Source: Candidatus Marinacidobacterales bacterium | Lineage (GTDB): Bacteria; Acidobacteriota; Vicinamibacteria; Marinacidobacterales; DATDRI01 | Reading direction: 5' to 3' | NCBI GenBank assembly: GCA_965219415.1 | Contig: CBDCNP010000002.1 | Span: 4,320,001 to 4,384,000, forward strand | Length of the DNA stretch: 64,000 bases | Part shown: piece after piece, positions 1 through 64,000 of the stretch | How the letters are laid out: the number at the start of each line of letters is the position of its first letter | Position numbering within the stretch: position 1 is the stretch's first letter | Notes under the pieces: generated by a model | Seen by the model: only the letters and a program-made list of their open reading frames with translations | Database searches by the model: none | Told to the model about the DNA's origin: nothing | Translations under genes and position numbers: made by a program

Positions 1-119
1 AACGCTTGTCGCATTTCAAGCAGGCGTATTCGAAGATCGGCATACCGAGATTATAGCCCGATTGGACCGGCTAGTTAAGTTAATCGGAACGCCACAGGCT
101 TCCGCGATTCGCCGGACCT

Positions 120-464
120 CGTCGTGTCCAAAAATACAAACGAACTCAAAACCAGCTCGCCGGGACGCTTCGTATTAGAGGCGCCTAGGCTTGGTTCGCC
201 AATGGGAGCTAGAATCCTCGGTCATGAGGACGCCGATCCAGCCCTTGACCTTGTTGGTCGTCGCCATCGCTTGTGCCTTCTATTTATTCATCCGCGCGCA
301 CCGAACTTGATTAGTCTCCGGTCTGCCGGCACCATGCCGGCATGATTTCGTCGTTTGTTCGCGCTCTCGTCTCTGCCTTCAAGGCTCGTCGCGAGATGGC
401 TCTCGAGAATGTCGCTCTTCGCCAGCAGCTCGCCGTCCTCCCCCGTTCGGTGAAACGGCCGCGA
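120..464 (+). mobile_element. Two truncated left ends of rve-type IS elements (family C from 120; family E from 272)
   Basis: End CGTCGTGTCCAAAAATACAAACGAACTCAA is followed by the start MRTPIQPLTLLVVAIA. End TGTGCCTTCTATTTATTCATCCG is followed by MISSFVRALVSAFKARREMALENVALRQQL. Both ends recur elsewhere in the window. Confidence 0.75.
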
Positions 465-482
465 GTTTTGGGTGCTGTTGCG

Positions 483-649
483 GGTGCTTCCGCCATTAAA
501 GTGTTGGTGAGATGACGCTAAGACTTTACGCTGCATTAAATTACAGCCAAAATAGCTCTCACGACCTTCGCCGCGCACTAAATGGAGCGTAAGCACTTTT
601 TTTGCAAAGGGATACGTACACATCACCAACAGCAAACAGCGCAAGCACC
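483..649 (+). mobile_element. IS1-type MITE (~166 bp), copy 1
   Basis: TIRs GGTGCTTCCGC...GCGCAAGCACC match the ends of the IS1 element at 17214-18413; no transposase. Confidence 0.85.
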
Positions 650-741
650 TCAGTCCGAGCGCAAGGTGCGCTACCGTGGACGGCTTGGCGGGTTGCTACG
701 TTTCTACCATCGAGAAGCCGCATGAGTGTTTTGACCTCACG
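650..741 (+). mobile_element. Right-end remnant of rve-type IS family B
   Basis: Near-identical to 54391-54482 and ends TTTTGACCTCACG; further right-end remnants at ~22186-22229 and 30841-30990. Confidence 0.75.
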
Positions 742-1243
742 GGGTCGATACTGCAGGTCGCCACCACGGGGCGCACCCTCAAAACGTCCTACATGAAGAC
801 GACCAAAGCATCCGGGTTGCAGGCAGTTCGCCAAGTTCATGTAGCTCGAGTTTATGGAAGGGACAACCTCTCGGCTATCGAATCCAGTGAACTTGCCGCA
901 GATCATCAAGGAGCCACGAGTATGTCAATTTTTCAGCTGCGTCTAAGTCGAATACGTCCAGCACAGAAGACCTGAAGCTGTCGATCTGCCGATTCTCAAG
1001 TCTGTCGTTGACGTGATCGAAGAAGGTCTTCCACGCGCTCTCATTCCCCAGTTGTAGATTTACTGTGAAGTCAGGGCCACTTAGATTCGGCTCTCGGTAA
1101 TAACAAATACAAGGCCCCCTATGCCACACCTTAGGTTCTGTCGCAGTCCTGACCATGCCAATCAACTTGAACGGACGTTTGGATTCGAGCCGTAAGTCGC
1201 CGCAAAAACGGGGAAACCAGCGATCGACCACCTCAAAGTACGC

Positions 1244-2528
1244 TGTCCATCATCATTATTTGTCCGGGACTGGACTCTAGGCCCGGACTGCCCTTGAGCA
1301 CATGCTGGAGAGCGTGGTCAGCGCACGAGGGAAGGTGCTGAGGACGAACTTCTCGGCGACCAGCCGAGTAACGCGAGCGACCAAGCTGACTCAGGCTGCC
1401 TCTCGCCACTCGTATCGATGGTGCAATCCACCGACTCGCGGCAGTGCGACGACTTTCGCCGTAGGAGACGGTCGGTGCGTGACCGCTTTCAAGCTCAGTG
1501 TGTCCTTGTTCGGCCCCAAGTGGCAACGGTCCTCGTGATAGTAGCTGATGTAAGCTCGCACGAGCCGGATGAGATGACATGCGCCGAGAACCACGACGTG
1601 CTCAAGGAGCTCGCGACGGCAGCTGCCGACCCACCGCTCCGCGGTTCCGTTTTGCCATGGGCCGCGAAACGAAGTGCGAACGGGTTTTGTGCCCGTTGCT
1701 TTGATGAACTCGATGACCGTAGCGTTAAAGATGAAGTCGCGATCGAAGATGAGATATTTCGGAGCGGTGTCGTAGGGAAACGCCTCACGCAATTGCTGAA
1801 CAACCCAAGCAGACGTCGGGTGGAACGTGGCGTTGAAGTGAACGATGTGCCGACGGCCGTGCTCGATGACGAAGAAGCCGTACAGCAGCCGGAGCGACGC
1901 GGTGGGCACGGTGAACAGATCCATGGCGGCGATATCGTCTTTATGGTTGCACAAGAAAGCCATCCATCGCTTCAGCTGGTCGGGCTCCGCGGGGTGCCGC
2001 GGCAGGTATCGCGACACCGTAATCTCGGAGATGATGAAACCGAGCTTGGTGAGCTCAGCATGGATGCGTGGCGCCCCCCAGCCGTCTTGCGCCATCGTGC
2101 GGACGAGGCGACGAATCTCGGCATCAATCCGAGGCCGACCGGGATGGCGGCGCTGCGAGATCTTTGCCCAGTACCGTCGGAATCGGTCGCGATGCCAACG
2201 GGCTACGGTGTCCGCGTGGACGATGAGCAGGCGGCTCGCCCACACGGGCCACGAACCTCGAAGGGCAACCCAGAAAGCTCGTTCCGTGTCGTCGAGCGGT
2301 GGGCGTGGGCGCTCTTTCTTCAGCGCCGTCACTTGCTGCCGCAAAGCGACGTTCTCCAACACCAGATCGGCGCGGCGCCGACACATCGCCCGAATGGCAC
2401 GGACGCCAAGTGAGACGAGGAAGACAACAACGTTGAGCATAGCGGCGGAGTTTCGCCGTCTTCGGCCCGGAATTCAAGCGGAGCGTAAGTCCTTGATTTC
2501 GTGGGCGGAGCAGTTTTGACGATGCACA
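1244..2528 (-). mobile_element. Complete rve-type IS (family A, IS481/IS3-like), ~1285 bp
   Basis: Imperfect TIRs TGTCCATCATCATTATT / TGTGCATCGTCAAAACT; near-identical copy at 36671-37956; no TSD. Confidence 0.85.
1391..2440 (-). CDS. DDE transposase, integrase core (rve) domain, 349 aa
   Basis: HTH WGAPRIHAEL; DDE motifs AAMDLFTV, YLIFDRD, WQNGTAERWV. Confidence 0.9.
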   Translation of the reverse strand: MLNVVVFLVSLGVRAIRAMCRRRADLVLENVALRQQVTALKKERPRPPLDDTERAFWVALRGSWPVWASRLLIVHADTVARWHRDRFRRYWAKISQRRHPGRPRIDAEIRRLVRTMAQDGWGAPRIHAELTKLGFIISEITVSRYLPRHPAEPDQLKRWMAFLCNHKDDIAAMDLFTVPTASLRLLYGFFVIEHGRRHIVHFNATFHPTSAWVVQQLREAFPYDTAPKYLIFDRDFIFNATVIEFIKATGTKPVRTSFRGPWQNGTAERWVGSCRRELLEHVVVLGACHLIRLVRAYISYYHEDRCHLGPNKDTLSLKAVTHRPSPTAKVVALPRVGGLHHRYEWREAA

Positions 2529-3149
2529 ACATGCTGGAGAGCGTGGTCAGGGCGAGAGGGAAGGTGCTGAGGACGAACTTCCCGGCGACCGGCCGAGTAA
2601 CGCGAGCGACCAAGCTGACTCAGGCTGCCTCTCGCCACTCGTATCGATGGTGCAGTCCACCGACTTGCGGCAGTGCGACTACTTTCGCCGTAGGAGACGG
2701 TCGGTGCGTGACCGTTCTCAAGCTCGGTGTGTCCTTGTTCAGCCCCAAGTGGCAACGGTCCTCGTGATAGTAGCTGATGTAAGCTCGCACGAGCCGGATG
2801 AGATGACATGCGCCGAGAACCACGACGTGCTCAAGGAACTCGCGACGGCAGCTGCCGACCCACCGCTCCGCAGTTCCGTTTTGCCATGGGCTGCGAAACG
2901 AAGTGCGAACGGGTTTTGTGCCCGTTGCTTTGATGAACTCGATGATCGCAGCGCTAAAGATGAAGTCGCGATCGAAGATAAGATATCTCGGAGCGGTGTC
3001 GTAGGGAAACGCCTCACGCAGTTGCTGAATAACCCAAGCAGACGTCGGGTGGAACGTGGCGTTGAGCGGAGTTTCGCCGTCTTCGGCCCGGAATTCAAGC
3101 GGAGCGTAAGTCCTTGATTTCGTGGGCGGAGCAGTTTTGACGATGCACA
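2529..3149 (-). mobile_element. Internally deleted family A IS copy
   Basis: Tandem duplicate of the 3' part (from ~1300) joined at ~3065 directly to the left end. Confidence 0.85.
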
Positions 3150-3538
3150 GGGTCGGCAGCTGCCGTCGCGAGCTCCTTGAGCACGTCGTGGTTCTCGGTG
3201 CATGTCATCTCATCCGGCTCGTGCGAGCTTACATCAGCTACTATCATGAGGACCGTTGCCACTTGGGGCTGAACAAGGACACACCGAGCTTGAGAACGGT
3301 CACGCACCGACCGTCTCCTACGGCGAAAGTAGTCGCACTGCCGCGAGTCGGTGGACTGCACCATCGATACGAGTGGCGAGAGGCAGCCTGAGTCAGCTTG
3401 GTCGCTCGCGTTACTCGGCTGGTCGCCGAGAAGTTCGTCCTCAGCACCTTCCCTCGCGCGCTGACCACGCTCTCCAGCATGTGCTCGAGGGCGGTCCGGG
3501 CCTAGAGTCCAGTCCCGGACTAATAATGATGATGGACA
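3150..3538 (+). mobile_element. Inverted 3' fragment of family A IS
   Basis: Encodes VGSCRRELLEHVV...YEWREAA and ends with the right TIR ...ATGATGATGGACA. Confidence 0.85.
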
Positions 3539-3560
3539 ACCTCCTGCATCATCCACTCCC

Positions 3561-3748
3561 CGACGATTGGGAGAAACAGCGCGCCCTCATCGCAACGTTT
3601 TAAGGTAGACCACGCTGTAAGCGAACCCGCGGCGGCTGTCACACTCGCTCTTGGTCTCCATCAGTCGGCGAACGGCATCGCCCCCCTCACTAATGATGAC
3701 ATCGGCGGCGTGCGGGTTTTGAGTTCGTTTGTGTTTTTGGACACGACG
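3561..3748 (+). mobile_element. Right-end remnant of rve-type IS family C
   Basis: Ends TTGAGTTCGTTTGTGTTTTTGGACACGACG; homologous to ~17015-17201. Confidence 0.7.
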
Positions 3749-4546
3749 GCGTTTTCCCATTAGCTGAGCGATTAACGCTCGATTCAGCCCCGAAATGCCC
3801 TCCAATTGCATTTTTATGACCTGTTTTGCACCGTTACTGCTTGTTTGCTGCCAAGACCCGAATAGCTCCACTTGCCCCCACTTAAGCCTTACGACTGCGA
3901 TAGTCGGAAAGGTGTTCCCGTCAACGACGCGTCCATCGATGAGGCGTAAGAGCTTTTCACTACAATGATTTACGAGCGGAGCCTCCGTCGGAGGGTTTAC
4001 AACACGGTCCTCTTACAGGCGTCAAGGAGGTTGAGATTGCCGCCTAGAAAATCGGATTTAATGTCAATTCGCAAATAAACTCGAACGACCCCCCGTCGAT
4101 GAGGCGTGCGGGGACCAGCACGTGACGGATAGCTTTAAATCACTGCAGGACAATAGGATAGAACGACGTGGGCACCAGGGCTTCTCTGAGTTTTCGCTAC
4201 ATTGCCCCACCACGCGCGCGGCGAAAGGGGCACCTCAGACTTGAAAAACTCTATAAATACCTTTTACCGAGACCGGATAGCTCCGAACTGCACCATCCGC
4301 CAACTAGTCTGGCCAATTGTGGCCCCGCAGAGATGGGTGGGATTTTCCGCGCGGTTTGCGGGGTTTTCCAGGATTAGGTGGCACCAGAGACGCGCTAGAA
4401 GGGCTGAACGGGCCTCATTTTCGGATTTGGTCTCTAATCTCGATTTCCGAGGGACAAGTTTGCACAAAAGGGGGGAGCGGGTCGCTGACAGGGCCGTGCA
4501 GCGTCGGAAAAGAGGCCGCCCGAGGGGTCCAGAATCAAGGCCAGGG

Positions 4547-5557
<1,011 letters not shown>

Positions 5558-5929
5558 CTAGACCGAAACCGGTGCACCGTCCAGCAGGTTTTCGATGATG
5601 ACGGTCCGCGGGCCGCGCAGTTCGATAAGAATGCCCTGCGATCGTGCTCGCTATCTCGAAATCCGGCTCCCAAAATCGCGGGCTCGGTGCGTCGCGACCT
5701 GAACGAGCTTCCTTTCGCCATCGAGCTCGTCGTGAACGGCCACGGAAGCGGCGTCGTAGAAGCTGTGGCTCGGTGGCAGGACTACGAGCTCTTCGTGACG
5801 GTCGCGCACCTGCGTCCAGGCTTCAACGACTTCGAGCTTTGCTTCTCGGCCGAGAACGATACCGAGGACCATTGACTCGAGCTCGCTGTGAACTAACGTT
5901 CAACTCGTTCCGGCAACCCGAGAGCGTTG

Positions 5930-6720
5930 ACGGGGGCCAGAGATGGTACGGCTTTTGGGGACGAGCAACGAGATCTCGGCCCAGTGGCTCGAGCAGCGCC
6001 GCCGTCTGGAAAACGAAGCCGGTGCTCCGAACGATCTATTGCGATTTCTATCGCCGTGTCGGCGAGTGGCTCACTCACGGCCCGACGATCGAGCTCGGAT
6101 GTAGCTCGGGAAACTTCAAGGCATTCCTTCCTGGATGCATGGTAGTTGATGTTCTCCGCGCTCCCTGGCTAAACGTCGTGGCCGACGCCCACGAGCTGCC
6201 CTTTGCCGACTCGAGCGTGTCGAACATCGTTCTCATCGACGTGATCCACCATCTGGCAGAACCGCGTCGGTTTCTGGAGGAAGCTGAACGGGTGATCGAG
6301 GAGACTGAACGGGTGATCACGGAAGGCTCTTGCTGGTCGAACCCGCGATAACACCACTCAGCTGGTTGTTCTACCGCTTCTTCCATCCCGAGCGCGTGGA
6401 CCTTTCCGCCGATCCGTTTACGGAGGCCGACGAAGAGACCAAGAAAGACCCCTACGACGGTAACCAGGCCATACCTACGTCGCTGTTCGGCAACAGGCAC
6501 GATCGCCTCGATGCCGAAATGCCGTTTCTGAAGGTCCAGTACAAGAACCTTCTGAGCCTTTTCGCTTATCCTCTGTCCGGAGGTTTTCGCCCCTGGAGCC
6601 TGGTGCCGCAGGCCGTCACCCCACCTCTCCTGCGGATCGAGGAGCGCTTGTTGCCCGCGCTCGATAAAGTGGATGGCGTTTCGCATGTTCGTGGTGCTTG
6701 AGCGCGTCGCCCCACAGGAG
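5930..6720 (+). pseudogene. Class I SAM-dependent methyltransferase, frameshifted
   Basis: IELGCSSG, VADAHELPF and IDVIHHL in one frame; LVEPAITPLSW...AYPLSGGF in another; 21-bp tandem duplication near 6280-6320. Confidence 0.75.
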
Positions 6721-6731
6721 ACTGCGGATCT

Positions 6732-7604
6732 GTGATCATCAAGGCCTCGACCAAGATCGCTGTCGCGTCCGTGCTCTGCCGGTACCTGCTCTCTTTGCGC
6801 TGGCTCGCGGGACTCGGCCCAGAGGTCGATGTCACGAGAGACGGGATCCGCTGGCATTTGGACCTCACAGAAGGTATCGACCTCGCTATCTATCTTGTCG
6901 GGCGGTTCGAGCCTCGCACCGTTCACGTCTTCCGCTGCTTGATCCGAGAGGGAGACGTGGTGATCAACATTGGCGCCAACATCAGCGCGAATACCATGGA
7001 GTTAGCCCGTTGCGTCGGACCCAGGGGTCGCGTCATCGCATTCGAGCCTACGCTTTTTGCCCTGGAACGGTTGAAGCAAAATCTCGAGTCGAACCCCGAA
7101 CTTTCGCGAAGTGTCACACCCGAGCAGGCGGCTCTGGGAGACGACAGTGCTAACAGCAAGACGTCGGCGTTCTACTCCAGTTGGCCGCTTCTGGGTCACA
7201 CCCACAATGGCGTCCATGAAAGGCACAGGGGCCGCCTGAAGAGCGCGGTATCCGCCTCCCATTGGACGCTGGACCACTACCTGAAAGACAAGGGCATCCG
7301 GTCCATCCGGCTGATCAAGCTCGACATCGACGGCAACGAATGGTCCGTTCTCAATGGAGCGAAAGGCACGATCGAGAAGATCCGGCCATCCATCGTCATG
7401 GAGATCACTCCTTACGTTCTCGACGAAAAGGACGGTGCTCTCGAAGGCGTCGTGAGCCTCTTGCGGGAGGCGCGCTACGATTTGACGGATATCAGCTCCG
7501 GGAAAAAAACTTCCCGTCTCCGCCGATGCGCTCAGAGCCGCCATCCCCGACGGCGCCAGCGTCAATGTCCTGGCTCAGGTCGATGCATCACGACGCTCGA
7601 GTAG
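6732..7604 (+). CDS. FkbM-family methyltransferase (C-terminus frameshifted at an A7 tract)
   Basis: NIGANIS, IAFEPT, LIKLDIDGNE, RPSIVME. Confidence 0.85.
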   Translation: MIIKASTKIAVASVLCRYLLSLRWLAGLGPEVDVTRDGIRWHLDLTEGIDLAIYLVGRFEPRTVHVFRCLIREGDVVINIGANISANTMELARCVGPRGRVIAFEPTLFALERLKQNLESNPELSRSVTPEQAALGDDSANSKTSAFYSSWPLLGHTHNGVHERHRGRLKSAVSASHWTLDHYLKDKGIRSIRLIKLDIDGNEWSVLNGAKGTIEKIRPSIVMEITPYVLDEKDGALEGVVSLLREARYDLTDISSGKKTSRLRRCAQSRHPRRRQRQCPGSGRCITTLE

Positions 7605-7616
7605 CTGAGGATCGCG

Positions 7617-9071
7617 CTACACGAACTTGATCAGTCTCGCCGCGAAGACGGCCATCTTGAGCAGCAACCATCCGTGTTTCCAGCGGTGGATGTTGGTGCT
7701 GCCGTAAGTTCTCTCGCGATAACGGATGGGCATCTCCGTGATCTGCAAGTTCAGCTTCGCGGCGCCAAAAAGAAGATCGAAATCCCCGAACGGATCGAAT
7801 TCCCCGAAGTAGTCACGATTCTCTTCGATCTTCCGATAATCTTCCCGTCGCAGCACTTTGGTCCCACAGAGCGTATCTTTGATGTGCTGGCCCAGGATCC
7901 ATGAGAACACGAAGCTGAAAAACTTATTCCCAAGGAGATTGAAGAACCGCATAGCCTGATTCTCCATGGGATACACGAGTCGCACTCCGTTAATGAACTC
8001 CCCCCGTCCCGAAACGAGCGCGTCATAGAACGATCGAAGACCTTCGGCTGGCACCGTCAGGTCCGCGTCGAAGATCATCAGGATATCGCCGCGTGCTCTG
8101 GAAAAGCCGAGACGCACAGCGTCGTTTTTGCCTTGTCCAGACTGTCGAAGGAGCTGAACCGTTCGATCCGGAAACACCTTCATCTCTCTCTCTATGACCT
8201 CATAAGTGCCGTCGGTGGAGCCGCCTTCCACAAACAAGATCTCCGTCCCGCTTCCGAGCTCCGGCACTTGCTCCAGAATTTCTCGAATGTTCCCAGCTTC
8301 GTTCCTCGCCGGAACAACCACGGACACGCTCGCATTCTCGACCGCCTCCCGTGGGCGTGCCGCCGGCCGCGCTACGACAAAATTGGTCAGTGCGCCGAGC
8401 TTGAAGGGCCAGAGCTTCACAAGGACCTTGTTACAGAGTCCGCTCCAAAACGGTGCTGGCAGTGGCCACAGCACCTCGGGCCAGCTCCGGAGCGCCTCGA
8501 ACCCCGATACCCGCAGGAAATTGAGCATGTCTTCCGTCGTGACCCAACTCTGCGCCGGAGTGGGCCTCACGAGCGACAACCGACGCGCGGACACGAGCAC
8601 CGGCTGCCATAGGCGACTGTAGAAGTTGAAGATCACTCGGGTACGCGGATGGCACCACTCTTGACAACGTTCGAGTACGGCTCGAATATCCCAGAGATCG
8701 TTGACGACATCGGACAGAATGATGAAGTCGAACGTTTCATCAAACTCGACATCTTCGATGCTGTTTTCAACGAAACGAAGAGCAGGATGCCGGGCTCGAG
8801 CCACATCGAGCATGTTCCCGGCGAAGTCCACTCCGAGCCCGTTCGCCGGAGCGAGCGCCGCCAGAAGGTCGCCGCGTCCACAACCGAGCTCCAGCACGCT
8901 TGTCCCGGGGCTGACGACAAACCGATAAATCTCGGCCAGCCGCCGGTGGTAGGCGTCGCCCCATCCTTTCGAGACCGCCGCCTGGTTCCATATTCGACGG
9001 TGCTCTTCGATGAAACTCTCCCGTGCGGAAGGCGTCTCATCAACCCCCACCGAATTCAACTGAGCTGCCAT
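7617..9071 (-). CDS. Bifunctional SAM methyltransferase / GT2 glycosyltransferase
   Basis: VLELGCGRG; VVVPARNEAG, EGGSTDGT, FDADL, DTLCGTK, DPFGDFDLLFGA; start at 9071 follows GGGGAGGG. Confidence 0.9.
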   Translation of the reverse strand: MAAQLNSVGVDETPSARESFIEEHRRIWNQAAVSKGWGDAYHRRLAEIYRFVVSPGTSVLELGCGRGDLLAALAPANGLGVDFAGNMLDVARARHPALRFVENSIEDVEFDETFDFIILSDVVNDLWDIRAVLERCQEWCHPRTRVIFNFYSRLWQPVLVSARRLSLVRPTPAQSWVTTEDMLNFLRVSGFEALRSWPEVLWPLPAPFWSGLCNKVLVKLWPFKLGALTNFVVARPAARPREAVENASVSVVVPARNEAGNIREILEQVPELGSGTEILFVEGGSTDGTYEVIEREMKVFPDRTVQLLRQSGQGKNDAVRLGFSRARGDILMIFDADLTVPAEGLRSFYDALVSGRGEFINGVRLVYPMENQAMRFFNLLGNKFFSFVFSWILGQHIKDTLCGTKVLRREDYRKIEENRDYFGEFDPFGDFDLLFGAAKLNLQITEMPIRYRERTYGSTNIHRWKHGWLLLKMAVFAARLIKFV

Positions 9072-9354
9072 GCCCTCCCCTCGAGACGAAACCGGCGCGC
9101 CGTCACATCCGATCGCTACGAACACTAATGCACGCTCGCGATGAAATCCATCCTCGCTAGGGCGAACCGACAGATGGACCGAAGGCGCTACTCTTGGACC
9201 AAAGTCTTGAAGCAGGACTTTTTTCTTCCCGACTCCGGATAGCGAAACGTCTCTCGTCAGGTGACGAATTACTCGGCTCGCAAAGTCGACGATATGATGC
9301 TGAGACGTGCCATATCGACGACGACGCATCGCCTGGCTTCTTTAGGCCGACACT

Positions 9355-11613
9355 TCAAGGAGCGGGTAGCAGCTCGATCTCTGGAAGAATCCACGGGTGC
9401 AGAACGTAGTGCAGACCGTCGTCGTTCACGCCCTGACCTATCCTGACGAGCAGCACGGTGACCTCGACCGGCTCGAAGCTGTAGTCCATCGAGGCGCGCT
9501 CGGGCGATCCTAGCAGATCACCGAGGTACTCTACGCTGTCGAGGTCATTCCAATCGGCGAGACGCCACCGCCTGCCGCGCGTCTCCGTGATCAACTCGAG
9601 CCGGCGGGGATACTCGTGAGAGTAGCGTCCCGTGACGATCGAGACGCCTCTCAGGCGTACCGGCCGGGAAAGCCGCAGCCGGACGAGATCACCACTCGTC
9701 TGGAAGATCCTGGTAGTGAAGTAGGTGTCGAGCCTCCCGTCGAAGGCCGCCTCGCAGCCGCTGTGGCGGCTCAGCGTCTCGCATCGCCACCCGTACCGGT
9801 CCAGTTCCAGTCGCGGCCAATCGTCCGTCTCGACCTTGACTGAGGGCGGCTCCTCGGGCAGGACGCGGTAGACGCGTTCGCCACCCAAAGTGCCGAGGTC
9901 AGCGTCGAACACTCCTCGGTCGCCGAACTCCTTCATCAACTCAAGATTCCCGCTGTAGGCAGCCTGCCTGCGCTCGAAGCGTTTCGCTGCATGCCTCGCC
10001 TCCGGGAAACGACCGTAGTCGGGGTGAAAGACCACGTAGCGTACTCCCAGAGCTCGGACAAGCCGCAACGAGTCGATGTTGGGGAACATCGTAACGAGCT
10101 GATCCAGAACGAAGTAGTGAGCCAATGGGTAGTTTGTGCCATAACCGTTGACTATAGGTAGCCAGTGGCGCGCCGACTGAAGCACCCAGAGCGACTCCCA
10201 GTGTCGTCCGCGGCTTGGGTTCATAGGGTATTCGAGGATCGGCGTGCCGGCCGGCAACGATTCGAGCCAGTTGTAGACCTCGGGTTCACTGGAACCGACC
10301 GGCAGCCGATAGGTCGGGAGGGGCGTCGACAGGTGCTCGATGGGCAACGCGAAGACGAGCACGCCGAGCGGCAACCAGGGGCGGGTCAGAGCGAGGTGCC
10401 GCGTCAGGAGCTGGGCGCCGAGGCCGGCGAATACAGCGACCGAAAGGCGGACGAACATCGAGAAGCGAGATGGAACGCGTGTCTGGTCGTAGCCCGGCAC
10501 GTGCTCATGCAGCCAGGCGTAAGGACCCGGCAGGTCTCCGCCTCCTGGGATCGGGAGGAACTTGCCGCAACCGAGCAGAAAGGCCAGCGCCCCGAACGCA
10601 GCAAGGAACGCCAGCCATCGGTAGCGATCCTTCGGGCCGAACGAGCCACTTCTTCTCGACCCCGCCACGACCAGTCCGAGCCCCGCCAACGAGAGTGTGA
10701 CGAAGCCGAGGAAGTACCGGTCGTCGTACCCTGTGTGTTCGAGCCCGATTCGACCTCCGTAGAGCCAGTTTCCGGAGAGCACGTTCCAGTAGCTCGTCTG
10801 GGGTAGCGCGCCGACACGGAGCGGCTTCTCGGTTCGCACGCTCTGGAGATGCTCCCATTGCGCGGTGTAAAGGGGGACAAGCAGGAGCAATGCGACAACG
10901 AGGGCGAGGGCTACCCCGCGCCATCGCCTACTCCACAGCTCACGGTCGCCCCGGACCAGCAGCAGTGTCGGAGCGAGAACGACGAGCAACGTAGCAAGGT
11001 ACAAGGTGTAGTAGTGGCAGCTCAGTCCCTGCATCACAGCGGCGGCACTCATACCGAGAGCGTCTCGCGTGCGCCCCTGGCGCCAAAGGCGGACGAGAAA
11101 GAATAGCAGCAGAGGCGTCCACTGGCCCGAGACGATCTGGAGCCGCGCCGCCGAGTCGTAATTCGCTGTCGTGAAGGCGAACACGACACCCGCGATCGTC
11201 GCCGCCGCCAGGGACCCGAGCACCTCGCGCACGAGCAGAAACATGCTCAGTGCCGACAACACAAGGGTCAGCACGAAGGTGAGGTTGTAGGTGGCGGCCA
11301 CATCGCCGGTGACCATCCAGATCGGCCAGGCGAGGAAACCCACGCCGATCGTCGGCTCGCTATAGAGAAGCGCCGCGCGATCGGGATGGGAGATGTTGGC
11401 AGCGAACAGGGTGGACGGCGTCGCTGGCAAAGCCCGTGCGACCCAACTGGTCGTCCACGCATTCAACAAGCTGTTGTTGCTGCCCGGCAGCACTTCGGAC
11501 GGAGTCGTGGCGAGCGGATGGCTCGTAGCTACGGCGAGCACGACGTAGACCGCCAGCGCTGTCGCGATCGGATGCCGGCGCAGCGTGTCGAGCGTCTTGC
11601 TGTTAGCGATCAC
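9355..11613 (-). CDS. Multi-TM GT-C-like membrane glycosyltransferase with C-terminal discoidin/F5-8-like domain
   Basis: Many TM segments; LFAANISHP, RVPSRF, PIVNGY, AAFDGRLDT. Confidence 0.7.
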   Translation of the reverse strand: MIANSKTLDTLRRHPIATALAVYVVLAVATSHPLATTPSEVLPGSNNSLLNAWTTSWVARALPATPSTLFAANISHPDRAALLYSEPTIGVGFLAWPIWMVTGDVAATYNLTFVLTLVLSALSMFLLVREVLGSLAAATIAGVVFAFTTANYDSAARLQIVSGQWTPLLLFFLVRLWRQGRTRDALGMSAAAVMQGLSCHYYTLYLATLLVVLAPTLLLVRGDRELWSRRWRGVALALVVALLLLVPLYTAQWEHLQSVRTEKPLRVGALPQTSYWNVLSGNWLYGGRIGLEHTGYDDRYFLGFVTLSLAGLGLVVAGSRRSGSFGPKDRYRWLAFLAAFGALAFLLGCGKFLPIPGGGDLPGPYAWLHEHVPGYDQTRVPSRFSMFVRLSVAVFAGLGAQLLTRHLALTRPWLPLGVLVFALPIEHLSTPLPTYRLPVGSSEPEVYNWLESLPAGTPILEYPMNPSRGRHWESLWVLQSARHWLPIVNGYGTNYPLAHYFVLDQLVTMFPNIDSLRLVRALGVRYVVFHPDYGRFPEARHAAKRFERRQAAYSGNLELMKEFGDRGVFDADLGTLGGERVYRVLPEEPPSVKVETDDWPRLELDRYGWRCETLSRHSGCEAAFDGRLDTYFTTRIFQTSGDLVRLRLSRPVRLRGVSIVTGRYSHEYPRRLELITETRGRRWRLADWNDLDSVEYLGDLLGSPERASMDYSFEPVEVTVLLVRIGQGVNDDGLHYVLHPWILPEIELLPAP

Positions 11614-11693
11614 CCAGCCTCAATCTCCACGAGCAGTATCATAGTCTCAATCGGTCCCACGATGTTTGCATCACAGCGCACCGCGTCCTGTGC

Positions 11694-12059
11694 GGTGCTT
11701 CCGCAATTTAGTGTTGGTGGCCAGCCCCTAACCCGTCTGCGTGCTAGAGTTTGAACCAGAATTCCGAAGACACAGTTCTCTCATCGTCAGGGCCGAGCCG
11801 AAGTGAAGAATCGCAGATGCTATTACAACTTCGTCCGACCGCACGGAGCTCTGAAGTTCGGACGTGAGATCCGAACTCCGGCTATGCAGGCTGGTCTGAC
11901 GACGCGACGGCTCACCTTTCGAGACATCTTCTTGGCGACGACGATTCCTTTGTGGTCGCAGATCGAGGTTTGCGTGCTCACTGGGGCGCGTAACTCGCTC
12001 TCTTCCGCACCTGTACCACTGCCCGCAGCCGCGTAGCAACACTTGATGGCGGAAGCACC
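11694..12059 (+). mobile_element. Internally deleted mini-IS1 (366 bp)
   Basis: Both IS1 TIRs present; the transposase start VKNRRC is joined directly to the C-terminal YYNFVRPH. Confidence 0.85.
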
Positions 12060-12694
12060 CACCAAGGCAGCATGGTGCTGGCAGACCGGAGATTAATCAA
12101 GTTTGGTGCGCGGATAAATAAATAGAAGGCACAGGAGAATGAGACACACTCATTCCGGCTGGCTGTCCCTTCCATAGACTAAGAAGCGCTCCACGGCTGG
12201 CGAACCAAGACTAGACACCTCTAATCCGAAACGTTCCGGCGCGCCGGTCTTGAGTTCGTTTGTATTTTTGGACACGACGCCCGGGGCCGTCCGGGCTGTT
12301 TCCGCCGCTCGCTGTAGTCCCACTTCTGCGCGATGAGCCTTCGGTGCCAAGCCAGAAGGGTTTCCGGTGTGACGATACCGGCGACTTCTGTCAAGAGTTT
12401 CGGGCCAAGCGCCTTACCCTTTACCGCCAGCCGACGTCGCTCGTCGTCTGTGAGGCGAAGCTTCCTCCCGCAGAGCCGAGCCTTGAGGACTCTGTTCTCC
12501 TCGAGTAAGTAGACGATAGCGACCTGTTGGTCACGCTGGATCCAACCAGCGATGGCGACTAGCAACAGTGTCAAGGGCTGGATCGGCGTCCTCATGACCG
12601 AGGATTCTAGCTCCCATCGGCCAACCAAGCGTATACACGTCTATTCCGAAACGTCCCGGCGAGCCGCTCTTGAGTTCGTTTGTATTATTGGACA
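12060..12694 (-). mobile_element. Stack of truncated rve-IS left ends (one E, two C) with an N-terminal transposase fragment
   Basis: E end at ~12132, C ends at ~12279 and ~12694; fragment MRTPIQPL...QKWDYSERRKQPGRP. Confidence 0.75.
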
Positions 12695-14061
12695 GGATCC
12701 GTCCCGCTTCCCGTGGAAATAAGAATGGCGTAACCTCCGGTTAAGCAAAACGAAACCGCGCCTGGAAAGGCGAGGAGGAGGATTACGCCATGAAGAAGCC
12801 TACCACCATATTGAAGGAGTCTGTAAGCGAGTACCGGGAGTTCGTCCAACTTCGGCTGCGTAAGCGGGTACTGGAGGCGATCGAGGTTGTGCTCGAGGAA
12901 GAAGTCGACCAAGCGCTGGGGTGTTGTAGCTACGAGCGTGCGGAAGACCGCCGTGGATATCGCAACGGAGCCGAAACCCGTCGCGTGACGACGTCGGTGG
13001 GAACTCGCGAGCTCCGGGTGCCACGAGCCCGCGTGCGAGACGAGGAAACGGGAGAAACGACAGAGTTCAGGAGCGAGCTGTTGCCCCGGTACGCGCGCCG
13101 GACTCGTGAGGTCGACGAGGCGCTCTTGGGGACGTACTTGTCGGGCGCGAATAGCCGCCGGATCCGCAAAGCGCTGAAACCACTGCTCGGTGAGGAGCAC
13201 CTATCGAAGAGCGCGGTGTCTCGCGTGGTTAGCCGGCTGAAGGAGCGCTTCGAGGAATGGCAGAACCGTGCTCTCAGCGAGGAGGTCTACGCGATCGTTT
13301 ACCTGGACGGCTTCCACCTGAAAGTGCGGATGGCGAAACGTGTGATCAGCGTACCCGTACTGGCCGCGCTCGGGGTCGCGCCAGACGGGCACAAACGTCT
13401 GTTGTCATTGCGTCTGGCGGTGAGCGAAGCCTCGACGCATTGGGGCTCCGTGCTGGAGGGACTCCAGGCTCGAGGACTCCGGGCTCCCAAGCTAGTGATC
13501 AGCGACGGCCACAAGGGGCTGACGAAAGCGCTGGAGAAGTGGCCGGGGTGCCGGTTGCAGCGATGTACCGAGCACAAGCGCGCCAACTTGCTCCAACATT
13601 GCCCGGCGCACGCACGCCGTGAGCTCCGGCGTGACCACAACCGGATCGTCTACGCCAAGAACGGGTTCGATGCTCGCAAAGCCTATGACGAGCTCGTCGC
13701 CAAGTGGACGCCTCTCTCGCCGGCCGTCGTCCGAAGCCTAGAGGAGGCCGGTAATCAGCTGCTGACCTTCTATGAATTCCCTCGTGCCATGTGGAAATCG
13801 ATTCGAACGACCAATGCTCTGGAGAATCTCAACCGCGAGTTTCGACGCCGGACGAAAACCCAAGCGTCGTTCTCCAGCGAGGAGTCTGCGGTCGCTTTGC
13901 TGTTTGGGCTTATCGCCTCTGGCCAGATTCAACTACGACGCATCGACGGCTACCAACGTCTGAGCGAGGTTCTCGAACACGCGAAGGTTGTCGCCTGATA
14001 CGATACTCTGATGACGGAGTGGAGGGCGCCGTTCTTTTTCCACGGACCTCGGGACACATCC
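12695..14061 (+). mobile_element. IS256-family element
   Basis: TIRs GGATCCGTCCCG..CCGTGGAAA / GGATGTGTCCCG..CCGTGGAAA; no TSD. Confidence 0.9.
12790..13998 (+). CDS. IS256 (Mutator) transposase
   Basis: GYRNG, YLDG, VISDGHKGL, QRCTEH, IRTTNALENLNREFRRR. Confidence 0.95.
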   Translation: MKKPTTILKESVSEYREFVQLRLRKRVLEAIEVVLEEEVDQALGCCSYERAEDRRGYRNGAETRRVTTSVGTRELRVPRARVRDEETGETTEFRSELLPRYARRTREVDEALLGTYLSGANSRRIRKALKPLLGEEHLSKSAVSRVVSRLKERFEEWQNRALSEEVYAIVYLDGFHLKVRMAKRVISVPVLAALGVAPDGHKRLLSLRLAVSEASTHWGSVLEGLQARGLRAPKLVISDGHKGLTKALEKWPGCRLQRCTEHKRANLLQHCPAHARRELRRDHNRIVYAKNGFDARKAYDELVAKWTPLSPAVVRSLEEAGNQLLTFYEFPRAMWKSIRTTNALENLNREFRRRTKTQASFSSEESAVALLFGLIASGQIQLRRIDGYQRLSEVLEHAKVVA

Positions 14062-14185
14062 AGCAGAAACGCTCGCGACTCGCATCGAAAAGGCGTCGCG
14101 TTCCCTTCGTGACAACGGCATCGACGGCGAGGTCATCATCGCCGACAACGTCAGTACCGACGGGTCGGTGGAGATCTCTGCCGCC
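14062..14185 (+). pseudogene. GT2 glycosyltransferase fragment
   Basis: ETLATRIEKASRSLRDNGIDGEVIIADNVSTDGSVEI. Confidence 0.65.
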
Positions 14186-14243
14186 ATCTCAGCAACGCTT
14201 GTTGGTGGCTTCAACTTCCAGGCGAGCAGGATAGAAGTCCCTC

Positions 14244-16229
14244 GTGATAGCCTTCCGTGGCGCGCATCGTGGCTGTCGTACTGGCGTTCGAGGCATCGTG
14301 AGCAAGACTTCTTTTCTCGTGACTGCGTTGCTTCTTCTACTCTTTGCGCCCATCTACTTTGCCGTCTACCAGGCACAGAAAACGCGACGCTTCAACATCG
14401 GGTCGTGGGACAAGCGTTATCTCGAAAATCCTGAAACCTTTTCCCCTCGATTGGAGATGACTGGCCCGTTCCGACACGAGGACGGCTCCGTCGACGTCAT
14501 CGGTTCCGACGGAAGGCTTTCCGGGAGGACGGCTACGCTCCAACTTCCCTTCCACGCACTGCGTTCACCTTTGAGAATCTGGGTTAGAAGCCACCGTTTT
14601 GGGCTCGCCGGAACCGTACGAATGAGCGTCAACGATGTTCTTATTGATGACTTCGTTTTCACCGAGAACTCTTATCCGTGGGCAGGCATCCGGACGGTCA
14701 TCCCACAAGAAGTGGCGGAGCGCAGCGCCCTCCACATCGATCTTGTCGTTTCGGGAGGTAGGTCTCCACCGAGTCATTTGCGCTCGGACATGGGTCTGGG
14801 CATGGATTGGGTCGAGGTCGATCCTATGTCCGGCGGGGCGATGTTGTTGCCGACTGCCTACGAGTGGATGGTGCCTTATGTCTTCCTCGTTCTGGGAGCG
14901 ATCTCCTTTCGCCTCTTCGGCTTCTCTACCAGGGTGTTTTTTCTCGTCCTCGGAGCTTTGATTCTCGCTATTGCAGCACTTACCGCACTGCGGCCAGTAG
15001 AAAGCTCCACCGTCTTGTTCTGGCTGTGGTCGATCTTTCCTGCGGGTATCGTGTTGCAGCGGAGCATTCTCTTCGCGTACTCGCGAAGCAGGCGCGTGCT
15101 CTTTCCTGTCCTCGCCACCACCGTGAGCACGCTCGTGTCCCTGACGGCAACGGAGGTGTTTCTGAGAAGCTATGAGGCCTGGCAGCACGAGCAGCAACAG
15201 TTGCCACCAGAGAAACTATCGCTTTTCGAGCCCAACCCCGAAGGGACCGGCTCCTATCGACTCAAACCGAACCTCGATCTTGTGACTAGCGTTGCTGGCT
15301 CCGAGGTGAAGATTCACACTAACAGCCACGGGATGCCTTGGCGAGAAGTATCGGTCGAGCCATCAGGGAAAAGGCGCATTGCCTTTTTTGGAGACTCCTT
15401 TACGTTTGGAAGTTGGGCGGACTCCGTCGAGAGGAGTTTCGTCGGCGTATTCGAGGAAAGCCTTTCCTCGGAGTGGGAGGTGCTTAACTTCGGAGTAGGT
15501 GGATACGGCTTCGCCGATGTTGAGCTGCTCCTCGCCGAGAAAGGTATCGATTTCGAGCCGAGCTTCGTGGTCGTCGTCATGTACAACGGTAATGACTTCC
15601 GAGACACTTACCTCGGTCTCTGGAAGGAGCTCCTCGTTGACGGTACCGCTGTCCTCAATGAGCAGAACCTGAAGGAGAGAGTCCCGGAGCGGTTCGTAAA
15701 CGCTCCTCACACGATGGCGCACCCGAGTCCTGAGACATCCATCTTGAAGGAGTGGCTTCGCCGTCTCGCGGTGTTCCGGTTCGTCGCGCCCTTTTTGAGG
15801 ATGGAGAACCTGACGGTAGATTTCGTGGCGAGCAGCCGATTCGTCTCCTACTCTTTCTGGTCTCAGTTTCCCTACTCGGAGGTTGCGGTCAGGGCCAAGG
15901 ATGTTTCTCTCGAAACGCTGACGAGAATCGACGATCTGGCCCGTACGAACGGTGCTAGGCTGATCGTCGTAGCCCTTCCGACGCGTGACCAGGTCTATAG
16001 TGGGCGTATGTCTGGGGACCACTACGATATCGATTTGCCGCAGGCATATGTTCGTCTTTTTGCCCGAGAGGCGAACATTCCGTTCCTTGACCTGCTCCCA
16101 CCGCTGAGGGCCTATGTAGCCGAAACGAACAAGAATCTCTTTGTGCGCGGCGATACTCATTTGAATAACAAGGGACACCTCCTTGTCGGACGATACCTTG
16201 CCGACTGGTTCGACTGCTGCGTGAACTGA
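14244..16229 (+). CDS. Membrane protein with C-terminal SGNH/GDSL hydrolase domain
   Basis: Blocks GDSFTFG, NFGVGGYG, GND, DTHLN; TM segments; true start may be GTG at ~14298. Confidence 0.85.
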   Translation: MIAFRGAHRGCRTGVRGIVSKTSFLVTALLLLLFAPIYFAVYQAQKTRRFNIGSWDKRYLENPETFSPRLEMTGPFRHEDGSVDVIGSDGRLSGRTATLQLPFHALRSPLRIWVRSHRFGLAGTVRMSVNDVLIDDFVFTENSYPWAGIRTVIPQEVAERSALHIDLVVSGGRSPPSHLRSDMGLGMDWVEVDPMSGGAMLLPTAYEWMVPYVFLVLGAISFRLFGFSTRVFFLVLGALILAIAALTALRPVESSTVLFWLWSIFPAGIVLQRSILFAYSRSRRVLFPVLATTVSTLVSLTATEVFLRSYEAWQHEQQQLPPEKLSLFEPNPEGTGSYRLKPNLDLVTSVAGSEVKIHTNSHGMPWREVSVEPSGKRRIAFFGDSFTFGSWADSVERSFVGVFEESLSSEWEVLNFGVGGYGFADVELLLAEKGIDFEPSFVVVVMYNGNDFRDTYLGLWKELLVDGTAVLNEQNLKERVPERFVNAPHTMAHPSPETSILKEWLRRLAVFRFVAPFLRMENLTVDFVASSRFVSYSFWSQFPYSEVAVRAKDVSLETLTRIDDLARTNGARLIVVALPTRDQVYSGRMSGDHYDIDLPQAYVRLFAREANIPFLDLLPPLRAYVAETNKNLFVRGDTHLNNKGHLLVGRYLADWFDCCVN

Positions 16230-16334
16230 GAACGGTGGCGGTGACCTTAGAAGGGGCGCTGTTGCACGATTCAACCCCGGCGCAAGTGGGGCCGCTTTCC
16301 CAACCCCTCGTTCACGACACCACAGCGTCAACCC

Positions 16335-16594
16335 CGTCCTGTGCCAAAACTCGGCCCTTTAGAAATAGACCACAAATCAGCAGCTTAGACGCCCTTGGAA
16401 TCCGCGCAGAATCCAGGGTATTTCGCGCCGCAGGGCTGACTTCCGACCCATGGGGCTGGCGGATGAATAAATAGAAGGCACACCACAAATCAGCAGCTTA
16501 GACGCCCTTGGAATCCGCGCAGAATCCAGGGTATTTCGCGCCGCAGGGCTGACTTCCGACCCATGGGCTGGCAGATGAATAAATAGAAGGCACA
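16335..16594. mobile_element. Hybrid MITE (family D right end + family E end, 148 bp) with partial tandem duplicate
   Basis: CGTCCTGTGCCAAAACTCGG...GAATAAATAGAAGGCACA at 16335-16482; repeated at 16483-16594 and 43602-43749. Confidence 0.8.
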
Positions 16595-16606
16595 GCCTCT
16601 GCACTG

Positions 16607-16772
16607 GGTGCTTCCGCCATTAAGTGTTGGTGAGATGACGCTAAGACCCTACGGTGCATTAAATTACAGCCAAAATAGCGTTCGTGACCTTCGCTGCATG
16701 CTAAATGGAGCGTAAGCGCCTTTTTTGCAAAGGGATGCGTGCACATCACCAACAGTAAACGGCGCAAGCACC
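16607..16772 (+). mobile_element. IS1-type MITE copy 2
   Basis: Homologous to 483-649. Confidence 0.85.
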
Positions 16773-17213
16773 TCGCGCACCAGTCGATTAATGAGCGAGT
16801 TCTCATCGTTACTGTCTAGGGCCGCCAACGCTGCGGCCAGCTGCTTGGCTCGATCTTCATCGGCACCCCGCCCTGTGCCAAAACTCGGCCCTTTTGAAAT
16901 AGACCACAAATCAGCAGCTTAGATGCCCTTGGAATCCGCACAGAATCCAGGGCATTTCGCGCCGCAGAGCTGGCGTCCGACCCCTGGGCTACGGGTGGCG
17001 GCGACAGGCCCACCGGACGATTGGGAGGAGCAGCGTGCCCTCCGTCGCAACGCTGTGAGGCAGATCACGCTGTAAGCCAACCCGCTACTGCTGCCACGCT
17101 CACTCTTGGTCTCCATCAGTCGGCGATCGGCATCGCCCCTTACTAATGATGATATCGGCGGCGTGCGGGTCTTGAGTTCGTTTGTGTTTTTGGACACGAC
17201 GAGGTCGACTGGC

Positions 17214-18413
17214 GGTGCTTCCGCCATCAAGTGTTGCTGCGCGGCTGCGGGCAGTGGTACAGGTGCGGAAGAGACCGGGTTGCGCGCCCCAGTGAGCAGG
17301 AAAACCTCGATCCGCGACCACAAAGGAATCGTCGTCGCCAAGAAGATGTCTCGAAAGGTGAGCCGTCGCGTCGTCAGACCAGCCTGCATAGCCGGAGTTC
17401 GGATCTCACGTCCGAACTTCAGAGCTCCGTGCGGTCGGACGAAGTTGTAATAGCAACGGAGCAACTCCAGGTGCTCATCGAGCCTCTCCGTCGAGCGAGC
17501 GTGGGAAAGCGTTCGTCTCGAAAGGTATGCCGAGCTTTGCCGGATGGTCAGATTCAACCGCTAGATGAACGACGTGTTCAATGTCGAAGAGTCCTCGGAG
17601 TTATTGAGCGCGTCTTCGAATCGCCACGCGGCTCCGTGCAGCGCTCTCCGTTCGACCTTGATGATGCGATCGTTCCTGCGCGTTTTTAGGACCTGGCCGT
17701 AGAGACACGCTGGCCCGAAGAAGCGACGGATGACCTTCTGGTAGAATTCGAATCCATCCGTGACGATCAAGGGAAGACGCTCGAAATTCATCCGTCTCGA
17801 AAGGTCGCGAAACAGAGCGTGAGTGTTCCGGTAGCTTCGCCTTCCCGTCACCGTCGATGGCCAGAGCCGAGACCAGACTTCGATCGTAACGAAGACCCAA
17901 CTCGGTGTCTTCTTGTTGCCCGCGAACGTGCGAATCTCGTCGGCTTGAAGCTCTTCGGCAGCGAAGCCAGCGATCCTTCTGTGATTGAATCGACGACACA
18001 CTTGGGCTGCCTTCTCGAGCCAGCGGGCGACGGTGTTCCAGGCAATCCCTTTGATCCGGGAAATCGAGGAAATGCTGACACCCTCGACTCTGAGAGCGAT
18101 GACCACATCGAAAGTAGCTCTTCGATGTTGGAGACGGTAGTAGGGCGTGCCTTTCGTCGAGGAGAACGTCTTTCCGCACTCGCCGCACCGGTATCGACGG
18201 CGTTTCCCGGACCTTGTTCGGTAGAATCCGTGGCGAACGATGTTTCCGGAACTGACTTTGCCCCGCAACGGACATGCGAGATTGAGACATCTGCGATTCT
18301 TCACTTTGGCTCGGCCCTGACGATGAGAGAACTGTGTCTTCGGAATTCTGGTTCAAACTCTAGCACGCAGACCGGTTAGGGGCTGGCCGCCAACACTTAA
18401 TTGCGGAAGCACC
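17214..18413 (-). mobile_element. IS1-family element (1200 bp), transposase with premature stop
   Basis: TIRs GGTGCTTCCGCCATCAAGTGTTG / GGTGCTTCCGCAATTAAGTGTTG; Zn ribbon CLNLAC..YRCGEC, QADE, VTDG, ERLNLTIRQ; TAG at 17561-17563 where other copies read GAG. Confidence 0.9.
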
Positions 18414-18630
18414 GGCGGGGGTTTTGATTTCTTGCCCGAGCTCTTGGTGCTCCTCGACACTCAGGGTTTTCGAATCAAAGAACTGCCATTCCGTTACCGA
18501 GCAAGAATGGAGGGGGCGTTCGCATGCCAAACTGCTGTGCTTTGGCTGGGCTTACCTGAGGACCTTACTCCGAATGCGGCGGCTGAGGACGTCGGTTCAA
18601 TCCGCCGACTAAGCGACGGCCGCGGCTTTA
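18414..18630 (+). pseudogene. GT2 glycosyltransferase C-terminal fragment
   Basis: FDFLPELL...IKELPFRYRAR, then after a frameshift AKLLCFGWAYLRTLLRM. Confidence 0.55.
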
Positions 18631-18666
18631 GTAGGGTGCTGTCAAGTTTTTCACGGCCTGACGGCC

Positions 18667-19059
18667 TGTGCATCGTCAAAACTGCTCCGCCCACGAAATC
18701 AAGGACTTACGCTCCGCTTGAATTCCGGGCCGAAGACGGCGAAACTCCGCCGCTATGCTCGACGTTGTTGTCTTCCTCGTCTCACTTGGCGTCCGTGTCA
18801 TTCGGGCGATGTGTCGGCGCCGCGCCGACCTGATGTTGGAGAACGTCGCTTTGCGGCAGCAAGTGACGGCGCTGAAGAAAGAGCGCCCACGCCCACCGCT
18901 CGAAGACACGGAACGGGCTTTCTGGGTTGCCCTTCGAGGTTCGTGGCCCGTGTAGGCGAGCTGCCTGCTCATCGTCCACGCGGACACCGTAGCCCGTTGG
19001 CATCGCGACCGATTCCGACGGTACTGGGCAAAGATCTCGCAGCGCCGCCATCCCGGTCG
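18667..19059 (+). mobile_element. Family A IS, left part with internal stop
   Basis: Left TIR TGTGCATCGTCAAAACT and MLDVVVFL... Confidence 0.85.
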
Positions 19060-19170
19060 CGTCTGGTCAAAATACTCGAACGCTCAATGGGTCAGCAGTT
19101 TGCACCTTACGGCTTGGCGGGTTGCTAAGTTTCTACCATCGGGAAGCCGCATGAGTATTTTGACCTCACG
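19060..19170 (+). mobile_element. 111-bp MITE derived from the family B IS
   Basis: Both ends of 53284-54482 joined by an internal deletion. Confidence 0.8.
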
Positions 19171-19211
19171 GGTTACGCCATTCTTATTTCCACGGGAAGC
19201 GGGACGGATCC
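19171..19211 (-). mobile_element. IS256 left-end remnant
   Basis: Reverse complement of 12695-12735. Confidence 0.8.
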
Positions 19212-19437
19212 AGTAACTGCCACGTGTTGAAGCAATTCCTTGTACCTCCGTAGCGTCCTATATCTGCGCTCTGCGTGAGACTTTGCTGTACTTGGGAGTG
19301 GAACCCCCGCAGCAGTCGACGCGCCGAAGCGGCGAGACCTACGAGAGCTTGTTGCGCGGACTGGCATCGGTGTCCGGCATCCCGACGCCAACCAGGGCGG
19401 AACTTGCCCGCTGTATCCTCAGTCGGCCTAAGCCAAT

Positions 19438-20157
19438 TCACGATCCGCTCGCTAGGTCTTTATCGCGCTTCGGCCGATCTGGCACGGAGGCCTTGAGTTT
19501 CTTAATTCCGTCGCCCAGGACAAATGAGCGATGAAGAAACGATTCCACAGCATCGACCATCGTGCTCAACGCATCGGCTTTCGGTCGCCATCCTCGGTGA
19601 GCAGCAGCGCTACCCGCGTCCACAAGAACCTGCAAAATCTTTTTCTCGTCGACACTTATTTTGCCGCCAGCAAGCAGGCTATCCAGCTTCTCTTTGAATC
19701 CGATTAGGGGATCGACTCGAAGCAATTCTGATGCACGATCAAAGACAGTCCGCACGGCGATAGCTGTAAGAACACGAAGATCGTTGTCCAGCGCTGCATA
19801 CATTTCTTTCAAGATATTGGCGATATCTCGGTCGGCCTCTTCAAACTTCCCGAGCCAATGTGGACGTTGGCGGCTGACTGGCGTGGGCCAATACACTGTC
19901 ACGACGCCACCCTCCAGTCTCGGCTCGCCGGTTATCGGATGAGTGCCAATCGTTTCCCATTCAGAAAACCAGATGTCTCTTCGAAAGTAGATTTGCTCAC
20001 AACCGCAGCACTGAAGAATCATCCCGGTATCTCTCGTGTGGGTTCCGTCATCTTCGTCGGTTGAGTGGACGACGTGCTCACACCGGACGTAAGCATTGCG
20101 GTCGCTACGGCAATTCGGACAATGGCCTTTGATGATCTTCGGCTCGGGCGGTGTCAT
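19438..20157 (-). CDS. DUF4145 domain protein with N-terminal Zn ribbon
   Basis: CPNC...CCGC; AIAVRTVFD, LVDAGSAAAHRG. Confidence 0.8.
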   Translation of the reverse strand: MTPPEPKIIKGHCPNCRSDRNAYVRCEHVVHSTDEDDGTHTRDTGMILQCCGCEQIYFRRDIWFSEWETIGTHPITGEPRLEGGVVTVYWPTPVSRQRPHWLGKFEEADRDIANILKEMYAALDNDLRVLTAIAVRTVFDRASELLRVDPLIGFKEKLDSLLAGGKISVDEKKILQVLVDAGSAAAHRGWRPKADALSTMVDAVESFLHRSFVLGDGIKKLKASVPDRPKRDKDLASGS

Positions 20158-20822
20158 TCGGACATTATCCCAAATCGGGTTAACCCTAAGACCGATCCAT
20201 CAAGAGAATCATCCTCAAGATCGATCCCGCACTCAGGATCGGCTTCACATGTCCCGCCCAAGGCAATGCCCTCCAGGCACCGTCAGCGTTAGCGCCGTCA
20301 ACGCAGGCACAGGCACCTGAGAATTGCCCTCGGGAGGTTCTCCCAGTAGAGCGAATGGACGTTCGACCAAAAGGTCCAGCGTTGGATGGCGTCCTGTCCA
20401 AAAACACAAACGCGTTGCCAAGCCCTTGATGGTTGCGCGCTCCATAGTCTCCATAACAATGATAGATGAACTCGGGGACGGCCCGGCGCACGGGTCTTAG
20501 AGTTCGTTTGTATTTTTGGACACAACGAGCAAGGTATCCACCGATCCCGTCCTGTGCCAAAATTCGGCCCAGCCGACATCGACGAAAGAACTGCGCCTCT
20601 AGAAATTAGGCTCAAACTCTAGCACGCGAACGGGTTACACGGCAGGCGCCAACATTTGACTGCGGAAGCACCACTGTGACGGCTCCATTCGGTCATTGAT
20701 CTCCCGGCCAGTCGGCGCTGCGTTGATCACCGGCCGAACGATACCACTATCATACTTGCAGTCGTAAGCGATTGGGCGGCTTGCTCCTTTATTTACCACC
20801 GCGCCGCTATTACAGGAGTTCG

Positions 20823-20988
20823 GGTGCTTTCGCCATTAAGTGTTGGTGAGATGTCGCTAAGACGTCACGGTGCGTTAAGTTACAGCCAAAATAGCGCTCA
20901 TGACCTCCGCTGCGCGCTCAATAGAGCGTAAGCGACTCTTTTGCAACGGGATACGTACACATCACCAACAGTAAACAGCGCAAGCACC
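20823..20988 (+). mobile_element. IS1-type MITE copy 3, embedded in IS1 and rve-IS end remnants (20300-21156)
   Basis: Homologous to 483-649; IS1 tips at ~20672 and ~21028. Confidence 0.85.
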
Positions 20989-21157
20989 GGTTAGGGGCTG
21001 GCCGCCAACACTTAATTGCGGAAGCACCGAACTACACCTTGTTCCCGTCGAAAATGTGAAGTTATTTTTGCGCGGGTACTAAGCTGCGATGAGGTAGCGG
21101 TACCAGCGCAGAAGCGTAGCGGGCGTGGCAACGGACGCAACCTGGGCCAGCGCCTCG

Positions 21158-21863
21158 GGATGTGTCCCGAGGTCCGTGGAAAAAGAACGGCGCCCTCCAC
21201 TCCGTCATCAGAGTATCATATCAGGCGGCAGCCTCCGCGTGTTCGAGAACCTCGCTCAGACGTTGGTAGCCGTCAATACGTCGTAGTTGAATCTGGCCAG
21301 AGGCGATAAGCCCAAACAGCAAAGCGACCGCAGACTCTTCGCTGGAGAACGACGCTTGGGTTTTCGTCCGGCGTCGAAACTCGCGGTTGAGATTCTCCAG
21401 AGCTTTGGTCGTTCGAAACGATTTCCACATGGCACGAGGGAATTCGTAGAAGGTCAGCAGCTGATTACCGGCCTCCTCTAGGCTTCGGACGGCGGCCGGC
21501 GCGAGAGGCGTCCACTTGGCGACGAGCTCGTCATAGGCTTTGCGAGCATCGATCCCGTTCTTGGCGTAGACGATCCGGTTGTAGTCACGCCGGAGCTCAC
21601 GGCGTGCGTGCGCCGGGCGATGTTGGAGCAAGTTGGCGCGCTTGTGCTCGGTACATCGCTGCAACCGGCACCCCGGCCACTTCTCCAGGGCTTTCGTCAG
21701 CCCCTTGTGGCCGTCGCTGATCACTAGCTTGGGAGCCCGGAGTCCTTGAGCACGGAGTCCCTCCAGCACGGAGCCCCAATGCGTCGAGGCTTCGCTCACC
21801 GCCAGACGCAATGACAACAGACGTTTCTGCCCGTCTGGCGCGACCCCGAGCGCGGCCAGTACG
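21158..21863 (-). mobile_element. IS256 3' half (copy of 12695-14061)
   Basis: Near-identical C-terminal transposase and right TIR. Confidence 0.9.
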
Positions 21864-22317
21864 CCGATGTCCTCAATGATATAATGTTGATATGAGCCTG
21901 TCGAACTACGAAGTCGCTGCGATTCTACGTCTTAGGGACGACCTCGCGCGCGCCATGGGTGCAAATCAAGGTCAGATCACTGCGGCCCTGAAGGCTGCGG
22001 ACCAGATGCGTGACATCGTCAACTCGCCGGCACTCCGCCAGATGCAGGAAATGTACGGGCGAGACCTGCTGTACCTTCGCGAACTACGCGATGCCAGCGA
22101 GCAGATTAAGTCGCAGTTCGGGATGGCACAGGTGAAGGCTGTTGCCGACGCGTTCGTCGGCCTGAAGGTGTTCGATTCGGAGCAGACGTTTCTACCATCG
22201 GGAAGCCGCATGAGTATTTTGACCTCACGATCACCAACTCAACAGCGGAGCCGTAGCGGGCATGTCTACCAAACGATGACCTCCATCACGACGATTCAAC
22301 GACAGCCGCAGGGCTTA

Positions 22318-24462
22318 TCATTGTCTTGCCTGAAAACGGACACTGTATAGGGCGACTCCCAGGTTGCGGCTGTCCGCTTCTCCGGGTGGACTCAAGGCCG
22401 AGACGCTGATTATCAGTTTGTGTTTGCTGTCCCTTCCAGCGCCGATAAGGGTGTCCGGAACGGACAGGGTTTCCTCTCTCCTTTCTCCAGGTCCCAGCCC
22501 GAACTCGCCAATCTTCCGGGAGTCCATCAGCACTTGAACCTGTTGATCGGGATTGCGGCCGTGATTTGCCGCCTCAACGCTGACGTTGTATCGGCTACCG
22601 GGCTTGAGCCGCGCGTACAAGACCGCCCGCCGCGAGCTCATCCACCTCCAGGTTTCGTCGCCGTCGGTCTCGAACGGGTGCCATCCCATTCCGTAGTGAA
22701 ACGTTTCGTCGGACGGTGAGAAGGTGATCGCATTGCCCCGTCCATCGAAGAGAGGGAGCGCTTCCTCACCGTGAAAGGTGATGCTGTTCAAGGCCACACC
22801 CAGGCGCCGAGGATCTCCTCTCCCCGGCGGGTTCAAAACATCCACGCTGACGGAGACCTTGTAGCGAAAAGCACCTGGAGAGAGGAGACTGGCCGGCAGG
22901 CGAACCGTCTCTACCTTCCGCTCTCCCCGCTCCATATCGAACGCGCCGAGTTCCACCGAATCCAACCACACTCGCACCTGTTGATCTGGATTGTGAACGT
23001 GGTTGCGCAGGTCCAACTCGAGGCGGTAGTTGAGGCCGGCTTGCAATCGAACATAAAGGTGTGCGACTGGTGCGCCCATCCATCGGTAGGTATTTGTTCC
23101 GTCACTCTCGAAAGCAAACCAGCCTTGACCGAAATGTCCTTCCGGCTCTCCGGGGATGAAGGCGATGGTCTCACCCTCTCCGTGAAACTCGCGTAGTCCC
23201 ATCAAAGCGTGGGTCTTCGAACCATAGGTCAGAACTAAGATCGTCACCATCGAAGCCAACACCACCCAGGGAAGCTTTTGCACCACCACCGTGCTTTCTT
23301 TCTGAGGTCGTTCCCACTTGACGATCGAGATCACTGTCCAGAGGAACAGGGCAGCAACAACGAGTTGGTCGATCGTTTTCGCCTCTTCGTAGCCGAAAAT
23401 CTTCTTTGGGATCAACAACAACGAGATCATGAGAATCGGCAGAAACAGATTTCGAGTCTCTTTCGAACGAAAGGCAATCAACAAAGGGATGTACATCAAC
23501 GTCAGCTTGTAGTCCCAGGACAGCACCGGTATCCAGATCACCAGAATTGTCAAGAGGGTGACCTCGAGAAGTAAGGGAGGATGCCTTCGGAAGAGAAACA
23601 AAACCGCTGCTGCAACTATGGCAAGGCTGAGGAGCGAGTACCACAGGCCGATCCACTGCTGGTTTCGTCCGTACCAATCCGGCCCCAGGAGCGTGGTGAG
23701 AAACTGCTTGTAAGGCACCACCAGGCTCGAGTTCAGGCAGGCATCGGTAGACTCGAAACAGTATTCGGCGGCTTTCTGGATCTCTCCCAGGAAGGTCTGG
23801 AGTTGATGAATCACCGGGCCTTCAAAAGCCAGGAAGGAAAGACTGCTTAAACCGACCAACAACGCCGCCGCTTGAAAAAAGGTCCGGAAGTCGCGGCGGA
23901 CGAAAAAAACAACCATGAACAGAGCCGGGTAGAGTTTCACTGCTGCGGCAACTGCCAGGAGGATAGCCGACAAGGTCCGCCAGTTTCGCCACTGGTAGCC
24001 GGTCAGGGCAAGATAAATCCAGACAAAGACCCATCCGTCGGCGTTCCCCCGGTCCAGGAGAAACAACACCGGATAGCTGCAGAAAACCAGGGGGATGGCG
24101 ATCAAAAAGCGCTCGGGTAGCTCCAAGCCGTCGAGGCTCCGGTCGACGAGAAAGAAAAAAAACAACAGGAAGCCGCCCAGATACAGAACCGTCGCCCAGG
24201 CCATGGGGAGTTGCGCCAGACCAGCGTAAACAAGCAGGCCGAACGGACCGTAGGGCACGGCTTCGAAGGGGAGGTAGGCTCTGATGTTGTCGAAGGGCGC
24301 CAGCTTGCTGCTGATACCCAGCGGTCGGACGTAATCGTTGACGACGAGATCGGGACGTTCCCCGAAGCCGCTCAGCGGCCAGGCGGCACCAGCGTAGTGG
24401 CCGGCAATGACGTAGTGGAAACAAAGACCCAGTCCAGTGCCGAGGAGGAGAAACACCGCCAC
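22318..24462 (-). CDS. GT87-like (GT-C) glycosyltransferase with two C-terminal beta-sandwich repeats
   Basis: PYGPFG, LDRGNAD, VKLYP, WDYKL; two repeats GWxxFE..RWM..DxRxLGVAL. Confidence 0.8.
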   Translation of the reverse strand: MAVFLLLGTGLGLCFHYVIAGHYAGAAWPLSGFGERPDLVVNDYVRPLGISSKLAPFDNIRAYLPFEAVPYGPFGLLVYAGLAQLPMAWATVLYLGGFLLFFFFLVDRSLDGLELPERFLIAIPLVFCSYPVLFLLDRGNADGWVFVWIYLALTGYQWRNWRTLSAILLAVAAAVKLYPALFMVVFFVRRDFRTFFQAAALLVGLSSLSFLAFEGPVIHQLQTFLGEIQKAAEYCFESTDACLNSSLVVPYKQFLTTLLGPDWYGRNQQWIGLWYSLLSLAIVAAAVLFLFRRHPPLLLEVTLLTILVIWIPVLSWDYKLTLMYIPLLIAFRSKETRNLFLPILMISLLLIPKKIFGYEEAKTIDQLVVAALFLWTVISIVKWERPQKESTVVVQKLPWVVLASMVTILVLTYGSKTHALMGLREFHGEGETIAFIPGEPEGHFGQGWFAFESDGTNTYRWMGAPVAHLYVRLQAGLNYRLELDLRNHVHNPDQQVRVWLDSVELGAFDMERGERKVETVRLPASLLSPGAFRYKVSVSVDVLNPPGRGDPRRLGVALNSITFHGEEALPLFDGRGNAITFSPSDETFHYGMGWHPFETDGDETWRWMSSRRAVLYARLKPGSRYNVSVEAANHGRNPDQQVQVLMDSRKIGEFGLGPGERREETLSVPDTLIGAGRDSKHKLIISVSALSPPGEADSRNLGVALYSVRFQARQ

Positions 24463-24942
24463 GAAACGGGGGGCAGTATAGTCGCCGCTGAATCTAACTG
24501 TTCTCAGGGGAATCCTCGCCCTTATCGAGATCGGTTGCTACGGCTCGGAAAGGTCTCGGACGCTCTCGACCATTCGTCCGACGCGGGCGGTCCGACATCC
24601 TTCGAGCGCAATGACCTTTTTGGGAGCGGCTCGAGGTGCTTCTGCCATCAACTGAACCCGTCACGTGCTGCGCGTGACACTGCCTGATCGGTCATCTCAA
24701 TTCCCTGTTCGATTATCTCAAATTCACTGGCTTCGGGTAAGGCGACCCCAGGGACCGCGCCCCCGGGCGCTTCTCCGCTCCACTTGGGCAGCGTTGCTAA
24801 GACAGATTTGGCAGAGCCAGGTCGACCGGCACGAACCAGCCGAGCATGGCAGTCTAAAACCCACAATCAAAGCTGGATCAACTTATTGCGGAGCACAGGT
24901 TTATGGCGTGAAGGTTCACCGTAGTGTATTCTGCCTGGCGCA

Positions 24943-26332
24943 ATGTGGATTACTTCCGGCACGATCCGCCCGGGGTACGACTGCTATGTAATCGGCTCTG
25001 GCCCGGCGGGCATCACGCTCGCCCTGGAGCTGGCCAAGAAAAATAAGAAGGTGCTGGTCTTTGAGTCCGGCACTGCAACGGATGCTCGGGCCGACATGCC
25101 AAACGCCATCAACCAAGGACACCTTCCAGACGGCTGGTGGGATAGACACTCTACACGTACACTCGGTGGCACCTCAAAGGTCTGGACAGGCTGGTGTACC
25201 ACGTTAACGGAGCGGGATTTCGATAACCCGGCCGTCGGCGTTCGCTGGCCGATTACTCGCACCGAGTTGGTGCCGTACTATCGGCGCGCGGCTGAAGTCC
25301 TGGACCGAGATACCTCTATCGTCGATGTCGAGACGCCCCTGGTGCCGGGGTTCGTCTACCGACCGTTCTCAAGAGCTACTCCGACCCGTCTCGGCCTCAA
25401 GTATTTCGATGTACTGGAGAAATCCTCGACGATTCACGTTGCGCTCGCCTCCTCGGTGGTTGGCCTCGACGCCGATACGTCTCGCTCCGCGGTACGGACG
25501 CTGACGTATTTTCATCATTCTTCAAGCACCACGCACCAGCTTGCCATCGATCCCGCACAGCCGGTCGTCCTCGCGGGCGGCGGCATCAGCAACGCGCAAC
25601 TGCTACTTCAGCCTCGCTCGGACGGTGCGGTCCCGGTCGGCAACGAGAGCGACCAGGCAGGGAAGTTCCTGATGGAGCATCCGCATTTCATTGGAGTGGC
25701 CGAACTCGTGCTTGACGAAGACCTGAACCGGCAACCCAGGCCCGCTGCCTTTGGGGGAATCACCCATGCGATGGTGCCGGACAATGCCCTGACGATGCAG
25801 TACGGGTTATTCGGGTGCAGTGTGGACTGTCAAGACCAAACTACCGATCAATCCAATGGTCGAATATCTCTCCAGGGAGTACGGGAAGCCCTTCTATCAC
25901 TACACCAGCTCGGTACGATCTGAAATGTTGCCCTCTGCCAGTAACCGTGTGTTGCTGACCGGGGAACGCGACGCCGCGGGGTTCTACCGGCCCAGCGTCC
26001 GATGTGTCTTCAACGCCGGGGACTTCCTCAACGCGGAGACGACGCTGCGGCTCCTCGGAGAATTGCTGATAGAGTCGAAGAAGGGCCGGGTACGCATTCA
26101 CAATAATGTCCTATACCGGCGGGCGGACGGTGGCGGGCACATCATGGGAACGACCAGAATGGGCACGAGTCGGTCGACTTCGGTGGTCGATCGAGACTGC
26201 CGGGTGCACGGGTACCGCAACCTGTTCGTCGCTGGCTCGTCCGTGTTTCCCACCGGCGGGTACGCGAACCCGACGCTGACGATTGTCGCGTTGTCTCTGC
26301 GACTGGCTGACACTCTCGCGACGTCACGGTGA
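24943..26332 (+). pseudogene. GMC-family FAD oxidoreductase, single frameshift at ~25850
   Basis: IGSGPAG, LGGTSKVW and LMEHPH in one frame; HIMGTTRMG, VVDRDCRVHG and NPTLTIVAL in the next. Confidence 0.85.
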
Positions 26333-26949
26333 AGATGCCTGACATGACACGCCGCATCTCACGACGGACATTCGTGATGGGGTTCGGCGGTGGTGCCGCT
26401 TCCGCTTCGCTCGTCTGGGGACTCTGGGGGTTTAGGCGTTGGCCGCAAACGCCCGGCGAAGAACATCCGGTCATCGCGAGGTGTTGTGCCTACGCCGAGT
26501 ACGATGGTTGGCTGGTCACGACCGAGGACAAAAGACGCCTCCCCTTAATTATTGTACTGACCTACACCAGCGGCTGGTACCCGAAGGAAACAGGAGGCGA
26601 AACGCCGGGGCGATGGACCCATCAGGCCGCCACACTGTCGTTTTTGAACCCGAAAGCGGACGCGACGTTCTCCCTCGACTACGCCGCACGCGCGAAGCAG
26701 ACGGTCACGGTCAGCGTCGGCGGCCAACTGCTGCAGTCATTCGTCACCGATGCTTCTGGCCGCCGCCGCTGCCGCCGTATTCTCCTCCCCGCCGCAGTGC
26801 TGGGAAATGGGGATAGGGCCGAGATTCAGATCACTGTGGACCGGACGTTCGTGCCAGCGAATCTGATCGTGGGCTCGCGCGACGCCCGTGAACTCGGCAT
26901 TAAGGTCTATCATGCTGCCGTTGAACGCGATCCTGTTCCAACTCCCTGA
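26329..26949 (+). CDS. Putative Tat-exported protein with beta-sandwich domain
   Basis: SRRTFV twin-arginine motif; GWY..E..RWT; DARELGI; 4-bp overlap with the GMC gene. Confidence 0.6.
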   Translation: MKMPDMTRRISRRTFVMGFGGGAASASLVWGLWGFRRWPQTPGEEHPVIARCCAYAEYDGWLVTTEDKRRLPLIIVLTYTSGWYPKETGGETPGRWTHQAATLSFLNPKADATFSLDYAARAKQTVTVSVGGQLLQSFVTDASGRRRCRRILLPAAVLGNGDRAEIQITVDRTFVPANLIVGSRDARELGIKVYHAAVERDPVPTP

Positions 26950-27162
26950 CGGGTACTGCCAAGTTTGACGAAAAGCTAGCTGTGCCCGCGATGGTTCCAA
27001 TGGAACCCGTTATGTGCTGTACGTAATATTTCCCCTGTTCGCTTATCTCTATTCTCCTGTTCTTCCAGAGCAAATTCACTGAAACTCGGCCGCTCTCTGG
27101 TCGCGCGTTTCCGAGATCGTTACCCCTCCGCCATCCAGTGTCTGGAGAAGGACCTCAAGGAG

Positions 27163-28622
27163 GGGGATGTCCCGCCGGATGTTGAATTTGGGGTAGCGGC
27201 GGCTCCTTGGCCGGCCTAAGAATAGGTCTGCCAAACAACCGTCTCCAGAGGGGGACAAAGAGCCACCAATGCCTAGGAAATCAAAGAAGCCAGTAAGAAA
27301 GCAAACGCACTCGCCTACGGGCAAGGTAGTTGGCCAAGTCGGTCAGATACTGCTACCGATGATAGCTGGGATCGCGGCCACGAAGGCGGAACTGACGGAA
27401 TGGGTGTACGAGCAAGGACTGACAGCTCTGCACCTACTGCTCAGAGAGGACGCCGAGGAGATCGCGGGGCTCAAGGGCAAGCACGAGAAGGAGCGAACTC
27501 ATAACCACTGGGGGAGCACGAACGGAGAGCTGAGCTTCGGTGGTCGTCGCATCCAAGTGTCGCGACCTCGAGTTCGCTCGAAGTCGGGCGAGGAGGCGTC
27601 GCTTCCACACTTCGAAGCCTTCCGCGAAGAAGACCCGCTTCCAGAGCGAGTGTTGAATCAGATCTTGGTGGGGGTATCGACCCGAAATTACGAATCGAGT
27701 CTGAACAAACCCGCGGCCAAGTTGAAGTCTCGTGGCACGAGTAAGAGTGCCGCCAGCCGTCACCTCGTGAGCCAGACGACTAAGAAGCTCGAGGAATACC
27801 TGTCTCGGCGGCTAGAGGAGTTCGAGCTTGCGGCACTGATGCTGGATGGCCTTGAGGTGGCCGGACAGACCGTCGTCGTAACTCTAGGTATCACAATAGA
27901 TGGAACGAAGGTGCCCCTGGGTATATGGCTGGGCTCGACGGAGAACTCTCGGGTGTGCACCGCGATGTTGCAGGACCTTCTCGAGCGGGGCTTGCGCGTC
28001 GATGAGTCGATTCTCTGCGTAGTGGACGGAGGCAAAGGCATCCGCAAGGCACTCGTCGACGTTTTGGGGGACCTCGCGGTCATCCAAAGGTGCCAGATCC
28101 ATAAACTCCGGAATCTTCGCTCGTACCTTCCCAAGTCTCGTCACGCCTACGTACTCCAGACGATGAAGGAAGCCTACAAGTGCAAGAGTGCCGACAAGGC
28201 GCGCAAGCGACTTCAGGCATTGGTGTCGTGGCTCGAGCGAAACGGCTACGACGAAGCTGCCGGAAGCCTTCGTGAAGGGATGGAAGAGACACTCACGGTC
28301 GTGAAGCTCGCGCTGCCCGCCTTACTTCGCCAGTCTCTTGCCACGACGAACGCCATTGAGAATCTCAACGGAACCATTCGCAGAGTATCGAGAAACGTCA
28401 AGCGTTGGAAGAGTCCTTCCATGGTTCGCCGATGGACCGCTCTTGGCGTCGTCACCGCGCAGAAAAAGTTCCGGCGTATCAAAGGCTATCGCCATATGGG
28501 CGCTTTCGTTCACGCGCTTAGAAGCAAACAGAAATCTCTTGACAGCGATGAGTTTGCTGCCTAAGAGTATTCACAGGTGCCGCCGCTACCCGACCAAATT
28601 CAACAGCGGCCGGGACATCCCC
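27163..28622 (+). mobile_element. IS256-family element with 8-bp TSD
   Basis: TIRs GGGGATGTCCCG / CGGGACATCCCC; TSD TCAAGGAG at 27155-27162 and 28623-28630. Confidence 0.92.
27269..28564 (+). CDS. IS256 transposase
   Basis: MLDG, VVDGGKG, QRCQIHK, TTNAIENLN. Confidence 0.95.
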   Translation: MPRKSKKPVRKQTHSPTGKVVGQVGQILLPMIAGIAATKAELTEWVYEQGLTALHLLLREDAEEIAGLKGKHEKERTHNHWGSTNGELSFGGRRIQVSRPRVRSKSGEEASLPHFEAFREEDPLPERVLNQILVGVSTRNYESSLNKPAAKLKSRGTSKSAASRHLVSQTTKKLEEYLSRRLEEFELAALMLDGLEVAGQTVVVTLGITIDGTKVPLGIWLGSTENSRVCTAMLQDLLERGLRVDESILCVVDGGKGIRKALVDVLGDLAVIQRCQIHKLRNLRSYLPKSRHAYVLQTMKEAYKCKSADKARKRLQALVSWLERNGYDEAAGSLREGMEETLTVVKLALPALLRQSLATTNAIENLNGTIRRVSRNVKRWKSPSMVRRWTALGVVTAQKKFRRIKGYRHMGAFVHALRSKQKSLDSDEFAA

Positions 28623-28932
28623 TCAAGGAGACCGTCATCTATCTTCGCTTTCCCACGGGACATCACAAGCACATCCGAACCACCAATCGACTCGAACGAC
28701 TTTACGGCGAGGGCCAGCGTCGCTCCAAGGTGATCCCGCGGTCTCCTTCTGAGACGTCGTCCCTGACCTTATGTACGCCACGCTCATTACCGCGTCGCGC
28801 CGGTGGCGAGGCGTCCGGATCATCTCCTCTGTCTGCGAGGACGGTCGAGTGTTTTTTGCGTGAGGTGGTGGTTGTGGCGCAACCGAACGCATGTCGCCGA
28901 AGCCCGCCGGCAACGCGATTACGTGACTTGAT

Positions 28933-29973
28933 TTACCGCGGCCGGGCAAGAATGAAATCGAAAGGCTCGGATAGATACTGCCTTTGAAACGAGCCGCTCA
29001 ACCGCCATACGCCGGCATCGACCACGAAGTGAGACATCACTAGGCCCAGGTAGCAGCCAAAAACGAAACGACCGCCGCCACCCCAGATGAGCTCGTCACT
29101 CATCAACATCAGCACTCCGCCGCCAATCAACGCCAGAAGCGCAACGGTGGCTACCCGCCCGAGAGCCCTTCCCTGCCGACGGTTGCCGCTCACGAAATAC
29201 ATGAACACGAAATACTGGAATCCATGCGCCAGCGCGTAGCTCAATATGGCAGAGGGCATGTCGCGGAACAAGAACGTGGGTAGATAGAAGAGAGCACAGA
29301 GAAGCAGACCCCCGAGTCGAGCCGGTGACCTGATAATGGCTGGATTGGAAACGAGCACGCCTATCACGAACAAAGGCAGGACGAGATAGACGGCGAGCCC
29401 GGTGTAGTAGAGAAGGACCTCTGAACCTTCCAGAACGGTTCCTTCCTGAAGCCCCATCAATCGCACCATCCCCAGAATCCCTGCAATCACTCCCAGATTC
29501 AGTATCACTTTCTCCAGCCAGTGCAGTCGCACCGTGTCGGTCGCGGCCGAAACAAAGGCAAGGATCCCGTAGTTCTGCCGCATGTAGTGGTAGGTCTGCC
29601 AGGAGAAATAATAGAGCAGAATGTAAGAGGTATAGGCGACACCCAGCGAGTGATAGAGGAGACCGGTGACCAGAACCAGAGTCAGAGGCGCCACCAAATA
29701 GCGACCGCGATGTTCACGCATGTAGCTCTTCAGCGGTCTGTCGGTATAGAAGAATAAAGTCGTCGCGACGTGACCGTTGGCGCCCAGGAAGATCAACAGG
29801 TTGGTAACCGACTCGATACTGGTAGAGGCAGGCGTGACCCTTGCCAAGAGCGGCATGAGAACCAGAGGAGCCACGGTAGCCAGCAACAGCAGGGAAAGAA
29901 AGAGCGTACGGTTTTTCTCGTAATCGGAAGCCTTTTCTGTAGGAGCGGCAGGCTGCGCCGTGACGGCAACCAT
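28933..29973 (-). CDS. Polytopic membrane protein with conserved-looking His motifs, function unknown
   Basis: GHVATT, WQTYHYMRQNYG, AHGFQY, SHFVVD; about 8 TM segments; ATG at 29973. Confidence 0.65.
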   Translation of the reverse strand: MVAVTAQPAAPTEKASDYEKNRTLFLSLLLLATVAPLVLMPLLARVTPASTSIESVTNLLIFLGANGHVATTLFFYTDRPLKSYMREHRGRYLVAPLTLVLVTGLLYHSLGVAYTSYILLYYFSWQTYHYMRQNYGILAFVSAATDTVRLHWLEKVILNLGVIAGILGMVRLMGLQEGTVLEGSEVLLYYTGLAVYLVLPLFVIGVLVSNPAIIRSPARLGGLLLCALFYLPTFLFRDMPSAILSYALAHGFQYFVFMYFVSGNRRQGRALGRVATVALLALIGGGVLMLMSDELIWGGGGRFVFGCYLGLVMSHFVVDAGVWRLSGSFQRQYLSEPFDFILARPR

Positions 29974-29978
29974 GATCT

Positions 29979-30479
29979 CTATCGGCCGGGGAGCGGGACG
30001 ATCTCCATCGAGGCCATGCCCAGGCCCAGTAAACGCGAATCGTCGCCTCCCTGGAGCTCTCGTGGGCTTATCGGGTGAGGAACAGTGAAGTGAACACTTC
30101 GAGAGGCGCCGATCTCTTCGAAGAAGATCTCGTGCCGTTCCAGCTCTGCCGATAGAGGTAACACCTGGTACGCGTCTCCAACCGTGACTCCAATCGGTTC
30201 GCTGGCGTTGGGTCCAAAGGCTTTCGCGGTGAGAATCAGCGAAAAGCTGCCTGGAAGCCTCCCCATGAAGCTGACCGAGGCCTCTTTGCTCGTCGACCAG
30301 CGACCCCAAGGCTCAGCACTGGAAAAACCGCTCAAGCTAACCGGGCGGGGCATGGCTTCGGAGAAGCGAAGCTCAAGCGGAAGAGGGAGCGGGCGGACGC
30401 TCCACCCAACGACTCCAATGTAGGCGGCAGCAACCGTCATCAGTGTCACTACCCAGACCTTTGGCCCAAACGAAAGCAC
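29979..30479 (-). CDS. Membrane-anchored beta-sandwich (DUF7024-like) domain, probably 5'-truncated
   Basis: SGFSSAEPWGRWS, AFGPN, DSRLLGLG. Confidence 0.6.
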   Translation of the reverse strand: MLSFGPKVWVVTLMTVAAAYIGVVGWSVRPLPLPLELRFSEAMPRPVSLSGFSSAEPWGRWSTSKEASVSFMGRLPGSFSLILTAKAFGPNASEPIGVTVGDAYQVLPLSAELERHEIFFEEIGASRSVHFTVPHPISPRELQGGDDSRLLGLGMASMEIVPLPGR

Positions 30480-30674
30480 GACCGACCAGTTCCTTTACGA
30501 CGCCTATCCTATCACGGCCCGATTGCTACGTTTCTTCGTGGTAGGTACCATCGACATGCGCCCGAAAGCGCTCAATCCGTCATTCTCGGTGGTGGGCGCG
30601 GTGATCGCTGGACTTCAGGCGGGGCGTCGCGGCAAATGCCGTTTGGATGGCTGTGTCACGTACCGACTTTTCAT

Positions 30675-30840
30675 GGTGCTTCCGCCATTAAGTGTTGGTG
30701 AGATGACGCTAAGACTTTACGCTGCATTAAATTACAGCCAAAATAGCGCTCACGACCTTCGCCGCGCGCTAAATGGAGCGTAAGCGCTTTTTTTGCAAAG
30801 GGATACGTACACATCACCAACAGCAAACAGCGCAAGCACC
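30675..30840 (+). mobile_element. IS1-type MITE copy 4
   Basis: Homologous to 483-649. Confidence 0.85.
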
Positions 30841-30993
30841 AGAGGAATCATCAAGGCAAGGAGAATCTGCTGCTGTTCCCAGCCAGCGACCAGTTACCTC
30901 AGTCCGAGCGCAAGGTGCGCTCCCGTGAACGGCTTGGCGGGCTGCTACGTTTCTACCATCGGGAAGCCGCATGAGTATTTTGACCTCACGGGT

Positions 30994-32967
30994 TCATTTA
31001 GAGAGGCGCAGGCTCCGAACGTTGGCTAGGGGCACGCCAGCCTTCTCCTCGAATTCAAGGCACAGTAAATTTTCACCAGGAATCAACAAGCGCTGGGGTA
31101 GGTCCGTTCTATGTTTCTCCCACTCCTTGCCCAACGGCCACCTGACCAAAACATGTCCGTTCAGCGTGACCGCAGCTATTACGAGGCCGCGGCGCGGGTG
31201 GGCTCGGGCCTCGACATGGAAGCGGAGGTCGGAGGGATCGAGGAGGGCAAACCTCATACAGGCCTGACCGCCCAAGACCTCCCGGTACCGAGGGAACCCA
31301 GCCGCGTTGCGCGGCACAGACCAGTCGCCAGTCAGGAACGTGCGCTCCGGAACAGCCATGTTGATTCGCCCGTCTCGGGCGGTTTTGCTCCAGAAGAAAT
31401 AACGGCCAACAAAGTAGTCGTAGACCAGGGAGCGGCTCGAGGGACCCGCAAGGAAGCCCAGCCATGATTCTGCCTTCCGCCGAGCGAGACGTGCCTGCCG
31501 GGCCAGGAGGTCGTCAACCGCCGCTTCGTTAGGAAAAGCGTGATTCCGCCACAGCGTGACGAACCCGGTATTCCAGAGGAAAAGCGCTGTGAGGACCACT
31601 ACTGGGGCTACCAGAGGCGCCGCGATCGCACCCTCCAGCAGTGTTGCATAGCCCAGAGCGGCGAGGGGAACGATGATGTCGAAACGCCGCGCTCCAAATG
31701 CATCGCTACCGTTCCAGCCGAAGGAGGGAAAAAGAGAACCGTTCAACCAGGCCGTGAGCAGAAACGTGAGCAGCCCAGCTCCAGCGAGCAACTTCCACCT
31801 CCGAAAGCCTATGGCCAGACCAACCACGCCGACGAACATCCCGGGCGTCCAAGAGAAGAACCCGCGATCTGCAGAGAACAGAACCGAAAGAAAGCGGGGA
31901 GACCGCAAGGAGAGCCAGCTCTCTTCCAGCATGCCCGGGCCGAGTCCAAAGGGTGAGCCGTAGATAATCCACCAGACGAGAATCTGCGGAAGGACGGCGG
32001 CGAGGGACGCTACCACGCCCCCAAGAATCCAGGAGAAGTGTATCCTGCGGCGCCAGAGCTGAACTAACCCCAAGGAGATGGGCAGTATCGCATAGGCCAC
32101 GGCTTGGAAACGCACCAAGGTCAGCAGTCCGGTCGCAGCTCCGAGGACGACCCAAGAGCTCAGAGACGGCGACTCCTCGACCCTCAGCCACGCGGCCAGT
32201 GTAGCAGCGGCCAGCCCGAAGGCGATGCCGTGAGCCATGCCGGGCTGTACGAAAAGGTAGAACACGACCGGCGACGTGAGGACCGCCCCCCCCACCGCCA
32301 GCAGGGCCACGGCCTCCCGGACGCGGCGGGCGAGGGCTTGGATGAGTAGGAGGGCTCCGATGACGGCGACTGTGAAGGTGCCGGGCAGGGTGGAGCGGAG
32401 GTAGGGGATGCTGAACCCGTCTGCGGCGTAGTTGACGAGCCCGAGGGCTCGGCCGACCACGACGTAGCCATGGGCGACGGCAAAGAAGGGGGCCCAGAAC
32501 AGGCTCGGCCCGATGGAACCCTCGTTCACCCGATGCCCGGTCCGGGTGATCGGTTTCTCGCTGTATCCCCAGTGGTCCCACTCGTTGGCAAAGTCGATGT
32601 CGTGGTCGAAGGCCAGCGATCGCAAATAGGAATAGTACGTGGGGGCGTCCGTCCGGAGCAGATAGGGTTCCGCCCAGGCCCCTGCTCCGTACCCGGTGGC
32701 CAGAACCACCGCCACTGCCCACCGACGCCATGTGCCGGCGCGCCAAGCTTCGGCTAAATACCCGCAAAGTGTTAGCAGCGGACCCGCGAGCTGCCCCGCT
32801 CGTGTCGCCGGGTCCAGCGCGGCCGCGAAGGACCAAGCGAGGCCGGCAATCACCAAAGCACCTGGAACAAGTCTGACAACGCTTGCCCGGAACCGCCGCA
32901 TGGCGACTATGTTAACGGTAGGGGCCACGATGATATCCCGTCTCTCGTTGAAACTGAGCGATGGCAA
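30994..32967 (-). CDS. GT-C-type membrane glycosyltransferase (GT39/PMT-like)
   Basis: DAPTYYSYLRSLAFDHDIDF, IGPSLFWAPF, LFSADRGFFSWTP, FGARRF; start uncertain (~32901-32967). Confidence 0.7.
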   Translation of the reverse strand: MPSLSFNERRDIIVAPTVNIVAMRRFRASVVRLVPGALVIAGLAWSFAAALDPATRAGQLAGPLLTLCGYLAEAWRAGTWRRWAVAVVLATGYGAGAWAEPYLLRTDAPTYYSYLRSLAFDHDIDFANEWDHWGYSEKPITRTGHRVNEGSIGPSLFWAPFFAVAHGYVVVGRALGLVNYAADGFSIPYLRSTLPGTFTVAVIGALLLIQALARRVREAVALLAVGGAVLTSPVVFYLFVQPGMAHGIAFGLAAATLAAWLRVEESPSLSSWVVLGAATGLLTLVRFQAVAYAILPISLGLVQLWRRRIHFSWILGGVVASLAAVLPQILVWWIIYGSPFGLGPGMLEESWLSLRSPRFLSVLFSADRGFFSWTPGMFVGVVGLAIGFRRWKLLAGAGLLTFLLTAWLNGSLFPSFGWNGSDAFGARRFDIIVPLAALGYATLLEGAIAAPLVAPVVVLTALFLWNTGFVTLWRNHAFPNEAAVDDLLARQARLARRKAESWLGFLAGPSSRSLVYDYFVGRYFFWSKTARDGRINMAVPERTFLTGDWSVPRNAAGFPRYREVLGGQACMRFALLDPSDLRFHVEARAHPRRGLVIAAVTLNGHVLVRWPLGKEWEKHRTDLPQRLLIPGENLLCLEFEEKAGVPLANVRSLRLSK

Positions 32968-33184
32968 TCCAACGGTTCTGTAAACCTAATTATCCGAATG
33001 CGCTTCGTTGATGCTAACACCGTTCCGCTGCTCATGACACTGGGCCCGTCCTGTGCCAAAATTTGGCCCCTTTGAAATAGACCGGTGCTTCCGCCATCAA
33101 GTGATGGAATGGACTCCTCCACTGACATAGACGGCATCGATGTGCCAAAGTCAGTCGAATACGCATCGAAAAGGAGGAGTCCAA

Positions 33185-34216
33185 ATGAAAGATACGACAA
33201 TCGCTGTGGATCTTGCAAAGAACGTCTTCGAGATTGCCATCTCGGGAGAAGCGGGGAAGGTGTCCAAGCAACTCCGTGTGAGTCGACCCAAATTGGTGTC
33301 GTTCTTTGCCAAACAGAGCGCTGCCACCGTGCTTCTCGAAGCCTGCGGCTCGGCTCACTTCTGGGCAAGGACGTTCCGAAGGTTGGGACACGACGTCGTC
33401 CTGCTCCCACCTCACCTCGTGAGGCCGTATCGACGCGGGAGCAAGAACGACCGCGCCGACACGAAGGCGTTGCTCGAGGCCTACAGGAACGAGGAGCTTC
33501 TTCCCGTACCCATCAAGTCCGTGCACCAGCACACCCTCGCTGCGCTCCATCGCCTGCGCTCAGGATGGCTCTCCACACGGACCGCACGCATCAATGCCGT
33601 ACGCGGGCTCCTGCGCGAACTCGGATTCATCATCCCAAAGGGCGCTCACTTCGTCGTGCCCGCCCTCTTCGAACTCGTCGAAGACGCTGATTCTGATTTG
33701 CCCGACGTGCTCCGTTCGCATCTCCGTGATGCCTGCTCCGAGATTCGAGAACTCAAGGACAAGTGCGCTAGCATCGAGCACGAGCTCAAGGCGCTCACCA
33801 AGCAGCTTCCTGAAGTCCAACGACTTCTCGCCATTCCCGGCATCGGACTTCTGGCCGCGACCGCCATCGTGGGCTTCGTCGGCGATCTTCGCCGCTTCCC
33901 ATCGGGGCGCCGCTTCTCGAGCTACCTCGGCCTAGTTCCCAAGGAAAACTCCAGTGGCGACATTCGCCGCCTCGGACGCATCACCAAGCGTGGCGACTCC
34001 TACCTCCGTATGCTCCTCACCCAGGGCGGGCGCGCCGTGCTCCGCGCGGCGAACGTCAGCAAGAGCCCGCCCGACAAGCTCCGCGCCTGGGCTCGGAAGG
34101 TCCACCGCTCGCGGGGACACAACAAGGCCGTGATTGCTGTCGCCAACAAACTCGCCCGGATCGTCTGGGCCGTCTCCACCCGCGAGAGTGAATTCCAGTC
34201 GCCGGTGGCCGCTTAG
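33185..34216 (+). CDS. IS110 DEDD recombinase/transposase
   Basis: AVDLAKNVF, LLEAC, KNDRAD, IPGIG, YLGLVP..NSSG, GRITKRGD, AVANKLAR; RBS GGAGG. Confidence 0.95.
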   Translation: MKDTTIAVDLAKNVFEIAISGEAGKVSKQLRVSRPKLVSFFAKQSAATVLLEACGSAHFWARTFRRLGHDVVLLPPHLVRPYRRGSKNDRADTKALLEAYRNEELLPVPIKSVHQHTLAALHRLRSGWLSTRTARINAVRGLLRELGFIIPKGAHFVVPALFELVEDADSDLPDVLRSHLRDACSEIRELKDKCASIEHELKALTKQLPEVQRLLAIPGIGLLAATAIVGFVGDLRRFPSGRRFSSYLGLVPKENSSGDIRRLGRITKRGDSYLRMLLTQGGRAVLRAANVSKSPPDKLRAWARKVHRSRGHNKAVIAVANKLARIVWAVSTRESEFQSPVAA

Positions 34217-34500
34217 ATTTAGAGGCTCCACTTTCGTGTTTTCCTTTTTCCCTTCCAAAAGAGGCTGCGACGATACCCATCCAACTGATGGCGTACCGGT
34301 CGGACCGGCGCGGGGTCAAGCCAATAGCAACACTGGCCCTAAGAGGTCGTTCAAAGTGATTGGCTCCTCGCGCGCGGATTTTCCATCATGGCCCGGAGCA
34401 CCCAAGACGCTCCTCACTGAGGCCGAAGATACGTTTGCAGTCTGACCCACTCGTCACGACGCGATGGATGCGCAGCTTCGATGGAAGATTTATTAAGAAA
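34217..34500 (+). ncRNA. Putative bridge/seek RNA in the 3' noncoding region of IS110
   Basis: Two stem-loops containing TAGCAACAC (complement of target) and TTCCATCAT (complement of circle junction); RNA boundaries approximate. Confidence 0.75.
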
Positions 34501-35209
34501 GGGGCGTGACTAGAAAGAAAGGGGCTTGACTAGAGGAGTCCAGATATGTTGCTACGCGGCTGCGGGCAGTGGTACAGGTGCGGAAGAGACCGGGTTGCGC
34601 GCCTCAGTGAGCAGTAAAACCTCGATCCGCGACCACAAAGGAATCGTCGTCGCCAAGAAGATGTCTCGAAAGGTGAGCCGTCGCGTGGTCAGACCGGCCT
34701 GCATAGCCGGAGTTCGGATCTCACGTCCGAACTTCAGAGTTCCGTGCGGTCGGACGAAGTTGTAATAGCAACGGAGCAACTCCATGTGCTCATCGAGCCT
34801 CTCCGTCGAGCGAGTGTGGGAAAGCGTTCGTCTCGAAAGGTATGCCGAGCTTTGCCGGATCGTCAGATTTAACCGCTCGATGAACGACGTGTTCAATGTC
34901 GAGGAGTCCTCGGAGTTATTGAGCGTGTCTTCGAATCGCCACGCGGCTCCGTGCAGCGCTCTCCGTTCGACCTTGATGATACGACCGTTCCTGCGCGTCC
35001 TGTGCCAAAACTCGGCCCTCTTGAAATAGCCGATAAATCAGCAGCTTAGCGTCTGTGTTTTGCGACGGTGCCAAGGGCTGTGGGCTTACAATCGTCTGGC
35101 CCGAGGGTGTTATCTTCGGATCCATCATGACGTACCATGTGCAAATCCTACTGTTGGTCAGGCAGCCGTTGTTCGATCGGGCAGCCCTGCTGCTCACACA
35201 GACCTCATG

Positions 35210-35375
35210 GGTGCTTCCGCCATCAAGTGTTGGTGAGATGACGCTAAGACTTTACAGTGCATTAAGTTACAGTCAAAATAGCGCTTGTGACCTTCCCCGC
35301 GCGCTAAATGGAGCGTAAGTGCCTCTTTTGCAAAGGGATGCGTACATATCACCAACAGTAAACAGCGGAAGCACC
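35210..35375 (+). mobile_element. IS1-type MITE copy 5
   Basis: Homologous to 483-649. Confidence 0.85.
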
Positions 35376-35536
35376 TCGCGTTCCAGAACCTAGCGCTTTA
35401 CGCGCAGCGCCTCGGCAAACACCTGGTACAAGATGATCCGGGAGTGCGGGTGGAAGCGTCCCCGGAGGCACGTGCATCCGGCGAAGCCCAAGGAAGGCCT
35501 CAGAACAACGCGCCCCAACGAGTATTGGCAAATCGA
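35376..35536 (+). pseudogene. DDE integrase/transposase fragment
   Basis: WYKMIRECGWKRPR...GLRTTRPNEYWQID. Confidence 0.6.
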
Positions 35537-36623
35537 TGCCTTGGTGCACAACTCCGATAGAGGCCGAGAGCTCACTTGGCCCCGACTCCCATCATCCGAT
35601 CATCTCGCTATCAGGCATCCCGAGCGCCGTCATGGTGTTGAGAATCTTGCACCCGATCCTTGCCTCACCTCTCTGTGCCGCCAACCCTCTCGCTCGCATC
35701 GCTGAGCCCACGATAGCCTTGTAGCGATGGAACGTTGTCTCGACTTTGCTCCGTTTGCTGTAGTCCGATTCTGTGTGCCACTTTCGTTTGCCGAGCCGAG
35801 CTTGTGCTGCAATGTTGCGATTGCGCTGTCGGCTGCTCGCCGGCCCCGATGCGAGCAGGGCGCCCTTGCGCGGCGGTATCAGCACCCTCGGCGAGCGATG
35901 AGCGCTGTGATTCTCGATTGCCTCATAGACGCCGCCGGCGTCGTATGCGGTGTCAGCTCTGGCCGATGAGATGGGACTGTCGATCTGTCCGACAAGCGAT
36001 GCAACCCGCGATGAATCGCGGGCTCTTTTGCTCGTCAGCTCGCCGGCGACGACTTCGCCACTCTGCTCGTCGACACACAGATGGAGCTTGCGATAGTCCC
36101 TGCTCTTTTGTGCTCTGCGCAGCTGGCCGGCGTGGACAGCGAGACCGCTGCTGTCGATCAAGATGTGCAACGGCGTCTTCTGCTTGACTGGGTAGAAGGG
36201 GACCTTACCCAGCTTCGGCTTGCGCCTCGAGCTCGTGGTGTGATCGGGCACATCATTGTCTAGCTTCATCAGAGCGAACAACGACCGCAGCAATCCCTCG
36301 CTCTGCCTAGATGACAGATGAAACACCATGCCCAGGGTGACAGCCGTCTCGATGGCGTGGTTCGAGTACCTGCGTTGACGGCCCGGTTTCCTCCTCCTTG
36401 GCCGGAGCGCGTCCCAGTTCACAAGCTTGCCGGCGGTGAGCGAGATCCAGACGGTCAGGCTCCCGCGGTTGCGTAGACCCGCCTCATATTCACGCCAATT
36501 CCTCACGCGATAGGCCTTCTTCACATACTTCCGCTGAGTGCGTTTGAAAATGCTCATGGGGAACCTCGTATCCGCGAGTACAGGACAATTGTGGACCGAG
36601 ATCGAGAGTTGTGCACCAAGGCA
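35537..36623 (-). mobile_element. IS5-family element (IS903-like)
   Basis: Perfect 18-bp TIR TGCCTTGGTGCACAACTC. Confidence 0.9.
35592..36557 (-). CDS. IS5 transposase
   Basis: NWREYEAGLRNRGSL, PDHTT, IDSSGL, ADTAYD, RSKVETTF. Confidence 0.9.
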   Translation of the reverse strand: MSIFKRTQRKYVKKAYRVRNWREYEAGLRNRGSLTVWISLTAGKLVNWDALRPRRRKPGRQRRYSNHAIETAVTLGMVFHLSSRQSEGLLRSLFALMKLDNDVPDHTTSSRRKPKLGKVPFYPVKQKTPLHILIDSSGLAVHAGQLRRAQKSRDYRKLHLCVDEQSGEVVAGELTSKRARDSSRVASLVGQIDSPISSARADTAYDAGGVYEAIENHSAHRSPRVLIPPRKGALLASGPASSRQRNRNIAAQARLGKRKWHTESDYSKRSKVETTFHRYKAIVGSAMRARGLAAQRGEARIGCKILNTMTALGMPDSEMIG

Positions 36624-36670
36624 CTGATTCACCACGTCAGGGCTGTGAACCCTCTGACGTAGATCTACCC

Positions 36671-37956
36671 TGTCCATCATCATTATTAATCCGGGACTGG
36701 ACTCTAGGGCCCAGACCGCCCTCGAGCACATGCTGGAGAGCGTGGTCAGCGCGCGAGGGAAGGTGCTGAGGACAAACTTCTCGGCGACCAGCCGAGTAAC
36801 GCGAGCGACCAAGCTGACTCAAGCTGCCTCTCGCCACTCGTATCGATGGTGCAGTCCACCGACTCGCGGCAGTGCGACTACTTTCGCCGTAGGAGACGGT
36901 CGGTGCGTGACCGTTCTCAAGCTCGGTGTGTCCTTGTTCAGCCCCAAGTGGCAACGGTCCTCATGATAGTAGCTGATGTAAGCTCGCACGAGCCGGATGA
37001 GATGACATGCGCCGAGAACCACGACGTGCTCAAGGAGCTCGCGACGGCAGCTGCCGACCCACCGCTCCGCGGTTCCGTTTTGCCATGGGCTGCGAAGCGA
37101 AGTGCGAACGGGTTTTGTGCCCGTTGCCTTGATGAACTCGATGACCGCAGCGTTAAAGATGAAGTCGCGATCGAAGATGAGATATCTCGGAGCGGTGTCG
37201 TAGGGAAACGCCTCGCGGAGTTGCTGAATAACCCAAGCAGACGTCGGGTGGAACGTGGCGTTGAAGTGAACGATGTGCCGGCGACCGTGCTCGATGACGA
37301 AGAAGCCGTACAGCAGCCGGAGCGACGCGGTGGGCACGGTGAACAGATCCATGGCGGCGATATCGTCTTTATGGTTGCGCAAGAAAGCCATCCATCGTTT
37401 CAGCTGGTCGGGCTCCGCGGGACGCCGCGGCAGGTATCGCGACACCGTGCTCTCGGAGATGATGAAACCGAGCTTGGTGAGCTCAGCATGGATGCGTGGC
37501 GCCCCCCAGCCGTCTTGCGCCATCGTGCGGACGACGCGACGAATCTCGGCATCAATCCGAGGCCGACCGGGATGGCGGCGCTGCGAGATCTTTGCCCAGT
37601 ACCGTCGGAATCGGTCGCGATGCCAACGGGCTACGGTGTCCGCGTGGACGATGAGCAGGCGGCTCGCCCACACGGGCCACGAACCTCGAAGGGCAACCCA
37701 GAAAGCCCGTTCCGTGTCTTCGAGCGGTGGGCGTGGGCGCTCTTTCTTCAGCGCCGTCACTTGCTGCCGCAAAGCGACGTTCTCCAACACCAGATCGGCG
37801 CGGCGCCGACACATCGCCCGAATGGCACGGACGCCAAGTGAGACGAGGAAGACAACAACGTTGAGCATAGCGGCGGAGTTTCGCCGTCTTCGGTCCGGAA
37901 TTCAAGCGGAGCGTAAGTCCTTGATTTCGTGGGCGGAGCAGTTTTGACGATGCACA
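36671..37956 (-). mobile_element. Complete family A rve-type IS (transposase 36819-37868)
   Basis: Near-identical to 1244-2528. Confidence 0.9.
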
Positions 37957-37978
37957 GCTGTTTTTTTTGCTTTCGGCC

Positions 37979-38719
37979 CTATGTTTTGGAGGTCAGGGAC
38001 GCACGAATACCGGGGTAAGCGACTCGGCTGTGGGTGAGCCCGGCATCCAGGAGAACCGCCAGTGTATGGATGGTGACGGCAAGCGGGTCGATGAGGGGCA
38101 CGCTCAACTTCATGGCCTCTAGTTTCTTCCGGAGATCTCTGGCAAGAAACGCGAACCCCGTGCAGCAAAGCACCAGCGTGTCAGCATTCGCTCCGCAGAT
38201 CGCTCTCCGGGCTGCTTCGACCAGTAAAGCTGTGGTTCGTCCCGGATCGGCCCCTATCTCATCGGGCGGAATACCAACTACTTCGCAGGACGCGAGCCGC
38301 GCGCCCAGCCCTACCTTCTCCGCCTGTTCCTCGAAATAACGCGCAGAGAACTCGCTGGTCACCAGGAGACTAAACCGTCGCCCCACCAAGGTGGCCACAT
38401 GCATCGAGGTTTGGCCGGGCCCGAGCACCGGGATGGCAACATTCTCGCGCATCTCCCGCACGCCGGGATCGGCCATGCAGTTGACGACGATTCCTTCCAC
38501 CCCTTCCCGCTCGGCCTTCACGGCATTCGTGATGAGCTGGGGTACAGAAAGACTGAGCGCGGTGACGGATTCCGTTGTTTCGAGCTCCGGCTCCCCTTCT
38601 GGGTAGCCTACGCTGAGGGTCAAACCCTCGCCGCCATAGCGCTCGTTTACTTGGCGATGCAGTTCCTCCGACCGATCTTTCTTTGGCACGAAGGCCCCAA
38701 CTAGTCTGATGTGTTTCAT
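37979..38719 (-). CDS. Asp/Glu/hydantoin racemase family protein
   Basis: VNCMADPG, PVLGPG, LVLCCTG, IDP. Confidence 0.85.
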   Translation of the reverse strand: MKHIRLVGAFVPKKDRSEELHRQVNERYGGEGLTLSVGYPEGEPELETTESVTALSLSVPQLITNAVKAEREGVEGIVVNCMADPGVREMRENVAIPVLGPGQTSMHVATLVGRRFSLLVTSEFSARYFEEQAEKVGLGARLASCEVVGIPPDEIGADPGRTTALLVEAARRAICGANADTLVLCCTGFAFLARDLRKKLEAMKLSVPLIDPLAVTIHTLAVLLDAGLTHSRVAYPGIRASLTSKT

Positions 38720-39129
38720 TCGAGACTACCCAAAATGATACTACCACTCCCCGGGCCGGCGCAATCACTGCTTACGGTCGTCGAGCTTGCCCAGACGAGC
38801 CAAGCTGTTCGCAAGGTGGAGCCTGTGCTCCGCAAAAAGTCGATCCCGTCCTGTGCCAAAACTCAGCCCTTTTGAAATAGCCCATAAATCAGCAACTTAG
38901 AGTCTGTGTTTGCGGCCGTGCCCAGGGCCGAGCGCGAACAAACGACGAAATCATGCCGGCATAGTCCCGGCAGATCGGAGACCGATCAGGTTCGGGTCGG
39001 CGCGGATGAATAAATAGAAGGCACAGGCCACCCGAGGGGCTCAGAATCGAGGCCGGGGCTACCGTGGCGTAGCTGGCCGAGCACGTTCTGGTCCAGGTGC
39101 GCCCGGGCCTCCTTTATGTCTATTTTTCT

Positions 39130-40513
39130 GGGTTTACGCGGATTCGTGTGGGTAAGTTCTGACGGAAAAACAGTGTAACTCATTGTGTGGAAAAGGTATC
39201 GAGTACTTCATCAGGTGCTGAAAAGTGGTCCATTTTTAGGATAGGCTAACCGAGTGAAAAATTCCCAGTCGATCCGCTCGCTGTTTGCGCTGCCAGGTTT
39301 CGTGGTTGGTGCCGGATTGAAGGGTCTATTCGGTGACCGATACGCCCGTGTCATCCAGCTCAAGAGGCGAAAAAAACAGCTGTGTGCTCTTACTGTGGGC
39401 AACGGTGCCGGGGGCGCTATGACAAGCAAGTGTGCCGGGTCCGCGACCTGTCGTTGGCAGGCTGGCGGATCTATCTGGAATACGAGCGTTGGCGCGTCAA
39501 CTGTTCTGGGTGCGGCGGTGTGCATGTAGAACACCTAGACTGGCTGGCGAACAACTCGCGCTACACCCAGCGTTTTGCGACGCATGTGGGCAAGCTGCGC
39601 CGGGATATGCCGAACAAGGCGGTGGCCGAGATGGAACGTCTGCACCACGGTACGGTGAAGGCTCTGGATACGCTCTACATGCAAGAGCAGGTCGACCGGG
39701 CGGGGCTACCGGCGCCTCGGGCCATCGGTGTCGATGAGATCTCCATCCGCAAGGGACATAACTATCGCGTCATTGTCAGCGACCTGGAGCGGGCGCGTCC
39801 CATCTGGGTGGGCGGTGAGGGTCGCAAAGAAACCGACATCGATTTGTTCTTCAAGGCGCTGGGCGGAAAGAAAAGCGCCCGTATCAAGCTGGCCGCCATG
39901 GATATGTGGAAGCCCTTCCGGAACTCGGTGATTCACAACGCGCCTAATGCGCGGATCATCTTCGACAAGTTTCATATCATGCGTCATCTGTCAAAGGCCC
40001 TCGATGAGGTCCGGCGCGGTGAGTACAAACGCCTCAGCGGCAAGGACCGGTCGTACATCAAGGGGCAGCGTTACACTTTGCTTTCCCGGCGGGAGAACCT
40101 GAGCCTAGACGGTCGCCGCGCACTCAAAAAGTTGCTCCAGGCCAACCGGCGCCTGAACACCGCCTATATTTTGAAGGAGGCCTTCGGGCAACTCTGGGAT
40201 TACCGCACCGAACGCGGCGCTCGCGCCTTTTTCACTCGTTGGAAAGACAGCCTCAAATGGCAACGCCTGCATCCGTACCAGAAGTTCGCCGGTATGATTG
40301 AGTCCCATTGGGATGGTATCGCCTCCTACTGTCATCCGGAGAACAAAGTCAGTCTCGGCCTAGTTGAAGGGGTCAACAACAAAATCCGTGTTCTGCAACG
40401 ACGCGCCTACGGCTATCGCGACGAGGAATATCTCAAGCTGAAGATCGTGGCGGCTTTCCTTCCGCCATTACCCAGAAATGCAGTTTTCAACCCACACGAA
40501 TCCGCGTAGACCC
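39130..40513 (+). mobile_element. ISL3-family element with 8-bp TSD
   Basis: TIRs GGGTTTACGCGGATTCGTGTGGGT / ACCCACACGAATCCGCGTAGACCC; TSD ATTTTTCT at 39122-39129 and 40514-40521. Confidence 0.92.
39254..40509 (+). CDS. ISL3 transposase, split by a frameshift at A7 (~39370)
   Basis: CSYC..CSGC zinc finger, GVDE, AMDMW, FDKFH, EGVNNKIRV..RRAYG. Confidence 0.88.
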
Positions 40514-40566
40514 ATTTTTCTCCAGCCTGGATCGAGGTCTTCGCCCAGGGAGCGTGGCATCCCGTC

Positions 40567-43261
40567 CTGCGGCCTGCTCTCGGCCCGTATCACCGACCCC
40601 GCGCGGCGTACCGCCGACGACTTCGCCGCCCACATGCGGACGAACCCGTTCCTCCGGGAGATGATGGAAACCTTCCTGCGCGTGGGCGGACGCCGCGGCA
40701 AAGCCGGCGGGTCAGGCATCGACTTCGACGAGCTGGGCGTCTCCGAGGTGGTGGAGCTCCTCGACCGGGCCAACATGGAGGAGGAGGTCCGCGACTTCGG
40801 CGACCGCAACCCCCAGGAAGACCCGGTCATTCACTTCTACGAGCACTTCCTCGCCGCCTACGACAAGAAGCAGAAGGTGAGCCGCGGCGTCTTCTACACC
40901 CCGCGCCCCGTGGTCTCCTACATCGTGCGCTCGGTGGACGAGCTGCTGCGCACAGAGTTTGGGCTAGAGGATGGCCTCGCCGACACCACGACCTGGAGCG
41001 AGATGGCGAGGCGCCACGAAGATCTGGAAATCCCGGAAGGCACCTCGCCCGTTCAGGCCTTTGCCCAGATCCTCGACCCGGCCACCGGAACCGGCACTTT
41101 CCTCGTAGAGGTCATCGACCTCATCCACGACACGATGGTCGAGAAGTGGAAGGGCCAGGGTCACGGCGAGAAGAAGATCCAGGCGCTCTGGAACGAGTAC
41201 GTCCCGAAGCACCTGCTGCAGCGCCTGCACGGCTACGAGCTACTGATGGCCCCGTACGCCATCGCCCATCTCAAGATCGGCCTCAAGCTCTTCGAGGCCG
41301 GCTACCGCTTCGCAAGCGACGAGCGGGCGCGGGTGTATCTGACGAATGCGCTGGAGCCGGCGGACAGCACGCAGCTCACGCTCGACTTCCTGCCGGCGTT
41401 GGCGCACGAGGCGCAGGCAGTCAACGAGATCAAGCGAAAGCAGCGCTTCACGGTAGTGATCGGGAACCCGCCTTACTCGGGCCTCTCTTCTAACATGGGG
41501 CCGTGGATTGATGGCCTCCTGAAGGGGCGGCTGCCCGACGGGACGGCGACGGCGAGCTACTACCACGTCGACGGCGAGCCGCTCGGCGAACGAAAGGTGT
41601 GGCTCCAGGACGACTACGTGAAGTTCATCCGCCTCTCGCAGTGGCTGCTCGACGGCACGGGTGCCGGCATCCACGGATACATCAGCAACCACGGCTACCT
41701 CGATAACCCCACGTTTCGCGGGATGCGCTGGTCGCTCATGCAGTCCTTCCGCCGGATCCGTGTGCTCGACCTTCACGGGAACCTCAAGAAGAAGGAGGCT
41801 CCGCCGGGGGGCGGCCGCGATGTCAACGTGTTCGACATCCAGCAGGGCGTGGCCATCGGGCTCTTCACGAAGGCTGCTGCAGCCAGATCTGTCTGCCACG
41901 CCGATCTCTGGGGTGAACGGGAAAGCAAGTACAGATGGCTACTGGAGCACGTGTCCTTAGCCACCGAATGGGCGCAACTGGAACCAGCTCCACGGTTCTA
42001 TCTGTTCGAGCCCTTCGACGAATCCGGCGCGGACAGCTACTCCGACTGGCCTGCGATCAACGAGGTCATGCCCGTGAACGTGACCGGAATCGTCACGGCA
42101 CGGGACGGTTTTGTCATCGACCTCGAACCGAGTGTCCTGCTGGATCGCATTGAAACGTTTCTTGATAACCGACTGAGCGACACCGAAGTCAAGAAGCGTC
42201 TCGGTCTGAAAGAGAACTACGCCTGGCGAGTCGCTGCGGCTCGGCGCGAACTCCGCACTGCCACAAAGCGCAAGCGGTTAGAGGACTTCGTCACCAAGAT
42301 TCTCTATCGGCCCTTCGACGAACGGTTCATCTTCTGGCATCCGTCCGTAGTTTGGAGGCCTCGGACCGAGGCCATGCCACACATGCTCGCAGGGGAAAAT
42401 CTGTCAATCGGCCTGACGCGAACGGTCGAAGTGGGTTCCGGGTTCAGCCACGTGTTCGCGAGTCGGGAAATGATCCAGCATCACACGGTATCTTTGAAGG
42501 AGGTGAACTACCAGTTTCCGCTCTATCTGTACCCCGGCGTCGGCAAGGCCGACGCGTCGCTGTTCAGCCGCTGGGCCGAGGGCAAGGACGGCCGCGCGCC
42601 AAATCTGGACTCGGGGTTCGTCGAGCATATTGCAGCCACCACCGAACTGCGATTCGTCAGCGACGGCTGCGGCGATCTCCGCGACACCTTCGGTCCCGAG
42701 GACATCCTCGCTTGGATCTACGGGGTGTTGCACAGCCCCCGCTACCGAGAGCGCTACGAGGCCCATCTGAAGCTCGACTTCCCCCGCGTGCCGTTGCCCG
42801 GAAGTGTCGACCTCCTCCGAAAGCTGGCGGAGGCCGGCCATGACCTGATGGCCCTCCATCTGCTCGAATCCCCGAAGCTCGGTAAGCCCATCACCAGCTA
42901 CGCCGGCCCCAGGAACCACGAAGTCGGAAGCGTCGGCTGGTTGGACCGCACCGTCTGGCTCGATGCCGGCAAGACCAACGCCCGCGAGGGCCACCGCGCG
43001 ACGATGCCCGGCACCATGGGATTCCAGGGCGTGCCCGCAGAGGTCTGGGACTTCCACATCGGCGGCTACCAAGTCTGCCACAAGTGGCTTAAGGACCGGA
43101 AGGGCCGCACGCTCTCGGACGAGGATGTCGCCCACTACCAGAAGATCGTCGTCGCCCTGAATGAGACCATCCGCATCATGGCCGAGATCCACGAGGTCAT
43201 CGAAGCCCACGGCGGTTGGCCCGACGCGTTCTCAAGAGCTTACACGTTGCGGCCGGTGTGA
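40567..43261 (+). pseudogene. Type ISP/IIG-like RM protein (m6A MTase + LlaBIII-like specificity region), N-terminally truncated
   Basis: GVFYTP, ILDPATGTGTFL, IGNPPY, DDYVKF, NPTFRGMR, YRPFD, IGGYQVCHKWLKDRK; homology starts mid-protein at GLLSAR. Confidence 0.85.
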
Positions 43262-43473
43262 CTGGGGCTGTGACAGTGGCAGTGATTCGTCACGTTGAGG
43301 GGTGTCGGATTCCGCAAAACGAAATGACCGGATCTGACCGCTAAAAGCGGTAGCAAGTGATTACTAATCAGTATGTCATGGGCATTTCTGGACGGTGATG
43401 AACGTCAGACGATATCTAATGATGGACGAGTGGGAGGCGTTGAGCACCCATGGTGTGGAGTTGAAGAGAGACT

Positions 43474-43560
43474 GTGGCTGCCGCGTACGGTTGGTCGGCG
43501 GGCATCTCCGACGACGAGGTTCTCCGCGAGTTGCTGGCGCTGAACGGCGGACGCCAAGAA
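43474..43560 (+). pseudogene. C-terminal fragment of an MmeI-like Type IIG enzyme
   Basis: VAAAYGW...SDDEVLRELLALN. Confidence 0.55.
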
Positions 43561-43601
43561 ATTCGCGGAGACCAGTTGACACGGTACTGGCGAGCCCGTC
43601 C

Positions 43602-43749
43602 CGTCCTGGTGCCAAAACTCGGCCCTTTAGAAATAGACCACAAATCAGCAGCTTAGACGCCCTTGGAATCCGCGCAGAATCCAGGGTATTTCGCGCCGCA
43701 GGGCTGACTTCCGACCCATGGGCTGGCGGATGAATAAATAGAAGGCACA
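43602..43749. mobile_element. Hybrid D/E MITE, copy 2
   Basis: Near-identical to 16335-16482. Confidence 0.8.
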
Positions 43750-44135
43750 GGTAGTGAATCCTGGTTCGCCCTCACGAATCGGAAGGCTTCGGTGGTACCG
43801 ACTCGGTCTCCCGAGCGAACCAGGCCGCGGCTTTTGAGAGGCTCTCCCGCTCCAACCGTAGTTGACGGTTCTCGCAGGCGGCGGAGTTCCGCACGCTCCT
43901 CACTCGTCAGACCGTCCCGCCTGCGACCCTCGTCGAGATCCGCCTGGTTCACCCAGTTCCGGATCGTCTGGCCCGAGGGCTCAAACTCTCGCGCCAGCTC
44001 TTCGGAGCCGCGGCCAGCTCGCACCAGCTCTACCATTTGGCGCCGGAACTCGGCCGCGTATCTGTTTCCCTGCTTTGACATCGTGGACTCCTGTCTCCCA
44101 AAGGATTAGGTGTCCACGAAAGCGGGTCAAGTCCA
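43750..44135 (-). mobile_element. IS3-family left fragment (orfA, damaged)
   Basis: IR TGGACTTGACCCGCTTTCGTGGACAC; RYAAEFRRQMVELVRAG. Confidence 0.85.
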
Positions 44136-44159
44136 GGGCCGAGTTTTGGCACAGGACGG

Positions 44160-44281
44160 GGTATACTGTCAAGTTGAGGCATTCAGGGCCGATCCGACCC
44201 CAAGATATTGGCAACGCCGTGCGCTCAAGCCCCATCATCTAGCGGCCCGTTTCGAGCTTGAGACCTCAACTTGACAATACC
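44160..44281. mobile_element. ~120-bp MITE with IS6/IS1-like TIRs
   Basis: TACTGTCAAGTTGAGG...CCTCAACTTGACAATA. Confidence 0.6.
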
Positions 44282-44363
44282 GTGGACGAGCCGGCAACAG
44301 TAAACGGAGCAAGCACCCAATCAACGCTGGATCGACTTTTTGCGGAGCACAGGGAGTACTGAA

Positions 44364-44565
44364 ATGAGTTTAGAAGATAAGACGATCAAGCGCACCGTCT
44401 CTGCCTCGATGTTTCACCGCCTTGGTGACGAGTTGATCAAAGATCCTCAAACTGCTTTCTGTGAGCTGGTAAAAAACAGTTTTGACGCAGACGCTACAGA
44501 GGTCCGCATAAGCTTTCGAAAAACCCGAACAAAGAATGGCACTATCTTCATCCAAGACAACGGTA
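44364..44565 (+). pseudogene. GHKL/MORC-type ATPase N-terminus, truncated by IS3
   Basis: LGDELIKD..AFCELVKNSFDADA..IQDNG. Confidence 0.8.
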
Positions 44566-45640
44566 TGAAGTGACCCCGCTTTCGTGGACAGGTTAAGAGT
44601 TAGGGATCAAGCGTCGCGATAGTACCTCCTTTCGAATTGGATAGGCGAGCAATAGTCGATGGCGGAGTGTCGTCGTCGCGGGTTGTACCAGCCTTCGATG
44701 AAATCGAAGGTCGCCATGCGCGCCTCAGCGTGGTAGCGAAACGACCGGCGCTCGATCAGCTCGCACTCGAGCGTCGCGAAGAAGCTCTCGCACATCGCAT
44801 TGTCGTAACAGTCCCCGACCGAACCCATCGACGGTCGCACCCCGGCCTCCCGGCATCGCTGGCCGAACGCTAGTGACGTGTACTGCGTGCCCTGGTCCGA
44901 GTGATGGATGACGTCGCCGGGCTTGCGTTGGAACAGCGCCATGTCGAGGGCGCTCAAGACGAGCGACGTCCGCAGGTGGGTAGCCATTGCCCATCCGACG
45001 ATGCGTCGGCTGAAGGCGTCCAGCACGACGGCGAGGAACAAGAAGCCCGACCACGTGGGCACGTAGGTGATATCGGCGACCCACAGGCGGTCGGGCCGGT
45101 CCACCTCGAAATTCCTGTCGACGAGATCGGGGGCGGGACGGGCGTCGTCACAGCGAATCGTAGTGTGCGCCCTCTTGCGCCGGTGAACACCTTGAATGCC
45201 AGCCTCGCGCATCAGCCGCGCTACACGCTTGCGTGAGACGTGGAGCTCGTGTGTCTCTCGTAGCTCGTGGAGGATCCTCGGCGCGCCGTACGTGCTCCGC
45301 GACGCGGTGTGAATCGCCCGGATCTTCTCAAGCAACTCCGCATCCGACACCGCGCGGGCCGACGGGGCACGCTCAAGCCACGCATAGTAGCCGCTGGCGG
45401 AGACGTCCAGCAGTCGGCACATCGTGGCAACCGGTAGTGAATCCTGGTTCGCCCTCACGAATCGGAAGGCTTCGGTGGTACCGACTCGGTCTCCCGAGCG
45501 AACCAGGCCGCGGCTTTTGAGAGGATCTCCCGCTCCAACCGTAGTTGACGGTTCTCCCGTCGCAGGCGGCGGAGCTCCGCACGCTCCTCACTCGTCAGAC
45601 CGTCCTGCCTGCGACCCTCGTCGAGATCCGCCTGGTTCAC
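44566..45640 (-). mobile_element. IS3-family element lacking its left end (orfB 44607-45458)
   Basis: YGAPRI, WVADITY, HHSDQG, YDNAMCESFF; AAAAG frameshift site; right IR TGAAGTGACCCCGCTTTCGTGGACA. Confidence 0.9.
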
Positions 45641-45641
45641 C

Positions 45642-46065
45642 CCGTCCTGTGCCAAAACTCGGCCCTTTTGAAATAGGCCATAAATCAGCAGCTTAGTGTC
45701 TGTGTTTGCGACTGGGCCAAGGCCGTAGGCTTTACAATCGTCTGGCCCGAGGGTGTTATCTTCAGACCCATGATGACCTACCACGTGCAATTCCTACTGC
45801 TCGTTGTGGCTGGCTGGGTCAACCGCCAGCAGCAGGATGTGATCGACTACCAGCGAGAGGAGAACCGTGTGCTCCGAGCCGGGCTTCGGGGCAAGCGTCT
45901 CAAGCTCTCTGACGACGACCGGCGCAGGCTCGCCGTCAAGGCCCAGGCTTTGGGCCGCGAGGCGCTGGCCCAGATTGCGTCGGTTGCCACACCCGCTACG
46001 CTTCTGCGCTGGTACCGCTACCTCATCGCAGCTAAGTACGATGGCAGCAAGAACCGGAGCCCAGG
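45642..46065 (+). mobile_element. Family D rve-IS left end with N-terminal transposase fragment
   Basis: End CGTCCTGTGCCAAAACTCGG; [15 protein letters not shown]...LIAAKYDGS. Confidence 0.8.
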
Positions 46066-46231
46066 GGTGCTTGCGCTGTTTGCTGTTGGTGATGTGTACG
46101 TATCCCCTTGCAAAAACAGCGCTTACGCTCTATTTAGCGCGCGGCGAAGGTTGTGAGAGCTATTTTGGCTGTAATTTAATGCAGCGTAAAGTCTTAGCGT
46201 CATCTCACCAACACTTAATAGCGGAAGCACC
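46066..46231 (-). mobile_element. IS1-type MITE copy 6
   Basis: Reverse complement of 483-649. Confidence 0.85.
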
Positions 46232-46626
46232 AACGCTACTACCTGCGCATCTCCCGCTATACGATTCTCGTCGGCGGCGCCTTGGCTTTTCTCGGCTCGG
46301 TGCCGGATGTTGCGCTAATATTGGAGCTGGTCGCCTACGCCCTCGCTATTGTCGGGGCCAGTTTCTTTTTCCCATTGCTGGTCGGTTTGACGAACCGCCG
46401 CGTTTCCACGCAAGCGGCGGTCGCGTCCTGCGTCTGGGGAGGACTCACGACTGCGGCTTGGACGGTATTGACCCTGGCGGGCGTGTCTTGGGTCAAGGTC
46501 GTCCACCCGATTCTGCCCGGGCTCTTTATTTCCGGGCTGCTCATGTTTACCTTGACGCCGTTGGGACAACCGGTCCCGAGTGAAGCCCTACGGCGCTTTT
46601 TTCCGGAAGAAGCTAACGGAGGATGA
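46232..46626 (+). pseudogene. Sodium:solute symporter C-terminal fragment
   Basis: Terminal TM helices ASFFFPLLVGL...AAVASCVWG...HPILPG; 5' part removed at the MITE. Confidence 0.6.
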
Positions 46627-46630
46627 AAGA

Positions 46631-47233
46631 ATGAAGGTTGGTATCGTTGTCTTCGATAAATTCTTGACCAGTGAAGTTACCGCGCCCATCGAGATCTTCG
46701 CGAAAGCAGGGAAGAAGGGGTCGGTTCCGTTCGAGCCCTTTCTCGTCGCAGAAGAGAAGAAGGTCGTCGTGAGCGAGGAAGGCCTGCGCGTCGAGCCAGA
46801 CTACGACTTCGCGAATTGTCCACCGATAGATGTCTTAGTCGTCCCGAGCGGTCTCGACGTGGAGCCACTGTTGGCCAACAATAAGCTGATCGGATTCATC
46901 AAGGACCGCGCCGAAAAAGCGAAATACGTCGCCAGCAATTGCGCCGGGGCTTTCCTGCTCGGCAAGGCGTGCCTTCTCGAGGGTCGGCGCGTCACGACCT
47001 ACATCGGCGGGACCGAGGACCTGGCAAAACGTTTCCCCGAGGCCAAGGTTGTCGACAACGAGCACATCGTCACCGACGGCAACATGATGAGCTCGATTGG
47101 GGAACTGATGACCTACGACGCGTCCCTAGCTTTGGTAGCTCAGATCGCTGGGCAGGAAACCGCCGACAAAACCGCCGAAGCGCTCTACTACTTCCCGTGG
47201 GGGAAAACTGCGTCGTCATCGAAGAGAATTTGA
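46631..47233 (+). CDS. DJ-1/PfpI family protein
   Basis: VGIVVFD..SEV, DVLVVPSG, ASNCAGAFLL; ATG at 46631. Confidence 0.9.
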   Translation: MKVGIVVFDKFLTSEVTAPIEIFAKAGKKGSVPFEPFLVAEEKKVVVSEEGLRVEPDYDFANCPPIDVLVVPSGLDVEPLLANNKLIGFIKDRAEKAKYVASNCAGAFLLGKACLLEGRRVTTYIGGTEDLAKRFPEAKVVDNEHIVTDGNMMSSIGELMTYDASLALVAQIAGQETADKTAEALYYFPWGKTASSSKRI

Positions 47234-47254
47234 AGATCGTTCTCTAGGGCTTGA

Positions 47255-47418
47255 GGCCAATCAGCGGTCCTGCACGCTATTCTCAAAAAGAGTCTTTCAA
47301 TCGGGGATATTTCTTGAATTCTTCCGCAAGCAAAGACGCGACAGAGTTAATCCTCAAAAGGCACTCGTCGAGGCTGTCGAGAAAAACGTGCAGCCTATGT
47401 TCTCCGTCCAACCAATTG
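47255..47418 (-). pseudogene. STAND/NACHT-like NTPase fragment
   Basis: Walker B VFLDSLDECLLRI, then LRIACRTADWP across frameshifts. Confidence 0.55.
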
Positions 47419-47486
47419 GTGCTTCCGCCATCAAGTGTTGGTAGCCGCCGCGTAACCGGTCTGCGTGCTAGAGTTTGAGCCAGAAT

Positions 47487-47652
47487 GGTGCTTGCGCTGT
47501 TTACTGTTGGTGATGTGTACGCATCCCTTTGCAAAAGAGGCGCTTACGCTCCATTTAGCGCGCAGCGAAGGTCACGAGCGCTATTTTGGCTGTAACTTAA
47601 TGCACCGTAACGTCTTAGCGTCACATCACCAACACTTGATGACGGAAGCACC
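47487..47652 (-). mobile_element. IS1-type MITE copy 7
   Basis: Reverse complement of 483-649; abuts an IS1 end at 47419. Confidence 0.85.
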
Positions 47653-48148
47653 GCCTGGACTGCAACAAGCAAGGTGCAGATGGCTAAACAGCCTGGAGGG
47701 CATAAGTGGCCAGCCCGATGGCCGCCACATGGTCGTTGCCCGTCTGGTCAAAATACTCGAACGCCCATCGGGTCAGCAGTTTGCACCTTTCCGAGGGCTG
47801 CTTGAATCTGGCATCGCGGTCGGATACGTATTTCTTCCGGGAGCGCAGTTCGTTGCCTGCAGCTCGCCCCGGCAGCCGATTTGAGCCAGCCGTGCGCACC
47901 CCCGGTGGGCCTGTCGCCTGCCACCCGCAGCCCAGGGGTCGGAAGCCAGTCCTGCGGCGCGAAATACCCTGGATTCTGCGCGGATTCCAAGGGCGTCTAA
48001 GCTGCTGATTTGCGGTCTATTTCAAAAGGGCCGAGTTTTGGCACAGGACGCGGTGCCTGACGTTCAGGGACACCTTTGTGTGTACTGACCCTGCCCGGGT
48101 TTTGTGGACACCAACCGAGGCGCGACAATGCGCCTGGAGGCGTCCATG

Positions 48149-48316
48149 GGTGCTTCCATCATCAAGTGTTGGTGATGTGACGCTAAGACGTTACGGTGCA
48201 TTAAGTTACAGACAAAATAGCGCTCGTGACCTTCGCTGCGCGCTAAATGGAGCGTAAGCGCCTCTTTTGCAAAAAGGGATGCGTACACATCACCAACAGT
48301 AAACAGCGCAAGCACC
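48149..48316 (+). mobile_element. IS1-type MITE copy 8
   Basis: Homologous to 483-649; replaces the right end of the adjacent IS1. Confidence 0.85.
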
Positions 48317-49462
48317 GAAGAGACCGGGTTGCGCGCCCTACTGAGCAGGAAAACCTCGATCCGCGACCACAAAGGAATCGTCGTCGCCAAGAAGATGTCT
48401 CGAAAGGTGAGCCGTCGCGTCGTCAGACCAGCCTGCATAGCCGGAGTTCGGATCTCACGTCCGAACTTCAGAGCTCCGTGCGGTCGGACGAAGTTGTAAT
48501 AGCAACGGAGCAACTCCAGGTGCTCATCGAGCCTCTCCGTCGAGCGAGCGTGGGAAAGCGTTCGTCTCGAAAGGTATGCCGAGCTTTGCCGGATGGTCAG
48601 ATTCAACCGCTCGACGAACGACGTGTTCAATGTCGAAGAGTCCTCGGAGTTATTGAGCGCGTCTTTGAATCGCCACGCGGCTCCGTGCAGCGCTCTCCGT
48701 TCGACCTTGATGATGCGATCGTTCCTGCGCGTTTTTAGGACCTGACCGTAGAGACACGCTGGCCCGAAGAAGCGACGGATGACCTTCTGGTAGAATTCGA
48801 ATCCATCCGTGACGATCAAGGGAAGACGCTCGCAATTCATCCGTCTCGAAAGGTCGCGCAACAGAGCGTGAGTGTTCCGGTAGCTTCGCCTTCCCGTCAC
48901 CGTCGATGGCCAGAGCCGAGACCAGACTTCGATTGTAACGAAGACCCAACTCGGTGTCTTCTTGTTGCCCGCGAACGTGCGAATCTCGTCGGCTTGAAGC
49001 TCTTCGGCAGCGAAGCCAGCGTTCCTTCTGTGATTGAATCGACGACACACTTGGGCTGCCTTCTCGAGCCAGCGGGCGATGGTGTTCCAGGCAATCCCTT
49101 TGATCCGGGAAATCGAGGAAATGCTGACACCCTCGACTCTGAGAGCGATGACCCCATCGAAAGTAGCTCTTCGATGTTGGAGACGGTAGTAGGGCGTGCC
49201 TTTCGTCGAGGAGAACGTCTTTCCGCACTCGCCGCACCGGTATCGACGGCGTTTCCCGGACCTGGTTCGGTAGAATCCGTGGCGAACGATGTTTCCGGAA
49301 CTGACTTTGCCCCGCAACGGACATGCGAGATTGAGACATCTGCGATTCTTCACTTTGGCTCGGCCCTGACGATGAGAGAACTGTGTCTTCGGAATTCTGG
49401 TCCAAACTCTAGCACGCAGACCGGTTAGGGGCTGGCCGCCAACACTTAGTTGCGGAAGCACC
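48317..49462 (-). mobile_element. IS1-family element, open transposase, right end replaced by MITE
   Basis: Near-identical to 17268-18413 without the stop codon; start GTG at ~49353. Confidence 0.9.
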
Positions 49463-49928
49463 GAGCACGCCGGAACGGATGTCGTTCGGCTGCCGTACCG
49501 TTCGCCGAATATGAACGCTTATGTCGAGAGGTTCGTTTTGTCGATCAAGAGCGAGTGCCTGGAGCGGATGATCCTCTTCGGTGAGCCATCGTTGCGCCGG
49601 GCCATCGCCGAGTTCATCCATCATTATCATGGAGAGCGCAATCACCAAGGGCTCGGGAACGTGTTGCTCGAAGCGGAAGAATGCGTCGGCAGTCCCCACG
49701 GGAAGGTGCGATGTCGTCAGCGATTGGGCGGCTTACTCAGTTATTACCGCCGCGCCGCCGCATAGGAGTTCGGGCACGCCAGTCTGGACGGAACGGATGC
49801 TCTGGAGGAGAGCTCTGCTCGGGAACGCTTATCGCAGAGCTAGTGCCTCGTCGGCTGGTCTCCGCGAATTTCGAGGACGCCTCCAGGATTCGAGATTTCG
49901 GCTCCGTTCGCGTTTTCGGACACGACGG
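49463..49928 (+). mobile_element. rve-IS 3' fragment (family F)
   Basis: SPNMNAYVERFVLSIKSECL..ERNHQGLGN; end TTTTCGGACACGACG also at ~52233 and ~54652. Confidence 0.75.
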
Positions 49929-49995
49929 GTTTAGACTTCGTCGTGTCTAAAAACACAAACGAACTCAAGATCCGCGCCGGGAAGTTTCGGATGAG

Positions 49996-50254
49996 GGTAT
50001 TGTCAGATTAACGAAAACTCGGCTGACCGACCCCCAAGATAACGGGCTTGAGTACTGTCGTGAACCCGGCTTGTTGGGGGTCGGTCAACTAGCTTTTCGT
50101 CAACTAATAAGAAACTCAGGGTGTAGCGTTTGGGGGCAGTGACGTCAAAACCGAGTTCCCTCAGGCGTCGTGTTGAACCGGGGCCACCTCCAGCGACTAA
50201 CCGCGTTTCATGCATTCGGGGTGGCCGTCAGGCCGTGGAAAACTTGACAGTACC
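49996..50254. mobile_element. ~260-bp nonautonomous element with IS6/IS1-like TIRs
   Basis: GGTATTGTCAG...CTTGACAGTACC; one end also present at 18635-18666. Confidence 0.55.
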
Positions 50255-50266
50255 CCCGAAGCATAC

Positions 50267-51157
50267 TTAGGTCTCAGGCACAGGCACTGTGACATCCTGG
50301 TCTAGTCGAACCGTAAGCACCGTGCCCCGGGGTAGCTCGACGTCCTCGCTTCCCGTTGCCAGGATGGCTCCCGCGCCCCCAAGGACGGCTCCCACGACAG
50401 CGCCTTTCTTTCCTCCAAGCACCGCACCGAGAATCGTCCCGATACCGGCACCTACTCCGATTTTCGTCTTTTCGTCCCCAATGCCCGTCTCCAGGTCATT
50501 TCCAGACGCGTCCACGACCGTCGCTTCGATCGCCTCGTATTCCCCGCGTATCTCTAGGCGCTCAAAGGCGAGGACCATGCGAGCCTTTCGGTCTGTCCGA
50601 CTCTCAGGGCGATCTACCAACTCGACGATGCCTTCGAGCACGGCACCGGCGGGAATCGCTACGTATCCACGATGAACAACCGGATCGACAACGGTGACCG
50701 TGAACTTATCTCCCACGCGTGAGGTAGCGGTGCTCAGGCTCTTCTGAAGCCGAGTTCGGAGCTCCACGCCGACCGGGACGGTTACGGTTGCGGTGCCTTC
50801 AGCCGCATCCTTGTGTAGATTGTGTAAGTCCGAGCTCAACTGCGCGATGGCGTCGCGGAGCTCTTCAATCTCAGCGTCGTCCATGCCGGTCCCAGCGCCA
50901 CCTTCCTCGCGGTGCTTTTTCATTTTGACCTTGAGATAAATCACGTTCTCGCGTATGTCTTGGACACGCTGGCCGATGTCGGGTGGCACCTTTTGATCCA
51001 CTTCCACTGCCTCGATCTCAGCCTCCAGATTCCGTAGCTTCATCTGGAGATCCTCGAGTTCCTGCTCGGTTGCGTCGCTAAAGGCCGATACCGGTTTCCC
51101 AATGCCAGCCGTCAATAGGCACGTCGCGAGTCCTAAGTAACGGAGCTTCCTTTTCAT
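50267..51157 (-). CDS. Exported coiled-coil protein with TrbI/VirB10-like beta domain and glycine zipper
   Basis: Signal peptide MKRKLRYLGLA; VPVGVEL..LSTATS..GDKF; IGVGAGIGTILGAVLGGKKGA; LPRGT. Confidence 0.75.
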   Translation of the reverse strand: MKRKLRYLGLATCLLTAGIGKPVSAFSDATEQELEDLQMKLRNLEAEIEAVEVDQKVPPDIGQRVQDIRENVIYLKVKMKKHREEGGAGTGMDDAEIEELRDAIAQLSSDLHNLHKDAAEGTATVTVPVGVELRTRLQKSLSTATSRVGDKFTVTVVDPVVHRGYVAIPAGAVLEGIVELVDRPESRTDRKARMVLAFERLEIRGEYEAIEATVVDASGNDLETGIGDEKTKIGVGAGIGTILGAVLGGKKGAVVGAVLGGAGAILATGSEDVELPRGTVLTVRLDQDVTVPVPET

Positions 51158-51211
51158 GCATTCCTCCGCATCTATGTTTTTAGGTGGAGAATGTCGGGCC
51201 GATCTTGCACC

Positions 51212-51305
51212 TGTGCTCCGCAAAAAGTCTATCCAGCGTTGATTGCGCGTTTTAGACCTGCCATGGTCGGCTGCTTCTGGCCGATTTTCTTTTTTGCGGA
51301 TCACA
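51212..51305. mobile_element. 94-bp TGT..ACA MITE (family G)
   Basis: TIRs TGTGCTCCGCAAAAA / TGTGATCCGCAAAAA; 56-bp version at 56912-56967; single ends at ~24897, 38824, 44351, 52109. Confidence 0.7.
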
Positions 51306-51307
51306 GG

Positions 51308-51865
51308 CTAAACGGCCTGGAGGGTGTAAGTGGCCAGCCCGATGGCCACCACATGGTCGTTGCCCTCGACGACCTCGAGACGGCAGGTGGCCAGCGTGCG
51401 TCCCTTTCGTACGAGTTCTCCAATGGCGAGCAGGTCTCCCTGGACTCCCGCCAGCAAGCTTATCTTGAACTCCACCGTCTTGACCGTGGAGCCCGGCGAG
51501 ACCGAACCCACCGCGAAGTTACCCGCCGTGTCGGCGAGCAGACCGATGAGACCCTCGTGGATGACGCCATGCCTTCCTTCGAACTCGGCCCGAAACGGCA
51601 AACGCACGCGTGCCACGCCTTTCTCGCAATAGCCGAGTGTCATGCCCAGGTAGCGGCTGATCGGGGCCGCCTCGAAGAATTGCTTGAGTTTCTCGTGATG
51701 CGCGGAACGTTCCGCCGTTTCACCCACCCGCTGCTGGCGGACACCTTTGGGCAGAGGAACCGGCACCAGCTTGAGCTCATTGAGGGGAGCCGGACGAGGC
51801 CGGGCGGCGGCTTTCTTGCTAGCAGGCCTCGAAAGGAAGTCTTTCTTCCCTGGTCCTTCTTTCAT
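51308..51865 (-). CDS. PaaI-family hotdog thioesterase
   Basis: GVIHEGLIGLLADTAG, TVEFKISLL, RKGRTL. Confidence 0.85.
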   Translation of the reverse strand: MKEGPGKKDFLSRPASKKAAARPRPAPLNELKLVPVPLPKGVRQQRVGETAERSAHHEKLKQFFEAAPISRYLGMTLGYCEKGVARVRLPFRAEFEGRHGVIHEGLIGLLADTAGNFAVGSVSPGSTVKTVEFKISLLAGVQGDLLAIGELVRKGRTLATCRLEVVEGNDHVVAIGLATYTLQAV

Positions 51866-51904
51866 ATCGAGACACGCTCCACGATGTTGCGAGTGGCGTG
51901 CCGT

Positions 51905-52015
51905 CTACCGCCGGTCATAGATCAGTGTGGCCCGGGGGTCGGTGTGTCCGGCTAGGTACTGCACGTCCTCCAGGGGCACGTTCTGGCTGAGTATATCCGT
52001 GATCCCCATCACGCG
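51905..52015 (-). pseudogene. Tyrosine recombinase C-terminal fragment
   Basis: RVMGITDIL...VQYLAGH.DPRAT.IYDRR. Confidence 0.75.
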
Positions 52016-52396
52016 GACGCACAAAAGGGAGATTCTATGCCCTGGCTCGAGAAACTCTTTGCTCCACTCTCGCCGGCGATTGATGAAGATTTGACCTGAA
52101 AGCACCGGTGTGCTCCGCAAACGGTCGATCCAGCGTTGATTGCGCGGTTTAGACTTGCCATGCTCGGCCGCGAATTTCGAGAACGCCTCTAGGATTCGAG
52201 CTTTCAGCTCCGTTCGTGTTTTCGGACACGACGGGGCTCATGCGTGAGCCTTCCCATCAATGCCAGCGGGTTCAGGCTAAATTCCCAAGCTCAGGCGATA
52301 CACCCATCAGGACGACCTTGTGCCATCTCCCGGAGGAGGCGTGGGTAGCATCGCCCAGCCTCAGATCGCCTTGCCCGAGGGTGTGAAGCGGAGACT

Positions 52397-52980
52397 GGTG
52401 CTTCCGCAATTAAGTGTTGGCGGCCAGCCCCTAACCTGTCTGCGTGCTAGAGTTTGAACCAGAATTCCGAAGACACAGTTCTCTCATCGTCAGGGCCGAG
52501 CCGAAGTGAAGAATCGCAGATGTCTCAATCTCGCATGTCCGTTGCGGAGCAAAGTTTCGGGCCAGCGTGTCTCTACGGCCAGGTCCTCAAAACGCGCAGG
52601 AACGATCGCATCATCAAGGTCGAACGCAGAGCGCTGCATGGCGATTCGAAGACGCGCTCAATAACTCCGAGGACTCCTCGACATTGAACACGTCGTTCAT
52701 CGAGCGGTTGAATCTGACCATCCGGCAAAGCTCAGCATACCTTTCGAGACGAACACTTTCCCACGCTCGCTCGACGGAGAGGCTTGATGAGCACTTGGAG
52801 TTGCTCCGTTGCTATTACAACTTCGTCCGACCGCACGGAGCTCTGAAGTTCGGACGTGAGATCCGAACTCCGGCTATGCAGGCTGGTCTGACCACGCGAC
52901 GGCTCACCTTTCGAGACATCTTCTTGGCGACGACGATTCCTTTGTGGTCGCGGATCGAGGTTTTCCTGCTCACTGGGGCA
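52397..52980 (+). mobile_element. Deleted IS1 copy
   Basis: Left TIR plus transposase pieces with internal deletions. Confidence 0.85.
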
Positions 52981-53283
52981 GCCGACCCTGCGGGCTGCGG
53001 ACACGATCAAGGAATACAGCCAGTCCGATGGCGACCTCGACCTGTCCGGCCTAGTCAAATCGCTGAAGGAGGAGACCCGGGCCTGCAGCGAAGGCGACCT
53101 GAAGCGGGCGGAGGCCATGCTCACGGCACAGGCCCACACGCTCGACGCCATTTTCAACAAGATGGCGGTGCTGGCCATCAACGCTAAGTACATGGACCAG
53201 ATGGAACCCTTCCTGAAGGTGGGCCTGCGGGCGCAGTCCCAATGCCGGGCCACCTGGGAGTCGCTGGCGACGATTAAGAACCC
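52981..53283 (+). pseudogene. Fragment of a conserved island-associated hypothetical protein
   Basis: EAMLTAQAHTLDAIF...LRAQSQCRATWESLATIKNP; cut by IS elements on both sides. Confidence 0.55.
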
Positions 53284-54482
53284 CGTCTGGTCAAAATACC
53301 CGAACGCCCATCGGGTCAGCAGTTTGCACCTTTCCCAAGGCTGCTTGAATCCGCCATCGCGGTCGGATACGTATTCCAGTTCAGCGGAAGGAGTCGCGAT
53401 GGACTGGAAGACCATGCTGAGCTACATCTCAGGGTCCGTGGATGAGGAGTTGCTCCTGCGTAACGAGTATCTTGTGGCCGAGAATCGAGTTCTTCGAAAT
53501 CAGCTCCGGGGTCGCTTGCACCTGACCGATGGCGAACGGCGGTCTCTGGCCGAGCTCGGAAAGCGTCTGGGTAAGCAAGCCCTTGATGAGATCGCGAGTA
53601 TCGTGAACCCCGACACGATCCTAGGTTGGCACCGGAGGATTGTCGCGAAGAAGTTCGATAGCTCCAAGAACCGTCCGTATCCAGGGCGACCGCGAATCGA
53701 CGCCGACATCGAAGAGCTGGTGGTGCGTCTCGCCAAGGAGAACAACTCCTGGGGTTACGACCGGATTGCCGGGGCGCTAGCCAACCTCGGGCATGAAGTG
53801 GCCGACCAAACCGTCGGTAACATTCTGAAACGCCACGGCATTCCGCTCGCACCAGAGCGTCGGAAGACCACGACGTGGAGGGAATTCATCCGCTCGCACA
53901 TGGACGTGCTCGCGGCGACAGATTTCTTCACCGCGGAAGTGTGGACTCAGGGCGGGTTGGTGACGTACTACGTTCTGTTCTTCATGCACCTGGCTACCCG
54001 TCGAGTCCACGTCGCCGGCATCACGCCGCATCCGAACGAACAGTGGATGACTCAAGTGGCTCGCAACGTGACCATGGCAGATGTTGGCTTTCTGTCCTCG
54101 AGCCGATACCTCATTCACGACCGGGACTCGAAGTTCTGCGAGTCGTTCCACCGGACCATCGAGGCGGTTGGCGTCGCGCCCGTCAAGCTGCCCGCACGGA
54201 GCCCGGATTTGAACTCGTTCGCGGAGCGCTGGGTGAAGTCAGTCAAAGAGGAATGTCTCTCGAAGCTCATCCTGTTCGGCGAGAAGTCGCTCCGTCATGC
54301 GCTTAGGGAGTACGTCGTCTACTATCATCATGAGAGGAATCATCAAGGCAAGGAGAATCTGCTGCTGTTCCCAGCCAGCGACCCGTTACCTCAGTCCGAG
54401 CGCAAGGTGCGCTCCCGTGAACGGCTTGGCGGGTTGCTACGTTTCTACCATCGGGAAGCCGCATGAGTATTTTGACCTCACG
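53284..54482 (+). mobile_element. Complete family B rve-type IS (~1200 bp)
   Basis: TIRs CGTCTGGTCAAAATAC / CGTGAGGTCAAAATAC. Confidence 0.88.
53399..54466 (+). CDS. DDE (rve) transposase
   Basis: MDWKTML after RBS GAAGGAG; WGYDRI, ATDFFT, LIHDRD, PDLNSFAERWV. Confidence 0.9.
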   Translation: MDWKTMLSYISGSVDEELLLRNEYLVAENRVLRNQLRGRLHLTDGERRSLAELGKRLGKQALDEIASIVNPDTILGWHRRIVAKKFDSSKNRPYPGRPRIDADIEELVVRLAKENNSWGYDRIAGALANLGHEVADQTVGNILKRHGIPLAPERRKTTTWREFIRSHMDVLAATDFFTAEVWTQGGLVTYYVLFFMHLATRRVHVAGITPHPNEQWMTQVARNVTMADVGFLSSSRYLIHDRDSKFCESFHRTIEAVGVAPVKLPARSPDLNSFAERWVKSVKEECLSKLILFGEKSLRHALREYVVYYHHERNHQGKENLLLFPASDPLPQSERKVRSRERLGGLLRFYHREAA

Positions 54483-54975
54483 GCGTTTCGGATGAGAGGT
54501 GTCTAGGTTTGGTTGGCAATGGGAGCTAGAATGAGAAGTCTGCTCGGGAGCGCCTATCGCAGAGCCAGTGCCGCGTCGGCTGGTCTCCGCAAATTTCGAG
54601 AACGCCTCTAGGATTCGAGCTTTCGGGCTCCGTTCGGGTTCTCGGACACGACGCGTTCGAGTATTTGACCAGACGCGACGTCGAGCTCAACGTACTATTT
54701 GCACCATACGATCTCGTCGAGGAACAGAGCTGCGACCCCGCCCGCCGCGGCATCACGCGGCACCGCGTAGGCGGCCTCGGTCAACACGCCGGGCAGGCTG
54801 CCGCCCTTGGTGCCGAATGCGGTGAACTCCCGTTGGATGGACTCGTTTCCATCGGCCACGGGCTCTCGTTCGAAAGCCCTTCTCATGCCCTACAAGCCGC
54901 TCGACATCGCGAGCCACCGGTGGCATCGAATCAACGCGCCCGGACTCGTGGCCGCGTCATCTTCGCGCTTGCCAG

Positions 54976-56400
54976 CTAGGGCATGGTCGCTAGCCGGGAA
55001 GCGCCAATCAGGGTAGCCGGAGAGAAACCGAAGCGCCCCCATCGTGGCAATATTCTTGAATTGTTCTGGTAGCTTGCGAGCAGTCGTTCTAACGCCTCTT
55101 GGTCTTCGGTCCCCAACACAACCCTTACCCGCGCGAAGTAGCTTTTGGAAACGGACCGCGCAAAAATCTCAAAGGGGCTACCGAAGCGATCCGCGTAGAT
55201 TAGAGTCTCCGGCCACCAGTCGCCTGACTCCAGCTCCGCACGCATGAACGCAACGAAATCCGCTTGCATCAGATAGCGGAAGTCCATTCCCGTACCTTGA
55301 CACCGTTCCTTTAGCAGGTCAGCTCGAAGCGACACACGCCCCAGCTTCATTCTGTTGTTGCGATGTTCGAGTGACTTCAGATGCTCTTGAAATACGGAAA
55401 ACCCTGCCATCACATCGGCTCCAGACGCCGAGCGCTCTGGACAATAGTAGGGAGTTGCAAGGAACAGGTTCGCCTCGTCGAATCGCTCGTGCTTCAGAAA
55501 GACACCAAGGGCACAGAGGAACAGCTCGTGGATAACGAATCTGAAGTTATCGAAATCCCCCTCTTTCCACGAGCTTATCTCTTGTGGCCTGTTCATGTAA
55601 GGAACCAGGCTCTCTAACAATCTGTGAAGCCGCCGCACGAAATTCGCACCGGGAGCGTGACGGGCGACTGCGGTAAAGACCTGAAGCAATTCGTTGCGGT
55701 AGGGGAGAAACTCTGCAATGCTCTTAACGACCGCTTCGTCAAAGTCGCCTTCGGCGTCTACAATCCTGAACCGTTCAAGATTTGATGTCACCAAGTCACA
55801 GTACTCATCAAGTAAACCCTCTGCGTGTGCCTTGTGATTAGTCAGACCATCGAGACATCGCCTGAACAACGCCGTGGAGCCGAGTGACACGTGATCACCC
55901 TCAGAGACGAACGTGGGACGTGTTCCAAGCTCTGGGCGCCTATAGAGTGGTTTGTTGAAGATCCATCTAAGCAGTTGTTCGAACTCGTCGGAGTACCGAT
56001 CGGGCTCACTGAGATCGATGTAGATGCGTGACTTGTAGTACGTCGGAAGGTAAGGCTCGCCGTCCGGACTCCTTTCCATCACAACAGCAACGAACTTGTC
56101 TTGAGCTTGCTTGTCATACACCTCCTTGGAGACGATTTGTGTTTCGGTTCCTACCCCTCCTTCTCGACCGTCAGCCTTAGTGGCATATGTTTCGTCGCAA
56201 ACAATGGCGACCTTTGCGACTTCTGGGTCGGTGACCATCCGTTCCATAAACGCGACGGCGTCGTGGCCCTCCTTTAGATCCCATTTGTCAAGGATCACGT
56301 CGACGCCCGACTGGCGAAGTTCGGTGGCCAGTTCTAGCACGCGCTGCTCGTGCGGTGAGTTGGACCAGCTATACGAGACGAAGAGTTTCGGAGCACTCAC
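54976..56400 (-). CDS. TIR/SEFIR-domain protein
   Basis: KLFVSYSW..HEQRVLELATEL..GVDVILDKWDL..FME..GGVGTE; GTG start overlaps the upstream stop. Confidence 0.88.
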   Translation of the reverse strand: MSAPKLFVSYSWSNSPHEQRVLELATELRQSGVDVILDKWDLKEGHDAVAFMERMVTDPEVAKVAIVCDETYATKADGREGGVGTETQIVSKEVYDKQAQDKFVAVVMERSPDGEPYLPTYYKSRIYIDLSEPDRYSDEFEQLLRWIFNKPLYRRPELGTRPTFVSEGDHVSLGSTALFRRCLDGLTNHKAHAEGLLDEYCDLVTSNLERFRIVDAEGDFDEAVVKSIAEFLPYRNELLQVFTAVARHAPGANFVRRLHRLLESLVPYMNRPQEISSWKEGDFDNFRFVIHELFLCALGVFLKHERFDEANLFLATPYYCPERSASGADVMAGFSVFQEHLKSLEHRNNRMKLGRVSLRADLLKERCQGTGMDFRYLMQADFVAFMRAELESGDWWPETLIYADRFGSPFEIFARSVSKSYFARVRVVLGTEDQEALERLLASYQNNSRILPRWGRFGFSPATLIGASRLATMP

Positions 56401-56714
56401 GAGCAGCCACCTGATACGCAACCGAGAGAATAGGAGGGGCCAGTGGCGATCGGCACCGCCGAGAGACACCCGTGGGGTGCGAAGTCGTCTTGGGGTAGAT
56501 GCCAGTCGCTCACGCGAGCACCGCTTTCTGGCCGGTTTTCATTGATGTTTTGTGCGCCGTCGGTATTAGGGTGCGCCGCGAGGCGATCAGCCAAGATATG
56601 GTGTTGCTTAGTACGCTCCTCAGCGATAAGCGCCTCAAGGGACTTCCGAGACAGAGCATGGTCTCCTCGGGCGCCAGTGCGTACGAGATCAAGTAGCAGA
56701 TCGGCTCGTGCCAT
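56397..56714 (-). pseudogene. N-terminus of an IetA-like AAA ATPase, remainder deleted
   Basis: MARADLLLDLVRTG..LIAEERTKQHHILADRL; no Walker motifs remain. Confidence 0.65.
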
Positions 56715-57506
56715 TAGTAACCCTCCGTCGAAGACCCGCTGGTGGCTTCAAAAGAAGATGAGGGCTCACAAAAATTAGTCATCAATCAAACCAAGTTCCC
56801 TGAGCGGTTCAAGGACGCCGTTCTTCAGCTTGTTTTTGTAGAATCTGCTCTTCGGTTTCGCTTTGGTGTCGATGGAGACTTCACCCGCCACGTCCGCAAG
56901 GTTGAACTGCCTGTGATCCGCAAAAAAGAAGATCGCGTACCGCTGGATCGACTTTTTGCGGAGCACAAGTGCCAGCGGCCTCACCGACACCTCAGAACCG
57001 AATTCTAACGCCTCCGCCCACCCGGAATCCACCGGCAGTTATGTCTATGGGCTCCCCGCCCTCGCGCATCACTTCGATGCTGGCCTTACTGAATCGCGCC
57101 ATGAAGGAAAACCCAAACGATTCAGTCAGATAGTACGCAAAGGTGGCTCCAGCGTGAAACCCCAGAGCACTCTTGTTGGCGGTCACACGACTGACGGATA
57201 CTAGGGAAATCTCGTCAAACGGGTATTCAGATTCTACCCTTCCGGTATTCAGGAGTTCAGTCTCTACGTCAAAAAAGCTCGGACCGGCAAACAGGATCTA
57301 GTTCAACGTCCGACACCACGAGTAGATAGGCAACGCCGAAGTGAGTCGATAATTCCGAGTACCTCAGCCCTTCGATCTCCATGTGATCCGTGCCATGCTT
57401 GTTGAACAGAAGGGGGTGAGGGGTCGAAACATCAAACGTCCCGACGTATTCTGCCTCCATGAGCTCGAAACTCCAGACGAACGCTTCGATATTCGCTCTC
57501 GACTAG

Positions 57507-58878
57507 GAGCTACCCTCAGAAGGTGTGGAAATAAAGTAAAGGCGGAGTAACCTTCCGCGTCACGAAACACGGCCTGAAGGGGCCAACGGAAGGAGACACC
57601 GCCATGAAGGAAAAGACCACAGGACGACGGAGCTCGTCAAGGGTGGCTTGGGAGTCGCTGGAGAAGTGGGCGAGGCTTGAGATCCAGGATTGGGTGCAGG
57701 AGCTGATGGTAGCCGAAGTCACGGAGCTTCTCGGGCGTGAGAAATCGGAGAGACGGAAGCCCGTGGACACAACGGCGGGCTATCGAAATGGATACGGTAA
57801 GCCTCGGAAGCTGACGATGAGCGTGGGCACAGTGACGGTTCGCCGGCCGAGAGTACGGGACGTGGAGGAGAGGTTCGAAAGTCGAGTGCTTCCGCTGTTC
57901 AAGCGTCGGAGCGAAACGGTGAGCGAGTTGATTCCGGAGCTGTACCTGCATGGACTAGCTCACGGAAATTTCGATCTGGCGCTCCGCGGGCTTCTAGGGG
58001 AGGACGCTCCACTTTCTCCCAGCACGGTGTCGCGGCTGAAACAGAAATGGCAGGGAGAGTACGAGCAGTGGCTAGCTCGCCCACTGGACGAACTCGAGCT
58101 CGTGTCCCTGTGGGTAGATGGCGTGTACGTGAAGGCCGGCCTTGAGAAGGACAAGGCGGCGGTGCTAGTTGCGGTTGGTGGCCTGTCCGACGGGACGAAA
58201 ATCGTCCTGACGCTGGAGGCCGGGCATCGAGAATCCGAAGCGTCATGGTCGTCGCTGCTACGGAGACTGAAGAAGCGCGGTCTGAGATGTCCCCGTTTGG
58301 TGATCGGTGACGGTCATCTCGGCATCTGGGCCGCGACCCGAAACGTATTTCCAGAAGCTGAGGAACAGCGGTGCTGGAACCACCGAATCCTCAACGTACT
58401 GGACCGGATTCCGAAAAGGGACCAGGCGCAGGCCAAGCCGCTGTTGACGGCGATCCCCTACGCCACCAGCCTGCAGGAGTGCGAGACGAAGAAGGCCAAG
58501 TTCCAGGATTGGTGCTTGCGCAAGGGTCTTCCGGGGGCCGCGCACGTGCTCGACGAGGACTGGGAGCGGATGGTCAGCTTCTATTCCTTTCCCAAGCCTC
58601 ACTGGCAACACCTTCGCACGAGCAACGTCGTGGAGTCACCGTTCGCTGCACTGAGATTGAGAACGGATGCGGCCAAAAGGTTCAAGAAAGTCGAGTCCGC
58701 CACTGCGACAATCTTCAAACTGCTTCTGGTTGCGGAGAAGAATTTTCGCCGGCTCAACGCACCGGAGCTGATGCGAGAGGTTCACCTGGGCGTTCGATTT
58801 GAAGATGGAGACAGGGTAACGGAGTCGTCGAAGGTTGCTGCTGCCTGAACTTTTTTACACACCTATTGACAAGAGCTC
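57507..58878 (+). mobile_element. IS256-family element with 8-bp TSD
   Basis: TSD TCGACTAG at 57499-57506 and 58879-58886; imperfect TIRs. Confidence 0.9.
57604..58848 (+). CDS. IS256 transposase
   Basis: GYRNGYG, WVDG, IGDGHLG, QRCWNH, RTSNVVESPF. Confidence 0.95.
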   Translation: MKEKTTGRRSSSRVAWESLEKWARLEIQDWVQELMVAEVTELLGREKSERRKPVDTTAGYRNGYGKPRKLTMSVGTVTVRRPRVRDVEERFESRVLPLFKRRSETVSELIPELYLHGLAHGNFDLALRGLLGEDAPLSPSTVSRLKQKWQGEYEQWLARPLDELELVSLWVDGVYVKAGLEKDKAAVLVAVGGLSDGTKIVLTLEAGHRESEASWSSLLRRLKKRGLRCPRLVIGDGHLGIWAATRNVFPEAEEQRCWNHRILNVLDRIPKRDQAQAKPLLTAIPYATSLQECETKKAKFQDWCLRKGLPGAAHVLDEDWERMVSFYSFPKPHWQHLRTSNVVESPFAALRLRTDAAKRFKKVESATATIFKLLLVAEKNFRRLNAPELMREVHLGVRFEDGDRVTESSKVAAA

Positions 58879-59909
58879 TCGACTAGGTAGTCATCTGCAT
58901 GGTGACGACCCGCCCGCCCAAGACGATTGTAAAGCCCACGGCCCTTGGCCCGGTCGCAAACACAGACACTAAGTTGCTGATTTATGGCCTATTTCAAAAG
59001 GGCCGAGTTTTGGCACAGGACGGGATTCGAGCGGACGTCGACGGCGACGGTCGCACGGAGTACGTGCCTCATGACGATCAAACCGGCCCGCGCCCGCCGG
59101 AGCATTCCTACGTGCTCTTCGCGACGGGCAGTCCGACCACGGAGCTCGGCACGACGCGGCGCTTCTACTTCGGCGGCAACATTTACGAAGGCTGGTCCAC
59201 CAGAAGAAAAGCGAAATGGCTCAACGCGGTCCGAAGAGATGAATGAATGAGCCAACGGGCAAAATCCCGCTTTGGTGCCCAGAATCCCCGCCAATCCTCA
59301 CTTTTGACCAAAAAGTAGCAAAAATGCTGAAGGCACCCGATGTTCTGCGGAGTATTCAGAAGGCGCTATTGGCGGCGGGTCATCCAGTAGACGAGTTCGG
59401 GCATCCGCGTCCGACTGCATAGAGTCCGTGTCCGCCCCGCCTATCGCGGAGCACCCGTGGCCGAATCACGGCGGAGGACAACGATGGAGCCTGACCAGAA
59501 GCCCGCTGCGCTGGATGGTTCCCCCGCTGATGCTCAGGGTGCCGACTATAGTAATGATGAAGGACACGCAACCGATCCACTGATGGGTGCTTCCGCAGTC
59601 AAGTGTTGGCGGCCGTCGCGTAACCTGTTCGCGTGCTAGAGTTTTAGCCTGATTTCGATAGACGCAGTTCTTTCGTCGATGCCGGCTGGGCCGAGTTTTG
59701 GCACAGGACGCGGTGGGCGTTCGAGCCGGATTCGAGTTGGGCTTCAATCCGCTTCTCTCGATGGCAACCTCAACCTCCTGGACGCCTGAAAGACGGGTGT
59801 TCACGATGGCTGAAATACACAACCGCCTCGGTCGGATCGTTCTAGAAGTCGCGATATCCTCCACTTGCTACAGAGGCAGACACCAGGTAGGGTATGCGCA
59901 AGTTTGGAT

Positions 59910-62603
59910 ATGACGTCGCCAGCACCATCCGCTGCCTTGTTGAGACCAGATTCGCTCCAAGCGCTGCTCCGTTTGTGCGGGTATCGGCCGAGCCTCCTTA
60001 GAAACGATTTTCCCTTTGACGACCATCTGACGGTTCCGCTGGTTGGCTTCGCGCAATCTCCTGTGGACTCGCGGTCGGCTTGCGTTGCGGTTCTTTCGAC
60101 TACCTCTGAACCTCGTCAGGCCGTAGAAGCCTGCAGGCTTCTCGGAGCCCCGCTTGTTTTCGTCTGCATTGCGGACACACTGCAATGGTGGAAGCAAGGG
60201 ACGCAGTCAGCGGAACTGCTTGAGAGCATACCGGCACAGCAGGTTGCCAATTTTTTCAAACGACATGCCGACGAGTTGTCACCCAGCGCAATCTATCGCG
60301 CGAAAACGTGGGGACGCTTTCAAAGTCAGCACCAATTGGCGTTCGTCGACCTTGGTCTGATGCCGTTGGTCGAAGAGGAAGTAGGGCGAGCCATAGGGCG
60401 CCTTATTGAGCGTAACGTCGTTGATCTCAAGCGCAGATTGGGGTGGCATGATGTGTCGAGTTCTCAGGGGCATTGGCTCTTGAAAGTCATTTTTTGGCTT
60501 CTCTCTGGAAAAATTCTCCGGGATAAAGAAATCCCGAATTTCCAGGACCTCGATCTCCATGACGTCAGAACCGTCTTTGCCCGGGTGGCGAGCCATTACG
60601 GAAGCGACCCCATTGAAATCGAATCGGAGAAGAAACTCGAAGCTCTCAACGAATCTGCCCGCGTTTTCGACGAGTTCAGCCGCCTCACGCTAACGACGAC
60701 AGAAGCGTTGGCGTACGTCTACGAGAACACGCTCGTCTCAAAAGACACACGTTCTTCGTTGGGAACGCATAGTACGCCATCCTTTCTTGTGGACTACATC
60801 GTGGGCAACTTGGCCGATTGGATAGAGGAAATACCAGTCAACGACAGAAGCGTCTTCGAGCCCGCGTGTGGTCATGCAGCGTTTCTTGTTTCAGCCATGC
60901 GTCTGTTGACCGAGCTGCTCCCGCCTGAAAAGGCGACACCAAGCCGTCGAGGCCCCTATTTGAGACGTCGTCTCCACGGCACCGAAATAGATGCTTTTGC
61001 TCTCGAACTCGCCCGCCTTTCGCTCACGCTTACGGACATTCCGAATCCGGACGGGTGGGACTTGAAGGTCGAAGACATGTTTGTTGGGAACACTCTCTCA
61101 GAGCAGGCACGGCGCAACACCATACTTCTAGCGAATCCGCCCTTCGGTAATTTTACGCCTCAACGTCGTGACCGATATCGACAACAAGGAACAAACATTG
61201 GTGTCGTCAATCAGGCGAGTGAAATGCTTCGGCGTGCCATCCCGGAACTACGATCCGGTAGCGTGTTCGGCGTCGTCGTGCCGCAGACGTTTCTTCACAG
61301 TGCATACGGCGAGAATGTTCGACAATTGCTTGTCGAAACATGTGAACTGGCCGAAATTTCTCTATTCCCTGACAAAGTCTTCTCCTTTTCAGATGCCGAA
61401 TCCGCAGTTCTTCTTGGTCGTCGTCGTCACCGTTCCAAGTTCCGTCGTGCCTCCGTGTCGCGACTTGAGCCCGACCCTAATTACTACTGTCAATCGGTTC
61501 GTTACCGCCGCGTTCGCGAACACGAAATGGAAGCGTTCCGAACCTCCTACCAAGCCTCGACCGGAAGACCCGTTCGGCAGGCACGGTTCTCGGAGGAAGA
61601 TCGATGGAACCTACGCCTTCCCGAACTGGAATCAGTTTGGCAAGCCCTGAGCCACTTGCCACCGATTGCCGCTGTTGCCACACTGGGACAGGGGTTGTTC
61701 TTTCGCGGAAAAGACTTACCCTCTGGAGTCCCAACCTCTTCGAATGAGCCTTTCCGCGGAGCGCAGCCGGGATACACTCGACTTGGGCGTGGCATTCAAC
61801 TGCATGAGCATCCGACGCGCTCTTGGCTAAATCTGGCGGATGAAGCAATAGATCGACGCGTAGCTGGTGCGACAATCGGGGTCTCGCAGGTGCTACTGAA
61901 CTACGCCCCAGTGAGCAGAGGTCCATGGCGACTCAAGGCGCTTATCGACCGAGCGGGACACCCAGTCACGAACCGGTTCATTACCGTTCGGCCAAACTCC
62001 TGCTCGATCGAAGTGCTCTGGGCTATCTTGAATTCACCCGTCGCTAATGCGTATGCTTTCGTTTACCTAGGGAAACGAGACAACATAGTCGGTAAGGTCC
62101 GGAACATTCCGTTTCCATCGGCCACGAATTTGCGGGCAGTCGAAATGGCTGTGGCCGCATACCTAGACTCTGCGAGGGCGAACACGGACGCGACGATACT
62201 TCGCACCCTGATGCTCGAAATCGACGCTGAAGTCCTAAAGGCCTACGCACTACCCGTGCAGCTGGAGCGATCACTGCTAGATTTGTTTTCAGGGTACAGA
62301 CGTGTTGGTGTTCCCTTCGAGATGAACCGCTACTTCCCTAGAGCGCTCAGCCATCCAATGCGGCTCGCCGACTATTTGAAATTCTCTGAAGATTGGGAAA
62401 GAACAAATCGCGAACGACACACGCTAGTACACAAAGAACTCGAGAGAACGCTGAGCGACGAAGATAAGATTCGACTCGATGCGCTGCAGGCGTACGCGGA
62501 CTACCACCTCGACCGAGTTGCTCCTCGGCCTTTCAGTGTTCTCGATGAAGTAGAAGGGCTCATCGTTTCACGCAAAGACTCTCGGGAACGACAGACGGAA
62601 TGA
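59910..62603 (+). CDS. Large N6-adenine DNA methyltransferase with TRD (Type IIG/Eco57I-like architecture)
   Basis: LGTHSTP, FEPACGHAAFL, HGTEID, LANPPF, GVVVPQTFL, LWAILNS. Confidence 0.88.
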   Translation: MTSPAPSAALLRPDSLQALLRLCGYRPSLLRNDFPFDDHLTVPLVGFAQSPVDSRSACVAVLSTTSEPRQAVEACRLLGAPLVFVCIADTLQWWKQGTQSAELLESIPAQQVANFFKRHADELSPSAIYRAKTWGRFQSQHQLAFVDLGLMPLVEEEVGRAIGRLIERNVVDLKRRLGWHDVSSSQGHWLLKVIFWLLSGKILRDKEIPNFQDLDLHDVRTVFARVASHYGSDPIEIESEKKLEALNESARVFDEFSRLTLTTTEALAYVYENTLVSKDTRSSLGTHSTPSFLVDYIVGNLADWIEEIPVNDRSVFEPACGHAAFLVSAMRLLTELLPPEKATPSRRGPYLRRRLHGTEIDAFALELARLSLTLTDIPNPDGWDLKVEDMFVGNTLSEQARRNTILLANPPFGNFTPQRRDRYRQQGTNIGVVNQASEMLRRAIPELRSGSVFGVVVPQTFLHSAYGENVRQLLVETCELAEISLFPDKVFSFSDAESAVLLGRRRHRSKFRRASVSRLEPDPNYYCQSVRYRRVREHEMEAFRTSYQASTGRPVRQARFSEEDRWNLRLPELESVWQALSHLPPIAAVATLGQGLFFRGKDLPSGVPTSSNEPFRGAQPGYTRLGRGIQLHEHPTRSWLNLADEAIDRRVAGATIGVSQVLLNYAPVSRGPWRLKALIDRAGHPVTNRFITVRPNSCSIEVLWAILNSPVANAYAFVYLGKRDNIVGKVRNIPFPSATNLRAVEMAVAAYLDSARANTDATILRTLMLEIDAEVLKAYALPVQLERSLLDLFSGYRRVGVPFEMNRYFPRALSHPMRLADYLKFSEDWERTNRERHTLVHKELERTLSDEDKIRLDALQAYADYHLDRVAPRPFSVLDEVEGLIVSRKDSRERQTE

Positions 62604-63196
62604 ATGGATATGACTATCCTTCCGGACCACATGTCCGGCGTCATGGCCCACAAGGCTATCGTAATTATGAGAGCTACAGAGACTGGCTTCGTGACGAATT
62701 CATGTTTCGTTGCGTCTATTGTCTTCAGCGCGAGCAATGGTATGGCCGAAGCGGAGCATTTCACATCGATCACTTCGTTCCAGTTTCGGTAGATCCTGGG
62801 AAAAAATGCGAGTACTCGAACGTACTCTATGCTTGTTCGGCATGCAACGAAGCCAAAGGTGACGCGGTCGGCATGCCCAACCCATGCGATGTCACGCTCT
62901 CAAAGAGTCTACGTGTCAAGAACGATGGGTCCATCAAGCCGCTCAATCGTGACGGTGAATTGCTCGTTCGGATACTGCGTCTTAACAGCGAGTCGAACGT
63001 ACGCTATCGCTCACAATGGATGCGAAAATTACGGACCCTTCGCGAGTTCAATCGAGAGCTTTACGAGGAATTCCTAGGGTTTCCGGAAAACCTGCCTGAT
63101 TTACGAAGGAAGCGCGTTAAGAATACGAAGCCAAACGGGGCACAGAACTGCTATTTCGCTCTGAGGGAACGAGGAGAACTTCCTAGAGTCTACTGA
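62600..63196 (+). CDS. HNH endonuclease
   Basis: RCVYC, HIDHFVP, NVLYACSACNEAKG; ATGA overlap with the MTase. Confidence 0.92.
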   Translation: MNGYDYPSGPHVRRHGPQGYRNYESYRDWLRDEFMFRCVYCLQREQWYGRSGAFHIDHFVPVSVDPGKKCEYSNVLYACSACNEAKGDAVGMPNPCDVTLSKSLRVKNDGSIKPLNRDGELLVRILRLNSESNVRYRSQWMRKLRTLREFNRELYEEFLGFPENLPDLRRKRVKNTKPNGAQNCYFALRERGELPRVY

Positions 63197-63299
63197 GACG
63201 ACTCCGTCGGGTTGGACCTGCGAGCGAGAACCGATACCGCAGCCTGCCATACGGGTCGACCTTTGAACCATTTTCAAGCGGCTCGACGTCAATGCCCAC

Positions 63300-63462
63300 C
63301 TTCAGAATTAGTCCGATCCACAGGACTGGTTCAGCCCGCATCCCTTCAATCCCATGCGGCTGAAAGCGCTTGAAGTCTTCACCAAGGGCCAGCCCTACCG
63401 CGAGCTGATCGGCTCCAACGGAGGAACCCTCACTGCCGACGAAGTCGCCGATCAGGTGACCG
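63300..63462 (+). pseudogene. M48-like metallopeptidase C-terminal fragment
   Basis: DWFSPHPFNPMRLKAL. Confidence 0.5.
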
Positions 63463-63463
63463 C

Positions 63464-63779
63464 GTCCTGTGCCAAAACTCGGCCCTCTTGAAATAGCCGA
63501 TAAATCAGCAGCTTAGCGTCTGTGTTTTGCGACGGTGCCAAGGGCTGTGGGCTTTACAATCGTCTGGCCCGAGGGTGTTATCTTCGGATCCATCATGACG
63601 TACCATGTGCAAATCCTACTGTTGGTCAGGCAGCCGTTGTTCGATCGGGCAGCCCTGCTGCTCACACAGACCTCATGGGTGCTTCCGCCATTAAGTGTTG
63701 GTAAAATGACGCTAAGACTTTACAGTGCATTAAATTACAGCCATGGTCTTTCAAAAGGGCCGAGTTTTGGCACAGGACG
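63464..63779. mobile_element. Composite MITE bounded by inverted family D ends, containing half an IS1-MITE
   Basis: CGTCCTGTGCCAAAACTCGGCCC at both ends; the first ~280 bp duplicate ~34996-35275. Confidence 0.75.
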
Positions 63780-64000
63780 GGAGCGGGATCCGAGCCTTAC
63801 ACAACAGGAGGCGTTGGCTCGCATCGTCGAAGAACTACGCGAGCTGCGGGAGCGATCCGCCGATCATGAGGACCAGCTCACCGGTCTAAAGAGTTATGGC
63901 GATATGGCCCGGCTGAACCCCGCAGGCCTTACAGGTATAGCGCGCCCTGGCTCGGGCCTCAGCGAGTCTAGTGACTTGTCTCGCGCCCTAGAAGGAGCCT

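What the first reader, a model, noticed from the sequence alone, without database searches (positions are those of the whole stretch)
33084..34560. IS110/IS1111 bridge RNA visibly programmed against the terminal repeat of a co-resident IS1
Seen: removing 33102-34548 (leaving one TG) restores the IS1 right end CCATCAAG-TG-TTGCTACG. In the 3' noncoding region, a stem (AGCCAA 34319-24 / TTGGCT 34360-65) encloses TAGCAACAC (34325-33), the exact complement of target GTGTTGCTA. It also encloses TCAAAGTG (34351-58), resembling the left target TCAAGTG. A second loop holds TTCCATCAT (34381-89), the exact complement of the predicted circle junction ATGATGGAA, and AGATA (34427-31), matching the right end. 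An empty perfect target sits at ~12034-12049, while the MITEs read GTGTTGGTG and mismatch the guide. Known: IS110 elements use bridge/seek RNAs, and IS4321/IS5075 target Tn21-family TIRs. Inference: this is an RNA-guided parasite of an IS1 family that can immobilise it, with the MITE ends possibly escaping.
Basis: partly seen in the sequence, partly recalled or inferred. Interest (0 to 1): 0.82.

Follow-up and report, generated by a model that had tools for sequence, protein, structure and literature searches.

The report
RNA-guided IS targeting another IS's ends
This is a 1.4-kb jumping gene of the known IS110/IS1111 type whose own small RNA matches, and steers it into, one end of a second, very abundant jumping gene; it is a clear new example of a mechanism described in 2024, not a new mechanism.

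Summary
Window 33104-34548 is a 1445-bp IS1111-type element: a 343-aa DEDD transposase, 10-bp subterminal inverted repeats, a 332-nt 3' non-coding region and a TG core. In this genome 33 of 33 left ends lie after the same 20-bp terminal repeat of an IS1-like element. Of the 30 copies with a right end, 29 are followed by the TTGCTA-type inner arm.

The 3' region folds into two internal loops on a conserved scaffold. The target loop is complementary to 10 nt of the right half-site and matches the left half-site. The donor loop matches the element's own two ends.

Across diverged relatives (90, 61 and 46% transposase identity, and others) the loop letters change together with the flanks. In a 92-94% relative carrying the same target loop, six copies lie outside the repeat, yet their last 7 flank nt differ from the cognate half-site at only 0-2 positions.

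Repeat ends with a mismatched right arm are almost never hit (1 of 323, against 29 of 116).

"Immobilises IS1" is untested. "MITEs escape" is only half right. One MITE family is the most heavily hit, and the mismatched ends also occur in related genomes that lack this IS.

Verdict: a new member of a known kind. No RNA evidence was obtained.

The parts
33084..33103 (+). Outer 20 bp of the terminal inverted repeat of the IS1-like host element. Its last 7-9 nt form the left half of the target, ending in the core TG (33102-33103).
   Evidence: The same 20 nt precede 33 of 33 left ends in the genome. There are 481 copies in the genome at up to 3 mismatches.
33104..34548 (+). The IS1111-type insertion sequence, 1445 bp, counted with the right-hand copy of the TG core.
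   Evidence: One search gave 30 loci covering nearly the full length; one search found 30 copies with both ends. The 25 copies of exactly 1445 bp differ by a mean of 0.53 nt.
33110..33119 (+). Left subterminal inverted repeat (10 bp), 6 nt from the tip.
   Evidence: Read. It is the perfect complement of 34534-34543.
33111..33182 (+). 5' leader hairpin. The left subterminal repeat pairs with the ribosome-binding stretch just before the start codon.
   Evidence: -32.9 kcal/mol, z -4.28, 0 of 200 shuffles as stable. Its function is inferred.
33185..34216 (+). DEDD transposase / bridge recombinase, 343 aa.
   Evidence: PF01548 (6.9e-12) and PF02371 (3.2e-24). NF033542 'IS110 family RNA-guided transposase' at 302.9 bits, cut-off 140. 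The G-L-x-P-x4-S-G motif is read in the ORF.
34217..34548 (+). 3' non-coding region that carries the guide RNA and the right end.
34298..34447 (+). Predicted bridge/seek RNA scaffold: an outer stem and two stem-internal-loop-hairpin modules.
   Evidence: Alignments A2 and A3 and model R1. 92.9% of cells are paired against 35-49% when slid. 15 of 43 pairs carry changes on both sides, and 0 of 500 shuffles reach that.
34308..34373 (+). Target-binding module. The 5' side of the loop (34325-34334) is complementary to the top strand of core plus right half-site. The 3' side (34351-34360) equals the top strand of left half-site plus core plus the first 2 nt of the element.
34374..34440 (+). Donor-binding module. 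The 5' side (34381-34389) is complementary to the left end. The 3' side (34427-34435) equals the right end, with one mismatch in the core, plus the first 2 nt of the right target.
   Evidence: The 5' hexamer pairs with the left end in 9 of 9 elements, which carry 4 different left ends.
34534..34543 (+). Right subterminal inverted repeat.
34549..34557 (+). Right half of the target: the inner part of the host repeat, of the TTGCTA type.
   Evidence: 29 of the 30 copies with a right end have it.
34549..34984 (-). Rest of the interrupted IS1-like element (C-terminal part of its transposase, 34552-34896 on the minus strand). It is cut off near 34985 by a member of a second repeat family.
12031..12059 (-). 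Empty, perfect copy of the target, at the end of a 366-bp deletion derivative of the host element.
35210..35235 (+). Repeat end with a perfect left half-site but a TTGG-type right arm; not occupied.

Best explanation
Window 33104-34548 is an active-looking member of the IS1111 group of the IS110 family. Its DEDD recombinase is guided by an RNA made from the 3' non-coding region.

The RNA has two internal loops. The target loop pairs with both strands of a roughly 13-16-nt site. [quoted passage not shown] The donor loop pairs in the same way with the abutted ends of the excised circle.

The site lies 20 bp inside one of the two terminal repeats of a 1.2-kb IS1-like element and of its deletion derivatives, so the IS accumulates there in a single orientation.

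Shown here by computation: the site and orientation specificity, the complementarity, covariation of both loops with flanks and ends, the conserved scaffold, and discrimination against repeat ends with 2-3 mismatches in the right arm.

Inferred from the family: that the RNA is made and bound, that a circle is formed, and that the core is where strands are exchanged.
For: Family features. PF01548, PF02371 and NF033542 score above their cut-offs. The protein is 343 aa. There are 10-bp subterminal repeats, a long 3' and a short 5' non-coding end.

Site use in this genome. 33 of 33 left ends follow the same 20 nt. 29 of the 30 copies with a right end are followed by the TTGCTA arm. 29 of 30 copies have distinct outer flanks.

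Independence of insertions. The IS copies differ by a mean of 0.53 nt per 1445. No two copies within a host class share an identical 120-bp host flank (0 of 105 and 0 of 55 pairs). The insertions are therefore recent and independent, not copies of one composite.

Order of the guide segments. The segment complementary to the top strand lies 5' of the segment matching the bottom strand. The seekRNA paper reports this order for IS1111 elements (PMC11187229, sections read).

Covariation of the target loop. Eight elements have a right flank on hand. The longest exact complement between the 5' loop side and the element's own right flank is 8, 10, 10, 9, 4, 9, 7 and 4 nt. The mean for other elements' flanks is 3.7. 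One of the two low values (L139) reads by eye as 8 Watson-Crick pairs plus one G-U (sequences).

Natural reprogramming. L047 is 90% identical in DNA. It differs almost only in the two sides of the target loop and sits in a different site that its loop matches.

Donor loop. Its 5' hexamer pairs with left-end positions 1-6 in 9 of 9 elements, across 4 left-end variants.

Scaffold. 15 of 43 pairs show changes on both sides, and 92.9% of cells are paired against 35-49% in slid controls.

Discrimination. Occupied against empty is 29:87 for TTGCTA ends and 1:322 for TTGG ends (Fisher p 2e-17).

Relatives. 45 of 52 left ends are in the repeat. Six of the seven exceptions are the non-repeat sites of one genome, and their last 7 nt differ from the cognate half-site at only 0-2 positions.
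Against: No transcript was demonstrated. Only assembled contigs of RNA libraries were available, and they cannot show an RNA's ends, strand or level.

No Rfam family matched. No promoter-like site lies inside the element in a simple scan.

The left-arm guide matches only 5 nt plus 2 nt contiguously, or 9 nt with a one-base bulge.

The 3' donor guide has C where the right end has T in the core.

Two of the eight relatives match their own right flank poorly in exact letters (L137, L139). L137 also matches its left flank at only 6 of 10 positions by my reading.

The structural alignment was fitted to the model, and the sequences are related, which inflates the pair counts. The model's E-values are rough.

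Specificity is not absolute. One insertion in this genome, and one in a relative (L070), sit in TTGG-type ends.
Confidence: 0.88

Rival explanations
1. Only the target module works as a guide (a short seekRNA). The element's own ends are recognised by the protein through the subterminal inverted repeats, and the apparent donor loop is a by-product.
For: The seekRNA paper found that an 82-nt RNA carrying only the two target matches is sufficient for ISEc11 movement (PMC11187229, section read). Subterminal repeats are present here. The core-pairing letters of the donor loop are not conserved among relatives.
Against: The 5' donor hexamer pairs with the left end in 9 of 9 elements, through 4 different left ends. 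That includes three fully Watson-Crick combinations that differ from one another. The 3' side tracks the right end, including in two relatives with a different right end. Both modules sit in one conserved scaffold.
Confidence: 0.08
2. The copies spread by hitch-hiking. One ancient insertion into a host element was then multiplied by the host's own transposition, so the common site says nothing about targeting.
For: The outer 20 bp of the host repeat stay at the tip of the composite. Composites of uniform length (about 1690 bp) occur at least 10 times.
Against: The IS copies are near-identical (mean 0.53 differences per 1445 nt). The host parts beside them belong to at least three sequence classes, and within a class no two are identical (0 of 105 and 0 of 55 pairs). 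Six copies in one relative lie outside any repeat but share the left half-site at 0-2 differences. A variant with a changed loop sits in a matching new site.
Confidence: 0.02
3. The site is read by the transposase protein, and the RNA complementarity is coincidence.
For: No RNA or binding data exist for this element. The match counts on one sequence alone are only moderately improbable (2 of 5000 shuffles reach both).
Against: The loops change with the flanks in elements at 90, 61 and 46% transposase identity and in others. L047 keeps a nearly identical protein (94% best-segment transposase identity; 90% DNA identity) yet has a new loop and a new site. The family's mechanism is established experimentally (PMC11208160, passages; PMC11187229).
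Confidence: 0.02

Closest known systems
[quoted passage not shown]
   Same: An IS1111-type element with subterminal repeats that inserts at one fixed position and in one orientation inside the terminal repeat of another mobile element. I saw this only as the title of Partridge and Hall 2003 in the reference lists of PMC11208160. The paper itself is not held.
   Different: The host here is an IS1-like insertion sequence and its MITEs, in uncultured marine Acidobacteriota. Only one of the host's two ends carries the site. The copy numbers are far higher (481 repeat ends, 33 insertions in one genome).
ISEc11, ISKpn4, ISPst6 and ISPa11 with their seekRNAs (Siddiquee et al. 2024, PMC11187229)
   Same: The non-coding region lies downstream. 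A short RNA carries a top-strand match 5' of a bottom-strand match. There is natural re-direction between close relatives (ISEc11 and ISXne4 there, the window element and L047 here). I read sections 4, 6, 9, 10 and 13.
   Different: Those elements target a short linear site, attC sites or REP sequences. Their RNA was shown to co-purify with the transposase and to be required. Nothing of that kind is shown here.
IS621 bridge RNA (Durrant et al. 2024, PMC11208160)
   Same: [quoted passage not shown] Here each 3' guide side also carries 2 further nt that match the partner DNA, as a handshake would. The handshake idea is recalled; it is not in the passages I read.
   Different: IS621 encodes the RNA in the left end, with the guide order reversed, and its core is CT. 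Here the RNA is in the right end and the core is TG. Some relatives show CG at the right junction.
ISPpu9 modular circles (PMC12288879; abstract read)
   Same: Separate 3' modules occur next to or apart from the transposase gene. Here, tandem extra copies of the 3' region follow some elements.
   Different: In ISPpu9 the downstream RNA was not needed for transposition. Here the extra modules join at TG, CG or GG sites inside the element. They may be footprints of self-insertion followed by recombination; that is an inference.

Membership tests
IS110 family, IS1111 group | [quoted passage not shown] | tested here: met
   (6.9e-12 and 3.2e-24, both above the gathering scores). NF033542 scores 302.9 bits against a cut-off of 140. 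The G-L-x-P-x4-S-G motif is read in the ORF.
IS110 family, IS1111 group | Subterminal inverted repeats of 7-17 bp with short terminal extensions | tested here: met
   A 10-bp perfect repeat at 33110-33119 and 34534-34543. The extensions are 6 nt on the left and 5 nt (or 3 nt plus core) on the right. That is close to, but not the same as, the 7 and 3 given in PMC11187229.
IS110 family, IS1111 group | The longer non-coding region lies downstream of the transposase gene; transposase of 330-350 aa | tested here: met
   332 nt downstream against 81 nt upstream; 343 aa.
IS110 family, IS1111 group | One specific target, one orientation, no target duplication beyond the shared core | tested here: met
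   33 of 33 left ends in this genome and 45 of 52 in relatives. Only TG is shared by the two junctions.
IS110 family, IS1111 group | Excised circular intermediate with abutted ends | not testable with these tools
   Only assembled contigs were on hand, and no back-joint was seen.
Bridge RNA / seekRNA | Internal loop(s) whose two sides match opposite strands of the target around the core, with the top-strand match first in IS1111 elements | tested here: met
.
Bridge RNA / seekRNA | Guide letters covary with the target and with the element ends among relatives | tested here: met
   Target: (own 8, 10, 10, 9, 4, 9, 7, 4 against a mean of 3.7 for others) and L047. Donor: 9 of 9.
Bridge RNA / seekRNA | The RNA is expressed and bound by the recombinase | tested here: inconclusive
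   Contigs from RNA libraries cover parts of the gene and of the 3' region (one covers 34120-34271 with no differences). They cannot show transcription.
Bridge RNA / seekRNA | Match to a curated RNA family | tested here: not met
   No Rfam 15 family matched at E up to 1, apart from one chance microRNA hit on the other strand. I do not know whether Rfam holds a model for IS1111 guide RNAs.
IS1 family (the host element) | Transposase matching the IS1 family model | tested here: inconclusive
   NF033558 is the best match, but at 81.7 bits it is below the cut-off of 100. ISL3 is second at 35.8 bits. Hits to the zinc-finger and HTH models are weak.
IS1 family (the host element) | Target-site duplication of 8-9 bp (recalled for the classical IS1 group; other subgroups are said to vary) | tested here: not met
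   Among 28 full-length copies, the immediate direct repeat is 0 nt in 19, 1 nt in 6, 2 nt in 1 and 3 nt in 2.
IS1 family (the host element) | Terminal inverted repeats of about 20-30 bp beginning GGTG (recalled) | tested here: met
   The 20-nt repeat is found in inverted pairs 1200 bp apart in 28 copies.

The most novel reading that the evidence does not exclude
The element is a dedicated RNA-guided hyperparasite of one IS1-like family, and its dynamics are set by the supply of targets. In two related genomes with many copies, no exact empty target end is left. In one of them, 6 of 11 copies sit at near-cognate chromosomal sites. In the other, a single-copy variant (L047) carries a rewritten target loop and sits in a new site. 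Exhaustion of the preferred target would then drive off-target insertion and natural reprogramming of the guide. Insertion would also disable the occupied end of the host element.
Probability: 0.2. Interest if true: 0.6.

Novelty: new member of a known kind. Interest (0 to 1): 0.4.

Why it matters
The mechanism is known. The value lies in the natural data set.

One genome offers 481 variants of a single target with 33 recent, independent insertions. That gives an in-vivo read-out of how many right-arm or left-arm mismatches this bridge recombinase tolerates. Occupancy is 25% of perfect ends, against 0.3% of ends with 2-3 right-arm mismatches.

Related genomes add three further cases. One shows off-target sites. 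One holds a naturally re-programmed guide.

The locus also extends insertion of one mobile element into the repeat of another, known to me (from the reference title seen) for Tn21-family transposons, to an insertion sequence and its MITEs in uncultured marine Acidobacteriota.

For people who engineer bridge recombinases, it supplies a compact IS1111-type scaffold with several natural guide variants.

Tried and rejected
Rfam scan of 32800-35400: nothing relevant.

Expression. One search for public runs, and four RNA or possibly-RNA runs laid on 32900-34750. All were assembled contigs. Fragments of the gene and of the 3' region are present, and one contig skips the whole element, which is an empty site in that sample. 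A 103-nt skip inside the RNA rests on a 21-nt side only. None of this shows a transcript, its ends or a circle junction.

Promoter scan: no sigma-70-like site inside the element. By eye, the right end carries a good -35-like hexamer inside a 20-bp tandem repeat, and the left end could supply a weak -10 once the ends are joined. I did not test this, because a joined sequence may not be typed into a tool.

Search for further copies of the L047 variant, in its own genome and in 55 genomes of the order: none. Its target rests on one insertion.

Partridge and Hall 2003 is not held. Supplements of the two 2024 papers are closed, and they may list this element or its target.

Literature searches on IS110/IS1111 elements and the repeats of other insertion sequences turned up no such case. 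That covers only this library.

Idea rejected: that TTGG-type ends evolved to escape. They are equally common in genomes without the IS.

Idea left open: that occupied IS1-like copies decay faster. 3 of 15 occupied class-A ends belong to an intact 1200-bp copy, against 29 of 58 empty ones. The numbers are small and no test was run.

One pattern search, meant to count occupied ends in five related genomes, was not run by the tool. The count was taken instead from loci already held, which cover only the copies fetched.
Full report
WHAT IS THERE

A 1445-bp block, 33104-34548, interrupts a 20-nt terminal repeat (33084-33103) and its inner continuation (from 34549). The dinucleotide TG is present at both junctions. 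The uninterrupted form of the same repeat end exists in the window at 12031-12059 on the minus strand.

The block has these parts:
- An ORF of 343 aa counted from the start codon behind a ribosome-binding stretch (33185-34216). It matches PF01548 and PF02371. It also matches NCBIfam NF033542, 'IS110 family RNA-guided transposase', at 302.9 bits against a cut-off of 140.
- A perfect 10-bp subterminal inverted repeat (33110-33119 and 34534-34543).
- An 81-nt 5' end and a 332-nt 3' end.

These are the features that define the IS1111 group. The criteria were read in PMC11187229 and PMC11208160.

COPIES AND INSERTION SITES

The window's genome has 8.05 Mb in 3 contigs.
- One search gave 30 loci covering nearly the full length, plus fragments. 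One search found 30 copies with both ends.
- All 33 left ends follow the same 20 nt, and 29 of 30 outer flanks are distinct.
- Of the 30 copies with a right end, 28 are followed directly by the TTGCTA-type arm. One reaches it after an extra tandem 3' module. One is followed by a TTGG-type arm.
- The 25 copies of exactly 1445 bp differ by a mean of 0.53 nt.
- The host sequence beside them falls into at least three classes, and no two are identical within a class (0 of 105 and 0 of 55 pairs).

The insertions are therefore recent and independent. They are not copies of one composite.

THE HOST ELEMENT

The 20-nt repeat occurs 481 times at up to 3 mismatches, and 20 times in the window against 0.03 expected. 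It bounds three kinds of element:
- A 1200-bp element (28 full-length copies) whose two ends differ inside. One end reads TTGCTA after the core. The other reads TTGG.
- A 245-bp MITE with one end of each type.
- Many further short derivatives with TTGG-type ends.

The element's transposase matches the IS1 family model best, but below its cut-off (81.7 bits against 100). No target duplication flanks the 28 copies. 'IS1-like' is the honest label.

THE RNA

The 3' region folds into an outer stem and two stem-internal-loop-hairpin modules.

First module:
- The 5' side of the loop (34325-34334) is complementary to 10 nt of the top strand. These are one base before the core, the core, and the six-base TTGCTA arm.
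- The 3' side (34351-34360) repeats the top strand of the left half-site, the core, and the first two bases of the element, with one extra A.

Second module:
- The 5' side (34381-34389) is complementary to the last three bases of the right end plus the first six of the left end.
- The 3' side (34427-34435) repeats the right end, with C for T at the first core position, plus the first two bases of the right target.

The top-strand complement lies 5' of the bottom-strand match. That is the order reported for IS1111 seekRNAs. The strand assignment is that of the IS621 bridge RNA.

On this one sequence the matches are only moderately improbable: 2 of 5000 shuffles reach both.

COVARIATION, THE DECISIVE TEST

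Relatives came from three searches. A scan of one genome per species gave 70 loci. A DNA search covered 55 genomes of the order. A covariance model built here found hits in 5 of 151 genomes of the phylum.

(a) L047 is 90% identical in DNA and is a single copy. It differs from the window element almost only in the two sides of the target loop. It sits in a different, non-repeat site. By my reading of those sequences, its 5' loop side pairs with that site over 10 Watson-Crick pairs plus 2 wobble pairs (exact run of 10).

(b) Elements at 61% (L132/L133), 46% (L069), 61% (L139) and 53-62% (L137/L138) transposase identity, and L140, keep the scaffold but carry other loop letters (the L139 and L137/L138 figures are, the L138 figure from a partial match, and the protein of L140 is not on its contig). 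The longest exact complement of each 5' loop side to its own right flank is 8, 10, 10, 9, 4, 9, 7 and 4 nt. The mean against other elements' flanks is 3.7. The low value for L139 hides 8 Watson-Crick pairs interrupted by one G-U. L137 really is a poor match.

(c) The 5' hexamer of the donor loop pairs with left-end positions 1-6 in 9 of 9 elements, although four different left ends occur. The 3' side follows the right end as well, including two relatives with a different right end.

(d) On an alignment of 11 sequences, 92.9% of cells pair, against 35-49% when the partners are slid. 15 of 43 pairs changed on both sides, and 0 of 500 shuffles reach these values. The alignment was fitted to the model and the sequences are kin, so these figures lean towards the structure.

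DISCRIMINATION BETWEEN REPEAT ENDS

Occupied against empty is 29:87 for TTGCTA-type ends and 1:322 for TTGG-type ends (Fisher p 2e-17). Most TTGG-type ends also differ in the left half-site: only 99 of 322 keep it.

The single hit in a TTGG-type end has a perfect left half-site. A relative (L070) sits in an end with one right-arm mismatch. So both arms count, and specificity is high but not absolute.

By host class, 15 of 73 ends with the IS1-like interior are occupied, and 11 of 29 ends of the 245-bp MITE.

'MITE ends escape' is half right. The commonest MITE ends mismatch the guide and are unoccupied. But the MITE that retains a TTGCTA end is the most heavily hit class.

Both end types also occur, in similar proportions, in three related genomes with no trace of this IS. 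The counts are 16:96, 12:59 and 36:54, against 62:256 here. The mismatch is an old asymmetry of the host's ends, not an evolved escape.

'Immobilises' is untested. The outer 20 bp stay in place, and nothing here can say whether the host transposase still uses such an end. That I found no identical composites fits immobilisation but does not show it.

RELATED GENOMES

In relatives, 45 of 52 left ends lie in the repeat: 22 of 23, 11 of 11, 3 of 3, 4 of 4 and 5 of 11 in five genomes.

The two genomes with most copies have no exact empty TTGCTA-type end. They have only 8 and 2 copies of the 12-nt core word, where about 1 is expected by chance (my estimate).

In one of these two genomes, six of eleven copies lie outside the repeat, at sites whose last 7 nt differ from the cognate half-site at 0-2 positions. 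One of the six (L049) may be a diverged repeat. This pattern suggests exhaustion of the preferred target followed by off-target insertion. It is an inference from assemblies in which repeats may be incomplete.

EXPRESSION

Only assembled contigs of RNA libraries could be laid. They give no verdict.

COMPARISON AND VERDICT

The element works like the IS1111 seekRNA/bridge RNA elements. It meets every membership feature that sequence can test.

Its closest biological precedent is IS4321/IS5075 in the repeats of Tn21-family transposons. I know that case here only from a reference title. My literature searches found no IS110-family element reported in the repeat of an IS1-like element. This library is partial, and ISfinder and the papers' supplements were out of reach.

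It is a new member of a known kind. It comes with a useful natural specificity data set and a natural re-programming event.

Noticed in passing
window 33043-33083 and 34985-35030; genome-wide: A second, equally abundant repeat family has 427 copies of a 31-nt end at up to 5 mismatches. It cuts off the IS1-like element at about 34985. The IS1-like repeat sits directly after the same position of it in 7 places. It also truncates the IS110-type element at one identical point of the 3' region in five loci of four genomes (L127-L131).
   Followed up: partly
window 33111-33182: The left subterminal repeat pairs with the ribosome-binding stretch of the transposase gene in a strong leader hairpin (z -4.28). 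The same two motifs are present in relatives L137, L139 and L141. It may block translation of read-through transcripts.
   Followed up: partly
G000 C3:3315125-3316853; L031, L039, L040, L056: Some copies are followed by one to three extra tandem copies of the 3' region and right end. These start at different internal points that carry TG, CG or GG at the joint. They may be footprints of insertion of one copy into another followed by recombination, or modular circles as described for ISPpu9.
   Followed up: partly
window 34497-34536: A 20-bp unit holding a -35-like hexamer is present twice here. It is present once in copies of 1425 bp and in the 98% relatives, and apparently three times in a 1465-bp copy.
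   Followed up: no
L132/L133, L069, L137-L140: In several relatives the left junction reads TG while the right junction reads CG. The guide sides often carry CG where the DNA has TG. The first core position seems to be tolerated as a mismatch or to be resolved differently at the two junctions.
   Followed up: partly
genomes G000 (family f1) versus G040, G049, G053-G055 (family f3): The IS (92-98% protein identity), the IS1-like repeat and the second repeat family are shared between two families of the order. Most other genomes of the order lack them. This suggests horizontal spread of the whole set. G000 is listed with 8.45% contamination, but the window lies on its 5.7-Mb contig.
   Followed up: no
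L069:2300-4100: The 46% relative appears to carry about 250 nt of extra sequence between its guide RNA and its right end. That extra sequence repeats the DNA found upstream of the element.
   Followed up: no
window 35592-36812 (-): A 406-aa ORF lies just right of the nest of elements. By eye it looks like another transposase. It was not searched.
   Followed up: no
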